Origin: Rhizobium sp. Q54 | GTDB taxonomy: Bacteria > Pseudomonadota > Alphaproteobacteria > CADEGL01 | Assembly: GCA_945860095.1 (NCBI GenBank) | Contig: CAMAPP010000001.1 | Location: 3,741 to 67,740 of the forward strand | DNA: 64,000 bases | Direction: 5' to 3' | In this document: positions 1 through 64,000 of the stretch, piece by piece | Layout of the letters: the number at the start of each line of letters is the position of its first letter | Position numbering within the stretch: position 1 is the stretch's first letter | Translations under genes and position numbers: made by a program | The notes under the pieces: model-generated | Told to the model about the DNA's origin: nothing | Database searches by the model: none | What the model saw: only the letters and a program-made list of their open reading frames with translations

Positions 1-2
1 AT

Positions 3-962
3 GCGAATCTTCACAATTGGGCATGGAACGAGTTTTACGAGAATCCGGAGTTCGAGTGGGCCTATCTCGACCGCGCGGGCAGCGGTGAAAATACGCTCGA
101 CCGGCCCTACCATAGCCACTTGGTAAATCGTTCGCGTTACCTGCACGATGCCTCGCTGCTTCGTCTGTGCCATCGCGGCGCCAGGGAAGTCGCCAAATTC
201 GCATGGTGGCGCCTGCGTGGCTACGAGAAGGGGCGGGGATACTTCCTCGGGGACAATCTTAAAATGATGGCGCGAATCTGGATGGATTCGCGACGTCTAG
301 GCCGGATCGCCACGACACGGCTCGATGATCTGCGGGGAACGCCCTTCGTGTACTACCCTCTCCACCAGGAGCCCGAGATGGCGCTCCAGGGTTTGTCACC
401 GGAGTATTTTTACCAGCTTTCGCTCATCGCCGCGGTGGCGCGCGACTTGCCTGCCGGCGTCCGACTTGCGGTCAAGGAAACCTTTGGCGCCATTGGGCGC
501 CGGCCGCGTGACTTCTATGGACAAATCGCCGAGTTCAAAAACGTCGTGCTTCTCGAGCCCATGGAACTCGGGCTCGAATGTGTGCGGCGGGCCGAGGCCG
601 TGGTGACGATCTGCGGCACGGCGGGGTTCGAGAGTGCGGTTTTGGGGCGGCCAGTCATCGCCTTCGGCGCCCACAACAATTATAATTTTCTACCCCAAGT
701 GCGCATCGTGCATGCCGAGCACGAGCTCGGTGGACATTTGCGCTGGGCGCTCGATCCGCGATTCGCGCGCGAGACGGCGAAAGCGGAGGGCGGACGCTTT
801 CTCCGCGCCGTTGTTGCGCGATCCTTCGACATGCGGTCCTATAATTTCATCGATGTCGCGGAGTTCGAACACGCTTCGGTGGACGATGCGACGAGCGCCT
901 TGTCGCGTTCACTCGATGTGGCCGCCCAGGACGCCCGTGGCGCGGCCTGGAGGGCCGCGTGA
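3..962 (+). CDS. KpsS/KpsC-like capsule polysaccharide biosynthesis protein (Capsule_synth family); 5' end lies outside the window
   Basis: The frame is open from nt 3 with no upstream stop. It carries the motifs GTPFVYYPLHQEPE, LAVKETFGAIGRRPRDFY and VVTICGTAGFESAVLGRPVIAFG, which are characteristic of KpsS/LipB-type beta-Kdo transferases. Its stop overlaps the next start (GTGA). Confidence 0.6.
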   Translation, partial: ANLHNWAWNEFYENPEFEWAYLDRAGSGENTLDRPYHSHLVNRSRYLHDASLLRLCHRGAREVAKFAWWRLRGYEKGRGYFLGDNLKMMARIWMDSRRLGRIATTRLDDLRGTPFVYYPLHQEPEMALQGLSPEYFYQLSLIAAVARDLPAGVRLAVKETFGAIGRRPRDFYGQIAEFKNVVLLEPMELGLECVRRAEAVVTICGTAGFESAVLGRPVIAFGAHNNYNFLPQVRIVHAEHELGGHLRWALDPRFARETAKAEGGRFLRAVVARSFDMRSYNFIDVAEFEHASVDDATSALSRSLDVAAQDARGAAWRAA

Positions 963-1786
963 CGCGCGGCCATAAGAGCGGATCCCGCGCGCATCACCTG
1001 CGCGTCGGTATTGCCGATGTGCGGCGCTCGCAGAATCTCGCCAAGACATCGATCCCGCTTGTGATGCGTCATGTCTTCGTTCCCATCGCCTGGCCGCTGA
1101 CCGCGGCGGCGGCCCGGTTCGGCCTTTCGCCCAATGGTGCCACCGTCGTGCGTGGTAATTTTTCCGCGCTTGGTCTCATCCTCGTTTCCTGCCCGTCGGA
1201 GACCGTGTTCGGCCTGGGTCTTGGCCTGGTGATTCTGGCCAAGATCGCGGACAGCGTGGATGGAAATCTCGCGCGACTTCAGGACCGCGCATCGTATTTC
1301 GGGAAATATCTCGACGGCCTCATCGACATGGTTGAGGATTTGGCGTTTCCCTTGGCGCTTGGCGCGCATTTGTGGCTGGCGGGCGCTGCGGGACCGGAGG
1401 TGCTTTTGCACGGCGCCATCGCCGTACTCTCGCTCGCTGTCGTTTTCATCGCGATCTACCGGCTGCCACTCTTCGAACTGAGCTTGAAGACTGAGCGCGG
1501 AGAGGGCGCGCTTGCCGAAGGCCGCGCGGCCCATCCCAGATTAAACGCCTTCTTCGCCTCGTCGCCGGGTCGCGCGGTCCTGTGGTGCGACGCCCACGGC
1601 GTAAACGCCGCCTACGACGCGCGCTTCATATTTCTTGCCCTTGCCTTGGTGTCGGATGCGCTCGGAAGCTATCTCGCCTTCTTGGCCGCGCTTTACGCCA
1701 CGGGCGCCGCGTTCTTCTGCGCCGCCCGAGTGGCGCGCGGCTACGCCCAACTTGACGTGCCCCGACGTAGCCGTTCGGCGACATGA
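959..1786 (+). CDS. CDP-alcohol phosphatidyltransferase family protein (membrane)
   Basis: Shows the D-G-x2-A-R ... G-x3-D-x3-D signature (DSVDGNLARL ... GKYLDGLIDMVED) and several hydrophobic segments. A GTG start overlaps the upstream stop. Confidence 0.55.
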   Translation: MTRGHKSGSRAHHLRVGIADVRRSQNLAKTSIPLVMRHVFVPIAWPLTAAAARFGLSPNGATVVRGNFSALGLILVSCPSETVFGLGLGLVILAKIADSVDGNLARLQDRASYFGKYLDGLIDMVEDLAFPLALGAHLWLAGAAGPEVLLHGAIAVLSLAVVFIAIYRLPLFELSLKTERGEGALAEGRAAHPRLNAFFASSPGRAVLWCDAHGVNAAYDARFIFLALALVSDALGSYLAFLAALYATGAAFFCAARVARGYAQLDVPRRSRSAT

Positions 1787-2583
1787 GCACCGCCGCGCCT
1801 CCGCCGCCCGTTCGGCTCATCCCGCGCCTCGACATCAAGGGTGACAACGTCGTGAAAGGTGTTCGGCTCGAGGGGCTTCGCGTGGTGGGCACGCCCGACG
1901 AGCTCGCCAAGCGCTATTATGCGCAAGGCGCAGACGAAATCCTTTTCGTCGATATCGTGGCCTCGCTCTACGGCCGGAACAGCATCCTGGACGTGGTCGA
2001 GCGTGCGGCGCGCGAGATCTTCGTTCCACTGACCGTCGGAGGTGGACTCCGCACGCTTGAGGATATTGCGGGTGCGCTTGGCGCCGGTGCGGACAAAGTC
2101 GCCATCAACACGGGCGGCATCAGGCGTCCCGCCTTCCTAGCCGAGGCCGCGAGACGGTTCGGCAGCCAATGCATCGTTCTGAACCTCGAAGCCAAACGTC
2201 GCGGCCCCGGGCAATGGGAAGCACTCACCGACAATGGGCGCGAGACGACCGGCCGCGACGCATTTTCTTGGGTCGAGGAAGCCTTGTCCCTGGGTGTCGG
2301 CGAGATTCTCGTCACGTCGGTCGATCAAGAAGGAACGCGAAAGGGCTTCGACATCGAGCTCGTCGCCGAGGTGCGCAAGCGCGCCAAAGTGCCGGTGATT
2401 GCCTGCGGCGGCGCGGGAACCGCAGCGCATATCGCCGAGTGCCTCGCGCGGTCCGATGCCGACGCGGCCGCCTGCGCCGCCATACTTCACTATGGCGTGA
2501 CGACACTGCCTGCGCTCAAGGCCGAGTTGGCTCGCGCCGGCATCGCGGTGCGCGAGGCGCCCCCGCTCGAGGCGGCAGCATGA
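1783..2583 (+). CDS. HisF-like imidazole glycerol phosphate synthase cyclase subunit paralogue (WbuZ-type, glycan locus)
   Basis: TIM-barrel HisF motifs are present (LDIKGDNVVKGV, VDIVASLYG, PLTVGGGL, VAINTGG, ACGGAG). It sits in a sugar-modification context rather than a histidine operon. Confidence 0.8.
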   Translation: MSTAAPPPPVRLIPRLDIKGDNVVKGVRLEGLRVVGTPDELAKRYYAQGADEILFVDIVASLYGRNSILDVVERAAREIFVPLTVGGGLRTLEDIAGALGAGADKVAINTGGIRRPAFLAEAARRFGSQCIVLNLEAKRRGPGQWEALTDNGRETTGRDAFSWVEEALSLGVGEILVTSVDQEGTRKGFDIELVAEVRKRAKVPVIACGGAGTAAHIAECLARSDADAAACAAILHYGVTTLPALKAELARAGIAVREAPPLEAAA

Positions 2584-3218
2584 CCGCCATCATCGTCGAT
2601 CATGGCCGCGCCAACCTGTTCAGCCTGCGCCACGCACTGCGCCACCTCGGGATCGCGCACGAAGCGTCGGCGGATCCGGGCAGCATAGCGGGCGCGGCAC
2701 GACTATTCCTGCCGGGCGTCGGCGCGTTCGGCGAGGTGATGAAGGCGCTTCGGGAGCGCGGCTTGGTGGCGCCCTTGCGCGACGCCATTTCGCGGCGGAT
2801 TCCTCTGCTGGGCATTTGCGTCGGGATGCAGATTTTGGCCGAGTACGGCGAGGAGTTCGGACGGCATGAAGGGCTGGGTGTGTTCGGCGGCGCGGTGCAC
2901 CGTTTGCCCGATCCTCCGTCTGGGTCGCGCGGCACACGGGTCCCGAATGTCGGTTGGCGTTCGCTCCGCGCGAGCAAGCCCACATCGCTCTTTGCCGATA
3001 TGGCGCCCGGCACCATGGCCTACTTCGTCCATTCCTATGCCCTCATAGCCGCGGAGGAATCGGACGTCGAAGCCACAATCGACTTCAATGGTCGTCCACT
3101 GACCGCCGCGATTCGTCGTGGCAGCGTCATGGGATACCAATTTCACCCCGAGAAAAGCGGCCCAGCCGGCCTGTCGCTCATCCAGCGATTCATGGCACTG
3201 GCGCCAGGCGCCAACTGA
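2580..3218 (+). CDS. HisH-like class I glutamine amidotransferase (WbuY-type)
   Basis: The catalytic GICVGMQIL motif and C-terminal HSY and FHPEKS motifs are present. The ATG overlaps the hisF-like stop. The ORF track entry 2169..3218 is over-extended upstream. Confidence 0.8.
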   Translation: MTAIIVDHGRANLFSLRHALRHLGIAHEASADPGSIAGAARLFLPGVGAFGEVMKALRERGLVAPLRDAISRRIPLLGICVGMQILAEYGEEFGRHEGLGVFGGAVHRLPDPPSGSRGTRVPNVGWRSLRASKPTSLFADMAPGTMAYFVHSYALIAAEESDVEATIDFNGRPLTAAIRRGSVMGYQFHPEKSGPAGLSLIQRFMALAPGAN

Positions 3219-3226
3219 GCATCGAC

Positions 3227-4483
3227 ATGCAGACGATAGAGAAAAACGACAAGACCTTCGCGGTCCATCCCGAGGAAGGCCATCTTGAAGTGAAATACGG
3301 CCTTCCAGCCGAGGTGCAATTTTGCGCGCGGTGCGTCATTTCAAATCAGCGCCCCTCCTCCGCCGTGGAGTTCGTGCACAAATCAGACTCGAAAAAGCAC
3401 ACCATAGAGTTCGACGCGGAAGGCGTCTGCGCGGCCTGTCGTTACTCCGAACGGAAGGCGAGAGAGATCGACTGGGCCGAGCGCGAACGCCAGCTCCGGG
3501 CGCTGTGCGAGCGTTACCAGTCGCGCAATGGGTCGTACGATTGCCTGGTCCCTGGTTCGGGCGGCAAGGATTCCGTGTACGCCTCCCACATCCTCAAGAC
3601 GAAATTCGGCATGCATCCCCTCACGGTGACCTGGGCGCCGCATCTCTACACCGATGTGGGCTGGCGTAATTTCACGAACTGGCTGCATGTCGGCGGCTTC
3701 GACAACTACCTCTTTACCCCGGATGGCCGCGTACACCGCAAGCTAACCGAGTTGGCCTACCGGAACCTTCTGCATCCGTTCCAGCCGTTCATCCTCGGCC
3801 AAAAAAACTATGCACCCAGGATGGCGGCGCGATTCGGGATTCCTCTCGTTTTTTACGGCGAATCCGAGGCCGAATATGGCAATCCCGTGGGCGAGACCAG
3901 CAAGGCCGCGCGCGATGAGAAATATTTCGCATCGCGCACGGTGTTCGCCGAAATGTATTTCGGCGGCCTGCCGGCAACCGAGCTTCCCGCGCACGGCATC
4001 GATCTTCGCGCGCTCGAGCCGTACATGCCCGCCGGCATCGACGAGCTTCGAGGAGCGGAGATCGCGGTTCACTATCTCGGCTATTACCTCAAATGGACGC
4101 CGCAGGAATGTTACTACTACGCGACCGAACACACGGCGTTCGAAGCCAATACCGAGCGCACCGAGGGCACGTATTCCAAGTACAACTCCATCGACGACAA
4201 GACCGACCCTTATCATTACTGGACGACGTACGTGAAATTCGGCATCGGGCGCGCGACCTACGACGCGGCACAGGAAATCCGGAACGGGCACATCACGCGT
4301 GAAGAGGGCGTTTCTCTCGTGCGACGCTACGATCATGAAGTGCCCCGAAAATACCTGAGCGAATTTCTTGCTTATCTGTCGATGGAAGAAGCGGAGTTTT
4401 TCACCATCGCGGACGCGTTCCGCTCGCCCCATCTCTGGAAGCGGGATGGCCAGGATTGGGTTCGACGTCATGTCGTTGCATAA
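3227..4483 (+). CDS. N-acetyl sugar amidotransferase (WbpG/WbuX/PseA/PtmG family, PP-loop ATP pyrophosphatase)
   Basis: Carries the SGGKDS PP-loop motif and lies immediately downstream of the HisF/HisH-like pair, as in known acetamidino-sugar loci. Confidence 0.8.
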   Translation: MQTIEKNDKTFAVHPEEGHLEVKYGLPAEVQFCARCVISNQRPSSAVEFVHKSDSKKHTIEFDAEGVCAACRYSERKAREIDWAERERQLRALCERYQSRNGSYDCLVPGSGGKDSVYASHILKTKFGMHPLTVTWAPHLYTDVGWRNFTNWLHVGGFDNYLFTPDGRVHRKLTELAYRNLLHPFQPFILGQKNYAPRMAARFGIPLVFYGESEAEYGNPVGETSKAARDEKYFASRTVFAEMYFGGLPATELPAHGIDLRALEPYMPAGIDELRGAEIAVHYLGYYLKWTPQECYYYATEHTAFEANTERTEGTYSKYNSIDDKTDPYHYWTTYVKFGIGRATYDAAQEIRNGHITREEGVSLVRRYDHEVPRKYLSEFLAYLSMEEAEFFTIADAFRSPHLWKRDGQDWVRRHVVA

Positions 4484-4508
4484 AACAGCGCAAGTCCGGC
4501 AATAAACA

Positions 4509-5237
4509 ATGCGATCCGTTGGCGTCATCGTGGCCCGAGGTGGATCCAAGCGGATCCCGCGCAAGGTTTTGCGCCCGCTCGGCGGCATTCCCCTACTTGC
4601 CTGGATGTCAAAGGCCGCGCTTGCAAGCCGGCTTGACGCCGTCGTGCTATCGACCGACGACGCCGAGATCGCCGCGCTCGGCCGCGAACTCGGGCTGTCG
4701 GTGCCGTTTCTGCGCCCCGCGGAATTGGCGCAGGATTTCGTCCGCAATGACGACGTCGTTCTGCACGCCATAGACATGCTCGGTTCTTCCGATTCGCCCG
4801 GCGCCGATATCGCGGTTCTTTTGCAACCGACCGCGCCTTTCACGCTGCCCGGCGATATCGATGCCTGCCTCGATGCGATGGAGGAAGCCGAGATTGCTTG
4901 CTGTTTTACCGCGCGCAAGGCGACCGAGAGACCGGAATGGATGTTCGTGCCGGGCGATAAGGGCACGGTAAAATTGCTGTTGGGTGGCGAGCTGGTCGGC
5001 GACCGGCAGCACAGCCAGAAATTGACGACGTACTATGTGCCTTCGGGCGCGGTGTGGGCGACGCGCGCCGATACGCTTCGCCGCACGCGGAGCTTCTACG
5101 CGCCGCCTTTGCGTATCGTCGAAGTCGAAGAGCACCGCACCGCCGACATCGATGTGGAGGACGATCTGATCGTTGCCGAGGCCCTGCTTCGAGCCCACGC
5201 GCTGGCGCCGGTCGGCGCGGAGCGCGGTCGCCGATGA
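4509..5237 (+). CDS. Acylneuraminate cytidylyltransferase family (CMP-nonulosonic acid synthetase), copy 1
   Basis: The N-terminus reads VGVIVARGGSKRIPRKVL... and the size is about 240 aa, typical of NeuA/LegF/PseF. Confidence 0.75.
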   Translation: MRSVGVIVARGGSKRIPRKVLRPLGGIPLLAWMSKAALASRLDAVVLSTDDAEIAALGRELGLSVPFLRPAELAQDFVRNDDVVLHAIDMLGSSDSPGADIAVLLQPTAPFTLPGDIDACLDAMEEAEIACCFTARKATERPEWMFVPGDKGTVKLLLGGELVGDRQHSQKLTTYYVPSGAVWATRADTLRRTRSFYAPPLRIVEVEEHRTADIDVEDDLIVAEALLRAHALAPVGAERGRR

Positions 5238-6271
5238 CGCGCGTCAAAAATATGACGCCGTTGGTTTGCGGACCGCGCGCGACCATGCGCGAAGCCATCG
5301 AGCGCATCAATGCCAGCCCGTATCTGTTTCAGGTCGTCGTCGATTCCGCCGGCTTCGTCCAGGGTACGGTAACCGATGGCGATATCCGGCGCGCCATGCT
5401 GCGCGGTGTTTCGCTCGACGATGCGGTCGAGGAAGGCATGCATCGCAATCCCATCGTCGGTTCCACGTCGAATACCGAGGACAATCTTCGGTTGCTGCGC
5501 AGGACAAAATTTCTGCCCGTCGTCGACGATGCGGGACGACTGGATCATGTTCTGGTGGAGCGCACTCCCGCCGGGGGCATCGGCGCGGCGCTCGTGATGG
5601 CCGGCGGCTTCGGCACGCGCCTGGGTGACGCCACGCGCGGCACGCCCAAGCCCCTGCTCGATATCGGCGGCCGGCCGATGATCGACCGTGTGCTCGCCGG
5701 ACTCGAGGACGCGGGCGTGTCGCGCATCACGGTCGCGGTGCATTACCTCGCCGAACAGATCGAGGCTTTCCTCGACGCGCGCGGCGGACGGCCGCGAGTC
5801 TCCGTGATCCGCGAGAGCGAGCCCCTGGGCACGGCGGGCGCGCTCGGGCTCATCGACCTTCCGCCCGATCGACCGGTCTTCGTCGTCAACGGCGATCTGG
5901 TGACCGGGGTGGATTATGCCGCCATGCACGAGTTTCACGTGCGCCACGGCTTCGACGGCTCGGTCGCCGCCGCGCGTCACGAATTGACCATCCCGTACGG
6001 CGTACTGCGCTACGACGAGGACGGCCTCATCTCCGGCATCGACGAGAAGCCGACGCTGCACCACTTCGTCGCGGCGGGCATCTATTATCTCTCGCCCGAG
6101 ATCGTCGCGCTGGTCGCGCGCGGACGCCCCATCGACATGCCGGAACTTTTGGAAAGCGCACGGAAAATCGGCTTGCGTATCGGCGTCTTTCCGGTTCACG
6201 AGCATTGGCGCGATGTCGGAAGGCCGGGCGATCTGTCGGCCGCGCGTTCGGAATTCGACGGCGCGAAATAG
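5234..6271 (+). CDS. CBS-domain sugar-phosphate nucleotidyltransferase (PtmE-like)
   Basis: An N-terminal CBS pair is followed by a nucleotidyltransferase motif (LVMAGGFGTRLG...KPLL). The ATG overlaps the upstream stop (ATGA). Confidence 0.7.
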   Translation: MTRVKNMTPLVCGPRATMREAIERINASPYLFQVVVDSAGFVQGTVTDGDIRRAMLRGVSLDDAVEEGMHRNPIVGSTSNTEDNLRLLRRTKFLPVVDDAGRLDHVLVERTPAGGIGAALVMAGGFGTRLGDATRGTPKPLLDIGGRPMIDRVLAGLEDAGVSRITVAVHYLAEQIEAFLDARGGRPRVSVIRESEPLGTAGALGLIDLPPDRPVFVVNGDLVTGVDYAAMHEFHVRHGFDGSVAAARHELTIPYGVLRYDEDGLISGIDEKPTLHHFVAAGIYYLSPEIVALVARGRPIDMPELLESARKIGLRIGVFPVHEHWRDVGRPGDLSAARSEFDGAK

Positions 6272-6274
6272 CCC

Positions 6275-8053
6275 ATGGGGCAATTGTTCCACATGTTGAC
6301 GGCGGCGGAACGGACGCGGGGTCTCGTCGTGCTCGTCGTCCTCATCGCCATGGCCGCGGTCGAGGTCGTCGGCGTGGCGGCGATCGCGGCCTTCATCGCC
6401 CTTCTGACCAACCCCGGCGCGGCTTCGGGCAATCGCTGGCTACTGGAAATCGGCCGGCAGCTCGGATCCCAGGACGGCGCGGATCTATTGCTGCCCGCCG
6501 GTCTCGCACTATTCGCCGTGATCGTTTTCCGCAATTTTTATTCGGCCTTCGCCTCCTGGTCGCGGCTGTCCTATCTCCATCACTTGCGCAAGAGGTTGGC
6601 CACGCGCCTGCTCGCGAGTTATCTAGCCCAGCCCTACGCCTTCTTTCTGCGCGCCAATAGCGCGACCCTGGTCAAGAACCTGACCTTCGAGGTCAACCAG
6701 CTGGTCACGGCCTATCTTTATTCCTGGCTGGTGATCGCGGCCGACGCGCTGACGACCTTGGCCATCCTGGGGCTTCTGCTGTACCGCGACCCCGTCATCA
6801 CCGCGATCGCGGTCGGGGTCCTCGGCACCGTCGCCTTGGCGGTTCTTCTGGGTTCGCGGAGCCTCGTGCGCGCGCTCGGCACCCGGCACCGCGCGCTGAA
6901 CGACCGCCTGCACCGCACGGCCACCGAAGCCGTCTCGGGCATAAAGGAACTCAAGGTCCTGGGCCGCGAGCGGCATTTTCTTGACCGCTTCGCCTCGATT
7001 TCCGACCGCTTCGCCGGCACGACGGTGTCCTTCCAATTGTTCAACGAATTGCCGCGCTACGGGCTCGAGATCGTCGTCTTCGGCGGCATGTTGCTGATGG
7101 CCTGGCTGGTGGTCGAGCGCGCGGGCTCGGTGCTGCCCGTCGCCGAAACGCTGGCGCTGTTCGTCGTGGCCTTCTACCGGCTTTTGCCCATCACCCACCG
7201 CATTTTGTCGAGCGCCTCGGGGCTGTCGTTCAATCACGCTATCCTGGCCGATCTTTCGGGAAGCCTTCGCGCGGGTCACGGCGCCGCAGAGGCATTGGCG
7301 CCGATGTCGCAAGCCCTGCCGTTCGCGCGCGATATCGAGTTTCGGGGCGTGCACTTTCGCTACGACGGCGCGGTCGCGGATGCGCTCGGCGGCGTCGATC
7401 TCTTGGTTCCGAAGAACGCGACGATCGCCTTCGTCGGCCCCACGGGCGTGGGCAAGACGACCATCGTCGATCTGATGCTGGGCCTGCACCGGCCGACGGG
7501 CGGCGCCATTCTCGTGGACGGGGTCGAGATAGCGCCCAATCGCGTGCGCGCCTGGCAAGCCAATGTGGGTTACGTGCCGCAAGCGATCTATCTCGCCGAC
7601 GACACCATCCGGCGCAACATCGCCCTCGGCGTGCCGGACGCGGACATCGACGAGGCGCGCATCGCCGCGGCCGCGCGCATGGCCCAGCTCGATCGCTTCG
7701 TCGAGACCTTGCCGGACAAGTACGACGCCATGGTCGGCGAGCGCGGCGTGCGGCTTTCGGGCGGACAGCGCCAACGCATCGGCATCGCCCGGGCGCTTTA
7801 CGGCCAGGCCAATGTCCTAATCTTGGACGAAGCCACCAGCGCGCTCGACGGCATCACCGAGGCCGTGATCGAGGAATCCATCGCCGGCCTGCGCGGCCAA
7901 GCAACCGTGGTGATCATCGCGCACCGTTTGTCCACGGTTCGGCATTGCGACCGGATCTACCTGCTCGAGGCCGGGCGCGTGGTGGCAGCGGGCGGGTACG
8001 ACGAATTGATGCGCGACAATCAGACCTTCCGCGCCATGGCGCGCGCCGTTTGA
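6275..8053 (+). CDS. ABC transporter, fused permease/ATPase (MsbA/PglK-type exporter)
   Basis: An N-terminal multi-TM domain is followed by Walker A (GPTGVGKTT), the signature LSGGQRQRIGIARAL and Walker B (ILILDEATSALD). Confidence 0.85.
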   Translation: MGQLFHMLTAAERTRGLVVLVVLIAMAAVEVVGVAAIAAFIALLTNPGAASGNRWLLEIGRQLGSQDGADLLLPAGLALFAVIVFRNFYSAFASWSRLSYLHHLRKRLATRLLASYLAQPYAFFLRANSATLVKNLTFEVNQLVTAYLYSWLVIAADALTTLAILGLLLYRDPVITAIAVGVLGTVALAVLLGSRSLVRALGTRHRALNDRLHRTATEAVSGIKELKVLGRERHFLDRFASISDRFAGTTVSFQLFNELPRYGLEIVVFGGMLLMAWLVVERAGSVLPVAETLALFVVAFYRLLPITHRILSSASGLSFNHAILADLSGSLRAGHGAAEALAPMSQALPFARDIEFRGVHFRYDGAVADALGGVDLLVPKNATIAFVGPTGVGKTTIVDLMLGLHRPTGGAILVDGVEIAPNRVRAWQANVGYVPQAIYLADDTIRRNIALGVPDADIDEARIAAAARMAQLDRFVETLPDKYDAMVGERGVRLSGGQRQRIGIARALYGQANVLILDEATSALDGITEAVIEESIAGLRGQATVVIIAHRLSTVRHCDRIYLLEAGRVVAAGGYDELMRDNQTFRAMARAV

Positions 8054-9864
8054 TGGCCGAGCTCGTCCTATACACGCGCGCCGACGCCGCCCGGGCCGCG
8101 GCCAGGAAACCGCCGGAGGTCTCGGCCGTGCTCGGCCTGACGCCGAATGCGCGCGCGGCGGCGGCGGGGCTTGGATTGCCCATGATCGATCCGATGACGC
8201 GCTACGGCGATGTGCGCCAGGCGCGCGACGTGGCGCGCGTCGTGCGCGTCCGGCGCCGGATGCTGAAGGCGCTCGGTCCCATAAGCGCCGTGGAGCGCGA
8301 ACTTCTCATCGACCAGTTCAACCGCGTCGCCTATTCGGCGCTGCGGCTTTGGCACACATTGGGCGAAACAGGCCCGTGGCTGGTACCCGCAGAGAGCGGC
8401 TCGTTCGCCCTAATTTCCGCGCGCGAGGCGGCGCATGGCTGCCTGCTGGCCCACATCCTCGACCCCAAGGTCGCCGCCGAGACCGAAGCGGCGGCGATCC
8501 GCACCCCGCCCTTGCCCGCGCTCTACCGCGCGCTTCGCCGCCTCGCGCTTTGGCGCCATCCATCGAGCGATGTCCGTCTGGCGCTCGGCATGGCCAAGGA
8601 GCAGTTCGGTCTGTTCGAGGCCTTCGCGCGCCAGGGCAAGGCCGCGCGCACCCTGTTCGTCGGCCTGCCGCAGCGCGGCGCGTGGGAGTACGTGAAGCTC
8701 GCGCGCGAGGCTTTGCGCAATCTCCGCGCGAAGGGCCTCGTGCAAGTGAGCTTGGCGCCGTCGCGCGCCGGCACGGATGGCGGTCTTGCGGCGCGTGCCG
8801 CGGACGCGGTGGCGGACCGGGCGATTTCACCGGCCTTCGCGCGTTACGTGCCGCTCGTCGCGGCGAAACTCGGATACTTGGCATCGGCGCGCCTGGATGC
8901 ACGACGCGTGTTCGCCCAGGCCCGGCCCCACGCCTTCACCGCGGCCGAGATTTCCACCTTCGGCAATTGGATCGTGGCCGAGGCGGCCGGCGAGGCCGGC
9001 GTGCCGCGCATGGTCATGAGCCGCAACGCCCACACCGCGCCCGACCGTCCGCTCGCACGCGATTCGGCCATCGGATACTTGCGCGCGCGCTATCCACGGG
9101 ACCTGGTGGACCAACCCCTGTTCTGGTCGCCGGCCGGCGCGCGGGCGGGGGAATGCGCCCGGCGCCCCGGCGAATGGCCACGCATTCGCCCGCTCGTCGC
9201 GCGGCGCCCGGCACAGGGCTCCCGGCCTCCGCGCGCGGCGCCGTCCGTGGAACGCGTCGTCCTGTTGGCCGACACCTATGCCGCCTGGTGGTTTCCGCAT
9301 TCCTGGATTTTCCTGACGGGCGACGAATTCGTGGCCGCGGCGCGGGAACTAGCCGCCGCGATCGCACCGCTGGCGCACACGCGCCTCGTCATTCGCGCCA
9401 AGAAAAAGCCCAAATGCGATTTGGCGGCATTGACCGCGCTCGTCGATCCCAAGGGCAATTGCGCGATCAATACGCGCGAAGTGCCGTTCGAGGAAGATTT
9501 GGCGCGGGCGGACCTGCTGGTCGCCTTTCATTCGACCACCATCGAGGAAACCCTGATCGCGCGAAAGCCGGTCCTGCTGTGGGGCGGAACGGCGCGCCAC
9601 GAATATCTTGCCGCGCGCGAGGTTCGGCCCACGGCGCAGGACCGCGGCGCCGTCTATGGCGTGCGCCGGCCAGGGGCGCTTGGCCCCATGATCGCGGCCG
9701 TGCTCGACGCCCACCACGGCCGCCCGCTGTCGGACGACGAAGCCGCCCCTTACGCCTGGCCGCGCGACACCATGAATGTCGGCGATCTGGCCGTGGAGAT
9801 CGTGAACCGGGCAAGCGCGGGCGTTCCCCCGCGAGAAAAGGAGGCCTCCCTTGCCGCACGGTGA
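8053..9864 (+). CDS. Hypothetical protein with a Capsule_synth-like (KpsS/KpsC-type) C-terminal domain; putative glycosyl/ulosonic-acid transferase
   Basis: WWFPHS and LLVAFHSTTIEETLIARKPVLLWGG resemble the YYPLHQEPE and VVTICGTAGFESAVLGRPVIAFG motifs of the KpsS-like gene at the window start. The start overlaps the ABC gene stop (TGATG). Confidence 0.45.
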   Translation: MAELVLYTRADAARAAARKPPEVSAVLGLTPNARAAAAGLGLPMIDPMTRYGDVRQARDVARVVRVRRRMLKALGPISAVERELLIDQFNRVAYSALRLWHTLGETGPWLVPAESGSFALISAREAAHGCLLAHILDPKVAAETEAAAIRTPPLPALYRALRRLALWRHPSSDVRLALGMAKEQFGLFEAFARQGKAARTLFVGLPQRGAWEYVKLAREALRNLRAKGLVQVSLAPSRAGTDGGLAARAADAVADRAISPAFARYVPLVAAKLGYLASARLDARRVFAQARPHAFTAAEISTFGNWIVAEAAGEAGVPRMVMSRNAHTAPDRPLARDSAIGYLRARYPRDLVDQPLFWSPAGARAGECARRPGEWPRIRPLVARRPAQGSRPPRAAPSVERVVLLADTYAAWWFPHSWIFLTGDEFVAAARELAAAIAPLAHTRLVIRAKKKPKCDLAALTALVDPKGNCAINTREVPFEEDLARADLLVAFHSTTIEETLIARKPVLLWGGTARHEYLAAREVRPTAQDRGAVYGVRRPGALGPMIAAVLDAHHGRPLSDDEAAPYAWPRDTMNVGDLAVEIVNRASAGVPPREKEASLAAR

Positions 9865-10858
9865 TAATTCCGCCCCACGCAAGCGCGTCGGCCTTCTCGG
9901 AATCGGCCAAGCGGGCCTGCAACATGCCCGCGCCGTAGCCGCATGCGGGCATTTGGTCGCAAGCGCCGCCGCGAGCGGAACCACCTCCCCGCGCCTCGAA
10001 GCCTTCCGCCGCGCGGCACCGGACGCAAAGATCGTCATCGGCATCGATGCCTTGCTGGCCGATGACAGCCTGGACGCGATCATCGCGGCATTGCCTTGGG
10101 ACGTGGGCCCGCGCCATCTCGACGATCTTTTGCGCCACCCCAAGCCCGTCTTGCTGGAAAAGCCGATCGCACTCGACGCCGCATCGATCGCACGTGCCCT
10201 TTGCGCGCCCGGCGCCAAGTCCAAGAACAAGATGGTCGGCTTCAACCGGCGGTTCTACGGCACGTCGGCGCGCATGCGGGCGCGCTTGGCCGAGGGCGGC
10301 CTCAAGGCCGTGCGTGTGACGATTTCCGAGGACTTAACCAGGCAGGAACGCGCGCATGGCGCGGCGGTTCTCGGCCATCTGATGGCGTTTTCCTCATCCC
10401 ACGCCCTCGACCTCGTCCGCCATCTGCTGGGCGAGCTCAAGATCGTCCGGCTTTACGGCCATGCCGAGCGCGACGTGCCGTTTCTATCCATCAACGGCTT
10501 GCTGGAGACGCGCGACGGCGTACCGGTGCTGTTGACCCTCAATGCCAGCGATCCGAGCCCGGCCGGCATTTCCTTCGTCTTCGCCGACCGCACGACCTGG
10601 AATCTGTCGCCCCTCGAAATGCTGGCGGTCTTCGACCGCTACGAGGTGGTCGAGCTGCGGCCCGGCTCGCAAATCCGGCGCTACATGCCGCATCTGCGGG
10701 ACATGCACGACGAAACGGCCGATTTCAAACCGGGCTTCGTCCAACAGATGGCGGCCTTTCTGGCGGGCGATTTCGGACCTGGCGCCACACCGGAGGATGC
10801 CTTGGCCGTGCAGACCATGATCGAAGCGATGGCGCGCGCGGCGCACCCCGGCGCATGA
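9851..10858 (+). CDS. Gfo/Idh/MocA family oxidoreductase
   Basis: The N-terminal Rossmann segment (VGLLGIGQAG...) and the EKP motif are present. Confidence 0.65.
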   Translation: MPHGDNSAPRKRVGLLGIGQAGLQHARAVAACGHLVASAAASGTTSPRLEAFRRAAPDAKIVIGIDALLADDSLDAIIAALPWDVGPRHLDDLLRHPKPVLLEKPIALDAASIARALCAPGAKSKNKMVGFNRRFYGTSARMRARLAEGGLKAVRVTISEDLTRQERAHGAAVLGHLMAFSSSHALDLVRHLLGELKIVRLYGHAERDVPFLSINGLLETRDGVPVLLTLNASDPSPAGISFVFADRTTWNLSPLEMLAVFDRYEVVELRPGSQIRRYMPHLRDMHDETADFKPGFVQQMAAFLAGDFGPGATPEDALAVQTMIEAMARAAHPGA

Positions 10859-10886
10859 TCCAGCCCCAGCGGAGAAGGAAACCCTC

Positions 10887-11864
10887 ATGACGGAACCGAC
10901 CGCCGTGCGCGGGCCCTCGGATTATCGCGATCCGCATCTCGAGCATCGCAAGGCGCAAGAGCGCGCGCATTTCGCCGCCGGCGATGCGAATACCGATCCC
11001 ATGTCCAGCTTGATCACCATCGAGCTGAACGTCACGGAATTGTGCAATCGCAAATGCGTGTTCTGTCCGCGGGTCGATCCGGCGATCTATCCAAATCAGA
11101 ATTTGAACATGGACCGCGCGATGGTCGACCGCGTGGCCGACGAAATGGTCCGCCTCGGCCTGCGCTCGCGCCTGTCCTTTTCGGGCTTCGGCGAGCCCCT
11201 GCTGCACAAGTCCTTCCCGGAGATCGTGCGCACCCTGCGCGCGCGCCTGCCCGAGAACACCATCGAGGTGAACACCAATGGCGACCGCCTGACAGCCGCG
11301 CGCATTCGCGAACTGTTCGCTGCGGGCCTCACCTATTTGTACATCAATCTTTACGATGGGCCCGAGCAAGCGGCGCATTTCGAGGCCATGGTGGCCGATG
11401 CCGGCGCGCCCGAGGGGCGCTGGAAATTGCGGCCGCACTGGGTTGGCGCCGAGAAGGATTTCGGCCTCACGCTCAACAACCGCTCCGGCATGGTGAATGC
11501 GCCCGAGGCGGGAATCGGCCCGCTGGCGACGGCGCTGTCGACGCGCTGCCACTACCCCTTCTACAAGATGCTCATCGATTGGAACGGCGACGTGATGTTC
11601 TGCTCCAACGACTGGGGCCGCGAGATCAAGATCGGCAATCTTGGCAGCCAAGGCCTCGACGAATTGTGGCTGGCGCAAAAGATGTTCGAGGTCCGCCGCC
11701 GCCTGATGACGGGCGATCGCGGTTTTTCGCCGTGCGCGAAATGCAGCGTGCACGGCACATTGTCGGGTGGGCCGAGCTTCCGCACCCTCGTGAGGCACTA
11801 TCTCGATCGGGGCGCGCTACCGGCCGCGGAACTGCCCGCGGATTTGGCCGATTTGAAGCGCTGA
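10887..11864 (+). CDS. Radical SAM protein with C-terminal SPASM/twitch-like Cys-rich domain
   Basis: Has the CNRKCVFC (CxxxCxxC) cluster, GFGEPLL and a C-terminal Cys cluster (CHYPFYKMLIDWNGDVMFCSNDW ... CAKCSVHG). The true start may instead be the internal Met (MSSLITIELNV...). Confidence 0.75.
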   Translation: MTEPTAVRGPSDYRDPHLEHRKAQERAHFAAGDANTDPMSSLITIELNVTELCNRKCVFCPRVDPAIYPNQNLNMDRAMVDRVADEMVRLGLRSRLSFSGFGEPLLHKSFPEIVRTLRARLPENTIEVNTNGDRLTAARIRELFAAGLTYLYINLYDGPEQAAHFEAMVADAGAPEGRWKLRPHWVGAEKDFGLTLNNRSGMVNAPEAGIGPLATALSTRCHYPFYKMLIDWNGDVMFCSNDWGREIKIGNLGSQGLDELWLAQKMFEVRRRLMTGDRGFSPCAKCSVHGTLSGGPSFRTLVRHYLDRGALPAAELPADLADLKR

Positions 11865-11914
11865 TCCCGCGCCGACGCGACGCAGCGAAGTCCGGCAAGG
11901 ATGCTCGATTCCTA

Positions 11915-12190
11915 ATGGCAATGACGGCGCCAACCTTACCCAGCACCGGCCCGATCGCCCCCCGCCTCGGCGGCGAGTTGCCGGCGGGCGCGGACGGCGC
12001 GCCCACTGCGCCGTGGGCGCTGCCGGCGGACGTGCTTGCCTTCAGCCATGACCGCGCGGCCCTGTCATGGCTTCATGCGGCGCGCGGTCCGTTCCGGAGC
12101 GCGCTGCATGAAGCCTATACCTGTCCGAGCGTGCCGGAGAATATTATCGAAATTAATACCCATGGTGATGTCGGATTAATCCATGACTGA
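11915..12190 (+). pseudogene. Truncated 5' remnant of a DegT-like aminotransferase gene (paralogue of 12998..14077)
   Basis: The product ...LAFSHDRAALSWLHAARGPFRSALHEAYTCPSVPE... aligns with ...LYFSHGRAALRWIVGARGPFAGALVCAYTWPTVPD... of the intact gene. The remnant has high GC and ends exactly at the start of the low-GC acetyltransferase gene. Confidence 0.45.
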
Positions 12191-12893
12191 CTATTTTGTT
12201 GTCGATAAAGACGTTGAAAATCTTCTGCCTCAAGATACGCTGGCCTTCGATGGGCGCGTGCGGATTGGCAGCCGCGCCAAAATATCGGTGGGCACTCGGA
12301 TCGAGCCTCCAGTCTTAGTCGCATCGGGCGCGCGCATTTTAGACGGAGTTTCGATCGGCAAGTATTCTTACGTCGGTCGCAATACCATCGTGACCCGCGC
12401 TGACATTGGGTGCTTCTGCAGCATCGCACATGATTGCCAAATTAATTATTTCCGCGGACACCCGATGGATTGGTTAAGTACTCATACATTTCAGTATGAT
12501 CGCGATAATTTTGCTTTTTGGAGCGGTTATTCCGGTTTTACAAAGCAGCATTTTGATGGCGATACCACTCAAGCAAAGGTTGTGATTGGCGCGGATGTTT
12601 GGCTCGGAGCTGGCGTGTATATATTCGGAGGCGTCACGATTGGTTCGGGTGCGATCATTGGTGCGCGCGCAATGGTTCAGCGCGACATACCTGCCTATGG
12701 CGTCGCGGTCGGGGCACCCGCCAAGGTCAAGAACTACAGGTTCGATCAAAAATTAATCGAAAAATTGCTCGCCATCGAATGGTGGACGCTTGATGAGTCA
12801 TTGCTGCGCGACTTGCCGTTTTACGACGTAAATCGCTGTCTGGAGTTGCTGGACGAGCGGACGTTAAATTCCAAGTCATCCCCTGGAATTTAG
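12183..12893 (+). CDS. Hexapeptide-repeat (left-handed beta-helix) acetyltransferase, Vat/CatB-like
   Basis: Imperfect hexapeptide repeats are present (IGADVWLGAGVYIFGGVTIGSGAIIGARAMV). The N-terminal 60 bp sampled is about 40% GC. Confidence 0.8.
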   Translation: MTDYFVVDKDVENLLPQDTLAFDGRVRIGSRAKISVGTRIEPPVLVASGARILDGVSIGKYSYVGRNTIVTRADIGCFCSIAHDCQINYFRGHPMDWLSTHTFQYDRDNFAFWSGYSGFTKQHFDGDTTQAKVVIGADVWLGAGVYIFGGVTIGSGAIIGARAMVQRDIPAYGVAVGAPAKVKNYRFDQKLIEKLLAIEWWTLDESLLRDLPFYDVNRCLELLDERTLNSKSSPGI

Positions 12894-12997
12894 TAGGAAG
12901 CACGTACCGGCGATGTTTAGAGACATGCCCCGCTCGGATCTCTGCGTGACGGAGGATATTTTCCGCCGCCCAATCCGTCTCCCGAACAGCGCGGCGC

Positions 12998-14077
12998 TTG
13001 ATGGCTGATTCTATGGATCGGACTGGCATCGAGGTCTCCTCCGCACCAGTTGGCGGGCATCGCCGCTTTGGCGGGACGATCCCTGTTGGCGCCGATGCCC
13101 TTCTCGCGACAGCCGCGCGGCTTGATCCGACATTACTCTATTTTTCGCATGGGCGTGCCGCGCTCCGTTGGATCGTCGGAGCGCGAGGACCATTCGCCGG
13201 TGCCTTGGTTTGCGCCTACACATGGCCGACAGTGCCCGATTTGCTCACTTCGCTTGGCCTCGAAGTGCGGACGTTTGACGTCGGTGATCCCGATCCGACA
13301 CGCCTCATTCCAGCCGGCAATACCCGTTGGCTGGTACTGGTGCCTGCGCTGTTCGGCGTCGAACCGTGGCTCGACTTGGGAGCATTGGCCCGCGCGCTGG
13401 GTTCTCGCGCCATGGTGGTGCTCGACGCCGCGCAGACGGCATTTGCGGCGATCGATCATGCCCCGCCTCCAGGCGGTGGCGTGTTTTCGTGCCTGCACAA
13501 ATGCACGGCGTTGGGTGATGGAGCCTTGTTAGCACTCGATCCGCCCCCGCGTTCAGATGAGCGACAGGCTCTCGAGCAAAGTCCGATGGCCATCGAATCG
13601 AGCAAAACAAGGCTTAAGGCGCGTATAGCCTTTGCGCGAGGTAACGAAGAGGGCGAGATTCAAGCGCTTGAACTGATAAGAGAAGCCGAGGCACTTTGGC
13701 CGTTAAACTTTTGCCGGATGACGGATGAATCCAAAAGCCTTTTGGCTTACCTTGATCGATCCGCGCACGGTACACGACGCCGCGCCAATGGTGCGCGGCT
13801 AACGAAGGCGCTTAACGGTCGCCTGCCATTTGCTTGGACGGGCGAGGGCGTGCCTTTCTGTCAGACAATACTCGTTGCCGCGCGTGCAACCCTGCTTCCA
13901 CGGTTACACGCGCGTCGAGTCTTTGCCTCCCCATTGTGGCCTGATGCCCACTGCGATGCCGGTCGTCACCCTCGGGCTGCGCGTTTTGCGCGCGAACTTA
14001 TAGCGCTGCCGTTAGACCAACGTTATGAGCCCGCCGACATGGACGCTCTTGCCGATCTCGTGCTCGATGCGTTGTGA
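12998..14077 (+). CDS. DegT/DnrJ/EryC1/StrS-family (sugar aminotransferase-like) protein, divergent
   Basis: The order of conserved blocks matches the DegT fold: FSHGRAAL, TWPTVPD, VVLDAAQT and GVFSCLHKCTALGDGA (candidate PLP lysine). Confidence 0.55.
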   Translation: MMADSMDRTGIEVSSAPVGGHRRFGGTIPVGADALLATAARLDPTLLYFSHGRAALRWIVGARGPFAGALVCAYTWPTVPDLLTSLGLEVRTFDVGDPDPTRLIPAGNTRWLVLVPALFGVEPWLDLGALARALGSRAMVVLDAAQTAFAAIDHAPPPGGGVFSCLHKCTALGDGALLALDPPPRSDERQALEQSPMAIESSKTRLKARIAFARGNEEGEIQALELIREAEALWPLNFCRMTDESKSLLAYLDRSAHGTRRRANGARLTKALNGRLPFAWTGEGVPFCQTILVAARATLLPRLHARRVFASPLWPDAHCDAGRHPRAARFARELIALPLDQRYEPADMDALADLVLDAL

Positions 14078-14088
14078 GTGGTGATGCG

Positions 14089-15030
14089 TCAATCTGGCGT
14101 GTGGCGGCGTCGCAGCATCAACTTAAGTCCTTGCTCAATTTCTATGGAAGCCTGGAAATCGAGCGCGCGCCGAGCATATTCGGTGTTGAGTGCAAAACGC
14201 AGCTGGGGTGGCCGATCCGTGGTGGTTTCACGCACAATGACGCGGCCGCGACCGGCAACGCAAACGCAGGCTTGCGCGATTTCCATTAAAGTTTGCGGTG
14301 CGCCGCTTGCCACATTGAAAGTCGCCCAGGCGCGTCGGTCGAGTGTCAATTTAACGGCGCGGGCTACGTCCGCGGCGTGCACAAGGTCGATGCAATCTTT
14401 GGCTGGTGGATCGATTAGAATTGTTTCGTCTTTAGCTGCTATTTCGAGCCATGTTGGTATGAGTTTTCCGGAAGCCATACCGGTTCCGTAGATCGATGAT
14501 GGCCGCAGTACGGCTAGATTCAAACCTTCCTGTCGCAGAGGCCACAAAGCGGCTTCCGCAAGTAGTTTGCTATGGCCGTATGCGCCGCCGGTTGCACCTT
14601 GCCAGGCCAGTTCGTCGTTCTCTGCTGGCCGACCACCCTCAGCAGCGGCATACACCGTTGCCCCGGATATAAAAATCATTGGTATGCCTCGAGCCAGCGC
14701 CCAGCCTCCGAGCGCCCAGGTGGCACGAATATTGGCATCGAACAGTGTTCGACAATCCATCGTCACGCCTGGCGCCCGGACCAAGGCCCCTGCATGGACC
14801 ACGGCTGTGGCGGCGGGGAACAACTCATCGAGCGCATCCGGCTCGCGCCATTCCTGGAGATCCCATATCTCCCAACTTGAGGCTTCACCTTGATCTGCCG
14901 GAACCTTGCGAGAAGCAGCCAGAACTTCCACGCGATCGCGTGCAAGCAAGGCCAGGATATGGCGCCCGAGAACGCCGGAGGCGCCGGTAAGGGCGATGCG
15001 GTGGGGCGGGCTGAGCGTGCCATGAGACAT
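14089..15030 (-). CDS. NAD-dependent epimerase/dehydratase family protein
   Basis: Has the N-terminal Rossmann motif IALTGASGVLG. It is the only reverse-strand gene in the glycan locus. Confidence 0.7.
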   Translation of the reverse strand: MSHGTLSPPHRIALTGASGVLGRHILALLARDRVEVLAASRKVPADQGEASSWEIWDLQEWREPDALDELFPAATAVVHAGALVRAPGVTMDCRTLFDANIRATWALGGWALARGIPMIFISGATVYAAAEGGRPAENDELAWQGATGGAYGHSKLLAEAALWPLRQEGLNLAVLRPSSIYGTGMASGKLIPTWLEIAAKDETILIDPPAKDCIDLVHAADVARAVKLTLDRRAWATFNVASGAPQTLMEIAQACVCVAGRGRVIVRETTTDRPPQLRFALNTEYARRALDFQASIEIEQGLKLMLRRRHTPD

Positions 15031-15080
15031 GGCATGATGGTGACGTGTGCGGCTGCTGTTATCAACGGATATTGGCTCTG
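15031..15080. promoter_or_regulatory. Short divergent intergenic region between the epimerase (-) and NeuC copy 1 (+); likely divergent promoters
   Basis: Inferred only from the divergent gene arrangement. Confidence 0.2.
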
Positions 15081-16244
15081 ATGCTTCGGGTATGCCTTGT
15101 CACTGGTTCGCGCGCCGAATATGGCCTGTTGCGCCCCGTTATTGCGGCCTTGAAGGCCGAGCAAGGTATGATCGTAAGTCTGGTCGTAACGGCGATGCAC
15201 TTGTCGCCCGAGTTTGGACTTAGCATTGGCGAGATCGAAGCGGACGGTCACCGCATCGATGCACGCGTCGAGATGCTGCTTTCCTCGGATTCCGGCGTTG
15301 GCGTCGCCAAGTCGATGGGGCTTGGCACGATCGGCCTTGCCGACGTTTTTGCCCGGATTGCACCGGACATCATCATTTTATTCGGCGACCGTTTTGAGAC
15401 GCTCGCAGCGGCACAGTCCGCGCTCGTCATGCGGATTCCGGTTGCGCACGTGTCCGGAGGCCATGTCACACATGGCGCATTCGACGATGCGATTCGACAT
15501 AGCATCACGAAAATGTCGCATATCCATTTCGCGACCACTGAAGAGGCGGGTTTGCGCATCCGGCAACTTGGTGAAGACACAGCCAACATTCATGTTGTCG
15601 GTGACCCGGGCATCGATGCAATTCGACTCACCAAGCGCCTGGCAAAGCCTGCCGTTGAGGAGCGGCTTGGCTTTCGTCTGCTTAGCCGAAATGTCCTCGT
15701 GACGTTCCATCCTGTCACGCTCGATCCGATTCCTTCAGTGCAGCAATTTGAAAATCTTCTAACTGCGCTGGATTCACTTGGGCCGAATATGGGCATCATT
15801 CTCACCAAGCCAAATGCCGATGTCGAAGGCCGCTCGCTCGGGGCCTTGGCGGAGGATTTTGCGGCCGGGCGCCCCAATGCCATCTGTCGCAGTTCACTCG
15901 GACACCTTCTTTATCTCAGCACCATGGCCGAGGTGGATGTCGTCATTGGGAATTCTTCAAGCGGTCTGCTGGAGGCTCCGTCGCTTGAAAAGCCGGCGGT
16001 CAATATCGGCATGCGGCAATCGGGCCGACCTAGGGCCGCTTCGGTAATCGACTGTCCAGCGGATGCGCGAGCCATCGGGGACGCAATACAGCGCGCCTTT
16101 AGGCTCGACTGCCGTGGCGTGGTAAATCCTTACGGTGACGGCCATGCGGCAGAGCGCATCCTAGCGGTATTGAAGATGACGCGCGATCCGCAGGCGCTGC
16201 TCTACAAACGCTTCCGCGACCTTCCTCCTACAAACTCCAGGTGA
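15081..16244 (+). CDS. UDP/GDP-N-acetylglucosamine 2-epimerase (hydrolysing), NeuC/LegG family, copy 1
   Basis: VTGSRAEYGLLRPV, HVSGGHVTHGAFDDAIRHSITKMSHIHF and GNSSSGLLEAPS are typical of NeuC. An alternative GTG start lies at 15045. Confidence 0.8.
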   Translation: MLRVCLVTGSRAEYGLLRPVIAALKAEQGMIVSLVVTAMHLSPEFGLSIGEIEADGHRIDARVEMLLSSDSGVGVAKSMGLGTIGLADVFARIAPDIIILFGDRFETLAAAQSALVMRIPVAHVSGGHVTHGAFDDAIRHSITKMSHIHFATTEEAGLRIRQLGEDTANIHVVGDPGIDAIRLTKRLAKPAVEERLGFRLLSRNVLVTFHPVTLDPIPSVQQFENLLTALDSLGPNMGIILTKPNADVEGRSLGALAEDFAAGRPNAICRSSLGHLLYLSTMAEVDVVIGNSSSGLLEAPSLEKPAVNIGMRQSGRPRAASVIDCPADARAIGDAIQRAFRLDCRGVVNPYGDGHAAERILAVLKMTRDPQALLYKRFRDLPPTNSR

Positions 16245-17080
16245 CGGTTGTGAGTAAAAACGCCGTCTACGCTCCATTGTTTGACCTGGCTGGCCGCCGC
16301 GCCATCATCACGGGTGCCTGTGGGACGCTCGGGCCTGCGTTCGCGGCGGCGCTTGCCGAAATGGGCGCCTCGGTCGTGGTTTCCGACATTGATGCGTCCA
16401 ATGCCGAGGCGCTGGCCGCCGAACTCGCACAGGCCCACGGTCGCCGCACGCTTGGGCTGTCCTGTGACGTTAGCAACGCGACCGCCGTCGATGAAATGAT
16501 CGAACGCGCAGTTCAAGCTTTCGGCGGCATCGACATCCTGGTCAACAATGCCCAAGCGGCCAACCCTAATCCCAGCCGCTATTTCGATCCGCTGGAACAT
16601 TATTCGTTCGAGGAGTGGCGGCGTCGGATGTCTGTCGACCTCGACGGCATGTTCCTGGTGGCTCAAGGCACTGCTCGGCGCATGGCGAAGCAAGATACCG
16701 GTGGCGCGATCGTGCAAATCGCTTCGATTTATGGCGCGCTCGGTCCCGACCAACGTATCTACGAGGGGGCGGGGTTTCGCGGCGCTCCGATCAATCTGCC
16801 GCCGGTCTATTCGGCCGCCAAGGGTGGAGTCATTGGGCTGACGCGTTGGCTTGCGACGTGGGGGGCCGACAAAGGCATCCGTGTTAATGCGCTGGTGCCT
16901 GGCGGCGTCGAAAGCGGTCAGAATGACGAGTTCGTGAAAAAATATAGCCAGCGTGTTCCGCTTGGCCGCATGGCGCGCCGCGAAGAGGTAGCGTCCTCGT
17001 TGTTGTGGCTTGTTTCGGATGCCGCAAGCTATGTTACAGGGCAGACGATCTTCGTCGATGGCGGATTGAGCGCGTGGTGA
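16241..17080 (+). CDS. SDR family oxidoreductase (PtmA-like)
   Basis: ITGACGTLG glycine-rich motif, NNAQ and the YSAAK catalytic motif are present. The GTG start overlaps the upstream stop. Confidence 0.8.
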   Translation: MTVVSKNAVYAPLFDLAGRRAIITGACGTLGPAFAAALAEMGASVVVSDIDASNAEALAAELAQAHGRRTLGLSCDVSNATAVDEMIERAVQAFGGIDILVNNAQAANPNPSRYFDPLEHYSFEEWRRRMSVDLDGMFLVAQGTARRMAKQDTGGAIVQIASIYGALGPDQRIYEGAGFRGAPINLPPVYSAAKGGVIGLTRWLATWGADKGIRVNALVPGGVESGQNDEFVKKYSQRVPLGRMARREEVASSLLWLVSDAASYVTGQTIFVDGGLSAW

Positions 17081-18558
17081 CTCTGGCAGAGGCTAACGGC
17101 GGTATTCCGCTCACGTTGTACGGCGTGAGTCCGGAGGAGCTCGCCGAGGACGTCTATTACCGTCGAGACTTCTTCGAATTACATCGTGGCTCCGGTTTCA
17201 TCGATTGCATCGAGGGGCCCTCGTTTCATGCCGGCGCGGTCGTGCGCGCCATCGAGGGGACCGATCTGGAAGACCTAGAAACACCATGGGGCTATGGCGG
17301 TCCGATCGCGACCAGCCATGAACAGATGCGACAAGGCATGTGGCTGTGGCGTCAGCGCCAGCGTGAGGCCGGCCGAGTGGCTGAATTCGTGCGCCTGCAC
17401 CCATTCCTCAATCCACTGGCCGTCCACGATTACTATGCTGACATCAAGTTTGATCGTGTAACGATTGCCGTCGATCTATCGCTGCCACGCGAACAACGCC
17501 GTCGCGTCTATTCCGAAGGCACCAAGAACCGACTTCGCCGCGCGGCACGAAGCATGACAGTTGTGAGACTCGGAATCGAACACGCCGAAGATTTTCGGCG
17601 CTGCTACGAAACCGGACTAGACCGCAATAACGCGCTCTCTGCCTATTATTTTGGCGATGACTATTATGAGAAAATTCTCGCGTCGCCTTGGGCGACGTGC
17701 CTTGGCGGGCAATTGGATGGCGAGATTGTATCGATTGCGTGTTTCCTCCATACGGGAATATTTTGCCACTACCATCTGTCCGGTTCGACGTCGGACGGAC
17801 GCGCTAAGTTTGCACACTATCTTCTACTTGATCATGCATTTGATTATTTTTCGGAAAAAGGCGCGCGCCTCATGCATCTCGGCGGCGGCCGGACGGAACG
17901 GCCAGACGATGCGCTGCTGGAGTTCAAGAAGAAGTTTTCCCGTTGGCGCCTAGCGTTCTACACGGCCGGTGCCATCTATGACCCCGAAGCCTATGCCCAG
18001 CTTTCGACTGGGGACACGCGGCGCTTCTTGAACTATCGGTTTAGCCTCACCCCTCGTGATGAGGTCGGCGATGTGGTCTTGCGCAAAGCAACGATTCAAG
18101 ACCTCACCTCCTATTTTCAATTGAAATGCGATGTCTCAAATATTTTTTGGTCTGGACATGTGTCACCGCCGGACTGGCGTCATTTAAGTGCCTGGTATAC
18201 CGCTTTATTCAACGAAAATATGAAGCGCGAAGTCTTTATCGCTGAGATGCATTCACGGGTCATCGGCTACGCGTATCTCGACGACAAGAATGATCATCTC
18301 GAGTCGACATTGGGGGTCGCGGCATCGGAGTCAAACCGCGCACGCGGCCGCCATCTACTTATGGAGATGGTCAAGATATTGCGAGAGCGAAACGAAACAC
18401 GTTCGGTGGAAGCGTGGATTTTTAAGGAGAACATCGCGTCCGTGAAGGCACACGAGGCAGCGGGTTTTGTTTTGGATTCGAGCCGACCGACAAGATCGTC
18501 CAATATGCCTTTCGTTAAAAACGGTAATATTCAAAGTTGCTGGGTGTGGAGGGTTTAG
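17074..18558 (+). CDS. FemAB-like (Acetyltransf_6/aminoacyl-transferase fold) domain fused to a C-terminal GNAT acetyltransferase domain
   Basis: The N-terminal roughly 340 aa resemble FemAB/peptidoglycan-bridge-type transferases. The C-terminal part is a classic GNAT (VIGYAYLD ... RARGRHLLMEMV ... AAGF). The start is taken as a GTG overlapping the SDR stop; track entry 17005 is probably over-extended. Confidence 0.55.
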   Translation: MVTLAEANGGIPLTLYGVSPEELAEDVYYRRDFFELHRGSGFIDCIEGPSFHAGAVVRAIEGTDLEDLETPWGYGGPIATSHEQMRQGMWLWRQRQREAGRVAEFVRLHPFLNPLAVHDYYADIKFDRVTIAVDLSLPREQRRRVYSEGTKNRLRRAARSMTVVRLGIEHAEDFRRCYETGLDRNNALSAYYFGDDYYEKILASPWATCLGGQLDGEIVSIACFLHTGIFCHYHLSGSTSDGRAKFAHYLLLDHAFDYFSEKGARLMHLGGGRTERPDDALLEFKKKFSRWRLAFYTAGAIYDPEAYAQLSTGDTRRFLNYRFSLTPRDEVGDVVLRKATIQDLTSYFQLKCDVSNIFWSGHVSPPDWRHLSAWYTALFNENMKREVFIAEMHSRVIGYAYLDDKNDHLESTLGVAASESNRARGRHLLMEMVKILRERNETRSVEAWIFKENIASVKAHEAAGFVLDSSRPTRSSNMPFVKNGNIQSCWVWRV

Positions 18559-18559
18559 C

Positions 18560-19732
18560 GTGGGATTGTCTCGCAAGAAAGTATGCGTAGTCACCGGCAC
18601 ACGCGCCGAGTTTGGTCTGCTTCGTCCGGTCATGGCGCTTCTCAAGAAGGATTCGGCTTTTGACCTTCAGGTCATCGCCTCGGCCATGCATCTGGTGCCG
18701 GAATTCGGATTGACGTACCGCGAAATCGAAGCGGCGGGATTTGATATCGATGCAAAGGTAGAGATGCTGATCGCCGGCGACACGCCTGCGGCCGCGGCAA
18801 AGTCGATGGGAATCGGCACCATGGGCTTCGCTGATGCATTTTCTCGACTTGAACCCGATATGATCATGCTATTGGGCGATCGATTCGAGGCGCTCGCCGC
18901 CGCTTCGACCGCGACGGTCATGGGCATTCCCATCATCCATTTGGTGGGGGGCGACGTTACCGAAGGCGCCTTCGACGATGCCATTCGGCACGCGATTACA
19001 AAGATGTCCCATCTGCACTTTGTGGCCTCGAAGGAATCAGGTGGCCGAGTCCGGCAAATGGGTGAGGAGCCGTTTCGTGTGCATGTCGTGGGCGATCCTG
19101 GACTCGATGGTCTGCGGCAGATGACATTGATTGGTCGGAAAGCCCTGGAACGAGATATCGGATTTCGGTTTCGTCACAAGAATCTCGTTGTCACCTTTCA
19201 CCCAGCGACGCTCGATCGTATTCCGTCGACCAAGCAGTTCGCCACCGTGTTGGATGCGCTCGACAGCCTTGGTCCGGATTTTGGCCTTATCTTCACTAAA
19301 CCGAACGCCGATCCGCAAGGGCGGGCGCTCATCGTCATGCTCGATGCGTTTGTTCGGGATCACCCGAATTCGGCTGCTTTCGTGTCTTTAGGGCAGCGCC
19401 GCTATCTAAGCGTCATGGCGCAATGTGACGCAGTCGTCGGCAATTCGTCGTCAGGGCTCTTAGAGGCGCCGTCGTTGGGCATACCCACGATCAACATAGG
19501 AAGCCGCCAGAATGGCCGTCTGAAGGCGAAGACGGTTTATGATTGTTCTGTGGACAAGGCGGGGATAGTTAGGGCGCTTCGCAAAGCCCTGAGCGGGCGT
19601 ATTGGAAAGGTGGATAATCCACATGGAGATGGCCATACGGCGCCTCGAATCATACGCATACTGAAAAAGGTACGCGATCCAAAGAGCCTATTGCGCAAAT
19701 CCTTCCATAACCTCAATCGATCCCTTGTCTGA
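18560..19732 (+). CDS. UDP/GDP-N-acetylglucosamine 2-epimerase (hydrolysing), NeuC/LegG family, copy 2
   Basis: Shares roughly 50-55% identity with copy 1 (VTGTRAEFGLLRPV, HLVGGDVTEGAFDDAIRHAITKMSHLHF, GNSSSGLLEAPS). GTG start. Confidence 0.8.
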   Translation: MGLSRKKVCVVTGTRAEFGLLRPVMALLKKDSAFDLQVIASAMHLVPEFGLTYREIEAAGFDIDAKVEMLIAGDTPAAAAKSMGIGTMGFADAFSRLEPDMIMLLGDRFEALAAASTATVMGIPIIHLVGGDVTEGAFDDAIRHAITKMSHLHFVASKESGGRVRQMGEEPFRVHVVGDPGLDGLRQMTLIGRKALERDIGFRFRHKNLVVTFHPATLDRIPSTKQFATVLDALDSLGPDFGLIFTKPNADPQGRALIVMLDAFVRDHPNSAAFVSLGQRRYLSVMAQCDAVVGNSSSGLLEAPSLGIPTINIGSRQNGRLKAKTVYDCSVDKAGIVRALRKALSGRIGKVDNPHGDGHTAPRIIRILKKVRDPKSLLRKSFHNLNRSLV

Positions 19733-20804
19733 CCGGGTTTACATCATCGCGGAGGCGGGGGTGAACCATAACGGTTCGCTCGATATGGCGCTTCGGTTGA
19801 TAGATTGCGCCGCTGAGGCTGCCGCGGATGCGGTGAAATTTCAGACGTTCAAGGCCGAAAAGGTGGTGACCGCCGCCGCACCTAGGGCGGCGTATCAAAT
19901 TGCGAATGTGGGCGAGGATGGCTCGCAGATCGAATTGATTCGGAATTTGCAACTTGATGAATCGGATTTTTATAAACTCGCCGCTCATGCAGCCGCGTGC
20001 AATATCGAATTCATGTCCACGCCCTTCGACCTCGAATCATTGCAATTTCTCGTGCACGAAATTGGCATCCGCCGGCTTAAAATTCCCTCTGGCGAAATCA
20101 CCAACATCTTCTTATTGCTAGGTGCGGCGCGATCGAAGCTTCCACTAATTGTCTCGACGGGCATGTGCACGCTCGACGACATCGAAGCGGCCTTGGACGT
20201 GCTTGCCTTTGGCCTCGTCCAGCCCAATGTCGCGCCTTCCGCAAATCGTATTTGGGGCGCTTCCACCAGCGCGGCCGGCCGTGCCGCCTTGATGGAAAAG
20301 GTGACGTTGCTCCACTGCACTACGGAGTATCCAAGTCCGGTGGAAGATACAAATTTGCGCGCAATGCAGACCATGCGCGATAAATTCAACCTTCCGGTTG
20401 GTTATTCTGACCACACCAGTGGCATCGCAATTCCTGTTGCCGCGGCAGCTCTGGGCGCAACTGTGATCGAAAAGCATTTCACTCTTGATCGCTCACTGCC
20501 GGGCCCGGACCACCCCGCCTCTCTGGAACCTACTGAATTGAAGTCGATGGTTCAATTCGTGCGCAAATCGGCTGCGGCATTAGGGCGGTCTGAAAAATTA
20601 CCAGCGCCTTCCGAACTTAAAAACATTCCGATTGCACGGCGCAGCCTAGTCGCCGCGCGCTCGATTCGGCACGGGGAAACGCTTGACCTGTCGATGCTCG
20701 ACGCAAAGCGCCCTGGTACGGGCCTGTCGCCAATGCGCATATTTGACATCGTCGGGACCAAGGCTAAGCGTGATTACGCTCCAGATGAGGCGATTGAATC
20801 GTGA
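19725..20804 (+). CDS. N-acetylneuraminate synthase family (NeuB/LegI/PseI-type nonulosonic acid synthase)
   Basis: The N-terminus YIIAEAGVNHNGS, the conserved core and a C-terminal SAF-like domain are present. Confidence 0.85.
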   Translation: MSDRVYIIAEAGVNHNGSLDMALRLIDCAAEAAADAVKFQTFKAEKVVTAAAPRAAYQIANVGEDGSQIELIRNLQLDESDFYKLAAHAAACNIEFMSTPFDLESLQFLVHEIGIRRLKIPSGEITNIFLLLGAARSKLPLIVSTGMCTLDDIEAALDVLAFGLVQPNVAPSANRIWGASTSAAGRAALMEKVTLLHCTTEYPSPVEDTNLRAMQTMRDKFNLPVGYSDHTSGIAIPVAAAALGATVIEKHFTLDRSLPGPDHPASLEPTELKSMVQFVRKSAAALGRSEKLPAPSELKNIPIARRSLVAARSIRHGETLDLSMLDAKRPGTGLSPMRIFDIVGTKAKRDYAPDEAIES

Positions 20805-21451
20805 GCAGGCCGGTCATTATCGTCGGCGGCGGAGGCCACGCCCACGTGATTATCGACGCGCTTACCCGCGGTGGCATCTCAGTGATCGGAATTTGCGATC
20901 CGGCCCTGTCGAAGGGTTCGTTAGGGCCGCTAGGCGTTTTGGTTCTTGGCAACGATAGTGCCCTGTCCGGCTATCCACCATCGGATGTCGATCTTGTGAA
21001 TGGCGTGGGATCGACCTCTTCAACGGATTCCCATAGACAGGTGTTCGAAGTCTTCAGCCGACGCGGCTACCGCTTTGTGTCGGTCGTGCATCCGAGTGCG
21101 ATCATTGCACGTGACGTAAGAGTAGAAGAGGGCGGTCAATTGATGGCGGGGGTTGTGGTCCAGGCCGGGACGGTCATTGGCCGCAATACGATTGTCAATA
21201 CTGGCTCCTGCATCGACCACAATTGTCGGCTCGGTGACCATGTACACGTAGCGCCGGGCGTGACGCTGTCCGGGGGCGTGACTGTTGGGTCGAACACGCA
21301 CATAGGAGTTGGTGCTTCGATTATTCAATCGGTCATCATCGGTGAACACTGTCTAATTGGAGCGGGCACCGTCGTGCTAACTAATGTCGATGATGGCTGT
21401 CGTATCGTAACGCCCCCGAGTCGAACGCTCATCGAGCGACCGGCAAAGTAA
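20801..21451 (+). CDS. NeuD/PglD-family sugar N/O-acyltransferase (hexapeptide)
   Basis: A Rossmann-like N-terminus (IIVGGGGHA) precedes left-handed beta-helix repeats. It overlaps the upstream stop. Confidence 0.8.
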   Translation: MSRPVIIVGGGGHAHVIIDALTRGGISVIGICDPALSKGSLGPLGVLVLGNDSALSGYPPSDVDLVNGVGSTSSTDSHRQVFEVFSRRGYRFVSVVHPSAIIARDVRVEEGGQLMAGVVVQAGTVIGRNTIVNTGSCIDHNCRLGDHVHVAPGVTLSGGVTVGSNTHIGVGASIIQSVIIGEHCLIGAGTVVLTNVDDGCRIVTPPSRTLIERPAK

Positions 21452-21473
21452 CATAGGCCTGAATTCTCCTCAT

Positions 21474-22400
21474 ATGGCCCGTACACTTGTTGTCGGATAC
21501 GGCTCGATCGGCGAACGCCATGGTCGTCTCCTTGCGGAGCTTGGACACGAAGTGGCGGTAGTCAGCCGCCGCGCCATTTCGCATTCATCGAAGTTTAGCG
21601 CAGTGGCCGACGCAATGCGGGCAATCAAACCTGAATACGTCGTAATTGCGAACGAGACTTCCGCGCATCGCTCGACCGTTGCTGCCCTCGTAGCCTGCAA
21701 TTTTTCCGGAATAATCCTTATCGAAAAGCCGCTCTTCGAGTGCACTAGCAGTAGGGATGCAACCGACCGAGCAAACACTTATGTGGGTTATGCTCTTCGT
21801 TTTCACCCATTGATGGTTCAGTTGCGAGAATGGGTACGGACGAGAAGAGTAGTCTCGGCGTCAATTCATGTAGGGCAGAATTTGTCGAGGTGGCGCCCCG
21901 GCCGGGATCTCCGTGATTCCTATTCAGCGCAACCAGCGCTTGGGGGCGGCGTGTTGCGTGACCTAAGTCACGAGTTGGACTATGCGATCTGGTTGTTCGG
22001 CGCATGGCGACGCGTTGCAGCGATCGGCGGAGCAAGCGGTGTACTTGGTATCGAAGCGGATGATCATTGGAGCATCGTGGCGGAGTTCGATCGCTGTCCA
22101 CAGGTAAGCATGACGCTTAGCTATCTCGACGAGCCACCGCGGCGTCAGATCGTGGTCAATACGGACTCTGGGACAGCGTCCGTCGACTTGCTGCGTGGAT
22201 CATTCCAGACCAGTGAGCAACCGGAGCCTGATCGCATTCGCGTTGACCGTGACGAACTCTATCGCCAGCAGCACAAAGTGATCCTATCCGGCTGTCCCGG
22301 GCAGGCATGCACGTATGGCGAAGGCCTTGCTGTCGTCTTATTCATCGAAGCGATCGAAAGTGCTGCCCGAACAGGATTCTGGATCGCTGGTTATCGATAA
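21474..22400 (+). CDS. Gfo/Idh/MocA family oxidoreductase (PtmF-like)
   Basis: The N-terminal Rossmann segment (LVVGYGSIGERH) and the EKP motif are present. Confidence 0.7.
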   Translation: MARTLVVGYGSIGERHGRLLAELGHEVAVVSRRAISHSSKFSAVADAMRAIKPEYVVIANETSAHRSTVAALVACNFSGIILIEKPLFECTSSRDATDRANTYVGYALRFHPLMVQLREWVRTRRVVSASIHVGQNLSRWRPGRDLRDSYSAQPALGGGVLRDLSHELDYAIWLFGAWRRVAAIGGASGVLGIEADDHWSIVAEFDRCPQVSMTLSYLDEPPRRQIVVNTDSGTASVDLLRGSFQTSEQPEPDRIRVDRDELYRQQHKVILSGCPGQACTYGEGLAVVLFIEAIESAARTGFWIAGYR

Positions 22401-23117
22401 ATGAAGCGAATTTGCACAATCTGCGCGCGGGGGGGGTCCAAAGGTCTTCCCGGCAAGAACCTTCGGAAGCTTCTTGGAAAATCCCTCATCGCGCATTCCG
22501 TTGAGCACGCGCGCGCGACCGGCTTATTTGATGCCATCGCCGTGAGTAGCGACGACGACGACATTTTGCTGGCTGCGCGACAAGCAGACGTCGATCACCT
22601 GGTCAAACGCCCGTCCCATCTTGCCAACGATGTAGCTGCCAAGATGCCGACAATTCAGCACTGCGTGCGCGCAGTAGAAGAGAAATTAAATCAACAGTTC
22701 GATGTTATGGTCGATTTAGATGCCACTGCTCCATTGCGGCTTCCGGAGGATATCACGGGTGCCGTGGCGATGTTGGAGGCTGGCGGCTGCGACAATGTCA
22801 TTACCGGCAGTGAGGCGCACCGATCGCCGTATTTTAATCTTGTGGAGATGGGCAGAGATGGCTTCGTGAACCTGTCGAAGCCGGGTGGAGGGCTCGTTCG
22901 CCGGCAGGATTCACCCAAATGCTACGACTGCAATGCATCAATATACGTCTGGCCGCGCGCGACCTTTTTCGTGGCAGCGTTCGCCATTATGCCACGCACG
23001 AAGCTCTATGAAATGCCTCGCGGACGTTCACTCGATATCGACAACGAACTAGATTTTGAGATTGTCGAATTCCTCATGCGTCGCGCCGAGTTTGTGGACA
23101 GAGGATTGCGGAAATGA
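22401..23117 (+). CDS. Acylneuraminate cytidylyltransferase family (CMP-nonulosonic acid synthetase), copy 2
   Basis: The N-terminus reads ICTICARGGSKGLPGKNL... with the canonical length. Confidence 0.8.
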   Translation: MKRICTICARGGSKGLPGKNLRKLLGKSLIAHSVEHARATGLFDAIAVSSDDDDILLAARQADVDHLVKRPSHLANDVAAKMPTIQHCVRAVEEKLNQQFDVMVDLDATAPLRLPEDITGAVAMLEAGGCDNVITGSEAHRSPYFNLVEMGRDGFVNLSKPGGGLVRRQDSPKCYDCNASIYVWPRATFFVAAFAIMPRTKLYEMPRGRSLDIDNELDFEIVEFLMRRAEFVDRGLRK

Positions 23118-24694
23118 CGAATGCGGTTGCAGCGCCAACCAGTCGGAAGGGCCTAGCGGCATTTGTCTATGATGACATCGGCAAAATTACGGACTGGCGT
23201 GAGCGGCTCCACTGGCCGATCGCCCATGTTGATATCGCAAATATCGGACATCTCGTTCCCGCCGCGGTGATCTCGGCCGCGGCGTCTTTCTCCGATCTAT
23301 TCGAACGTCAGGTGGCGACCGTTGCCGGCCCGTTATTGGGCGGTGGGTTCATGTCGCTCTTGGAAGCGGCCTGGGTTAGCCAAGAAGCAAAACGCCTAGG
23401 CCTGGAGATCGTTGGTGGCCCCCCTGAAATGGCGTTGCTTGCACACGGCCGCGAAGACTTCGCCGTCCAGGAATATCGCGGCTTTCGGGTGATGCCAGTG
23501 CCACATTCGCGGCTTCGTCGCATGGTCCGAATGGCCATGTGGACGCCGGTTCACCGCCTCCCCCGCGCGCTGCTGACTCCGGAAGCAGTGGCGGTGACAT
23601 ACAATTCGCTGCTGGTGCAGGCAACGAAAGGCCATGCCGTCGGCTTCCATCACGCGCCAAACATGGTTGCACAATCCCGCGGTGGTCGTTCGCGGAAAAT
23701 GAATATTGATGTGGTGTCGATTGCGGACAAGGTGCTTGATCGCTTACTGCCACTCGCACCGATTCTCAACGCAATTCACCGCGACCGCCTGAGGAGGGTC
23801 TTCAATGCTCGTATCAAAACCGCATTGACACGGGTCGTAGAGGACATCGCCGCTTTGCGAGAATATAAACTTCCAAATGAAATCTGGAGCGGGACCAATG
23901 GATTTTATGCGACCCGCGTCCTTGCCAGCGAGGTTCGCCGTCGCGGCGGACGGGTTGAGGCATTCGATCACGGTGGCGTCACGGGCCTTACACAATTGGT
24001 GGGGTCAACGGCGCTGATCGAACTGTGCACCTCAAGTCGCTTTCATCTCGCCACACCGGAGTGGGCCGAGTTATTGGCGAAAACCGACGCGATCTCCATT
24101 GCCGCGCCGCTCAACAGCGTCACTCTGGCAGGTGGCGGCGGAGAGCCAACATTTCGCCAAGCGTTTCGCGACGGCACTGAACGCAAAGGTACACGACCGC
24201 GTGTCATCGTTATCGGCCATCCACATAAAGGCTTACGGCAATTTCCAATTGCGGCAATCAGCGACGCCACATATTGGGATTTCCAGATTGAACTCGTTGG
24301 CCAACTCAAACGCATGGACGTGGATTTTTTCTGCAAGCCGCATCCAGAAGGTGAGTTCCGAGGGCGTCGCAATCCACTGGAGGAACTCGCGCCGACATCT
24401 TATTCTCGCTTCGAAGAACATCTCGACGACGCCGATGTGTTTCTGTTCGATGCGCCGACATCCACCACATTTCTGGAGAGCCTCTGCACGCGGCGCCGAG
24501 TCGTGTTAATCGACCGGTTGTATGGTTTTAATCCTGTTGTGGAGCCTCACATACGCGAGCGTTGTCGAATTGTTAAAGGGCATTTCGATGCTCGAAATCG
24601 GTTCCGGGTCGATTTTAGCGAGCTGGAGGAGGCAATCTGCGGTACCGGATCGGAACCCGATCCTTCATATTTTCGACGTCTCACTTCCGGCTAA
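23114..24694 (+). CDS. Hypothetical protein with Capsule_synth-like (KpsS/KpsC-type) C-terminal domain; candidate CMP-nonulosonic acid transferase
   Basis: FFCKPHPEGE and DADVFLFDAPTSTTFLESL resemble the HP and TAGFES motifs of KpsS/KpsC. It is translationally coupled (ATGA) to the CMP-NulO synthetase. Confidence 0.5.
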   Translation: MTNAVAAPTSRKGLAAFVYDDIGKITDWRERLHWPIAHVDIANIGHLVPAAVISAAASFSDLFERQVATVAGPLLGGGFMSLLEAAWVSQEAKRLGLEIVGGPPEMALLAHGREDFAVQEYRGFRVMPVPHSRLRRMVRMAMWTPVHRLPRALLTPEAVAVTYNSLLVQATKGHAVGFHHAPNMVAQSRGGRSRKMNIDVVSIADKVLDRLLPLAPILNAIHRDRLRRVFNARIKTALTRVVEDIAALREYKLPNEIWSGTNGFYATRVLASEVRRRGGRVEAFDHGGVTGLTQLVGSTALIELCTSSRFHLATPEWAELLAKTDAISIAAPLNSVTLAGGGGEPTFRQAFRDGTERKGTRPRVIVIGHPHKGLRQFPIAAISDATYWDFQIELVGQLKRMDVDFFCKPHPEGEFRGRRNPLEELAPTSYSRFEEHLDDADVFLFDAPTSTTFLESLCTRRRVVLIDRLYGFNPVVEPHIRERCRIVKGHFDARNRFRVDFSELEEAICGTGSEPDPSYFRRLTSG

Positions 24695-24716
24695 GATTGA
24701 TCTGAAACTTACGGTC

Positions 24717-24857
24717 ATGAGTAGGGGGGTGCCGAGTCGGGTGGACGAGCGCGGGCGGATCTGGCCGGATGCGGCCGCGCTCGAGGACGCCGTCTTGGCC
24801 GGCGCCGCCACGGCCGACCCCGGCTATTTCCGCCGTCTTTTGGCGGGCGATTCGTGA
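24717..24857 (+). pseudogene. 3' remnant of a resident homologue of the 526-aa Capsule_synth-like gene
   Basis: It encodes ...RIWPDAAALEDAVLAGAATADPGYFRRLLAGDS*, which parallels the C-terminus ...RFRVDFSELEEAICGTGSEPDPSYFRRLTSG* of 23114..24694. It is high-GC and keeps a GTGA overlap with the next gene. Confidence 0.4.
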
Positions 24858-25720
24858 CCACGCGTTATATTTTCACCGCGACCGCCGGCCGCAGCGGACA
24901 AAACTCGCTCGCCGATATCGCGCGCCGATATATTCCCGGTTGCCTCGTCCAGTTCGAGGAGCCGCAAATCCGGCCGCTCACGCCAAAACCCTTCGCCTAT
25001 TACGAGCGCCTGGTGCGGCGGCGCTTCGTCGAAACCCACGAATTGCTCGGCCGGGGGCGCGTGATCGAGGCATTCGTCGCCCGGGATGACGCGGCACTCG
25101 CGCGCTTTGCGCAAAGGCGCCTGGATTGGATCGGGCGCAAGATTGAAGGCGCCGGCGCGCACATCTATTTCGATGTCAGCAAATACTTCATTCGCGGCCT
25201 GCACCGGCCGATCGCGCGCGCGCGGCCGGGCATGACGCTGGTGCGCTTGGTGCGCGACCCGATCGTGAATATGCGCAGCTTTCTCAATCGCGATAAGAAT
25301 TTTTACCTGGATAACAATCGCCCCGACTCGGATGCGAACCAGTTGCGGCTCGACCCCGCGAATCTCGAGAAGGGCGAATTGTTCCTGTGGGCTTGGTGCG
25401 AATGCTATCTGCGCGCGGGCGCGCTCGCCGACGAGTTCGGCCTGAACCCGATCGTCGACATCGCAACTGCCGATCTCAACGATGGACCCGCCATGACCCG
25501 CGCCTTCGCCCGTCTCGGCTTCGACATTCCCGCCATCGATCCGGGCAAACCCCTGAACCGCAATGTCGCGAACGGCTACGGTGCAACACAAGTCTCGGCG
25601 AAGGACGTGGAATTGTTCGAGCGCTTTCGCGCCCGATTGCCCGCGGCCTCGCTCGAGCGCCTGAAAACCCTGCACGGCTACGACGCCCGCGAGGCATTGC
25701 GCCGTGCGATGCCGACATAG
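24854..25720 (+). CDS. Hypothetical protein with weak sulfotransferase-like motifs
   Basis: The N-terminal TATAGRSGQNS resembles a PAPS 5'-phosphosulfate loop, and LVRLVRDPIVNMRSF resembles the RDP...S 3'-phosphate motif. The GTG start overlaps the remnant stop. Confidence 0.4.
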   Translation: MTTRYIFTATAGRSGQNSLADIARRYIPGCLVQFEEPQIRPLTPKPFAYYERLVRRRFVETHELLGRGRVIEAFVARDDAALARFAQRRLDWIGRKIEGAGAHIYFDVSKYFIRGLHRPIARARPGMTLVRLVRDPIVNMRSFLNRDKNFYLDNNRPDSDANQLRLDPANLEKGELFLWAWCECYLRAGALADEFGLNPIVDIATADLNDGPAMTRAFARLGFDIPAIDPGKPLNRNVANGYGATQVSAKDVELFERFRARLPAASLERLKTLHGYDAREALRRAMPT

Positions 25721-25744
25721 ACCGGATAACATGATCCCAACCCG

Positions 25745-26728
25745 ATGAAATTGCCGATTCGTCTGAAGGCCCTGTTTCCCGGCTACCGGACCGGCTGGCG
25801 CGCGCGCTACGGCGCGATGCTCGCGGAATTGTCGGCGCTCGACCGCCGCGCAAGCTACGGCATGGATGGCGGCGCACCGTGGATCGAGCTCGCGGACGGG
25901 CCGCGCCTCCACGGCTTTGCGACCGAACCGGACAACGCCGACATTTTTTGGCTGCTGCGCGCGGCCATGCCGGCGCGCCTGCCAATGTCGCATTTCCGCC
26001 TGGCGAAGGACGTGATCACGCGCTTCGTCTATCCCCATATGCGTCCCGATTTGAAGCCCCAAGGCCATGCACCCGAGGCCTTGTTCGGCTTTCACGGCCA
26101 GCACAAGGACGCCATCGCCGATCTTGACGACGCGGCCGCGCGCGCGGTTCTGATGGCCGCGTTCGCACCGAAGCCGGGCGAATGCGTCGTCGATTGCGGC
26201 GCCTTTCTCGGCTTCGGCGATTTGCGCCTGGCGCCGGATATCGTCCCCGGACGCATCGTCGCGATCGAAGCCAATCGCGCTTGCCACGAATTTCTGGCGC
26301 GCAATATCGCCCACAACCGCGCGGCGAATGTGACGGCATTGCACCATGCGACCTGGGACCGGGAAATGGAGATCGAACTCGAATCGACCTTTGCCCAGGG
26401 AAACTCGCTGATCGAGGAAGTGCAGAAGGGCACGCGGAAGGAGAAGGTCAAGACCATCACGGTCGATCTCGCGGTCGAGCGCCAGGGCTTGGCGCGCGTC
26501 GATCTGTTGAGCCTGACCCTGAACGGTGCCGAGCCCGAAACCCTGGACGGCGCCGCGCGGACCTTGCGCGAATTTCGCCCGCGCATCCGTCTTGCCGGCT
26601 GGTACGTGCGCGAGGGCCGCAAGATCTGGGAACACGTGAAGCCGAGACTCGAGGCGCACAACTACCGAGTGTTCATCGGCCGGCGCGGCAATGTGATGGC
26701 CCTGCCCGCGGAGCGCTTTGACGCATGA
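25745..26728 (+). CDS. FkbM-family methyltransferase
   Basis: VVDCGAFLGFGDL ... IVAIEANRACHEFLARN are typical of Methyltransf_21/FkbM. Confidence 0.7.
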   Translation: MKLPIRLKALFPGYRTGWRARYGAMLAELSALDRRASYGMDGGAPWIELADGPRLHGFATEPDNADIFWLLRAAMPARLPMSHFRLAKDVITRFVYPHMRPDLKPQGHAPEALFGFHGQHKDAIADLDDAAARAVLMAAFAPKPGECVVDCGAFLGFGDLRLAPDIVPGRIVAIEANRACHEFLARNIAHNRAANVTALHHATWDREMEIELESTFAQGNSLIEEVQKGTRKEKVKTITVDLAVERQGLARVDLLSLTLNGAEPETLDGAARTLREFRPRIRLAGWYVREGRKIWEHVKPRLEAHNYRVFIGRRGNVMALPAERFDA

Positions 26729-28566
26729 TCGGCTTGTTCGGCATCTTTCGCGCCGATCCGCGCCTGCCCGCGAATCTTTCTCCGCTCGCGGCCACCTTGC
26801 CCGAGGGTTACGCGATCGGCTGTCACGACCGGCCGGGCGCGGCACTCGGCCGCGTGGCCCACCATCACGATTTTGCGGACGGTTACGCCGAAAGCGCCGA
26901 TGGCCGATTCGCCGCCACCGCGATCGGCGAGGTGTTCGATGCGGCGCAAGCCGGCATGACGGGATCGCTTGCGGCCTTCGCCGCGCGCCTGGTCGCGAAC
27001 AACCACCTGGAGCGCCTAGCGGAACTGAACGGCCTGTTCGCGATCGCGATTCACGACCGCGTCGCGCACCGCCTGATTCTCGCGACCGACCGGCACGCGA
27101 GCTTTCCCATCCATGTTTGGCGCGCAGGCAATGAACTGGTCTATGCCGGTCAAATCAAGACTTTGCTCGGCGACCCAAGGATTGCGCGCAAGGTTGACCC
27201 GCGCGCGCTCGCGCAATTGTTCACAACCCAACGCACCTTCGGGCGCACGACCCCTATCGCGGGCGTCGAAGCCTTGCCCGCCGCATGCCTGTTCGAGTTC
27301 GACGCGACGGGCGGGCGCGAGCGGCGCTATTGGGCGCTCGATTGGCGCCGCCCGGATTTCGACGAGCAAACCGGAGCGCGCCTTTTGGCCGAGGCCTTGC
27401 GCAAGGCCGTCGCGCGCCAGAGCGCCGCACCAAATACGGCTTTGCTGCTGTCGGGGGGCATCGACAGCCGGCTTGTCCTCGCCGCGGCGCCGCGAGGCGC
27501 GCTCGAATGTTGGACCACGGCCGGTTATGCCGGAAATCCGGAACTCGCCGTGGCGCGCGAAATCGCCGCCTTGTTCGGCGCCAAACACCACGCGCTGATC
27601 GTGGCACCCGAAGACACCTTGCCCGGGCTTGAGCGCACGGTCGTCGATTCGAATGGGCTATATCCCGCCTCGACGCCGATGTCGGCCTTCCTGCCCCAGG
27701 TCGGCGTCCATTGTCCTGCGATCCTGACCGGGCACGGACTCGATTACACCTTGCGCGGCTATTATCTGCCCGCGCGCTTCGCCGAGATCGCGGGATCGCG
27801 CACGCGCCTGCCCATTCTCCGGCCCATCCCGCGCCATCCGACCGGCGCGGACGTCCTGCGCTCGCTGCGCCAAGGCCCGCCACGCGCCACCATCGCGCGC
27901 ATCGTGGCGCCCGCTTGGCGGGCGGAATGGTGGCACAGCCAGGAGACGGCGCTCGATGGAACCCTGCGACCGTGGCTGCAATCCGCCGAGCCCTACAATG
28001 CCTGGGACGCCTTCATCCTGCATGCCGTATCCAAGCACTACGCCTTCACCGGCATGATGGCGACGCGCGCGGTCGGCAATCTACGCCTGCCCGCCTTCGA
28101 TGCCGAGGTATTCGACATTTATTTGCGCATGAAGCCCGCCTGGCGGTGCAGCGGCGCCATGGTCAAGCGCGCGCTCGGCGAGCTATCGCCCGAAGCCGCG
28201 CGGCTCGCACAGGCCAATACCGGATTTCGTGCCGGACTTGGGCCTTGGCGCGAGATTGGCGCGCTCATGGCGCGCGCGGGTTTGCGCCGCCTGGGCCTTG
28301 CCTCCCGGCCCGAACCGCCGACCGAATACCATTCGACGGGGTCGTGGCAGGACATTCCCAATCTGTACCGCTTGGAGCCGGGCCATCGGCGGCGCTTCGG
28401 CGAGATTCGCGCGCGCTTGGATGCGCTGACGCTCGGCGTTCTCGACGCCGATGGTTTGCGGTCGTGCATCGACGAACATCTCGACGGCCGCGCCAAGCAC
28501 ACCAAGCTTCTGCGCCAGCTGCTGACCCACGACGCCTTCGTGCGCGAATTCGGGGCAACCGCGTGA
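26725..28566 (+). CDS. Asparagine synthase (AsnB)-like amidotransferase lacking the N-terminal Cys nucleophile
   Basis: The N-terminus is MIGLFGIF instead of MCGI. The PP-loop LLSGGIDSR and the overall AsnB domain order are conserved. Confidence 0.7.
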   Translation: MIGLFGIFRADPRLPANLSPLAATLPEGYAIGCHDRPGAALGRVAHHHDFADGYAESADGRFAATAIGEVFDAAQAGMTGSLAAFAARLVANNHLERLAELNGLFAIAIHDRVAHRLILATDRHASFPIHVWRAGNELVYAGQIKTLLGDPRIARKVDPRALAQLFTTQRTFGRTTPIAGVEALPAACLFEFDATGGRERRYWALDWRRPDFDEQTGARLLAEALRKAVARQSAAPNTALLLSGGIDSRLVLAAAPRGALECWTTAGYAGNPELAVAREIAALFGAKHHALIVAPEDTLPGLERTVVDSNGLYPASTPMSAFLPQVGVHCPAILTGHGLDYTLRGYYLPARFAEIAGSRTRLPILRPIPRHPTGADVLRSLRQGPPRATIARIVAPAWRAEWWHSQETALDGTLRPWLQSAEPYNAWDAFILHAVSKHYAFTGMMATRAVGNLRLPAFDAEVFDIYLRMKPAWRCSGAMVKRALGELSPEAARLAQANTGFRAGLGPWREIGALMARAGLRRLGLASRPEPPTEYHSTGSWQDIPNLYRLEPGHRRRFGEIRARLDALTLGVLDADGLRSCIDEHLDGRAKHTKLLRQLLTHDAFVREFGATA

Positions 28567-29864
28567 GCGCTCTCGCCTTTCGCTTGTCCATCGCGCCCGC
28601 GCTCGAGAAATTCCGTCCCGAGATCGTCCATGCCTGCGATTTTCTCGCGCGCTGCCATGGGCTTATCCGGGACGAGACGGCCCCGCGCATCCTGCACTAC
28701 GGCCCCGCGCCACCAGAGGGGGCGGTGCATGTCCCGGCGGCGCTGTTTCCCTCGGGCGCGCGGCTCGACGGCGAGGGCATCCATCCCGTCGCGTCGGCGC
28801 TCGACGACATGTTGGCGGGAAAGCGCGAAACGGCGCTTTTCCCGAAGACAACAGGGCGCCTCGATTACGATGCGCTGGGATTGATTTTTCTGCTCCTGTC
28901 GCGCATCGAGGAACGCGGCCACCAAGCGCGCGACCGCTACGGCCGGTTCCCCTACGCCGCGTCCTTGGCGGTGCGCAAAACCGGCAAGGCGGCAAATCTG
29001 GCCGACGATGCGGCGCGCGATATCGCCGCCGCGCTGTACGGCACCGACACCCCGCCCATCGCCACGTGCCACCAAATTCTCGTGACCCACGATGTCGATC
29101 GGCTCAAGGGTTATCACCGCGCTCACGAACCCTTGCGCCACGCGCTCGGCGATCTTGCGAAGCGGGGCGCGCCGGGCAAGGCATGGCACCGCCTCGTGGA
29201 CGGGTATTTTTCGCGCGAGCCGTGGCGGTCGGCGCGCGCCCTGATGGCGGCGTCCGAGGCGCGCGGCCTTGCGAGTCGGTTTTATTTCATGGGTCCGAGC
29301 GCCCACCCCATGGACAGTCCCTATACCGCCAGAATGCCGAAGCTTCTGGGCGTGCTGGGGCGCGAGATCGCGGGGCGCGGCCATGTCGTCGGCTTCCACC
29401 CCGGTTTCGAAACCGCGAGCGATCCCGCGCTATGGCAAGCGCAGCGCGCGGGGCTTGAGAACGCACTCGGATTTCGGGTCACGGAAGGCCGCCAGCACGT
29501 TCTGCGTTATATCGCCGAGGACACGCCCGATATCTGGAACGACGCGGGCATGGCGCTCGACGCCACGCTTGCCTGGCCCGATGCGAGCGGGTTTCGCAGC
29601 GGCACCTGCCGACGCCATGCCGCCTATAGCTTGCGCCGGCGGCGCACCCTCGCGCTCGATCAGGTCTCGACCGCGATCATGGATTTCAGCTTCTTCGGCG
29701 GGAAGTATCGCGCCATGGCGATCGACGACGCGCTCGACGAAGCGAGAAAGGTCGCGAAGATCTGCAAGCATCACGGCGGCGCATTGGTCATCCTTCAACA
29801 TACCGGCCAGAACCGTCCGCCCCAGAGCGCGTTCTTCGAGCGCCTATTGGATTTGGCTTCATGA
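28563..29864 (+). CDS. Hypothetical protein, polysaccharide deacetylase-like domain
   Basis: ILVTHDVDRL and RFYFMG blocks are paralogous to those of the next gene. The GTG start overlaps the upstream stop. Track entry 27711 is over-extended. Confidence 0.45.
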   Translation: MSALAFRLSIAPALEKFRPEIVHACDFLARCHGLIRDETAPRILHYGPAPPEGAVHVPAALFPSGARLDGEGIHPVASALDDMLAGKRETALFPKTTGRLDYDALGLIFLLLSRIEERGHQARDRYGRFPYAASLAVRKTGKAANLADDAARDIAAALYGTDTPPIATCHQILVTHDVDRLKGYHRAHEPLRHALGDLAKRGAPGKAWHRLVDGYFSREPWRSARALMAASEARGLASRFYFMGPSAHPMDSPYTARMPKLLGVLGREIAGRGHVVGFHPGFETASDPALWQAQRAGLENALGFRVTEGRQHVLRYIAEDTPDIWNDAGMALDATLAWPDASGFRSGTCRRHAAYSLRRRRTLALDQVSTAIMDFSFFGGKYRAMAIDDALDEARKVAKICKHHGGALVILQHTGQNRPPQSAFFERLLDLAS

Positions 29865-30586
29865 GCGCGGATTTCTCTTTCTCTTCCTATCGCGCGCTTC
29901 TTCAGGCGTTCGCGGATCGGGACTACAAGGCAATGTCCTATGCCGACGCCGATCCGGCCCGGCGCCATCTCATCCTGCGCCACGACATCGACATCTCGCT
30001 CGGAGCCGCGCTGCCGATCGCGGAGATCGAGCGCGAAGCCGGCATGGCCGCCACGTATTTTGTCATGACGCGCAGCGAAATCTACAACCCCTTCGCGCCC
30101 GACGGCGCGCGCGCGCTGGCGCACATCGTGGATCTGGGCCACCGCATCGGCCTGCACTTCGACGCGGCGTTATACGGCCCGGGGCAACAACTCGACGACG
30201 CGGCGGCGCGGGAATGCGCGGTCCTCGGGAAAATCGTGGGCCAAGACGTGCACGTCATCAGCTTTCACCGCCCCGCCCCGGCCCTGATCGGGCGCGCGGG
30301 CACGATCGCCGGACGGCGCCACGCCTACGAGCCGCGCTTTTTTGCCGAAATGGGCTATTGCTCGGATTCGCGCGGCGGTTGGCATCGGGGCGCGCCGCTG
30401 AATCACCCGGCGGTGCGCGCCGGCACGGCGCTCCAATTGCTGACCCATCCGATCTGGTGGCTCGACCCGGCGGCGGAACCCGCCGCGCGCTTGGACCGCT
30501 TTCTCGACACGAAGTTCGCGGCGCTCGACCGGGAATTGGCGGAACATTGTGAGGTCCATGTGGCGGGACGGAGAGTGGTTCGATGA
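29861..30586 (+). CDS. Polysaccharide deacetylase-like protein
   Basis: Contains LILRHDIDISL ... ATYFVMTRSEIYNPF ... GLHFD. It overlaps the upstream stop (ATGA). Confidence 0.45.
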   Translation: MSADFSFSSYRALLQAFADRDYKAMSYADADPARRHLILRHDIDISLGAALPIAEIEREAGMAATYFVMTRSEIYNPFAPDGARALAHIVDLGHRIGLHFDAALYGPGQQLDDAAARECAVLGKIVGQDVHVISFHRPAPALIGRAGTIAGRRHAYEPRFFAEMGYCSDSRGGWHRGAPLNHPAVRAGTALQLLTHPIWWLDPAAEPAARLDRFLDTKFAALDRELAEHCEVHVAGRRVVR

Positions 30587-31572
30587 GTCGCGTGGGCGTT
30601 GTCGGCCTCGGCCATTGGGGGCCCAATCTTGCGCGAAACTTCCATCTTCTGGGCGCGCTCGGCGCGGTGTGCGACACCCGCGAGGAATCGCGAACGGCCG
30701 TTCTTAAAACTCTTCCGGGCGTGGCGGGGCACGCGGATTTTTCCGCCATGCTGGCCTCGCCGACCATCGACGCGGTCGCGATCGCGACGCCGGCGGCAAC
30801 CCACGGCGCGCTCGCGGCCCGCGCGCTGGAAGCGGGCAAGCACGTCTTCGTCGAGAAGCCCTTGTGTCTCGACTTGGCGCAGGCGCGCGCGCTCGGCGAG
30901 GACGCGGCGCGGCGCGGTCTGGTTCTTATGGTCGGACATCTGCTCCTTTATCACCCGGCCTTCAATGCGCTCGAGCGCCTGGTCGCCGACGGCAAGCTCG
31001 GGGAATTACGCTACGCCTATTCGAACCGGCTGAGCTTGGGCAAAATTCGGCGCGAGGAGAACGCCCTGTGGTCGTTCGCGCCGCATGACATCTCGATGAT
31101 CCTGGCGCTGGTGGGTCGGGTTCCCGTGCGCGCCATGACGAGCGGCGGCAGCTATCTGTTGCCGGGCATCGCCGACACCACACTTTCGCATCTCGATTTC
31201 GGCCAAGGCGTGCAAGGCCATGTCTTTGTGTCGTGGCTTCACCCGTACAAGGATCATCGTTTGGTGATCGTCGGCAGCAAGGGCATGGCCAGTTTCCACG
31301 ACAGCCAGACGGGGGCGGAAAAACTCATGTTCTATCCCCACGGCGTCGGCTGGAATGAAGATCTGCCCACGGTCGCAAAGGCCACGGCGGAGCCCGTGCC
31401 CTACGAGGCCGACGAGCCCTTGAAGCGCGAATGCCGCCATTTTCTCGATTGCGTCGCCGGACGCGCAAGGCCACGTTCGGATGCTGCGGAGAGCCTGCGC
31501 GTTCTTGCCGTGCTCGATTCCTGCCAACGCTCCCTGACGCTGGGCAGCCCCGTGGAGATCGCGGCGCCATGA
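30583..31572 (+). CDS. Gfo/Idh/MocA oxidoreductase, WbpB/GnnA-like sugar 3-dehydrogenase
   Basis: [15 protein letters not shown] and EKP are present. It is followed by acetyltransferase and aminotransferase genes, as in diacetamido-sugar modules. Confidence 0.75.
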
Positions 31573-32141
31573 GCGATTATTACATTCACCCGAGCGCGAT
31601 CGTGGACGACGGAGTCCACATCGGCGCCGGCACGAAAATCTGGCATTTCGCCCATATCCTGCGCGGCGTGCGGCTCGGCGAGCGCTGCGTCGTCGGCCAG
31701 AACGTGATGATCGGGCCGAACGTCGCGATCGGCCAAGGGGTCAAGATTCAGAACAATGTCTCGATCTACGAAGGCGTCGTGCTCGAGGATGACGTGTTCT
31801 GCGGCCCCTCCTGCGTGTTCACCAATGTTCTGACGCCGCGCGCCTTCATCGAGCGGAAATCGGAATTCGCGCCCACTCGCGTGCGCCGGGGTGCTTCCAT
31901 CGGCGCCAACGCCACCATCGTTTGCGGCGTGACCGTCGGGCGCTATGCCATGGTGGGCGCGGGCGCGGTCGTGACCCACGACGTCCGCGATCACGAACTC
32001 GTTCACGGCAATCCCGCGCGCCCGCGCGGCTGGGTGAGCCGTACGGGCGAGGTTCTTGGCGCTAACCTCGTGTGCCCGCGGACGGGCGAGCGTTATCGCC
32101 GCGAATCGGACGGCCTCGTCGCCGTCGAGGAGAAGACATGA
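31569..32141 (+). CDS. Hexapeptide N-acetyltransferase, WbpD-like
   Basis: Left-handed beta-helix repeats run through most of the 190 aa. The ATG overlaps the upstream stop. Confidence 0.8.
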
Positions 32142-33289
32142 GCCGCACCGTCCCCGTCACCGATTCCATCCCGTTCATGGATTTGAAGGCGCAGTACGCG
32201 CGCCTCAAACCCGAAATCGATGCCGCCATTGCGCGTGTTCTGGCCCACGGCCAGTTCATCCTGGGGCCCGAGGTCAAGGAATTGGAGAGCAAGCTCGCCG
32301 AACGCGCGGGCGCCGCGCATTGCATCGGCGTGGCAAACGGCACGGACGCACTGACCATCGCGCTCATGGCCGAGGGCGTGGGGTCGGGGGATGCGGTCTT
32401 TGTGCCGTCCTTCACGTTCACGGCGACGGCGGAGGCGGTGTTGATCCTCGGCGCGGCGCCGGTGTTTTGCGATGTCGATCCGAAGACGTGCAATCTCGAT
32501 CCGGTGGATCTAGCGCGCCGCATCGAGGCGGTGCGCGCCGCGGGCAGGTTGCGCCCGCGCGCGATCATCGCCGTCGATCTGTTCGGCTTTCCGGCGGATT
32601 ACGCCGCGCTGGAGGCGCTGGCCGGCAAGCACGCATTGTTCGTGCTGGCCGATGCCGCGCAGAGCTTCGGCGCGCGCAGCGGCAATAAGCGCGCGGGCGC
32701 GCTAGCCCCCGTCACGACGACGAGCTTCTTTCCAGCAAAGCCGCTCGGCTGCTACGGCGATGGCGGCGCCTTGCTGACCGACGACCCGGCGCGCGCGGCG
32801 TTGTATCGTTCGATGCGCGCCCACGGCACGGGCGGCGCCAAGTACGACATCGTGCGATTGGGCTTCAACAGCCGGCTGGATACCTTGCAGGCCGCGATCC
32901 TGCTCGCGAAGCTGCCCGCACTCGACGGCGAAATCGCCGCGCGCGCGCGCTTGGCCGATCGGTACGATCGCCTGCTCGCCGGCGCGGTCGAAACCCCGCC
33001 CCGTCAACCCGACACGGCGAGCGCCTGGGCGCAGTACACGATCCAAACCAAGCGGCGCGATCACGTAGCCGCGACGCTGAAGGCCCAGGGCATTCCGACC
33101 GCGATCTATTACCCCAAGCCCATGCATCTGCAACCTGCCTACGAGAGTTACGGCGAGGGGCCGGGATCGCTCGCCATATCCGAAGCGCTTGCATGCCGGG
33201 TGTTGAGCCTGCCCTTCCATGCCGATATGGACGAAGCGACGGCGCTGCGCGTCGCCGGCGCCGTCAGGGCCGCCGTGGCAGATGGCTGA
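32138..33289 (+). CDS. DegT/DnrJ/EryC1/StrS aminotransferase, WbpE-like
   Basis: Canonical [13 protein letters not shown] and PSFTF motifs are present. Confidence 0.85.
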
Positions 33290-34415
33290 ACTGCGGACGC
33301 TCGACGCGCTCAGCATCGCGAGCCGGGCTGATTCGTTCGTCGCCATCGCGGCCGACATCCCCGGCGAGTATTGGACCAAGGAACATTTCCTGGTCGAGCG
33401 GCCGGGGAAATGGCGCCTGTCCTTCGCGGCCTGGGACGGCGATACGCCCATTGCCTATGCGGTGCTATCGCAACCCGACGCCGGGCGCGTCCATCTTCAT
33501 CATTTCATGGTCGCGCGAGCGCATCGCGCCAGGGGGCTGGGGCGGCGCATGCTCGCGGAAATGCTGGCGCGCGCCCGCGCTTCGGGCGCCGCGCGCTTGA
33601 CTCTCAAGGTGCTATCGGGCAATGAGCGGGCCATCGCCTTTTACCGCGCGAACGGATTTAACCCCGTCGGCCGGGAAGGCGAATACGCGGTGCTGGAGCG
33701 CGCGCTCGGCGCAGCGGTCGCGCGCGCCGCCGTCGCCATCCACCAGCCGAATTACCTGCCTTGGCTCGGCTATTTTTGGAAGATGGCCCAGGCCGACATC
33801 TTCGTCTTTCTCGACAATGTCCAATTCACCAAGGGCGGATACACCAACCGGATGCAGATCGATGCCGGCGGCGTTGCGCGCTGGCTGAGCGTGCCAGTAA
33901 TGGTGCGCCTCGGCATGCGCATCGATCAGATCCGCCCCAGCAGGCCGGATTGGCGCGCCGCCCATCTCGACACGCTCGCGACCTATTACGCAAAGGCGCC
34001 GGCGTACCGCGAGGTGCGCGACTGGCTGGCCGAGGAATACGAACGCGCGCCCGCCACGGATTTGGCGGCGATCAATCGAAGCCTCGTCGAAGCGATCGCC
34101 GCGTCGCTTGGCCTCAAGACCCGCTTCGTCGCCTCGTCCGAAATTCCGACCGGCGACGCGGACGGCGATATGCGTCTTGTGCGCATCGTCGAACACTTGG
34201 CGCCCGGCGGGGTCTATCTGTCGGGCAAGGGCGGCGACAATTATCAGAACGCCGAGCGCTTCGTCGAAGCGGGGCTTGAGTTGCGCCACACCGACTATCC
34301 GATGCCGCGTTACGATCAGGGCAGGCATGATTTTCTCGGCGGGCTATCGGTGATCGATGCCGCTTTCCGTCTCGGCTGGGCGGGTGTGGCCGAATTGCTG
34401 CGCGTTTCCGCGTGA
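33282..34415 (+). CDS. GNAT acetyltransferase domain fused to a WbqC-family domain
   Basis: GNAT core (ARAHRARGLGRRMLAEM ... AFYRANGF) followed by AIHQPNYLPWLGYFWKMAQADIFVFLDNVQF (WbqC signature). Confidence 0.65.
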   Translation: MAELRTLDALSIASRADSFVAIAADIPGEYWTKEHFLVERPGKWRLSFAAWDGDTPIAYAVLSQPDAGRVHLHHFMVARAHRARGLGRRMLAEMLARARASGAARLTLKVLSGNERAIAFYRANGFNPVGREGEYAVLERALGAAVARAAVAIHQPNYLPWLGYFWKMAQADIFVFLDNVQFTKGGYTNRMQIDAGGVARWLSVPVMVRLGMRIDQIRPSRPDWRAAHLDTLATYYAKAPAYREVRDWLAEEYERAPATDLAAINRSLVEAIAASLGLKTRFVASSEIPTGDADGDMRLVRIVEHLAPGGVYLSGKGGDNYQNAERFVEAGLELRHTDYPMPRYDQGRHDFLGGLSVIDAAFRLGWAGVAELLRVSA

Positions 34416-35644
34416 GCACGGTGTTGCGCGTGCTGTGTCTCGATATCGAGGGCGGCTTCGGCGGCTCCTCGCGCAGCCTGTTCGAGTCGATCCGGCACAT
34501 GGACCGTTCGGCCGTATCGGTCGAGATTTGGTGCCGGCGCGACGGCCCGGTCGTGCCGCGTTACCGCGCCCTCGGTGTCGCCTGCCGTGTCGTGCCGGCC
34601 ATGGCGCATTACAGCGCCCTGCCGCGATTCTCGCGCAATCTCGTCGCGCTTGCCGGCTTCGTTCGGCGGTTTGCAGCATCGCGCGCATTTCGTCGCGAGC
34701 TCGCAGCCGAAACGAATGCGCGCTTCGACCGCGTGCATTTCAATCACGAGGCGCTGTTCCTTCTCGCGCGTTGGCTTCGCCCCCGGACGCGCGCGCCCTT
34801 CATCGCCCATGTGCGGACCAATCTCCTGCCCGGCCCCTTCGCCCGTTGGCAGGCGCGAACCCTGGCGCGCGCGACGGACGCCCTGGCGTTCATCACGCGC
34901 AACGAGGTGGCGACGTTCCGCGCCCATGGCGGCAGGCCGCGCCTGGCTCGCATCATTCACAATATCGCCACCGCGCCCGATGCCGGTGCGGCCGGGCAGG
35001 CCGGAAAATCGGACGCCGGAAAATCGGACGCCGGGAAATCGGACGATTGGGAAAATGACGCACGGCTGCGTATCGCGTGTCTTAGCAATTATTCCTACGC
35101 GCGCGGCCTCGACCGGTTGCTCGATATCGCCGAGGAATTGCGTGCCCAAGGCCAGGCCGATGCCCTGTTCGTCGTCGCAGGGCGCATGGCGCTGACGCGC
35201 TCGCTGCCGGGGCTCTTGGGCGAGATCGGACGGCGCGGCGGCACGTTGGCGGATGCGGCCGAGGCGCGGGGGTTAGGCGGTTATTTTCGCTTCCTCGGTC
35301 ACGTCGAGAATCCCGATCGCGTCCTGGCCCAGTGCGCCGCGTTGATCAAGCCCACGCGCGAAGCCAATCCCTGGGGCCGCGATGTAATCGAGGCCTTGGC
35401 GGCGGGCCGCGCCGTGCTTTCATGCGGCACCGATGCGACCTTCGTGGAAAGTGGCGTCACGGGTTATTTGCAGGATGAATTTGACGCAGCCGCCATGGCC
35501 CGCGAGGTCGCGCGTCTTGCCGGCGACCGCGAAGCCCTGCGGCGCATGGGCGAGACGGGCAGGGCGCGGGTGGCACGGTTGTGCGATGGCCCGTCCCGCG
35601 CGCGGGACTTGCTTGATCTTTGGCGCGAGGCGGTCCGGCCATGA
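34412..35644 (+). CDS. Glycosyltransferase family 4
   Basis: GT-B fold with a C-terminal E-x7-E-like region. It carries an internal AGKSD x3 repeat insertion. Confidence 0.75.
   Translation: MSTVLRVLCLDIEGGFGGSSRSLFESIRHMDRSAVSVEIWCRRDGPVVPRYRALGVACRVVPAMAHYSALPRFSRNLVALAGFVRRFAASRAFRRELAAETNARFDRVHFNHEALFLLARWLRPRTRAPFIAHVRTNLLPGPFARWQARTLARATDALAFITRNEVATFRAHGGRPRLARIIHNIATAPDAGAAGQAGKSDAGKSDAGKSDDWENDARLRIACLSNYSYARGLDRLLDIAEELRAQGQADALFVVAGRMALTRSLPGLLGEIGRRGGTLADAAEARGLGGYFRFLGHVENPDRVLAQCAALIKPTREANPWGRDVIEALAAGRAVLSCGTDATFVESGVTGYLQDEFDAAAMAREVARLAGDREALRRMGETGRARVARLCDGPSRARDLLDLWREAVRP
35000..35044 (+). repeat. 15-bp x3 in-frame tandem repeat (GCCGGAAAATCGGAC) inside the GT4 gene
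   Basis: Direct reading gives gccggaaaatcggac gccggaaaatcggac gccgggaaatcggac, encoding AGKSDAGKSDAGKSD. Confidence 0.8.
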
Positions 35645-37080
35645 CGCGCGCCATTCGGTTATTGGGCGATTTGCCGCCGCGTGCGGTTCTGGCCGTATTT
35701 CTTGGCGCCCTGGTGGTGCGCCTCGCCAATGCCTACGGCCTTGCCGGCAATGCGGCGAATTTCTTTCGCGAGGACGCCGTGCTGTATTGGTCGGCGGCGC
35801 AATTCGTGCTCGACCACGGCGGCTTCGATCCGCCGCCCGAGGGGGCCGGTGCATCCGGGCGCGAACGCGTGCCGCTGTACATCCTGTTCGTCGCGGGAAT
35901 GCGCGCGCTATTTGGCGATTCCCCTATCGCGGTCGTTCTCGCCCAATGCGCGATCGATGCCGGGAGCTGCGTCCTGATCATGCGTCTGGGCGCCTTTCTC
36001 GGCCCGCGTATCGGCGTTCTCTCGGGCGCGCTGGCCGCGATTTGGTCCAATCTCGTCGTCCATTCGGCGGCCTTGTTGTCGGATACATTGTTCGTGTTCG
36101 TCTTTTGCCTCGCCCTTCTCGGCGGCGCGCGCTATCTCGAAGACGCGCGGCCCGCGCGCGCCCTCGTGGCCGGACTGTTGTGCGGCGCGGCGATCATGGT
36201 GCGCACGGTCGCACAATTCCTGCCGCTCGCCATGGCCGCCGCCGCGCCTGTCGTGGCTCTCGTCGCACGGCGCGGGCTGCGAAGCGGCTTGGCCGCCTCC
36301 GTCCTCGCCCTCGTCGGCGCGGCGCTGACGATTTCACCCTGGGTATATGCGAATTTGCGCGATCACGGTGTCGTGGCCTTGACCACCCAAGAGGGCGTGC
36401 ACCTTGCGGCCTGGATTTTACCGCTGGTGCGCCAATCGGTGGATGGCACGCCCCACGCAGAGGGCGCCAAGCTCTACCGCGACCGCTATGTCGAGGAATT
36501 GCGCGCCGAGGGGCTTGATCCCGAGCGCATGGCGCCGTTCGAGCTTTCGCGCCGTTTAAGCGGCAAGGCCATGGCCGATTTGACCGCCATGCCCACCTCG
36601 GCCGTGGCTTTGGCCTGGGCAAAAGGCGCCGCGATCAATCTCGCGGCGCCCGGCATTGCACTCGATCCGCGCATCCGGCGCGCACGCGAAGGCAGTCTTT
36701 ACAACGACACGAAAGCCAGCCTGTTCGGCCGCCTCGGCGGCTATTTCGCCAGCACCTCGCCCGCATTGCGCCCCCTGATCGTTCTCGGCGCGGTCTTAAG
36801 CGCGCTGACCCTTGTGCTGCAAGTCGTGGGTTTCGCGCGCTTGGTTCGCCACCGGCCTTGGGCGGGCGCCGCGGTCTTCGGACTTATTCTCTATGTACTG
36901 CTCGTGACGGGACCCATCTATTCGCCCAAATATCGCCTGCCGCTGGAGCCCATCCTGATCGTCTTGACGGCCCTCGGCGCGAGCGGACTGCGCCGCCGCC
37001 CGCATGAGCTTGCCCTGCCCCCTCCAAGCACCTATGTAGGTCGCGCCGCAGCGCGACCGGAACAAGCCCCCCGCACATGA
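35641..37080 (+). CDS. Polytopic membrane glycosyltransferase, ArnT/PMT-like (GT39/GT83-type)
   Basis: At least ten predicted TM segments; the N-terminal region resembles undecaprenyl-phosphate-sugar-dependent transferases. Confidence 0.55.
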   Translation: MTRAIRLLGDLPPRAVLAVFLGALVVRLANAYGLAGNAANFFREDAVLYWSAAQFVLDHGGFDPPPEGAGASGRERVPLYILFVAGMRALFGDSPIAVVLAQCAIDAGSCVLIMRLGAFLGPRIGVLSGALAAIWSNLVVHSAALLSDTLFVFVFCLALLGGARYLEDARPARALVAGLLCGAAIMVRTVAQFLPLAMAAAAPVVALVARRGLRSGLAASVLALVGAALTISPWVYANLRDHGVVALTTQEGVHLAAWILPLVRQSVDGTPHAEGAKLYRDRYVEELRAEGLDPERMAPFELSRRLSGKAMADLTAMPTSAVALAWAKGAAINLAAPGIALDPRIRRAREGSLYNDTKASLFGRLGGYFASTSPALRPLIVLGAVLSALTLVLQVVGFARLVRHRPWAGAAVFGLILYVLLVTGPIYSPKYRLPLEPILIVLTALGASGLRRRPHELALPPPSTYVGRAAARPEQAPRT

Positions 37081-38033
37081 TCGGAATCGCAGAAATCGCC
37101 AGCTATATCCCGGCGGACCGGGAGTCGAATCTCGACAAGCTGGATAAATTCGGCATCAATCTCGCGTTCATCGACGACAAAATCGGCGTTCACGAAGTGT
37201 CGCGCCGCGCGCCGGGCGAGGGCACGACCGAGTTGTGCCTGGCGGCCTATGCCAAGTTGCGCGCCAAGCACGACTTCGATCCGGTGAGCGTGGATTGCAT
37301 CGCGGTGTGCACACAGAACCCGGATGGACACGGCCTGCCGCACGTCTCGGCGGTGCTGCACGGCAGGCTTGGTCTTGGGCGGCGTTGCGCCAGCTTCGAT
37401 ATCGGCCTCGGCTGTTCGGGCTTCGTTTACAGCCTATCGATCGTCAAGTCCTTCATGGAGGCGCACGGCTTTCGTCGCGGCCTGTTGTTCACGGCCGATC
37501 CTTATTCCAAGATCGTCGATCCCGACGACAAGAACACGGCGCTGCTGTTCGGCGACGGCGCGACGGCCAGCCTTCTAGAACACGCCGATGCCGCGCACCC
37601 CATCCTTGTGCCCGTGCGCTTCGAGGTCGACACCAATGGCGCGTTGTCGAACGCCTTGTGCATCGTCGACGGCAAGCTGCGAATGAACGGCCGCCGAGTG
37701 TTCGAGTATTCGGCGACGGCCGTGCCGGAATCGGTGCGGAGCTTGATGGCCGCGGCAAATCTGTCGGTCGGAGATATCGACGCCTTTCTGTTTCACCAGG
37801 GCAGCAAATACATCGTCGACGCGCTGATCAAGCGCCTGGATTTGCCGCCCGAGAAGGTGCCGAACAATTTGCGCGACCAGGGCAATACCGTGTCGTCGAC
37901 CATTCCGCTTCTGCTCGAGCCGATGGTGCACGATCCGCGCGTTCGGCGCGTCCTGGCCTGCGGCTTCGGCGTCGGCCTTTCGACCGCCACCTGTGTGCTC
38001 GAGCGCCTGCCCGCTTCGGGTCCTAGAACCTAG
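37077..38033 (+). CDS. 3-oxoacyl-ACP synthase III (FabH/KAS III)-like protein
   Basis: The Cys-containing block FDIGLGCSGFVYSL is present, and the length matches KAS III. Confidence 0.8.
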   Translation: MIGIAEIASYIPADRESNLDKLDKFGINLAFIDDKIGVHEVSRRAPGEGTTELCLAAYAKLRAKHDFDPVSVDCIAVCTQNPDGHGLPHVSAVLHGRLGLGRRCASFDIGLGCSGFVYSLSIVKSFMEAHGFRRGLLFTADPYSKIVDPDDKNTALLFGDGATASLLEHADAAHPILVPVRFEVDTNGALSNALCIVDGKLRMNGRRVFEYSATAVPESVRSLMAAANLSVGDIDAFLFHQGSKYIVDALIKRLDLPPEKVPNNLRDQGNTVSSTIPLLLEPMVHDPRVRRVLACGFGVGLSTATCVLERLPASGPRT

Positions 38034-38063
38034 CGGGCCGGTGCCGCGCGCCGCCACATCATC

Positions 38064-39140
38064 GTGCATCGCATCGTTTTCGTATTGCCGTCTTTCGCCG
38101 GCGGCGGCGCCGAACGGGTCATGCTGACCCTCGCGGGCGCCCTCGATGCCGCGCGTTTTGCGCCGTGCCTGATCGTTCTCGACGGGCGGGGACCGCTCGC
38201 CGCCCTCGTGCCGCGTGGCATGGCAGTGCGCGATCTCGGGCGCGCGCGCCTGCGGTCGGCGGTGGGGCCGCTTCTTGGCGCCGTGCGCGCGGAGAAACCC
38301 GATATCGTCGTCGCCACGCTCGGCTATCTCAATCTCGCGATCCTTGCCTTGCGTCCGGCCTTCCCAGGGCGGCCGCGAATATTCGTCCGCGAAGCCAATA
38401 TGCCGGAGCGGAGCGTGGCGGCGTTCGCCCTGCCGGCGCTGGGGCGCCTTGCCTACCGGATGCTCTATCCGCGCGCGGACGGCGTGCTGTGCAATGCGCG
38501 CGCGGTGGCCGATGCCTTGGAGCGCGGCTTCTTCGTGCCGCGCCGGCTCATCCACCTTCTCGACAATCCGATCGACGAGGATGGGCTGCGCGGCCACGCC
38601 GCGCCGGCCGTGCGCGTTCCCGGCCCCGGCGCGCGCTTCGTCGCCGCCGGAAGGCTGACGCATCAAAAGGGTTTCGACCGTCTGATCGATGTCATGGCCA
38701 CGATGCCCGAGGAATGCCATTTGACCATCTTGGGCGATGGTCCCGAACGCGGCGCGCTCGAAGCGCAAATCGCGCGCCTGAATCTGGCGTCGCGCGTGCG
38801 CCTCGCCGGGTTCGTATCGGAGCCTTGGGCGCATTTTGCGGGGGCCGACGCTTTTCTCTTGCCGTCGCGCTGGGAAGGGATGGCAAATGCGGCGCTGGAA
38901 GCCTTGGCCTGCGGCACGCGGGTGATCGCGGCTCCGGAGGCGGGCGGCATCGCGGAAATCTTCGTCGCCGATGGCATCGCATCGTCGGCCACGATCGTCG
39001 TGCCATGGGGCGCGGAGTTCGCGGCCGCCATGCGCGCGGTCGCGCCGGAGCCGTGCACGACGCCGCGCGCGAGTCTCTTGCCGGCGAGGTTTTCTCTCGG
39101 CCAGGTCGTTCGCCGATTCGAGTCCGTGTTGGATGGCTGA
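38064..39140 (+). CDS. Glycosyltransferase family 4
   Basis: GT-B architecture with an N-terminus FVLPSFAGGGAERV. Confidence 0.75.
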   Translation: MHRIVFVLPSFAGGGAERVMLTLAGALDAARFAPCLIVLDGRGPLAALVPRGMAVRDLGRARLRSAVGPLLGAVRAEKPDIVVATLGYLNLAILALRPAFPGRPRIFVREANMPERSVAAFALPALGRLAYRMLYPRADGVLCNARAVADALERGFFVPRRLIHLLDNPIDEDGLRGHAAPAVRVPGPGARFVAAGRLTHQKGFDRLIDVMATMPEECHLTILGDGPERGALEAQIARLNLASRVRLAGFVSEPWAHFAGADAFLLPSRWEGMANAALEALACGTRVIAAPEAGGIAEIFVADGIASSATIVVPWGAEFAAAMRAVAPEPCTTPRASLLPARFSLGQVVRRFESVLDG

Positions 39141-40233
39141 CGCGCTTCGCGTTCTGCATGTCATCACGGGGCTCGGCTCCGGCGGCGCCGAGGGGCAACT
39201 GAGCGCGCTTTTGATCCAGGCGCCAAGGGCGGACATGGCGGTGCGCGTGATCGGCCTGTTGGCGGGCGGCGAACACGCGGCACGGCTGGCGGCGGCGGGC
39301 ATCGCCGTCGGCGATCTCGGCATGAAGCGCGGCATGCCCGATCCCTTCGCGGTGCCGCGTCTTGCGCGCGCGATCCGCGACTACCGGCCGGATGTCGTGC
39401 AAAGCTGGATGTACCACGCCGATCTCCTGTCCCTGGCGGCGCTAGCGCTGATCGCACGCCGCGACCGGCCGCGTCTGGTTTGGGGCGTGCGCTGCTCGGA
39501 CATGGACGTCTCGCGTTACGGCCGCACGTTGCGCTGGACCATCGCCCTATGCGCGCGTCTTGCCGCGCGGCCGGACGCGGTCGTGGTGAATTCCCGTGCC
39601 GGACAAAAAGTGCATGAGGCTCTCGGCTACCGGCCGCGTCGCTTCGCGTTCATTCCAAACGGCATCGACACGGTGCGGTTCCAGCCCAATGAGCGCGCGC
39701 GGCTGGAGATACGGCGCATGCTCGGCTTCGGCGAGAACGATATCCTGGTCATGCACGTGGCGCGCCGCGATCCGATGAAGGATCACGAGAGCTTTCTCGC
39801 AAGCCTTGACGCCGTGCCGGGCGTCACCGGAATCGCGATCGGCCTTGGCACCGAATCCCTGCCGGACAAGCCCAATCTGCGTCGGCTTGGCGCCAGAGAC
39901 GATGTCGCGCGTTTGCTGGCGGCGGGCGATCTGTTCGTTTCGAGTTCCGCCTTCGGCGAAGGATTTTCCAACGCGGTCGCCGAGGCGATGGCGACGGGCC
40001 TTCCCGCCATCGCGACCGATGTGGGCGATGCGCGCGCGATACTCGGCGATACGGGCATCGTCGTGCCCGCGCGCGACCGCGAGGCGCTTACCCAGGCCAT
40101 CGGCCGCTTCGCCGCCTTGCCGCACGCCGAGCGCCGAGCGCTTGGCCTGGCGGCGCGCCGGCGCATCGCGGACGAATTCCCGCTTGCCCGCGCCGCCGAG
40201 CGCTTCGCCGCGCTTTACCGGGAGATCGTCTAG
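39133..40233 (+). CDS. Glycosyltransferase family 4
   Basis: N-terminus VLHVITGLGSGGAEGQL with a GT4 C-terminal domain. The start overlaps the upstream stop. Confidence 0.75.
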   Translation: MADALRVLHVITGLGSGGAEGQLSALLIQAPRADMAVRVIGLLAGGEHAARLAAAGIAVGDLGMKRGMPDPFAVPRLARAIRDYRPDVVQSWMYHADLLSLAALALIARRDRPRLVWGVRCSDMDVSRYGRTLRWTIALCARLAARPDAVVVNSRAGQKVHEALGYRPRRFAFIPNGIDTVRFQPNERARLEIRRMLGFGENDILVMHVARRDPMKDHESFLASLDAVPGVTGIAIGLGTESLPDKPNLRRLGARDDVARLLAAGDLFVSSSAFGEGFSNAVAEAMATGLPAIATDVGDARAILGDTGIVVPARDREALTQAIGRFAALPHAERRALGLAARRRIADEFPLARAAERFAALYREIV

Positions 40234-40235
40234 CG

Positions 40236-42131
40236 ATGTGCGGGATCGCGGGAATCGTCAATCTCGACGGGCTGGGCCCCGAGATCACGGCCGCGCGCAT
40301 GGACCGCGCACTCGACTGGATGCGTCTGCGCGGCCCCGATGGCCGCGCGCGCTGGTCGGACGCGCGTTGCGCGCTCGGCCATACGCGCCTCGCGGTCATC
40401 GACCTGTCCGCCGCCGCCGCCCAACCCATGGTCCGCGACGGCCTGGTCGCGACCTTCAACGGCGAGATCTACAATTTTCGCGAGGTACGGGCGGACTTGG
40501 AACGCCTTGGCCATCGCTTTACCACCCAATCGGACACCGAAGTCCTTTTGGTCGGATGGCGCGCTTGGGGCGTCGCGCTATTGCCCAGGCTGGTCGGCAT
40601 GTTCGCGCTCGCGCTATGGGACGCGCGCGAAGGTGCGCTGTTTCTTGCGCGCGACCGCTTCGGCAAGAAACCTTTGCTCTATGCTCAGGATGGCCGGAGC
40701 CTGACCTTCGGTTCGGATTTGCGCGCGTTGGAAGCGCTCGAGGGCACGCAGCGCGAGGTCGATCCGGGTGCGCTACGCCTGCTGTTCGCGCTCCGCTACA
40801 TTCCCGATCCATTCTCTATCGCGCACGGCGTGCACCGCTTGCCCGCCGGACACTGGGCGCGGTTCGACGCCCGAGGATTGTCGATCGCCCGCTGGTATGA
40901 CCCCATGGCCGCTCGCCCGCCGCGCTACGCCGACGAGGACGAGGCCGCGCGGGATCTGGCCCTACGCTTCGATGAGGCCATCGCCGCGCGCACGGTCGCG
41001 GACGTGCCGATCGGCGCCTTCCTTTCCGGCGGCATCGATTCGGCGATCGTCACCGCATCCTTGGCGCGCCAAACCGCCCGCGTGCGCACTTTTACCGTCG
41101 GCTTTCCCGGCGCCTCGGCATATTACGAGGAACGCCCGGCCGCACGCGCCGTGGCCCGGCACCTGGGCACCGATCACACCGAAATCGAGATCACCGCGCG
41201 CGAGGCGCAGGACGCGCTCGAAGGCGTATTCGACGGCCTCGACGAGCCGTTCGCCGACAGCTCGGCCTTACCGACCTATCTTTTGAGCCGCGCCACGCGC
41301 CGCCACGTGACCGTCGCATTGTCGGGCGACGGCGCGGACGAGGTCTTCGGCGGCTACCGGAAATATCAGGGCGAATTGCTGGCCGAAACCTATCGCCGCA
41401 TCCCGTCTTGGTTGCGCACGTTCGCCCTGGAGCCGCTCCTTGGAACCTTACCCGAAGCCAAGGACAGTGCGTTGCTCGAAACTTTCCGCCGCGCGCGCCG
41501 TTTCGCCGCCCACGCCGGCAAGGTGCCCGCGGACCGGCAGGCGGGCTGGTCGCGCCTTCTTGCCGAGGACGAACTCGACGCCGTGTTGGTCGAACGCGGC
41601 ACCGCGCCGACGATCGAGGCCCTGTTCTCCGGCGCGCGCGCGCACGCGCCATCGGACGACCCGATCAACACCATGCTGGCCGCCGAGATGGCGATCGGCC
41701 TTGTCGGCGACATGCTGGTCAAGGTCGACCGCATGAGCATGGCCAATAGCCTCGAGGTGCGTTGCCCCTTTCTCGACCAACGCGTGGTCGAATGCGCTTT
41801 TGCCATGCCGGGCGGATTCAAGCTGCGCCGAGGCCAGGGCAAGCGCGTGCTGCGTCGCGCCTTCGCGGACCGCTTGCCGGCCGAAGTATTCGATCTGCCG
41901 AAGAAGGGCTTCGAGATGCCCATCGCGGACTGGCTGCGCGGCGAATTGGCGCCGTTGGCGCGCGCGGCGATCGATCCCGCACATCTTAGGCGCCAAGGCT
42001 TGTTCGATCCCGACCTGCCCGCGCGCTGGTTTGCGGATCTCGCGGCCGGACGGCGCGATACGTCGTGGCAATTGTGGACCATGATCGCGTTCCAGCAATG
42101 GTACGCCCGACGCGGACAGCCGGCACCATGA
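40236..42131 (+). CDS. asnB: Asparagine synthase (glutamine-hydrolysing), WbpS-like amidotransferase
   Basis: N-terminal MCGIAG nucleophile and the PP-loop FLSGGIDSA are present; about 630 aa. Confidence 0.85.
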   Translation: MCGIAGIVNLDGLGPEITAARMDRALDWMRLRGPDGRARWSDARCALGHTRLAVIDLSAAAAQPMVRDGLVATFNGEIYNFREVRADLERLGHRFTTQSDTEVLLVGWRAWGVALLPRLVGMFALALWDAREGALFLARDRFGKKPLLYAQDGRSLTFGSDLRALEALEGTQREVDPGALRLLFALRYIPDPFSIAHGVHRLPAGHWARFDARGLSIARWYDPMAARPPRYADEDEAARDLALRFDEAIAARTVADVPIGAFLSGGIDSAIVTASLARQTARVRTFTVGFPGASAYYEERPAARAVARHLGTDHTEIEITAREAQDALEGVFDGLDEPFADSSALPTYLLSRATRRHVTVALSGDGADEVFGGYRKYQGELLAETYRRIPSWLRTFALEPLLGTLPEAKDSALLETFRRARRFAAHAGKVPADRQAGWSRLLAEDELDAVLVERGTAPTIEALFSGARAHAPSDDPINTMLAAEMAIGLVGDMLVKVDRMSMANSLEVRCPFLDQRVVECAFAMPGGFKLRRGQGKRVLRRAFADRLPAEVFDLPKKGFEMPIADWLRGELAPLARAAIDPAHLRRQGLFDPDLPARWFADLAAGRRDTSWQLWTMIAFQQWYARRGQPAP

Positions 42132-43258
42132 AGATCTGCCAGCTTTGCGCCGTCGATTTCACGCTCCATCATTTTCTGTTGCCGTTGATGGCCGGAATGA
42201 AGGCGGCGGGCCACGAAGTGATCGGGGTGTGTTCCGACGGCGCGCTTGTTCCCGCGGCGCGCGCGGCGGGCTTTCGCATCGAATGCGTACCCATTGCGCG
42301 CAGCCACGATGTGCGCCGCCACTTCGGAACCTATCGCCGACTGGTCGAATTGTTTCGCCGCGAGCGCTTCGACATCGTCCACGTTCACACGCCCGTCGCC
42401 GCGCTGATCGGGCGCCTGGCCGCCTGGCGCGCCCGCGTGCCGGTCGTGGTTTACACCGCGCACGGATTCTATTTTCACGAACGCATGCCGCCGCCGCGAC
42501 GCGCGATGCACATCGCGCTCGAATGGCTGGGCGGCCGGCTGACCGATGTCCTTTTCACCCAGGCCGAGGAGGACGCCGCCGCCGCGCGCCGGCTTGGCCT
42601 CTGCCGCTCGGGGCGCATCCAGGCCATCGGCAACGGGGTCGATCCGGCCCGCTTCATGCCGCGCGACGGCGCGTACCGCGCGCGGGTGCGCGCGGCCCTG
42701 GACACGCGCGAGGGCGATGCCGTCATCCTGATGGTCGGTCGTCTGGTCGCGGAAAAGGGTTATGTCGAATTGCTGCGCGCCATGCGCGGTGTCCCGGCGA
42801 TTCTTTGGGTCGTGGGGGAGCGCCTTGGAAGCGATCACGCGACGAGCATCGACGGCGCGCTGGCTGAACTCGAACGCACACCTGATCTTAAATCGCGTAT
42901 CCGGCTTCTCGGTTACCGCGCGGATGTCGCCGACCTGATGGCCGCGGCCGATATTTTCACCCTGCCGTCTCACCGCGAGGGCATGCCGCGTTCAATCATC
43001 GAAGCCATGATGTGCGGGCTGCCCGTCGTGGCCACCGATATTCGCGGCTCGCGCGAGGAGGTCGTGGAAGGCGAAACCGGTTTGATGGTGCCGGTCGGCG
43101 ATGAATCGGCCTTGACGCACGCCTTGGCGCGTCTTGTGCGCGAGCCGGATTTGCGCGCGCGCTTGGGGGCAAAGGGCCGCGCGCGAGCGCTCGGCCTCTA
43201 CGACGAAGCCAAGATCGTCGCCCGGCAAATCGACGCCCTTGGCCTCGCGCGGCGATGA
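42128..43258 (+). CDS. Glycosyltransferase family 4
   Basis: GT-B fold with a C-terminal EGMPRSIIEAMMCGLPVVATD block. Confidence 0.75.
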   Translation: MKICQLCAVDFTLHHFLLPLMAGMKAAGHEVIGVCSDGALVPAARAAGFRIECVPIARSHDVRRHFGTYRRLVELFRRERFDIVHVHTPVAALIGRLAAWRARVPVVVYTAHGFYFHERMPPPRRAMHIALEWLGGRLTDVLFTQAEEDAAAARRLGLCRSGRIQAIGNGVDPARFMPRDGAYRARVRAALDTREGDAVILMVGRLVAEKGYVELLRAMRGVPAILWVVGERLGSDHATSIDGALAELERTPDLKSRIRLLGYRADVADLMAAADIFTLPSHREGMPRSIIEAMMCGLPVVATDIRGSREEVVEGETGLMVPVGDESALTHALARLVREPDLRARLGAKGRARALGLYDEAKIVARQIDALGLARR

Positions 43259-43268
43259 TGATCGCCCC

Positions 43269-44144
43269 ATGAAGATTGCCGTCGCCGGCGCCACGGGCAA
43301 AACCGGGCGGCATCTGGTGGCGCGATTGTGCTCGGACGGCCATAGGGTCGTCGCCCTTGGCCGCGATCCCGCCCGTTTCGCCGCCGTGGATTCGCGCGCG
43401 GACCGGCGGCTGGCGGATTTCACCGACGCGCGCGCCCACGCGGCCGCGCTGGAGGGCGCCGAGGCCGTCGTCAATTGCGCGGAAGCCCGCTTCACCGAAG
43501 CCGTGCTGGCGGCCTTGCCGCCCGACTGCCGACGCCTCGTGCTCACGGGCACCATGCGGCGTTTCCTCGCCGAGCCCGACGAGCCCGGCCGCCATGCCGC
43601 CCACGCCGAGACGGCGCTCGACCGGCATCTTCGCGCGCACCCCGGGCGCACGGGAATCATCGTCCATTTCGGCATGATCTACGGCCCGCCGGACGACGCA
43701 AATGTCGAACGGCTTTTGGCGGTCGTTCGGCGCTGGCCTTCCTGGCTGCCGCTGATAGCGCCCCTGCCCGGCGGCGGCCGGGCCACCGTGCAGCCCATAT
43801 ACATGGACGACGCGGTGGAGACCTTGCAGCGCGCACTCGACCGGGACGATTCGGGCCCGCCGATTACCGCCGCCGGACCGCCCATCACCTATGCCGAGAT
43901 GGTCAGGCATTGCGCGCGCGCGCTCGGCCGGTGCTCGGTCGTCCTGGCGATGCCCGCCGCGCTGCCGGCGCTGGCGATCAGTCTGGGCATGCGCCTGCCC
44001 TTCGATCCCAAGGAATGGCGGCGCACGGCCGAAAGCAAGCGCCAAAGCCTCGATCCCCTCCACGCCCGGCTGGGCATTGCGCCGCGGAGTTTTGCCGAGG
44101 GCCTCGCGGCCAAGCTCGCGCGCCTTGATCGCGCCGACATCTAA
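43269..44144 (+). CDS. NAD(P)-binding NmrA/epimerase-like protein
   Basis: N-terminal Rossmann motif IAVAGATGKTGRHLV is present. Confidence 0.6.
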   Translation: MKIAVAGATGKTGRHLVARLCSDGHRVVALGRDPARFAAVDSRADRRLADFTDARAHAAALEGAEAVVNCAEARFTEAVLAALPPDCRRLVLTGTMRRFLAEPDEPGRHAAHAETALDRHLRAHPGRTGIIVHFGMIYGPPDDANVERLLAVVRRWPSWLPLIAPLPGGGRATVQPIYMDDAVETLQRALDRDDSGPPITAAGPPITYAEMVRHCARALGRCSVVLAMPAALPALAISLGMRLPFDPKEWRRTAESKRQSLDPLHARLGIAPRSFAEGLAAKLARLDRADI

Positions 44145-44292
44145 TCCCACCCAGCGCCCGATCCCGCCCATGCCCGATCTCGGCCAGTCCCGTCCCACCC
44201 ATGTCCGATCTCGGCCACGCGCCCATCGCCGCTGGCGCACCACTCTCGGGCCGCGATTGATTCCTCGCGCGCCTTCGAGGATACAGGCGGGT

Positions 44293-45555
44293 ATGGCGCC
44301 GTCGCCCCCCCACGATTCGCCGAGCGGACTCGACCCAAGCCGGGTGCTTTCGGGCGCGGCCTTGGTCGTCTTTCCCATCGCCATCTTGGCGCCGATGCAG
44401 CTCTCGAGCCTGCTCGCGCTGACCGCGATCCTATTGTTGTGTGCGTCATGGCGCGCCAAGAACTGGCCGGTGGCGCCTTGGGCCATGCTGGCGCCAGCCA
44501 TGGCCCTTGGCGCTTGGGCCGCGCTTTCCCTGCTATGGGCGATTGACCGGCAACTCGCAGCCGAGGAAACCTCGCGCTTCGCCCTCGCGCTTGCCGGCAT
44601 CGCGGTTCTTGCGGCCACCGCGAACGGACTCGACGGCGCCGCGCGCCAACGCGTATCGCGCCACTTCGTGCGCGGCGCGCTTGCAGGCGCCATGCTTCTC
44701 ACCTTCGAAATATTGACGCGCGGCCTTGTGCTCAAGACCTTGCGCGGATTCATCCATCCCGACGCGCCGTTTCTATTCTCGACGGCCTTCAATCGCGCCA
44801 CCGCCGCGATCGCGATTCTGGTTTGGCCGTTGGCGCTCGTGCTGTTGCGCCGCCGCGCGTGGAGGCGGACGGCATTATTGCCCTTCCTGTGGGGACTTTG
44901 GGCGATCGCGGGCCTCGACAAGCATGCCTCGGCCATCGCCATGCTGACGGGCATCGCCGTGTTCGCTTTTTCGTGGTTCTCCGGCCGTGCGGCCGCGGCA
45001 ATGTTTTCCATCGCCGCTATTCTGACGATCGCCCTTGCCCCCATCGTGCCGCGTTTTGTTCTCGAGCCAAAAAGCGTGGCCAGCATCTTTCCCGATATTT
45101 CCTTCAGCGAATATCACCGGCTGATCATTTGGCGTTTCACGGCCGAGCGCATCGCCGATCGGCCGCTGCTCGGTTGGGGAATGAACAGCTCGCGCGCGAT
45201 TCCGGGCGGCAAGGATTTGGAGGAAACCGCGATTCCCGAGCGCGCGCCGCGCGGCGCCCGCGACAATCCGGGCGAGCGCCTGCCGCTCCATCCGCACAGC
45301 GCGCCCTTGCAGCTCTGGCTCGAACTTGGACTGCCGGGAGCGGCGCTGGGCGCGGCGTTTGCCGCGGGCCTGGCCTGTCGTTTGCGCCGGACCGCCATCG
45401 ACCGCGAGGGCCGCGCGGCGGCGCTCGGTGCCATGGCATCCGCCGGCGTCGTCTTCGCCATGAGTTTCAGCCTCTGGCAAAGCTGGTGGTTGGCGACCTT
45501 GGGGCTGGGTGCGGCGTTCCTGATCGCGGCCCCGCGCGGCGAGAGCGAGCGATGA
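44293..45555 (+). CDS. O-antigen ligase family (Wzy_C) membrane protein
   Basis: Multi-TM protein with a periplasmic-loop motif (HPHSAPLQLWLELGLPG). Confidence 0.65.
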   Translation: MAPSPPHDSPSGLDPSRVLSGAALVVFPIAILAPMQLSSLLALTAILLLCASWRAKNWPVAPWAMLAPAMALGAWAALSLLWAIDRQLAAEETSRFALALAGIAVLAATANGLDGAARQRVSRHFVRGALAGAMLLTFEILTRGLVLKTLRGFIHPDAPFLFSTAFNRATAAIAILVWPLALVLLRRRAWRRTALLPFLWGLWAIAGLDKHASAIAMLTGIAVFAFSWFSGRAAAAMFSIAAILTIALAPIVPRFVLEPKSVASIFPDISFSEYHRLIIWRFTAERIADRPLLGWGMNSSRAIPGGKDLEETAIPERAPRGARDNPGERLPLHPHSAPLQLWLELGLPGAALGAAFAAGLACRLRRTAIDREGRAAALGAMASAGVVFAMSFSLWQSWWLATLGLGAAFLIAAPRGESER

Positions 45556-46541
45556 CGGCGATTTGGCCGATCGCCGCCTTGATGGCCGTGGCGGCCGCTT
45601 GCGCGACGTGGTTCGCGACGCGCCAGGTGCTGGGCTATCTCGAGCGCCGAGGAATTTTCGATCGCCCGAACGAGCGCAGCAGCCACAACGCCCCCGTGCC
45701 GCGAGGCGGAGGGTTGGCGGTCATCGGCGTTCTCGTTCCCGCCTTCGTCCTTGCCGGCGTGTTGCTGGGCGCGCCGGAGACATGGTACGTCGTGGCGGCG
45801 CTCGCGGGATTGGCCGGCATATCCTGGATCGACGATATCAAAGGGCTGCCGGCGGGCACGCGCTTGATCGCGCAGGCCGCCGCCGTGGCGCTGGGACTTC
45901 TGGCCCTGCCGGGTCCCATCGCCCAGGGCTTGCTGGCGCCGTGGCTCGACACCGCGCTCGCGGCGCTAGCCTGGTTGTGGTTCGTCAATCTGTTCAATTT
46001 CATGGACGGGATCGACGGCATTGCCGGCGCCGAGGCGACGGCACTTACCATCGGGATCGTCCTCGTCGCCGCCCTGCCCCGTGGCCCGGACGATCTTGTC
46101 CTATATGCCGCCGCGGTGGGCGGCACGGCGCTCGGCTTCCTGCCGTGGAACTGGCATCGCGCGAAGATTTTTCTCGGCGACGTGGGCAGCGTGCCGCTCG
46201 GCTTTGCCCTCGGATGGCTGCTCCTGAGCCTTGCCGCGTCGGGCGCATGGATCGCGGCCTTGGTTTTGCCGCTTTACTACCTCGCCGATTCGACGCTCAC
46301 GCTTGCGCGCCGTGCGGCGCGCGGCGAGCCCGTCTGGCGTGCCCATCGCGAGCATTTCTACCAGCGCGCGGTGCGCGGCGGCCTGTCGCACGACCGGGTA
46401 GTGCACGCGATCGGCGCGGGCAATCTCGCGCTCGTGGGGCTCGCGGTCGCCGGCGAGGCAAGCCTTGGCTGGAGCGTTCTGCCGATGGCCGTGGGGGTGG
46501 TGGCGGTCGTGCTGTGGCGCCTGAGCTTGGGGCGGCCCTAG
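45552..46541 (+). CDS. Undecaprenyl-phosphate N-acetylhexosamine-1-phosphate transferase (WecA/WbpL, MraY family)
   Basis: NLFNFMDGIDGIAG and DVGS motifs and multiple TM segments are present. Confidence 0.8.
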   Translation: MTAIWPIAALMAVAAACATWFATRQVLGYLERRGIFDRPNERSSHNAPVPRGGGLAVIGVLVPAFVLAGVLLGAPETWYVVAALAGLAGISWIDDIKGLPAGTRLIAQAAAVALGLLALPGPIAQGLLAPWLDTALAALAWLWFVNLFNFMDGIDGIAGAEATALTIGIVLVAALPRGPDDLVLYAAAVGGTALGFLPWNWHRAKIFLGDVGSVPLGFALGWLLLSLAASGAWIAALVLPLYYLADSTLTLARRAARGEPVWRAHREHFYQRAVRGGLSHDRVVHAIGAGNLALVGLAVAGEASLGWSVLPMAVGVVAVVLWRLSLGRP

Positions 46542-46569
46542 ACGCTCTTGCCCGACTGGGGCCTGTGCT

Positions 46570-48534
46570 ATGGTCGTGTCGGCGGTTCGTCTCGAACGGC
46601 CGCCACGACGGAGAGACGGGTTGGCCTTCATTCGCCTAAGCCGCGCGCGCATCGCCTTCCTCCACGACCTGATCATGACCGGGGTGGCATTCGTTGCCTC
46701 GCTGTATCTGCGCATGGGCGATTCGTTCTTCGACCTGCCGCGCGAATCGATCGCGATTTGGACGACGATTTTCGTCTCGGTGGCGGCCGCCGTGTTCGCA
46801 TCCATGCGGCTCTATCGCGGGGTTTGGCGCTACGCCTCGCTCGACGACACGATCGCCATCGCCAAGGCCGTCGGCCTTGCGAGCCTCGTCTATTTGCCCT
46901 TGGTCTTCTTCCTCACGCGGCTCGACCAATTGCCGCGCTCGCACATCGTCATCAACGCCTTCGTGCTGATGGCCTTGCTGAGCGGTCCGCGCATCCTGTA
47001 TCGGGTCTTGAAGGATCGGAGCGTTGAGGCGGTCTTGGCGCTAGACGGTTACCGGCGCGTACCCGTCCTTCTGGTGGGTGCCAGCGACGCGGCCGAGCTT
47101 TTCATCCAGGCGACGCGCCAGCGTCCGGCGGCCGGATACCGCGTGGTCGGCATCCTCGACGAGAAGGGCACGCGGGTCGACCGCGCGATTCGCGGCGTTC
47201 GCGTGCTCGGCACCCTCGATCAGGCGCGCGAGGTCATCGACCGGCTGTCGCGCGACGGCATGGCGCCGCGCCGACTGATCCTGGCGGGCGACGGCATCGA
47301 CGGCGCACAAGTGCGCCAATTGCTCGAACTGGCCGAAGCCAGCGGTATGTCGCTCGCGCGTCTGCCGAATCTCACGGACTTCAAGAGCGAGCTCGGCGAC
47401 GAGATCGCCATGCGCCCGATCGCGATCGAGGATTTGCTCGGCCGGCCGCAGACCGTGCTCGACCGCGTGGGCATGCGGGCCCTGATCGCGGGAAGGCGGA
47501 TCATGGTGACCGGCGCGGGCGGGACCATCGGCTCGGAGCTTGCCCGGCAGATCGCCGATTTCGCGCCCTCGCATCTGACTCTGCTCGATTACGGCGAGTT
47601 CAATCTTTACACGATCGATCTCGAAATCGGCGAGCGGCAGCCAAATCTGCCGCGCTCGGTTGTGTTGTGCGACGTGCGCGACAAGGACAGGCTCGCGCGC
47701 GCCGTCGCCGCCCAGACGCCGCAACTCATCTTCCATGCGGCGGCGTTGAAGCACGTACCGATGGTCGAGGCCCACCCCGTCGAGGGCGTCCTGACCAATG
47801 TCATGGGCACGCGCAATTTAGCCGATGCCTGCCGGGCAACGGGCGTCGAGGCCATGGTGCTGATCTCGACCGACAAGGCGGTCAACCCGACGAACGTCAT
47901 GGGCGCGACCAAGCGGGTCGCGGAAGCTTATTGCCAGGCCTTGGATCTCTCGGCGCAGGGCCGGGGCGCGCGTTTCGTGACCGTGAGATTCGGTAACGTC
48001 CTGGGCTCCACCGGCTCGGTCGTACCCCTGTTTCAGCGCCAAATCGCCTCGCGCGGGCCCGTCACCGTCACCCATCCCGACGTCACGCGCTACTTCATGA
48101 CCACCCGCGAGGCCGTCGAGCTCGTCCTGCAGGCAACCGTCCTTGGCACGCGCAGCGGCGCCGAAAGCGGCAAAATCTTCGTCCTCGACATGGGCGAGCC
48201 CGTGCGCATCGCCGATCTTGCCAAGCAAATGATCCGCCTGTCGGGTCTGCAGCCGGGGACCGACATCGAAATCCGCTATACCGGCCTGAGACCCGGTGAA
48301 AAACTGCACGAGGAACTTTTTCATGCGGCCGAGCACGCCGTGCCGACCGAACTCGGCGGTATATTTCTGGCGGCACCCCGAGCCGCCGATGTCGCGATTC
48401 TCGCCCGCGCGCTCGACGAGCTCGGCGAGGCGGCTTCCGCCGGCCACGCCGAGCGCGCGGTCGCGGTTCTGGCCCGCCTGGTGCCCGAGGCGCGGCTCGA
48501 CGGCGCGGCCGCCCGACCGGCCGCCGCGCGCTGA
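46570..48534 (+). CDS. Membrane-bound UDP-sugar 4,6-dehydratase, CapD/WbpM/PglF family
   Basis: N-terminal TM helices are followed by two Rossmann-like regions (VTGAGGTIGSEL). Confidence 0.85.
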   Translation: MVVSAVRLERPPRRRDGLAFIRLSRARIAFLHDLIMTGVAFVASLYLRMGDSFFDLPRESIAIWTTIFVSVAAAVFASMRLYRGVWRYASLDDTIAIAKAVGLASLVYLPLVFFLTRLDQLPRSHIVINAFVLMALLSGPRILYRVLKDRSVEAVLALDGYRRVPVLLVGASDAAELFIQATRQRPAAGYRVVGILDEKGTRVDRAIRGVRVLGTLDQAREVIDRLSRDGMAPRRLILAGDGIDGAQVRQLLELAEASGMSLARLPNLTDFKSELGDEIAMRPIAIEDLLGRPQTVLDRVGMRALIAGRRIMVTGAGGTIGSELARQIADFAPSHLTLLDYGEFNLYTIDLEIGERQPNLPRSVVLCDVRDKDRLARAVAAQTPQLIFHAAALKHVPMVEAHPVEGVLTNVMGTRNLADACRATGVEAMVLISTDKAVNPTNVMGATKRVAEAYCQALDLSAQGRGARFVTVRFGNVLGSTGSVVPLFQRQIASRGPVTVTHPDVTRYFMTTREAVELVLQATVLGTRSGAESGKIFVLDMGEPVRIADLAKQMIRLSGLQPGTDIEIRYTGLRPGEKLHEELFHAAEHAVPTELGGIFLAAPRAADVAILARALDELGEAASAGHAERAVAVLARLVPEARLDGAAARPAAAR

Positions 48535-48561
48535 ATTGGCGCACTGTCCCGCGAGTTTTCC

Positions 48562-50148
48562 ATGACCGATGACCGATTGGTTTCTGTTCGCCGCGCCTTG
48601 CTGTCGGTTTCGGACAAGGCTGGGCTCGTCGAACTCGGCCGTTTCCTTGCCGGGCGCGAAATCGAGATTCTCTCGACCGGCGGCACCGCCCGCGCCCTGG
48701 TCGCGGAGGGAATTGCGGTCACCGAGGTGTCGGCGCACACGGGGTTTCCCGAGATTCTCGACGGCCGGGTGAAAACGCTGCACCCCGCGATTCACGGCGG
48801 CATACTCGCGCGCCGCGAGCTGGCCGAACATCGCGCCGCGATGGCGGAGCACAAGATCGCGGCCATCGATCTGGTGATCGTAAACCTGTATCCCTTCGAG
48901 GCGACCCTCGCCTCGGGCGCCGGCTTCGACGACTGCATCGAGAACATCGATATCGGCGGCCCGGCCTTGATTCGCGCCGCGGCCAAGAACCACGTCCATG
49001 TGGCGGTCGCGACCGATCCGGCCGATTACGAGGCGATCATGGCCGAAATGGCCGCGACCGGCGGCGCGACGACCATGGCCTTGCGCCGCAACCTCGCGGC
49101 CCGCGCCTATTCGCGCACGGCCGCCTACGACGCGGCGATCGGCGATTGGTTCGCGCGTTGCGAGGGCGAGGAATTTCCCCAACGCCTGGTGATCGCGGGC
49201 AAGCGCGCGCAGATGATGCGTTACGGCGAAAATCCGCACCAAGCGGCCGCCTTCTATCTCGGCGGCGATTGGCGCCCGGGCGTGGGCTCGGCCCGCCAGC
49301 TTCACGGCAAGGAGCTGAGTTACAACAATCTCGTCGATGCCGACGCGGCAATCGAGCTGGTCGCGGAGTTCGAACGCCCGGCGGTCGCCATCGTCAAGCA
49401 CGCCAACCCGTGCGGCGTGGCGACGGCCGACGCGTTGACCGAAGCGTATGGCTTGGCCCTTGCCTGCGATCCGGTCAGCGCCTTCGGCGGCATCGTCGCG
49501 GTCAATCGTCCACTCGACGCCGAGACGGCGAGGGTCATCGCCAAATTGTTCGCCGAGGTGGTCATCGCTCCTGGATATATGGCGGACGCGCTTTCGGCCC
49601 TCGCCGGCAAAAAAAATCTTCGGTTGCTCGATATCGGGCACATGCCGTCGCCCGGGGATTCCGCGCGCACATTCCGTTCGTTGGCCGGCGGATTTCTGGT
49701 GCAGACGCGCGACAATCGCCGCGTCGGCCGGGCGGATCTGACGTGCGTGACCAAACGGGCGCCGAGCGCGGCGGAAATCGACGACTTGCTGTTCGCCTTC
49801 GCCGTGTGCAAGCACGTGAAGTCGAATGCCATCGTCTACGCCCGCGACGGCGCGACGGTCGGGATCGGCGCCGGACAAATGAGCCGGATCGATTCGACCC
49901 GCACGGCCGCGCTTAAGGCCGAGGATGCCGCCCGGCTATCGGGTGGGGGCGAGCCGCGCACCCGGCGTTCCGTGGTCGCCTCGGACGCGTTCTTCCCGTT
50001 CCCCGACGGCTTGATCGCCGCCGCACAAGCGGGTGTCACGGCCGTCATTCAGCCCGGCGGCTCGGTCCGCGATGCCGAGGTGATCGCCGCCGCCGACGAC
50101 CGGGGCTTGGCCATGGTGTTCACGGGCGTGCGGCATTTTCGCCACTAA
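48562..50148 (+). CDS. purH: Bifunctional AICAR transformylase / IMP cyclohydrolase
   Basis: [22 protein letters not shown] and [15 protein letters not shown] are present. Confidence 0.9.
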
Positions 50149-51460
50149 GTTTGGCGCCACTAAGTTTGGTGCCGCCGCTACCCTCGCCGCCCGGCAAGCG
50201 CACCGACAACAACAGCACAAGGCCCACGACGAGAAAGACGAGAGTCGTCGCCATGCCCGCGCGCTGGCTGCCGGTTTCGACCGTGACCCAGGCGAGGATC
50301 AGGGGGCCGAGAAACGCGGTCGCCTTGCCGGTGAAGGCGTAGAGTCCGAAATATTCGCCGGCTTGGTCGCGCGGCACCAGGCGCGCCATGAGGGATCGGC
50401 TGGCGGCCTGGGCGGGGCCAAAAAACGTTCCGAGCCCAAGGCCAAGCGTCCAGAACATGGTTTTCGATTCGACGACCAGAAGCCCCGCGCCGATGGCCGT
50501 GAGCGCCACGAGCGCCATGATGATCGTCGGCTTCGGCCCGACCCAGTCGTCGATCCACGCAAAGCCCGCAGCACCCAGACCGGCCGTGACGTTGAGCGCG
50601 ATGCCGAACAGGATGATTTCGTCGAAGGCCATTCCGAAGGTGCCGGCCGCATAAATGCCGCCGAAGGCAAAGATGGTGTTGAGGCCGTCGGTATAAATCA
50701 TCCGGGCCAGCAGGAAACGACCGATGCGTGCCTCGCGCGGCAAGCGCTTCAACGTGCGCCAGAGATCGGCCAAGCCCTCGCAAACGGCGCGCCGGAGGCC
50801 GATACCCGTCGGGCCACGATCGGGTGTCCACAAAAGAATCGGCAGGGAAAACACCGCGAGCCACAACGCCACCAGAAGGGTTGTAGCGCGCACGGGCTCC
50901 TGCGCGGCCGGATCGAGCCCGAAGGGCGGCGGCGACGCCTGGATGAAACCCCAAAGCGAAATCGCAAGGCAGCACAAGCCGCCCGCATAGCCAAGACCCC
51001 AAGCCCAACCCGAGAGCCGGCCAAGCCTTCCGGGCGGAGCCAAATCGACGAGCATCGCGTTGTAAAACACCTGGCCGAGCTCGAAGGCGAGCGTGCCGAG
51101 CGCAAACCAGACGAGTGCCCATGCGGTATCCGAGGGCGTGGGCTCGGTGAACCAGAGCATCGCCGCGGACGCGGCGCAGAGCCAGGTGAAGACCGCAAGC
51201 CACGGCTTGCGCGCACCCGCCCGGTCGGCGACCGCGCCCAGGACCGGCGAAAGCACCGCGACCGCCGCCCCCGCGCCACCAACCGCCAAACCCCATTGCG
51301 CGGTTCCGGTTTCGACGTCCGCGGCGACCGCGCGCGCAAAGAACGCCGCGAACACGAAGGTCTCGATGACGGTCGGGAACGCGGAATTCGCCCAATCGTA
51401 AAGGCACCAAGACACGAGGCCACGGCGGGACGCACCCGCCACGGGCACCGTCCGCGTCAT
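50120..51460 (-). CDS. MFS transporter
   Basis: About 12 hydrophobic segments. Its start ATG overlaps the stop of the upstream gdh gene (ATGA on the minus strand). Confidence 0.7.
50140..50169. repeat. Perfect 15-bp x2 tandem duplication (CGCCACTAAGTTTGG) at the purH/MFS convergent overlap
   Basis: Read directly from the sequence. It duplicates the purH stop codon and a [10 protein letters not shown] unit at the C-terminus of the minus-strand MFS protein. Confidence 0.8.
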
Positions 51461-54400
51461 CAGACGATCAAGGTCCGAAGCTGGCGATTTGCGACGGCCA
51501 ACATGGCGATATCCACGCCGGCGCTTGCCTTGAGATCGGCCAGCAAGGCGTCCGTCCGGCCGATCGCCGCCGTGCGCGCACCGACCCAGGCATCGAGCGC
51601 GCCTTCGGCGCCAGCGCCGTTTCGGTCATCGAGCACGCGCGCGGTCAAATCCGATTGATGGCCGAACAGATCGTCGACGACGGCCTCGACCGCGGTGCGC
51701 TGCCACGGCGTATCGGTTTTGATCGCCGCCGCCGAAGCGTGCAACCAGTCGAGCCCCAAGCGTGCGCCCAGGGTAAAATATACCTGGGCGACGCGCTCGA
51801 TCGGGACATTTCGCGACCGCGCGATCCGCACGATATCGCACGCCGAACCCAGATCCTCGAAGCCAGCGATCCGGCGCGCGAGTTCCTCGGGCGCGCCCTT
51901 GCGCTCGAGAGCCGCCGCATGGCCACGAAAACGCGCCTCGCGATCGGCCGATAGCAAGCCGTTGAGCCCGGCGGCGAGCGCCGCGATGCCCGGGCGGAAT
52001 TGGGCCGCGGTGCCGGCGACGTCGAGCGGATTCCCACCATTGCGCAGAAACCAGAACACGGCACGCTCCACCAACCGGCCCGCCTCCAGCATCATCGCGG
52101 TCTGCAACTCGGCCGGCGCCTTGCCATCCAGCGCCTCGATCGCCCGCCACACGCCACGCAAATCGAAGGCATCGCGCGAGATCGCATAAGCGCGCGCCAC
52201 GTCGGCGGCGCCGTACCCGGTTTTCTCGCGCATGTCGTGCACGAAGGACGCGCCGACCCGATTGACCATCGAGTTGGTCACAACTTTGGCGATGATCTCC
52301 CGCCGCAGGCGATGGCGCAGGAGCGCGTCCTTGTGTCCAGACTTGAGCGCCTTGGGGAAGTAGCGCCCTAGGTCCTCGACCAGGAGCGGATCGTCCGGCA
52401 GGTCCGAGGCGAGCAATTCGTCGTAGAGCGCGATTTTTCCGTAGGCGAGCAGGACCGCGAGTTCGGGACGCGTAAGGCCGATTCCGGCCGTCCGGCGTTC
52501 GGCGATGGTTTCGTCGTCGGGCAAATATTCGATCGCGCGGTCGAGTCGGCCCGCGCGCTCCATCGCGCGCATCATGCGCGTCTGCTGCTCCAGGAGCTCC
52601 GGCGCGCGCGCGGACATGACGGAGAGTGCCTGGGTTTGCTGATAATTGTTCTTCAGCACCAACTCGGCCACCTCATCGGACATGGCCTCGAGAAGCTTGT
52701 CGCGCTGCTTCAGGGTCATTTCGCCGCTCTCGACGACATCGCCAAGTAGAATCTTGATATTGACCTCATGGTCCGAGCAATCGACGCCGCCCGAGTTGTC
52801 GATGGCGTCGGTGTTGATCCGACCGCCCTTGAGCGCGTACTCGATGCGTCCACGCTGGGTGAGGCCGAGATTGGCGCCCTCGCCCACGATACGCGCGCCG
52901 ATCTCGTGGCCATCGATGCGGATGGCGTCGTTCGCCCGGTCGCCCGCATCGGCATGGGATTCGTCGGCCGCCTTGACGAAAGCGCCGATGCCGCCGAACC
53001 ACAGCAAATCGACTTCAAGCATCAGGAGCGCGCGCATGATCTCGGTCGGCGTTGCGCTGTCGCGGTCGAGCTTCAGCAGGGCGCGCGCTTCGGCCGAAAG
53101 CTTTATCGATTTGAGATCGCGCGCGAACACCCCGCCGCCCTTGGAGATGAGCGAGGCGTCGTAATCGGCCCAGGTCGAACGCGGCAGGGCAAATAGGCGC
53201 TGGCGTTCGGCGAAGCTTTTCGCTGGGTCGGGATCGGGGTCGAGGAAAATGTGCAGGTGATTGAAGGCTCCGACCATTTTCGTTTGGTCGCTGCGCAACA
53301 TGGCGTTACCGAAAACATCGCCCGACATGTCGCCGACGCCGACGCAGCTGAAGGGGTGCGCCGCGATGTGGCGTCCAAGTTCGCGAAAATGCCGGTCGAC
53401 CGAAACCCAACCGCCACGTGCGGTGATGCCCATCTTCTTGTGGTCGTAGCCCGCCGAGCCGCCCGAGGCGAAGGCATCGCCGAGCCAGAAGGCGTAGTCG
53501 CGCGAGACGGCGTTCGCGATGTCGGAGAAGGTCGCCGTGCCCTTGTCGGCCGCGACCACCAGATAGGGGTCGTCACCGTCGAGGCGCACGACCGATGGGG
53601 GCGGCACCACCACCGCGCCCTTCAAATTGTCGGTGATGTCGAGCAGGCCGCGAATGAGGGTTTGATAGCAGGTGACGACCTCGGCCTGCATCGCCTCGCG
53701 CCCGCCGGTCTTGGGTGGCCGCTTGACGACGAAGCCGCCCTTCGAGCCGACCGGGACGATAACGGCGTTCTTGACCATTTGCGCCTTCATCAGGCCGAGA
53801 ACCTCCGTGCGGAAATCCTCGCGCCGGTCGGACCAGCGGATACCGCCACGCGCGACCTTGCCGCCGCGGAGATGGATGCCCTCCATGCGCGGCGAATAGA
53901 CGAAGATTTCGACCATGGGCCGCGGCAGGGGCAGGTCCGCGACCTTCCGGCTGTCGAGCTTGAACGACAGATAGGATTTGGACGCGCCGTGTTCGTCGGT
54001 CTGGAAGAAATTCGTGCGCAAGGTCGCGTACACGAGATTGAGCATGCGACGCAGGATGCGGTCTTCGTCGAGATTGGTGACGGCGTCCAGCGCGCGCTCG
54101 ACTTCGGCGCAAATCGCCGCCATGCGCATCGCGCCGTCCGTGGCGGCAGGATCGAAGCGGGCGTGGAATGCGGCGACCATCAAGCGCGCGATGGCGCCGT
54201 GGCGGGCGAGCGTATCTTCGACATAGGCGAGGCTGAACGGCGCGCGGGCCTGGCGGAGATAGCGCGTATAGGCCCGCAAGACCACGACATCGCGCCACGA
54301 GAACCCAGCGGTCACGACCAGGCGGTTGAGCGGGTCGCTGCCCATTTCGCCAGCCCAAATGCGCCCGAAGGCACCCTGGAATTTGGGCCCGATGGCGCCG

Positions 54401-56274
54401 AGGTCGAGTTCGAGCGCGCCGGCGTGCATTTCGAAATCGTGGATATAGACCGGGTTCTTGCCGCCATCCGTTGCGACCGCGAAGGGAATTTCGGCCACGA
54501 CGCGAAGGCCCATGTGTTCGAGCATGGGCAAGATGTCGGACAGGGGAACCGGCGTGCCGCCGTGGAACAACTTGAAATGCAGCACGCCGTCCGCCGCGTC
54601 AAGGCGGCGGTAGAGGCTCATGGCGATGGGCGCGCCGGTGCGCACCTCTTCCACGCGCTCGATATCGCCGCAAGTGTCACGCGCGCCGAATATCTCGCGG
54701 TAGCCGGCGGGAAAGGCATCGCGGTAGCGGCCGAACAGATCGTGCCCGCGCGCTTCGCCCAGTTTTTCGATGAGCGCGTCTTGCAGATCGTCCGCCCAGC
54801 TGCGGCTGGCGTCCGAGAGGGCGTGTTCGATGGCGGCGAGGTCGACTTCGCGCGCCTCGACCGCAGGCGCGCGGACGATGAAATGCACGCGCGCCATGGG
54901 CGCGTCCGAGATATGGGTGTTGAAATCGACGGTTTCGCCTTTGAACGCAGAAAGCAAGATCGCCTCGTGCCGAAGGCGAAGATCGGTGGTGTAGCGTTCG
55001 CGCGGCACGTACACGAGGCAAGAGAAAAACCGGGCGTAGCTGTCCTGGCGAACGAACAGGCGGACGCGCTGGCGTTCCTCGAGATGGAGGATGCCGCGCG
55101 CGGTCGCGTATAAAAGCTCGACATCGACTTGGAACAGCTCGTCGCGCGGATAGGTTTCGAGGATGTTGAGGAGAGCCTTGGAATTGTGGCTTTGGGGCTT
55201 GAACCCAGAGCGCGCGACGACTTGTTCGATTTTTTGGCGCAGCAGGGGAATATCGCGCGGATTGCGGTTGTAGGCGGTCGAGGTAAAAAGGCCGACGAAG
55301 CGCCGCTCGCCGATCACCGCGCCGTCCGCCGCAAATCGACGCACGCCGATGTAATCCATATATACCGAACGATGAACGCGCGAACGGCTATTGGCCTTGG
55401 TGATGATGAGCAAGTGCTTGTCGCGCGCGACCTTGGCTATATTCTCGGGCAACGGGGCGGCATGACGCGCGGTCGATTCGGCCGAAACCTCGCGCAATAC
55501 GCCCTTGCCCGAATCCTGCACGACCCGGAGATAGTTCTGACCGTCCTTGGTTTCGAGCGCGTAATCGCGCACGCCGAGGAAGGTGAAATTTTCGTCGCGC
55601 ATCCATTCGAGGAAAGCCTTGCCTTCCGAGAGTTCGGCGGCCGCGAGTTTCGGCGGGGCCTTCTCGATATCGGCAATGAGCGCCTCGAGCGCGCCGCGCA
55701 TGGGCCGCCAATCCTCGACCGCAAGGCGCACTTCGGCCAAGACCTGGGTCAGGGACGTGGCGATGGCTTCGAGCGCGGCGGGCGCGGAGCGTTGGCTGAT
55801 TTCGATGTGCAACACCGATTCGTCGGCGCCGTCCTTGGCGCCGGCCGCCAGGACATCGGTCAACTTGCCGTCCTTGTCGCGCGCGATTCTAACGACCGGG
55901 TGGATGAGAAGATGGACGATGAGGTTTTGCCGATTGAGCGCGGAGACGATCGAATCGACGATGAACGGCATGTCGTCGTTGACGATCTCGATGACCGTAT
56001 GGGTCGAGAGCCAGCCGTGCTCTTCCTGGCACGGGTTGTAAGCGCGGATCTTGGGCGCGCCGGGCGTGCGCTTGGCCGCAAAGCGCCAGAGCGCGAGGGC
56101 TGCGCCAAAGAGCGTTGCGGCGTCGCCCTCGAGCAGGAGCTCCGGCGCGACGCCTTCGTAATAGCGACGCACGAAGCGCTCGATGGCCTCGCCGCGGCCC
56201 TTCGCCGTCGCGTGCACGCGGCGCACGATCTCGTCGATCAACTGCGCCTTGAGCTGCTCGGCTTGCCCGGGCAT
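51460..56274 (-). CDS. NAD-specific glutamate dehydrogenase, large (about 1600 aa) type
   Basis: A 1604-aa ORF with the architecture and conserved catalytic core (GGIRW, NAVIVPVGSKGGFV) of large bacterial NAD-GDH. Confidence 0.9.
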   Translation of the reverse strand: MPGQAEQLKAQLIDEIVRRVHATAKGRGEAIERFVRRYYEGVAPELLLEGDAATLFGAALALWRFAAKRTPGAPKIRAYNPCQEEHGWLSTHTVIEIVNDDMPFIVDSIVSALNRQNLIVHLLIHPVVRIARDKDGKLTDVLAAGAKDGADESVLHIEISQRSAPAALEAIATSLTQVLAEVRLAVEDWRPMRGALEALIADIEKAPPKLAAAELSEGKAFLEWMRDENFTFLGVRDYALETKDGQNYLRVVQDSGKGVLREVSAESTARHAAPLPENIAKVARDKHLLIITKANSRSRVHRSVYMDYIGVRRFAADGAVIGERRFVGLFTSTAYNRNPRDIPLLRQKIEQVVARSGFKPQSHNSKALLNILETYPRDELFQVDVELLYATARGILHLEERQRVRLFVRQDSYARFFSCLVYVPRERYTTDLRLRHEAILLSAFKGETVDFNTHISDAPMARVHFIVRAPAVEAREVDLAAIEHALSDASRSWADDLQDALIEKLGEARGHDLFGRYRDAFPAGYREIFGARDTCGDIERVEEVRTGAPIAMSLYRRLDAADGVLHFKLFHGGTPVPLSDILPMLEHMGLRVVAEIPFAVATDGGKNPVYIHDFEMHAGALELDLGAIGPKFQGAFGRIWAGEMGSDPLNRLVVTAGFSWRDVVVLRAYTRYLRQARAPFSLAYVEDTLARHGAIARLMVAAFHARFDPAATDGAMRMAAICAEVERALDAVTNLDEDRILRRMLNLVYATLRTNFFQTDEHGASKSYLSFKLDSRKVADLPLPRPMVEIFVYSPRMEGIHLRGGKVARGGIRWSDRREDFRTEVLGLMKAQMVKNAVIVPVGSKGGFVVKRPPKTGGREAMQAEVVTCYQTLIRGLLDITDNLKGAVVVPPPSVVRLDGDDPYLVVAADKGTATFSDIANAVSRDYAFWLGDAFASGGSAGYDHKKMGITARGGWVSVDRHFRELGRHIAAHPFSCVGVGDMSGDVFGNAMLRSDQTKMVGAFNHLHIFLDPDPDPAKSFAERQRLFALPRSTWADYDASLISKGGGVFARDLKSIKLSAEARALLKLDRDSATPTEIMRALLMLEVDLLWFGGIGAFVKAADESHADAGDRANDAIRIDGHEIGARIVGEGANLGLTQRGRIEYALKGGRINTDAIDNSGGVDCSDHEVNIKILLGDVVESGEMTLKQRDKLLEAMSDEVAELVLKNNYQQTQALSVMSARAPELLEQQTRMMRAMERAGRLDRAIEYLPDDETIAERRTAGIGLTRPELAVLLAYGKIALYDELLASDLPDDPLLVEDLGRYFPKALKSGHKDALLRHRLRREIIAKVVTNSMVNRVGASFVHDMREKTGYGAADVARAYAISRDAFDLRGVWRAIEALDGKAPAELQTAMMLEAGRLVERAVFWFLRNGGNPLDVAGTAAQFRPGIAALAAGLNGLLSADREARFRGHAAALERKGAPEELARRIAGFEDLGSACDIVRIARSRNVPIERVAQVYFTLGARLGLDWLHASAAAIKTDTPWQRTAVEAVVDDLFGHQSDLTARVLDDRNGAGAEGALDAWVGARTAAIGRTDALLADLKASAGVDIAMLAVANRQLRTLIV

Positions 56275-56470
56275 GTCTTGCTCCTGAATTTTCTGTCGTC
56301 GCGAATAAGTAAGCGATGTTACGGCGCACCAATTAGCGCAAGGCTAACTCGCAGCGCCCTCCTCCACCACGCCGCCCACCGACACGCCGTCATGACGCGA
56401 CATCGCCAACCGGTACGTTTCGCGATGGTCGTGGCATGGCGCCCTAGCTATTGTGGTTTGAAATCATTGT

Positions 56471-56758
56471 ATGCCAATATCTAGGGGTCGGGGATGTCGG
56501 GGAGACGACATGAGCGATCGTGAAGAGCAGGCTCGCGTCACGGCGTTGTGGATTCTGCATAGCGCCGCGTGCGCGAAATTACTGCGTTCCAAGGGGCGCA
56601 ATTGGCAGGCCGACGCCTTCGAGGCGGCGCTGTCGGAGTTGACGGAGATCGTCGCCGGCGAGCTGGGCCGCAAGCGTTTGGAAGCGGCGATGGATTGGGC
56701 CGCCGGACAAGCCTCGCGCAGCGGCGCGGAATACGACCCCATTCCCTCGCGCCATTGA
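56471..56758 (+). CDS. Small hypothetical protein
   Basis: ORF of 95 aa, or 82 aa from the alternative ATG at 56510. No recognisable motif. Confidence 0.3.
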   Translation: MPISRGRGCRGDDMSDREEQARVTALWILHSAACAKLLRSKGRNWQADAFEAALSELTEIVAGELGRKRLEAAMDWAAGQASRSGAEYDPIPSRH

Positions 56759-57019
56759 TCCCCTTCGGCGCGCCGCTCAATCCGCGGCGAAGCGCAAAGG
56801 CGAGAGATCGCACCGGTGCTCGGTGACGGCGAAATGGCGATCGAGCGGCGGAGAAGCGCGCTGGCCGCAGTCCTCGCGCGGACATAGCCGGCAATTGATC
56901 CCGATGAGCGTGCGATTGACGGAATTGTCGAGATCGAGGTCATCGGCATAGACGATACGCGCGGTGGAATGACCGCGAAGGCGCAACAACAGCGAGAGTG
57001 AAAGGTGGATTGACGTCAA

Positions 57020-57229
57020 ATGAATCCAACCGAATCGCGCTATTGGATCATCGGCGGCGAATACGAATCCGCCGCCTTCGAGCGCCTGGTGCCGGGCACA
57101 AGGACATTAGTCGGGCCGTTCGAGCGCAAGGAATTGGCCGAAGCCGCATGGCGCGATAGGACACAGGCCACGCGCCCCAGTTGCCAGACCCGCCACACCA
57201 TCGCCGAGGAACGCGCCAATCACATCTGA
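57020..57229 (+). CDS. Small hypothetical protein, possibly DUF4170-like
   Basis: A 69-aa ORF (YWIIGGEYE ... AEAAWRDRTQATR) vaguely resembling the alphaproteobacterial DUF4170 pattern. Confidence 0.4.
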   Translation: MNPTESRYWIIGGEYESAAFERLVPGTRTLVGPFERKELAEAAWRDRTQATRPSCQTRHTIAEERANHI

Positions 57230-57262
57230 CGCGCGGCGGCGGAGCAACGGGTTTCCGGAAAC

Positions 57263-57337
57263 TGGAGCGGGAGAAGGGATTCGAACCCTCGACCCTCACG
57301 TTGGCAACGTGATGCTCTACCCCTGAGCTACTCCCGC
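57263..57337 (-). tRNA. tRNA-Gly(GCC): tRNA-Gly (anticodon GCC), with encoded CCA
   Basis: The reverse complement reads GCGGGAGTAGCTCAGGGGTAGAGCATCACGTTGCCAACGTGAGGGTCGAGGGTTCGAATCCCTTCTCCCGCTCCA, which folds into a cloverleaf with anticodon loop TTGCCAA. Confidence 0.85.
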
Positions 57338-57370
57338 TTTCGGGCGGGATATTACGTCCTCGGAGCGTCA

Positions 57371-57483
57371 TTGCAAGTCATAGCGCAAGTCATGGCGGCA
57401 AGTCGTGGGCGCAAGTCAGGGCCGCAAGTCATAGCCACAAGTCATGGCCGCAAGTCGTGGGGGCAAGCCTTGCGGGCAAGTTC
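57371..57483. repeat. About 9 copies of a degenerate 13-bp direct repeat (consensus GC-CAAGTC-RTGG) between tRNA-Gly and the proX-like gene
   Basis: CAAGTC cores occur at 57374, 57386, 57399, 57412, 57425, 57438 and 57451, with degenerate CAAGCC/CAAGTT at 57464 and 57477. Spacing is 12-13 bp. Confidence 0.7.
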
Positions 57484-57564
57484 GGGACGCCGCTCCGGCC
57501 GAGGGTGTCAACGCGCCCCACACCCGCCTTCCAGACCAAGCCCGATCCGTTTTATCGTGCCGCC

Positions 57565-58095
57565 ATGGCATACACACCCGATCGATTGCTCGCGCGCTTG
57601 GGCGAGCTCGGCATCCCCTACACCAATCACCGGCACCCGCCACTGTTCACCGTGGCCGACAGCAAGGCCCTGCGCGGCACGCTTCCGGGCGGGCATTGCA
57701 AAAGCCTGTTCCTCAAGGGCAAGCGCGGCGAGCTCTACCTCGTGGTTGCGCTCGAGGATCGGGCGATCGACCTGAAGCGCCTGCGCAAGACGCTCGGAAC
57801 CGGCAGCCTGTCCTTCGGCGGCCCGGAGCTGTTATTCGAAATCCTGGGCGTGCGCCCAGGTGCCGTGACCCCGTTCGGCCTCGTCAACGACACCGAACGC
57901 AAGGTCGCGGTCGTCCTTGATTCGGCGATGCTCGCGCGCGACCCGCTCAACTATCACCCCCTGACCAACGACATGACGACGGCGGTGCCGTCCCAGGGAT
58001 TGCTCGCCTTTATCGCCGCATGCGGCCATGTGCCGCGCGTTCTCGATTTCGATGCGCCGGACGACGCCGCGTCCGAGCCCAAACCGGCCGGATAA
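57565..58095 (+). CDS. YbaK/ProX-like aminoacyl-tRNA deacylase domain protein
   Basis: LPGGHCKSLFLKGK ... GAVTPFGL are typical of prolyl-tRNA editing domain proteins. Track entry 57457 is over-extended across the repeat array. Confidence 0.7.
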   Translation: MAYTPDRLLARLGELGIPYTNHRHPPLFTVADSKALRGTLPGGHCKSLFLKGKRGELYLVVALEDRAIDLKRLRKTLGTGSLSFGGPELLFEILGVRPGAVTPFGLVNDTERKVAVVLDSAMLARDPLNYHPLTNDMTTAVPSQGLLAFIAACGHVPRVLDFDAPDDAASEPKPAG

Positions 58096-58176
58096 GCCCG
58101 GCTGAATGAGCCCGGCTGGGTAAGCCCGGCCAGATAAACCCCGCCGGATAAGCCCGGCTGGATGAGCCATGACCAC
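58081..58176. repeat. About 6 copies of a 14-bp direct repeat (TRAGCCCGGCYRGR) starting at the proX-like stop codon
   Basis: Units are taagcccggctgaa, tgagcccggctggg, taagcccggccaga, taaaccccgccgga, taagcccggctgga and tgagccatgacca. Each unit begins with TAA or TGA. Confidence 0.7.
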
Positions 58177-58270
58177 GCCGGGCGCGCCGGGGCCGTGAGC
58201 GCCGGGGTTGCAAGCGGAGATGCGCGCGGCCAAATATGGGTGAACGGACAACCCTCGGAAAGCGAGCCCC

Positions 58271-59185
58271 ATGGAAGCCCTTATCGGCGCCGCCGCGGCG
58301 CCCCAAGACTTGATCAAAGACAGCGACAATCAGCGATTCATGGCCGATGTCATCGAAGTGTCGAAGACGACGCCCGTGCTCGTCGATTTCTGGGCGCCGT
58401 GGTGCGGGCCATGCAAGCAGCTGACGCCCACGCTCGAAAAGGTCGTCAAGGCGGCCGCGGGCAAGGTCAAGCTAGTCAAGATCAATATCGACGAAAACCA
58501 GGAACTGGCGCAGCAGTTGCGCATCCAGTCGATTCCGGTCGTCTATGGCTTCAAGGACGGCCGGCCGGTCGACGGCTTCGTCGGCCTGCAAACCGAAACC
58601 CAAATCCGCCAGTTCGTCGAGCGCCTGATGGGCGGCGGCGAACATGTCGGCCCCGATCCCATCGACGCGGCGCTGGCCGAGGCCAAGGCCGCGCTCGAAG
58701 CCAAGGACGCAGGCACCGCCACGGCCATCTACGGCCAGATCCTGGCCCACGATCCCAAGAACGTAAAAGCGATCGCGGGTCTTGCGCGCGCGCGCGTGCT
58801 CGCGGGCGACCCCGCCCAGGCGCGGCAATATCTCGACGCCGTGCCGAAGGAAAACGCCGGCGACGCCGATGTCGCGGCGGCGCGCTCGACCATCGAGTTG
58901 GCCGAGAAGGCGCAACAGTCGTCGGGCAAACTCGGCGAGTATGAAGCCCGCCTGGCACAAGACCCGAACGACCATCAGGCGCGGTTCGATTGGGCGCTGG
59001 CGCAATACGCGGCCGAGAACACCGAAGGGTCGATCGACGCATTGCTCGAAATTATCCGCCGCAAGCGCGATTGGAACGAAGACGCCGCGCGCAAGCAATT
59101 GGTGCAGATTTTCGACGCGCTCGGCTTCGGCCACCCGCTCGTGTCCGCCGGCCGGCGCAAATTATCCGCGATTCTGTTCAAGTGA
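58271..59185 (+). CDS. Thioredoxin-domain plus TPR co-chaperone (YbbN/CnoX-like)
   Basis: WAPWCGPCK thioredoxin motif followed by a TPR-like C-terminal half. Confidence 0.8.
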   Translation: MEALIGAAAAPQDLIKDSDNQRFMADVIEVSKTTPVLVDFWAPWCGPCKQLTPTLEKVVKAAAGKVKLVKINIDENQELAQQLRIQSIPVVYGFKDGRPVDGFVGLQTETQIRQFVERLMGGGEHVGPDPIDAALAEAKAALEAKDAGTATAIYGQILAHDPKNVKAIAGLARARVLAGDPAQARQYLDAVPKENAGDADVAAARSTIELAEKAQQSSGKLGEYEARLAQDPNDHQARFDWALAQYAAENTEGSIDALLEIIRRKRDWNEDAARKQLVQIFDALGFGHPLVSAGRRKLSAILFK

Positions 59186-59205
59186 GGCGCGAGAGCGCCG
59201 ATACC

Positions 59206-59865
59206 ATGGGCGAGAACGCGCGCGACGGCGAAGTTCTACCGGAAATATTGCCGATCTTTCCCCTGAGCGGCGTTCTGCTGCTGCCGGGCGCGGAGCTTCC
59301 TCTGCACATTTTCGAGCCGCGCTACCGCGCGATGACGCGCGACGCGCTGGCGGGGCCGGGCTTGATCGGCTTGATCCAACCGCGCGCGGACGCCGCGCCC
59401 GACCACCCGCAACCCGAAATCTATCCCACCGGCTGCATGGGACGGATAACAGAATGCCGCCAGACCGGAGACGGGCGCTATCACATGACACTCATCGGCA
59501 TCTGCCGCTTCCGCATCCACGACGAATTGCCCCTGCTCGATGGCTATCGCCGGGTGACGCCGAATTACGCCCCCTTCATGGGCGATCTGGCGCTGGGTCG
59601 CGACGCGCGCGTCGACCGCGACCGGCTTTCGGGCGCACTGGCGGCCTATTGCGCCAAGCGCAATTTCACGGCCAATTGGGACGCGATCAAGCAGATCTCC
59701 GACGAGCGGCTGATCTCGAGCCTTGCCATGCTGTGCCCGTTCGCGGCGAGCGAGAAACAGGCGCTGCTTGAAGCCGCCGATTTGACGGAGCGCGGCCGAG
59801 TCGTGATCGCGCTGCTGGAAATGGCCTTGCTCGAGGGTGGCGAAAGCCGTCCCGTCAAGCACTGA
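59206..59865 (+). CDS. LON substrate-binding (Lon N-terminal) domain protein
   Basis: [26 protein letters not shown] is typical of the Lon N-domain. Track entry 58990 is over-extended. Confidence 0.7.
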
Positions 59866-59936
59866 CGGAACGATCGTTTCGGGCGCTCGCCGGCCAAACC
59901 GGCGGGCGGGCGAACGGAAAAAAAGGAGCCATTCTC

Positions 59937-60134
59937 ATGGCAAACGGCACGACCGGCGTCGATCCGAAATTGCTCGAAATCCTGGTCTGTCCGCTGACCA
60001 AAGGTCCGCTGCGCTACGATGCGGCGGCGCAGGAATTGGTCAGCGAACAGGCGGGCCTCGCCTATCCGATTCGGGACGGCATTCCGATCATGCTGGTGGA
60101 CGAAGCGCGCAAGTTGGACGACCGGGCGCGTTGA
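59937..60134 (+). CDS. Trm112 family protein
   Basis: A 65-aa protein with [14 protein letters not shown] ... IRDGIPIML. Confidence 0.75.
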
Positions 60135-60165
60135 ACGAAAACACCGCGCGCGCGAGACGGCGGAA

Positions 60166-60540
60166 ATGGACGAAGAATACGGTACGCGGCATTGGCCGGT
60201 GGAGATTCGCGTGAAATCGGCCGAGCGCGCGCTCGAGATCGTTTTCGACGACGACAAATCCTTTCGGCTGCCGGCGGAATTGCTGCGCGTGGAAAGCCCG
60301 TCGGCCGAGGTGCGCGGCCACGGCGCAGGCCAGAAGACCATTATCGGCGGCAAGCGCCTGGTCGGGATCAAGCGGCTCGAGCCGGTCGGCAATTACGCGG
60401 TGCGCATCCATTTCGACGACGGACATGACACTGGCATTTTCTCCTGGTCTTATTTGCGCGAACTCGGCGAAACCCAGGATGTGGTATGGCGCGCCTATCT
60501 CTCGGCGCTCGCCGAACGCAGGCTCGCGCGCGAGCCCTAG
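60166..60540 (+). CDS. DUF971 (gamma-butyrobetaine hydroxylase-like N-terminal domain) protein
   Basis: Carries the typical ...F.LPAELLRVESPSAEV... block. Confidence 0.6.
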   Translation: MDEEYGTRHWPVEIRVKSAERALEIVFDDDKSFRLPAELLRVESPSAEVRGHGAGQKTIIGGKRLVGIKRLEPVGNYAVRIHFDDGHDTGIFSWSYLRELGETQDVVWRAYLSALAERRLAREP

Positions 60541-60550
60541 ATTTTCCGAA

Positions 60551-61822
60551 TCACAACGCCTCGCCGCGCGCAAGACGCGGCAAATCCCCGACCACGCCCA
60601 TGGCGTCGCGCATGAAAAACCGCTTCAGTGGCGGCAAACGATCGACCATCGCCAGGCCCAGCGTGCGCGCCAGGCGCAGCGGAGGAAACCCGGCCGAGAA
60701 CAGGCGGTTTAGCGCATCGGTCGCGGCGACGAGCGCCATCGAATCGAAGCTCCGCCAGCGTTCGTAACGCGCCAGCGCCTGCGCGTCGCCCGGATCGAGG
60801 CCGAGCCGGATCGCATCCACCACGACCTCGGCGAGGACGGCGACGTCGCGCAGGCCGAGATTGAATCCCTGGCCGGCGATCGGATGGATCGCGTGCGCGG
60901 CATCGCCAAGCAGCGCCAAGCGATCCGCCACGTACCGCTCGGCATGGGCAAGAGCCAACGGGTAGCGCCAGCGGCCGCCGACGAGAATCATGGAACCGAG
61001 CCATGGTCCAAAACGCCGTTCGATTTCCGCCGTAAAGGCTCGGTCGTCGAGCGCGAAAGCCGCCGCCGCCACGTCGTCGTGCTCGGACCACACGATGGAC
61101 GAGCGTTGGCCGCGCATCGGCAAGACGGCTAGTGGACCCGCCGGCAGAAAGCGTTCGTGCGCGACGCCGCGATGGGGCGTTTCGTGCGCGACCGTGCACA
61201 CCAGGCTGGTTTGCCCGTAGCGCCATTGGGTGACCGCGATGCCCGCGGCGCGCCGCGTGGGAGAGCTTCGCCCGTCGGCGGCAACCGCAAGAGCGGCGGA
61301 AATCGTACGGCCGTCCTCAAGCGTCGCGCGGGCGAAATTTCTCGATCGATCGAGCGCCGTCACGCGAGCGGGCGCGAGCACGCGCACCGAGGGCAAGCCC
61401 GCGAGATGGGCGTGCAGCGCGCGCCGGATCGCCGTGTTTTCTACGATGTAGCCGAGCGGATCGTTGCCGATGTCGCGGTGGTCGTAGTGCAGGAACAAAC
61501 GCGAACCGCCGTCCGACACTCGGATATCGAGAATCGGTTCGGCCTCGCCGGCCAAACGCTGCCATAGCCCGATACCCTTGAGCACCCGCATCGAACCATG
61601 CGCGATGGCCGATGTGCGGCCGTCATAGGGCGCCGCGGTCTTGACTTCCTCGGCTTGGGTATCGACCACGACGACGCCAAGGCCGACGCCCCCAAGGGCC
61701 GCGGCGAGGGTAAGTCCGGCCATGCCGCCGCCAACGATCACCACATCGGATTTCAAAGGCGCTGGGGCTTTCCATTGTTTGGCCGCATCCGGTCGATCTT
61801 GTTCGGGCCGGTACAGCGTCAT
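60551..61822 (-). CDS. UbiH/UbiF/VisC/Coq6-family FAD-dependent hydroxylase
   Basis: VVIVGGGMAGL FAD motif and the C-terminal GDAAH motif are present. Confidence 0.8.
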   Translation of the reverse strand: MTLYRPEQDRPDAAKQWKAPAPLKSDVVIVGGGMAGLTLAAALGGVGLGVVVVDTQAEEVKTAAPYDGRTSAIAHGSMRVLKGIGLWQRLAGEAEPILDIRVSDGGSRLFLHYDHRDIGNDPLGYIVENTAIRRALHAHLAGLPSVRVLAPARVTALDRSRNFARATLEDGRTISAALAVAADGRSSPTRRAAGIAVTQWRYGQTSLVCTVAHETPHRGVAHERFLPAGPLAVLPMRGQRSSIVWSEHDDVAAAAFALDDRAFTAEIERRFGPWLGSMILVGGRWRYPLALAHAERYVADRLALLGDAAHAIHPIAGQGFNLGLRDVAVLAEVVVDAIRLGLDPGDAQALARYERWRSFDSMALVAATDALNRLFSAGFPPLRLARTLGLAMVDRLPPLKRFFMRDAMGVVGDLPRLARGEAL

Positions 61823-62030
61823 GTGTTCCGCTCCGTTTCAAGGCCAGGGCCTCGGGCCAGGCCGCCGCAAGCATAGGGCGCCGGCGGAACTCCGCCATCC
61901 CCCGTCAAGGCTTGCGGCAATTCCATTGTCATTCAAGATGTTATGATCTATTATTCAGATGGGAGGTGGCCGACCCGAACGCGTTGCGTGCGGGCGTGGA
62001 CGTTTGGCTTGGTCCACGAAAGGGCACCTG
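61823..62030. promoter_or_regulatory. Divergent intergenic region between the ubiH-like gene (-) and ftsK (+)
   Basis: Inferred only from gene arrangement; an AT-richer stretch lies around 61921-61960. Confidence 0.2.
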
Positions 62031-64000
62031 ATGGTGAACGTGGCACGTACCGCCGGCCGGCGCCCGGCAGCCTTGCAAGGCTTCAATGAATTCCTGCGCC
62101 GGAGGATGACGGAGCTGCGCGGTCTCGCTTGGATCGCGGCGGCGCTGGCGCTCGCCTTGTCCTTGGCGAGCTATCATCGGACTGATCCATCGTTCAATCG
62201 CGCCACCGGCGAAACCGTCCATAACCTTTTGGGCCGACCAGGCGCTCATTTCGCCGACTTGGCGCTGCAAAGCTTCGGATTGGCGAGCCTGCTCGTGGTC
62301 GGCGCCTTCGCTCTCTGGGGTCTGAGGGTCGCACTTCACCGCGAGCCCGCGATACTGTGGCTGCGGCTTACTTTGCTGCCGATCGGCATCGCGCTGTCGG
62401 CCGGAGCATTCGCCGTTCTGCCCAGGCCGGAGATCTGGCCGATAACGGGCGGCTTTGGCGGCGCGGTCGGCCGCTTGGCGCTCGACTATCTGGTTCGTTT
62501 GGCGACCATGGCCGACCTATCCTGGGGTTCGGTGCCGGTCGCGCTCGCGCTCGCGGCGCTTGCCGGGCTCGCCCTCGCGCAACCGTTCTCCATCCGCCGC
62601 GAACATGTGCGCGCGGCGGGCCTGGGATTGCTCGCCGCCGCCAGGGCGCTCGCGCGCTTGCCTGGCGTGTTGTTTCGCGGCCGCGCGCGCGCGGCCAACA
62701 GCGCGTCCGATTTGTCGCTCGCCATCAGGCGGGCCGACCGACGCCTGGAAGCCCGCACCCCGCTCGCCGAACCCGAGATGACGGCCAATGACGAGGACGA
62801 CGAGGCCGCGTCCGTGCCGATGGATCGCGCTGGACCCGTGGTCGAACGGCGCGCCGCCGCACCCAAGAAGCGCCCGCCCAAACAGATCTCGCTCGACCTG
62901 TCGCCGGCCGAGCGCGAATTGCCAGGCGCCGAATTGCTGCAAGCCCAGCCCGAAGCGCATAAAAGCACGGCGGTCGATCGCGAAGCGCTCGCCCAGAACG
63001 CCAAATTGCTCGAAAGCGTGCTGCGGGATTTCGGCATCAACGGCGAGGTGACCAAGGTTTGTCCTGGCCCCGTGGTGACACTGTATGAGCTCGAACCCGC
63101 GCCCGGCACAAAAACCTCGCGCGTGATCAGTCTATCGGACGACATCGCGCGCTCGATGAGCGCCGTGTCCGCGCGCGTGGCCGTGGTGCCGGGACGCAAC
63201 GTCATCGGCATCGAATTGCCAAACGCGCACCGCGAACGGGTCTATCTGTCCGAGCTCGTCTCCGCCGAGGGCTTCGAGAAGAGCGGCGATCTTTCGCTCG
63301 CGCTTGGCAAGGATATCGGCGGCAATCCGATACTCGCCGATCTGTCGCGCATGCCCCATCTTCTGATTGCCGGCACGACCGGGTCGGGTAAGTCGGTGGC
63401 TATCAATACGATGATCCTGTCGCTTCTGTACCGCCTCACGCCCGAGAAGTGTCGGTTGATCCTGATTGATCCCAAGATGCTGGAGCTGTCGGTGTACGAC
63501 GGCATTCCGCATCTCTTGACGCCGGTGGTGACGGACCCGCGCAAGGCGGTGGTTGCGCTCAAATGGGCCGTGCGCGAGATGGAGGAGCGTTACCGCGCGA
63601 TGTCGCAATTGGGCGTGCGCAATATCGCCAGCTACAACACGCGCCTGGCCGAGGCCCGGCGCAAGGGCGAAGTGCTGATGCGCAAGGTGCAGACCGGTTT
63701 CGACAGCGAGACCGGCAAACCCGTGTTCGAGGATCAGCCGCTCGATCTGCGTCCCCTGCCGTTCGTGGTCATTGTGGTCGACGAAATGGCCGATTTGATG
63801 CTCGTTGCGGGCAAGGATATCGAGGTCGTGGTGCAGCGCTTGGCGCAGATGGCGCGCGCGGGGGGCATCCACTTGTTGATGGCGACCCAGCGCCCCTCGG
63901 TCGATGTCATCACCGGAACGATCAAGGCGAACTTCCCCACGCGCATTAGCTTTCAGGTGACGTCCAAGATCGACAGCCGCACGATCCTCGGCGAACAAGG
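62031..64000 (+). CDS. ftsK: DNA translocase FtsK; 3' end lies outside the window
   Basis: N-terminal TM helices, a Pro/Ala-rich linker and the motor domain (IAGTTGSGKSVAINT, VVIVDEMADLM, LLMATQRPSVDVITG). No stop occurs before the window end. Confidence 0.85.
   Translation, partial: MVNVARTAGRRPAALQGFNEFLRRRMTELRGLAWIAAALALALSLASYHRTDPSFNRATGETVHNLLGRPGAHFADLALQSFGLASLLVVGAFALWGLRVALHREPAILWLRLTLLPIGIALSAGAFAVLPRPEIWPITGGFGGAVGRLALDYLVRLATMADLSWGSVPVALALAALAGLALAQPFSIRREHVRAAGLGLLAAARALARLPGVLFRGRARAANSASDLSLAIRRADRRLEARTPLAEPEMTANDEDDEAASVPMDRAGPVVERRAAAPKKRPPKQISLDLSPAERELPGAELLQAQPEAHKSTAVDREALAQNAKLLESVLRDFGINGEVTKVCPGPVVTLYELEPAPGTKTSRVISLSDDIARSMSAVSARVAVVPGRNVIGIELPNAHRERVYLSELVSAEGFEKSGDLSLALGKDIGGNPILADLSRMPHLLIAGTTGSGKSVAINTMILSLLYRLTPEKCRLILIDPKMLELSVYDGIPHLLTPVVTDPRKAVVALKWAVREMEERYRAMSQLGVRNIASYNTRLAEARRKGEVLMRKVQTGFDSETGKPVFEDQPLDLRPLPFVVIVVDEMADLMLVAGKDIEVVVQRLAQMARAGGIHLLMATQRPSVDVITGTIKANFPTRISFQVTSKIDSRTILGEQ

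What the first reader, a model, noticed from the sequence alone, without database searches (positions are those of the whole stretch)
58081..58176. Six-copy 14-bp direct repeat beginning at the proX stop, every unit starting with a stop codon
The units (TAAGCCCGGCTGAA, TGAGCCCGGCTGGG, TAAGCCCGGCCAGA, TAAACCCCGCCGGA, TAAGCCCGGCTGGA, TGAGCC...) each start with TAA or TGA. Because the period is 14, stops fall in all three frames. The first unit overlaps the last codons and stop of the proX-like gene. Each unit contains the palindromic CCCGGC/GCCGGG halves, so the array could form hairpins and act as a terminator or insulator, a REP-like element, or a slippage-prone tract.
Basis: seen in the sequence. 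Interest (0 to 1): 0.5.

Follow-up and report, generated by a model that had tools for sequence, protein, structure and literature searches.

The report
Young 14-bp tandem repeat after proX
The six 14-base repeats after the proX-type editing gene are real. They are a recent, lineage-specific tandem duplication of the gene's stop codon plus one arm of a hairpin, an ordinary bacterial minisatellite with no sign of a dedicated function.

Summary
A 14-bp head-to-tail array lies at 58079-58168: one diverged coding unit, five full units and a 6-nt partial unit. Every non-coding unit starts with TAA or TGA, and the stops fall in frames 0,2,1,0,2,1.

Comparison with relatives explains it. In relatives with 66-77% identical ProX, the stop codon is followed within 4-10 nt by a conserved promoter of the downstream thioredoxin-TPR gene (GGGGTTGCAA-N18-AAATAT). 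The 93% relative has only unit 0, unit 1 and the partial unit. The window lineage carries four extra units. A 96% relative has an intergenic gap 28 nt (2 x 14) longer.

The repeated unit is the stop codon plus the left arm (GCCCGGC) of a hairpin. The right arm (GCCGGGC, 58177-58183) stayed single-copy. The "stop in every unit" is therefore a by-product of what was duplicated.

Other tests:
- There is no T-run and no C>G bias.
- Rfam gives no match.
- The unit is not dispersed in the window.
- Both strands fold.
- The predicted fold differs between two haplotypes.
- Copy number is identical in 12 independent same-species assemblies.

Verdict: a decaying minisatellite made by slippage. It is probably neutral and of low interest.

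The parts
57565..58095 (+). ProX/YbaK-type aminoacyl-tRNA editing gene (176 aa from the ATG). Its last codons and TAA stop form units 0 and 1 of the array.
   Evidence: Pfam PF04073 tRNA_edit, E = 4.8e-28. Gene callers in 12 public contigs call the same 176-aa product. Homologues are named Ala-tRNA(Pro) deacylase.
58079..58092 (+). Unit 0 (CCAAACCGGCCGGA). It is a diverged, coding copy (…PKPAG) that forms the left half of the first hairpin.
   Evidence: It matches the other units at 8-10 of 14 positions. The 93% relative L001 lacks 6 nt here (EPAG instead of EPKPAG).
58093..58162 (+). Units 1-5, five full 14-bp copies, each starting with TAA or TGA. Unit 1 carries the gene's stop codon. Units 2-5 (58107-58162, 56 nt) are absent from the closest relative.
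   Evidence: Searches give the units. L001 reads U0-U1-U6 only.
58163..58168 (+). Partial unit 6 (TGAGCC). It is the 3' flanking partial repeat, homologous to TCAGAC in L001.
   Evidence: U6 plus its flank, TGAGCCATGACCAC, matches L001's TCAGACATGACCGC at 11 of 14 positions, counted by eye from the sequences.
58177..58183 (+). Single-copy right arm GCCGGGC. It is perfectly complementary to the GCCCGGC core of units 1, 2, 3 and 5. It is the other half of the ancestral hairpin whose left arm was amplified.
   Evidence: Inverted repeats I1 and I7-I9. L001 has AGCCCGGC…18 nt…GTCGGGCT at the same place.
58184..58207 (+). A second small local duplication (GCGCCGGGG at 58184-58192 and again at 58199-58207, period 15). 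It is absent from L001 and lies just before the promoter.
   Evidence: Alignment A1 shows a 15-nt gap in L001.
58208..58237 (+). Conserved sigma-70-like promoter of the thioredoxin-TPR gene: -35 TTGCAA at 58208-58213, an 18-nt spacer, and -10 AAATAT at 58232-58237.
   Evidence: GGGGTTGC.A and GCCAA(A/T)TATG are invariant across 10 sequences with 66-100% ProX identity (raw contexts). Promoter function is inferred from the consensus and its conservation. The simple scan's TATAAT rule did not call it.
58271..59185 (+). Downstream thioredoxin + TPR gene (304 aa).
   Evidence: Pfam Thioredoxin, TPR_19 and TPR_20. The gene order is the same in all relatives examined.

Best explanation
The array is a young, lineage-specific minisatellite.

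Ancestral state. The proX stop codon sat a few bases in front of the promoter of the thioredoxin-TPR gene. In the common ancestor of this species and its 93% relative, a short insert appeared there. It carried a hairpin: left arm GCCCGGC directly after the stop codon, right arm G(C/T)CGGGC. It also carried two imperfect direct copies 14 nt apart.

Expansion. Mispairing between those direct copies during replication, helped by the hairpin-prone CCGG cores, duplicated the 14-bp segment 'stop codon + left arm'. Four extra units were added in this lineage. Probably six were added in a sister lineage.

Consequences.
- Each unit begins with TAA or TGA because the duplicated segment contains the stop codon.
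- The stops rotate through all three frames because 14 is not a multiple of 3.
- Translation still ends at the first TAA. The promoter lies beyond the array. The duplication therefore costs nothing and persists.
- Since then the units have diverged by point mutation to 77% identity, which has damped further slippage.

Function. The array most likely has no dedicated function.

Shown: the repeat, its absence or shortness in relatives, its position between the stop and a conserved promoter motif, the single-copy right arm, and the absence of terminator, rut or dispersed-family features.

Inferred: the slippage mechanism, the promoter's activity, and neutrality.
For: Polarity of change:
- Six relatives (L093, L094, L002, L003, L005, L006; 66-77% ProX identity) have 4-10 nt between the stop and GGGGTTGCAA.
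- L001 (93%) has U0-U1-U6 only. Its anchor-to-anchor distance is 124 nt against 201 nt in the window: 56 nt for four units, plus 6 nt, plus 15 nt.
- The contig of P0001 (ProX 96%, Trx 98%) has a stop-to-start gap of 203 nt against 175 nt. The difference is 28 nt, or 2 x 14, with the same gene ends.

What was amplified:
- The single GCCGGGC at 58177-58183 complements the core of units 1, 2, 3 and 5.

The same process next door and elsewhere:
- A 13-bp array at 57373-57480 has about 9 copies here and 2.3 in L001. It differs by exactly one unit among same-species assemblies, 130 nt against 117 nt.
- A 15-bp duplication spans the stop codon of purH at 50146-50148. A 16/31-bp array begins at the stop of the gene ending at 44144.
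- Unrelated metagenome contigs carry analogous 14-bp arrays. They start in the last codons plus stop of an arginine deiminase, a HAD hydrolase and a glucose/sorbosone dehydrogenase.

No constraint signal:
- The array has 2 polymorphic sites in 90 nt. By eye from the SNP list, its flanks look similarly variable.
- Both SNPs move units 1 and 2 towards the sequence of unit 5, as intra-array conversion would.
- The predicted fold differs between the two haplotypes.
- Seven of the 14 unit positions are invariant, so invariant T1 and A3 are not special. The only change within the stop triplet among the full units (U1-U5), A to G in U2, is a transition that keeps a stop.

Literature:
- Direct-repeat-mediated de novo tandem duplication by replication slippage is described in PMC4169377.
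- Intergenic tandem repeats whose first unit lies within a gene end, flanked by partial repeats, are described for Borg elements in PMC9879509.
Against: - Copy number is identical in 12 independent assemblies that differ from the window by up to about 4% in flanking DNA. This could reflect either decay of slippage or selection for six units.
- The array does fold more stably than shuffled sequence (z = -3.3).
- The array lies about 40-130 nt upstream of a promoter, where it could in principle affect expression.
- The +28 nt variant could not be read at sequence level, because no DNA is held for that sample.
- Neutrality cannot be demonstrated from sequence alone.
- Only 64 kb of this genome was available to test for dispersed copies.
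Confidence: 0.72

Rival explanations
1. RNA-level element. The hairpin array at the 3' end of the proX message acts as a U-tract-less terminator or insulator that shields the trx-TPR promoter from read-through. Alternatively it acts as a REP-like 3' stabiliser that blocks exonucleases.
For: - The predicted structure is stable: -43.5 kcal/mol, z = -3.3.
- The first hairpin holds the stop codon in its loop. It folds at -13.5 kcal/mol with z = -3.8 and is present in all same-species contigs and in L001.
- The array lies directly downstream of a stop codon and upstream of the next gene's promoter.
Against: - There is no T-run and no terminator-like site.
- The minus strand folds similarly.
- The minimum-energy fold is not preserved between haplotypes.
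- Six relatives manage with 4-10 nt between stop and promoter, so no such element is needed at this locus.
- Four extra left arms share a single right arm, which adds little to a terminator.
Confidence: 0.14
2. DNA-level regulatory array. The repeats lie about 40-130 nt upstream of the trx-TPR -35 box. They could be binding sites for a regulator, or could tune promoter strength through copy number, as a promoter-proximal variable repeat.
For: - Position relative to the conserved promoter motif.
- Copy number differs between lineages: about 2, 6 and probably 8 units.
- Copy number is constant within the species.
Against: - The units are imperfect (77% matches).
- The 14-bp period does not match the helical repeat.
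- The array is absent from all more distant relatives that keep the same promoter.
- Polymorphism is no lower than in the flanks.
- Known phase-variable promoter repeats, from general knowledge, are short, perfect and variable within populations. That is not seen here.
Confidence: 0.08
3. Member of a dispersed repeat family (REP/BIME-like element or MITE) that inserted after proX.
For: - The unit is a GC-rich near-palindrome in an extragenic position.
- Similar 14-bp arrays exist in unrelated metagenome contigs.
Against: - Outside the array the window has only 8 hits at 3 mismatches and none at 2 or fewer; the array's own five hits bring the total to 13, against 5.0 +/- 2.3 expected for the whole window.
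- Rfam has no match.
- The difference from L001 is exactly whole units in register, not an element with terminal repeats.
- The metagenome hits were found with a pattern that demands two tandem units. They sit next to unrelated genes in unrelated sequence.
Confidence: 0.04

Closest known systems
Bacterial intergenic minisatellites / VNTR loci (units of about 10-100 bp, as used for MLVA typing)
   Same: - Head-to-tail imperfect copies of a 14-bp unit in an intergenic region.
- Flanked by partial copies.
- Copy number differs between related lineages: about 2, 6 and probably 8 units.
- The neighbouring 13-bp array varies by one unit within the species.
   Different: Copy number of this array is fixed in all 12 same-species assemblies. 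As it stands it would be a poor typing marker.
Borg-element tandem repeats (PMC9879509)
   Same: - Intergenic tandem repeats whose first unit lies within or partly within a gene end.
- Flanking partial repeats.
- Unit lengths mostly not divisible by three when intergenic.
- Recent and independent origin.
- Some are predicted to form hairpins.
   Different: - Borg repeats are perfect, A-rich and pervasive across an archaeal extrachromosomal element.
- This array is GC-rich and decayed to 77% identity.
- It lies in a bacterial chromosome, where such arrays are only mildly enriched: 4 per 64 kb against 5 per 457 kb in relatives.
Direct-repeat-mediated de novo tandem duplication by replication slippage (PMC4169377)
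   Same: The segment that was duplicated is bordered by short direct repeats 14 nt apart (AAGCC … GAGCC). This is the geometry described for slippage-born repeats.
   Different: Those cases are two-copy duplications inside a beta-lactamase gene under antibiotic selection. Here the array is multi-copy, non-coding and shows no evident selection.
Rho-independent terminators and REP/BIME elements at gene 3' ends
   Same: GC-rich stem-loops directly after a stop codon.
   Different: - There is no U-tract.
- The unit is not dispersed in the window.
- The structure is not conserved in relatives.

Membership tests
Minisatellite / VNTR (tandem repeat born by slippage) | Head-to-tail copies of one unit, significantly more periodic than chance | tested here: met
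   TRF period 14, 6.1 copies, score 100. There are 56 of 76 lag-14 matches against at most 44 in simulations.
Minisatellite / VNTR (tandem repeat born by slippage) | Copy number differs between related genomes by whole units, in register | tested here: met
   L001 lacks exactly units 2-5, 56 nt. The P0001 contig's gap is +28 nt (gap length only, no DNA).
Minisatellite / VNTR (tandem repeat born by slippage) | Copy-number polymorphism within the species | tested here: not met
   All 12 same-species assemblies have 201 nt between the anchors. The adjacent 13-bp array does vary, 130 nt against 117 nt.
Minisatellite / VNTR (tandem repeat born by slippage) | Partial or diverged copies at the array edges (the seed direct repeats) | tested here: met
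   U0 matches the other units at 8-10 of 14 positions, and there is a 6-nt partial U6. Both are present in L001.
Intrinsic (Rho-independent) terminator | GC-rich stem-loop | tested here: met
   Hairpins are predicted.
Intrinsic (Rho-independent) terminator | Run of T (U) immediately 3' of the stem | tested here: not met
   There is no TTT between 58050 and 58300. The scan reports no site there.
Intrinsic (Rho-independent) terminator | Transcript 3' ends at the site | not testable with these tools
   This needs Term-seq or 3' RACE on this uncultured organism.
Rho-dependent terminator (rut site) | C-rich, G-poor, weakly structured RNA | tested here: not met
   C = G = 25 of 76 nt in the array, so C/G is about 1.0. 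The RNA is strongly structured.
REP / BIME-like dispersed extragenic palindromes | Many copies dispersed in intergenic regions of the same genome | tested here: not met
   The window has only 8 hits outside the array at 3 mismatches and none at 2 or fewer; with the array's own five hits the total is 13, against 5.0 +/- 2.3 expected. Only 64 kb could be tested.
REP / BIME-like dispersed extragenic palindromes | Match to a described repeat or RNA family | tested here: not met
   Rfam finds only the tRNA at the gathering threshold. At E <= 10 nothing is credible.
Phase-variable contingency repeat (simple sequence repeat) | Short (1-9 nt) perfect units with copy number variable within populations | tested here: not met
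   The unit is 14 nt at 77% identity. Copy number is invariant in 12 assemblies.
Structured non-coding RNA | Structure conserved, with covariation, across relatives | tested here: not met
   The array is absent from relatives. The minimum-energy fold differs between the two haplotypes. Both strands fold.

The most novel reading that the evidence does not exclude
Arrays that start at a stop codon and are built from a GCCCGGC-type hairpin arm may be a recurrent class across unrelated bacteria. This window shows three tandem duplications that touch stop codons. Metagenome contigs show analogous 14-bp arrays at the ends of an arginine deiminase, a HAD hydrolase and a sugar dehydrogenase gene. If the class is real, there could be a specific hairpin-driven mutational hotspot at gene 3' ends. 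Alternatively, multi-hairpin 3' tails could be selected as U-tract-less terminators, insulators or mRNA stabilisers in GC-rich genomes. The evidence does not exclude this. However, the metagenome pattern forced two tandem units with TRA in each, so no enrichment could be measured.
Probability: 0.1. Interest if true: 0.5.

Novelty: new member of a known kind. Interest (0 to 1): 0.2.

Why it matters
It matters little in itself. It is a clean worked example of how a bacterial minisatellite is born. Relatives preserve a graded series:
- no insert;
- a two-copy seed with a hairpin;
- six units;
- probably eight units.

The series shows that the striking "stop codon in every unit, in all three frames" is a by-product of which segment was duplicated.

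It is also a caution for annotation. Such arrays can break short-read assemblies: one contig starts exactly at the array edge. Their hairpins can be mistaken for terminators or REP elements.

Tried and rejected
- Rfam search of the whole window at the gathering threshold, and of 57200-58400 at E <= 10: only the tRNA.
- Terminator and promoter consensus scan of 57000-59400: nothing at the array.
- Rho rut idea, prompted by six evenly spaced C-rich units: rejected. C/G is 1.0 and the RNA is structured.
- Strand-specific RNA structure through G-U pairs: rejected, because the minus strand folds with z = -2.3. The DNA fold is weak, z = -1.65.
- Metagenome scan with the conserved promoter string, to find intermediate strains: 0 hits.
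- DNA of the 96% relative's 46-kb contig: not held, so its probable 8-unit array could not be read.
- Look-up of the purH product, to compare the 15-bp stop-spanning duplication across strains: not on record.
- CsrA/RsmA-type GGA-motif sponge: considered only from memory. It was not pursued, because the array is absent from close relatives and most GGA motifs sit inside stems.
- tRNA-linked island or integration site: rejected. The tRNA-Gly / proX / trx order is conserved in L001.
- MITE insertion: rejected, because the difference from L001 is whole units in register.
- Assembly artefact: rejected by 12 concordant independent assemblies.

Full report
**1. The observation**

The sequence at 58079-58168 is a 14-bp tandem array. 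Tandem Repeats Finder gives 58084-58168, period 14, 6.1 copies, 77% matches and score 100. Periods 28 and 42 score equally well.

In register with the stop codon the units are:
- U0 CCAAACCGGCCGGA (58079-58092, the last codons of the gene)
- U1 TAAGCCCGGCTGAA
- U2 TGAGCCCGGCTGGG
- U3 TAAGCCCGGCCAGA
- U4 TAAACCCCGCCGGA
- U5 TAAGCCCGGCTGGA
- U6 TGAGCC, partial

The TAA of U1 (58093-58095) is the stop of the upstream gene. The six stops fall in frames 0,2,1,0,2,1.

Lag-14 self-identity is 56 of 76. The maximum in 30 simulated 64-kb sequences is 36-44. Twelve independent public assemblies carrying the identical ProX protein contain the same array, so it is not an assembly artefact.

**2. Context**

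- The upstream gene (57565-58095, +) is a PF04073 aminoacyl-tRNA editing domain protein. Its homologues are named Ala-tRNA(Pro) deacylase or 'prolyl-tRNA synthetase associated domain' protein.
- Downstream (58271-59185, +) lies a thioredoxin-TPR gene.
- A tRNA-Gly(GCC) lies upstream on the minus strand at 57263-57337.
- The organism is an uncultured alphaproteobacterium. The nearest genome record is a MAG labelled only 'Alphaproteobacteria bacterium'.

**3. What relatives show**

I fetched 80 loci encoding ProX relatives. I also fetched contigs encoding the identical or near-identical protein.

In relatives with 66-77% identical ProX (L093, L094, L002, L003, L005, L006), the stop codon is followed after only 4-10 nt by GGGGTTGCAA. 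Eighteen bases later comes AAATAT or AATTAT, and then the thioredoxin-TPR start. In alignment A1, GGGGTTGC.A and GCCAA(A/T)TATG are invariant in all ten sequences.

I read this as the sigma-70-type promoter of the thioredoxin-TPR gene. In the window the -35 is at 58208-58213 and the -10 at 58232-58237. This is an inference from consensus and conservation. The tool's stricter TATAAT rule did not call it.

The ancestral intergenic region therefore had essentially no spacer between stop and promoter.

The closest genome, L001 (ProX 93%), reads …GAGCCGGCCGGA TAAGCCCGGCTGAA TCAGACATGACC…. That is U0, U1 and the partial unit only. Between the same anchors L001 has 124 nt and the window 201 nt. The 77-nt difference breaks down as:
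- four whole units in register (56 nt);
- a 6-nt coding insertion (EPAG becomes EPKPAG);
- a separate 15-nt local duplication just before the promoter.

A further relative (P0001; ProX 96%, thioredoxin-TPR 98%) has the same gene ends. Its stop-to-start gap is 203 nt instead of 175 nt. The extra 28 nt equals two units. Its DNA is not held, so this rests on gap length alone.

The series 0, about 2, 6 and probably 8 units, polarised by the outgroups, shows that the array is a recent expansion in this lineage.

**4. What was amplified**

The complement of the unit core, GCCGGGC, occurs once, at 58177-58183. It is perfectly complementary to GCCCGGC in units 1, 2, 3 and 5. L001 has the same hairpin in single copy: AGCCCGGC, an 18-nt loop, then GTCGGGCT.

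The amplified 14-mer is therefore 'stop codon + left arm of a hairpin', and the right arm stayed single. The segment is bordered by short direct repeats 14 nt apart (AAGCC in U1, GAGCC in U6). This is the geometry of slippage-born duplications (PMC4169377).

- Each unit starts with a stop because the gene's stop was inside the duplicated segment.
- The stops cover all frames because 14 is not divisible by 3.
- TGA alternates with TAA through an A/G transition that happens to keep a stop.
- Seven of the 14 positions are invariant among U1-U5. The invariance of T1 and A3 therefore carries no signal.
- In L001 the partial unit reads TCAGAC, which is not a stop.

**5. Tests of function**

Terminator:
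- There is no run of three or more T between 58050 and 58300.
- The scan finds no terminator-like site.

Rut site:
- C/G is 1.0, and the RNA is structured.

Structured RNA:
- The plus strand folds at -43.5 kcal/mol, z = -3.3.
- The minus strand also folds well, z = -2.3.
- The minimum-energy fold changes between the two natural haplotypes.
- Only the first hairpin is constant: CGGCCGG/AUAAGC/CCGGCUG, with the stop codon in the loop, at -13.5 kcal/mol and z = -3.8.
- Rfam gives nothing.

Dispersed family:
- The window has 13 hits at 3 or fewer mismatches, and 5 of them are the array itself. About 5.0 +/- 2.3 are expected, and no hit outside the array has 2 or fewer mismatches.

Constraint:
- Same-species contigs differ from the window by up to about 4%.
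- The array has 2 polymorphic sites in 90 nt; by eye from the SNP list, its flanks look similarly variable.
- Both SNPs (58105 A>G and 58120 G>A, in L081 and L085) make units 1 and 2 end like unit 5. This is what intra-array conversion would produce.
- Copy number is the same in all 12 assemblies. I attribute this to the units having diverged to 77% identity, though selection for six units cannot be excluded.

**6. The same process nearby and elsewhere**

- A 13-bp array (GCAAGTCATGGCC, about 9 copies, 57373-57480) lies on the other side of proX. L001 has 2.3 copies. Same-species assemblies differ by exactly one unit, 130 nt against 117 nt.
- On the minus strand this array begins at TTGCAA-N16-TAATAT, 11 nt before the tRNA-Gly. 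It appears to be an amplification of that promoter's -35 segment.
- A 15-bp duplication (CGCCACTAAGTTTGG x 2.3) contains the stop of purH at 50146-50148. A 16/31-bp array begins at the stop of the gene ending at 44144.
- Arrays with period >= 10 and >= 3 copies number 4 in this 64-kb window and 5 in 457 kb of outgroup loci. This is a mild excess, partly inflated because the window was chosen for having one.
- A metagenome scan used a two-unit pattern (AGCCCGGCYRRRTRAGCCCGGC). It found 35 loci, and one more in viral contigs. Seven of them are 14-bp arrays of 2.4 or more copies.
- In three of those seven, the array starts in the last codons plus stop of an unrelated, genuine gene: an arginine deiminase, a HAD hydrolase and a glucose/sorbosone dehydrogenase.
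- The pattern forces a stop triplet in each unit, so these hits show only that the architecture arises independently. They do not show that it is enriched.
- Borg-element tandem repeats show the same habit of starting within gene ends, with flanking partial repeats (PMC9879509).

A simple reading follows. A duplication that begins inside the last codons and ends beyond the stop leaves the protein unchanged. Gene 3' ends are therefore permissive sites.

**7. Verdict**

The array is a lineage-specific, decaying minisatellite. It was produced by slippage on a hairpin-bearing seed between the proX stop and the promoter of the next gene.

The origin is well supported. Neutrality is the most likely reading but remains an inference. 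The best-supported rivals are an RNA-level insulator or stabiliser role (about 0.14) and promoter-proximal tuning (about 0.08).

It is a new member of a known kind, and interest is low.

Noticed in passing
window 57373-57480: A second tandem array lies on the other side of proX: 13-bp units (GCAAGTCATGGCC), about 9 copies. The 93% relative has 2.3 copies. Same-species assemblies differ by exactly one unit, 130 nt against 117 nt, so it is a genuine copy-number polymorphism. On the minus strand it starts at TTGCAA-N16-TAATAT, 11 nt before tRNA-Gly. Each unit therefore repeats the likely -35 segment of the tRNA promoter.
   Followed up: partly
window 50140-50173: A 15-bp tandem duplication (CGCCACTAAGTTTGG x 2.3, 94% identity) contains the TAA stop (50146-50148) of the purH-like gene 48562-50148 (AICARFT/IMPCHase). 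It creates a second in-frame TAA. A look-up of the protein in other assemblies found no record.
   Followed up: partly
window 44142-44217: A 16/31-bp tandem array (TCCCACCCATGCCCGATCTCGGCCAG…) begins directly at the TAA stop of the NAD-binding epimerase-like gene 43134-44144. It is a third case in this window of a repeat anchored at a stop codon.
   Followed up: no
window 35000-35045: A near-perfect 15-bp x 3.1 repeat (GCCGGAAAATCGGAC) lies inside the open reading frame 34412-35644. It is in frame and gives a five-residue AGKSD repeat.
   Followed up: no
window 58135-58148 and 58200-58209: Unit 4 differs from the consensus at three positions (TAAACCCCGCCGGA). Its variant stretch AACCCCGCCG is 90% complementary to CGCCGGGGTT just before the -35 box. 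This pattern could come from a template-switch (quasi-palindrome) mutation, or from chance.
   Followed up: no
window 58208-58237, and loci L001-L006, L093, L094: A strongly conserved motif, GGGGTTGCAA-N18-AAATAT/AATTAT, precedes the thioredoxin-TPR gene in relatives with 66-100% identical ProX. In most relatives it starts 4-10 nt after the proX stop. It is probably that gene's promoter.
   Followed up: partly
L095 position 1 (= window 58168): One metagenome contig (ENA ERZ27280257) begins exactly at the 3' edge of the 14-bp array. This suggests the array broke that assembly, perhaps because of mixed variants in the sample.
   Followed up: no
L117 1590-1652; L119 791-834; L120 4446-4495; L131 39-128: Unrelated metagenome and viral contigs carry 14-bp arrays with the same GCCCGGCC core and 3-6 copies at 93-100% identity. 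In L117, L119 and L120 the first unit includes the last codons and stop of an arginine deiminase, a HAD hydrolase and a glucose/sorbosone dehydrogenase gene. The search pattern biased the hits towards such arrays.
   Followed up: partly
window, whole (64 kb), against L001-L080 (457 kb): Arrays with period >= 10 and >= 3 copies number 4 in 64 kb here and 5 in 457 kb of relatives' loci. This hints that the lineage is somewhat prone to short tandem duplications.
   Followed up: partly
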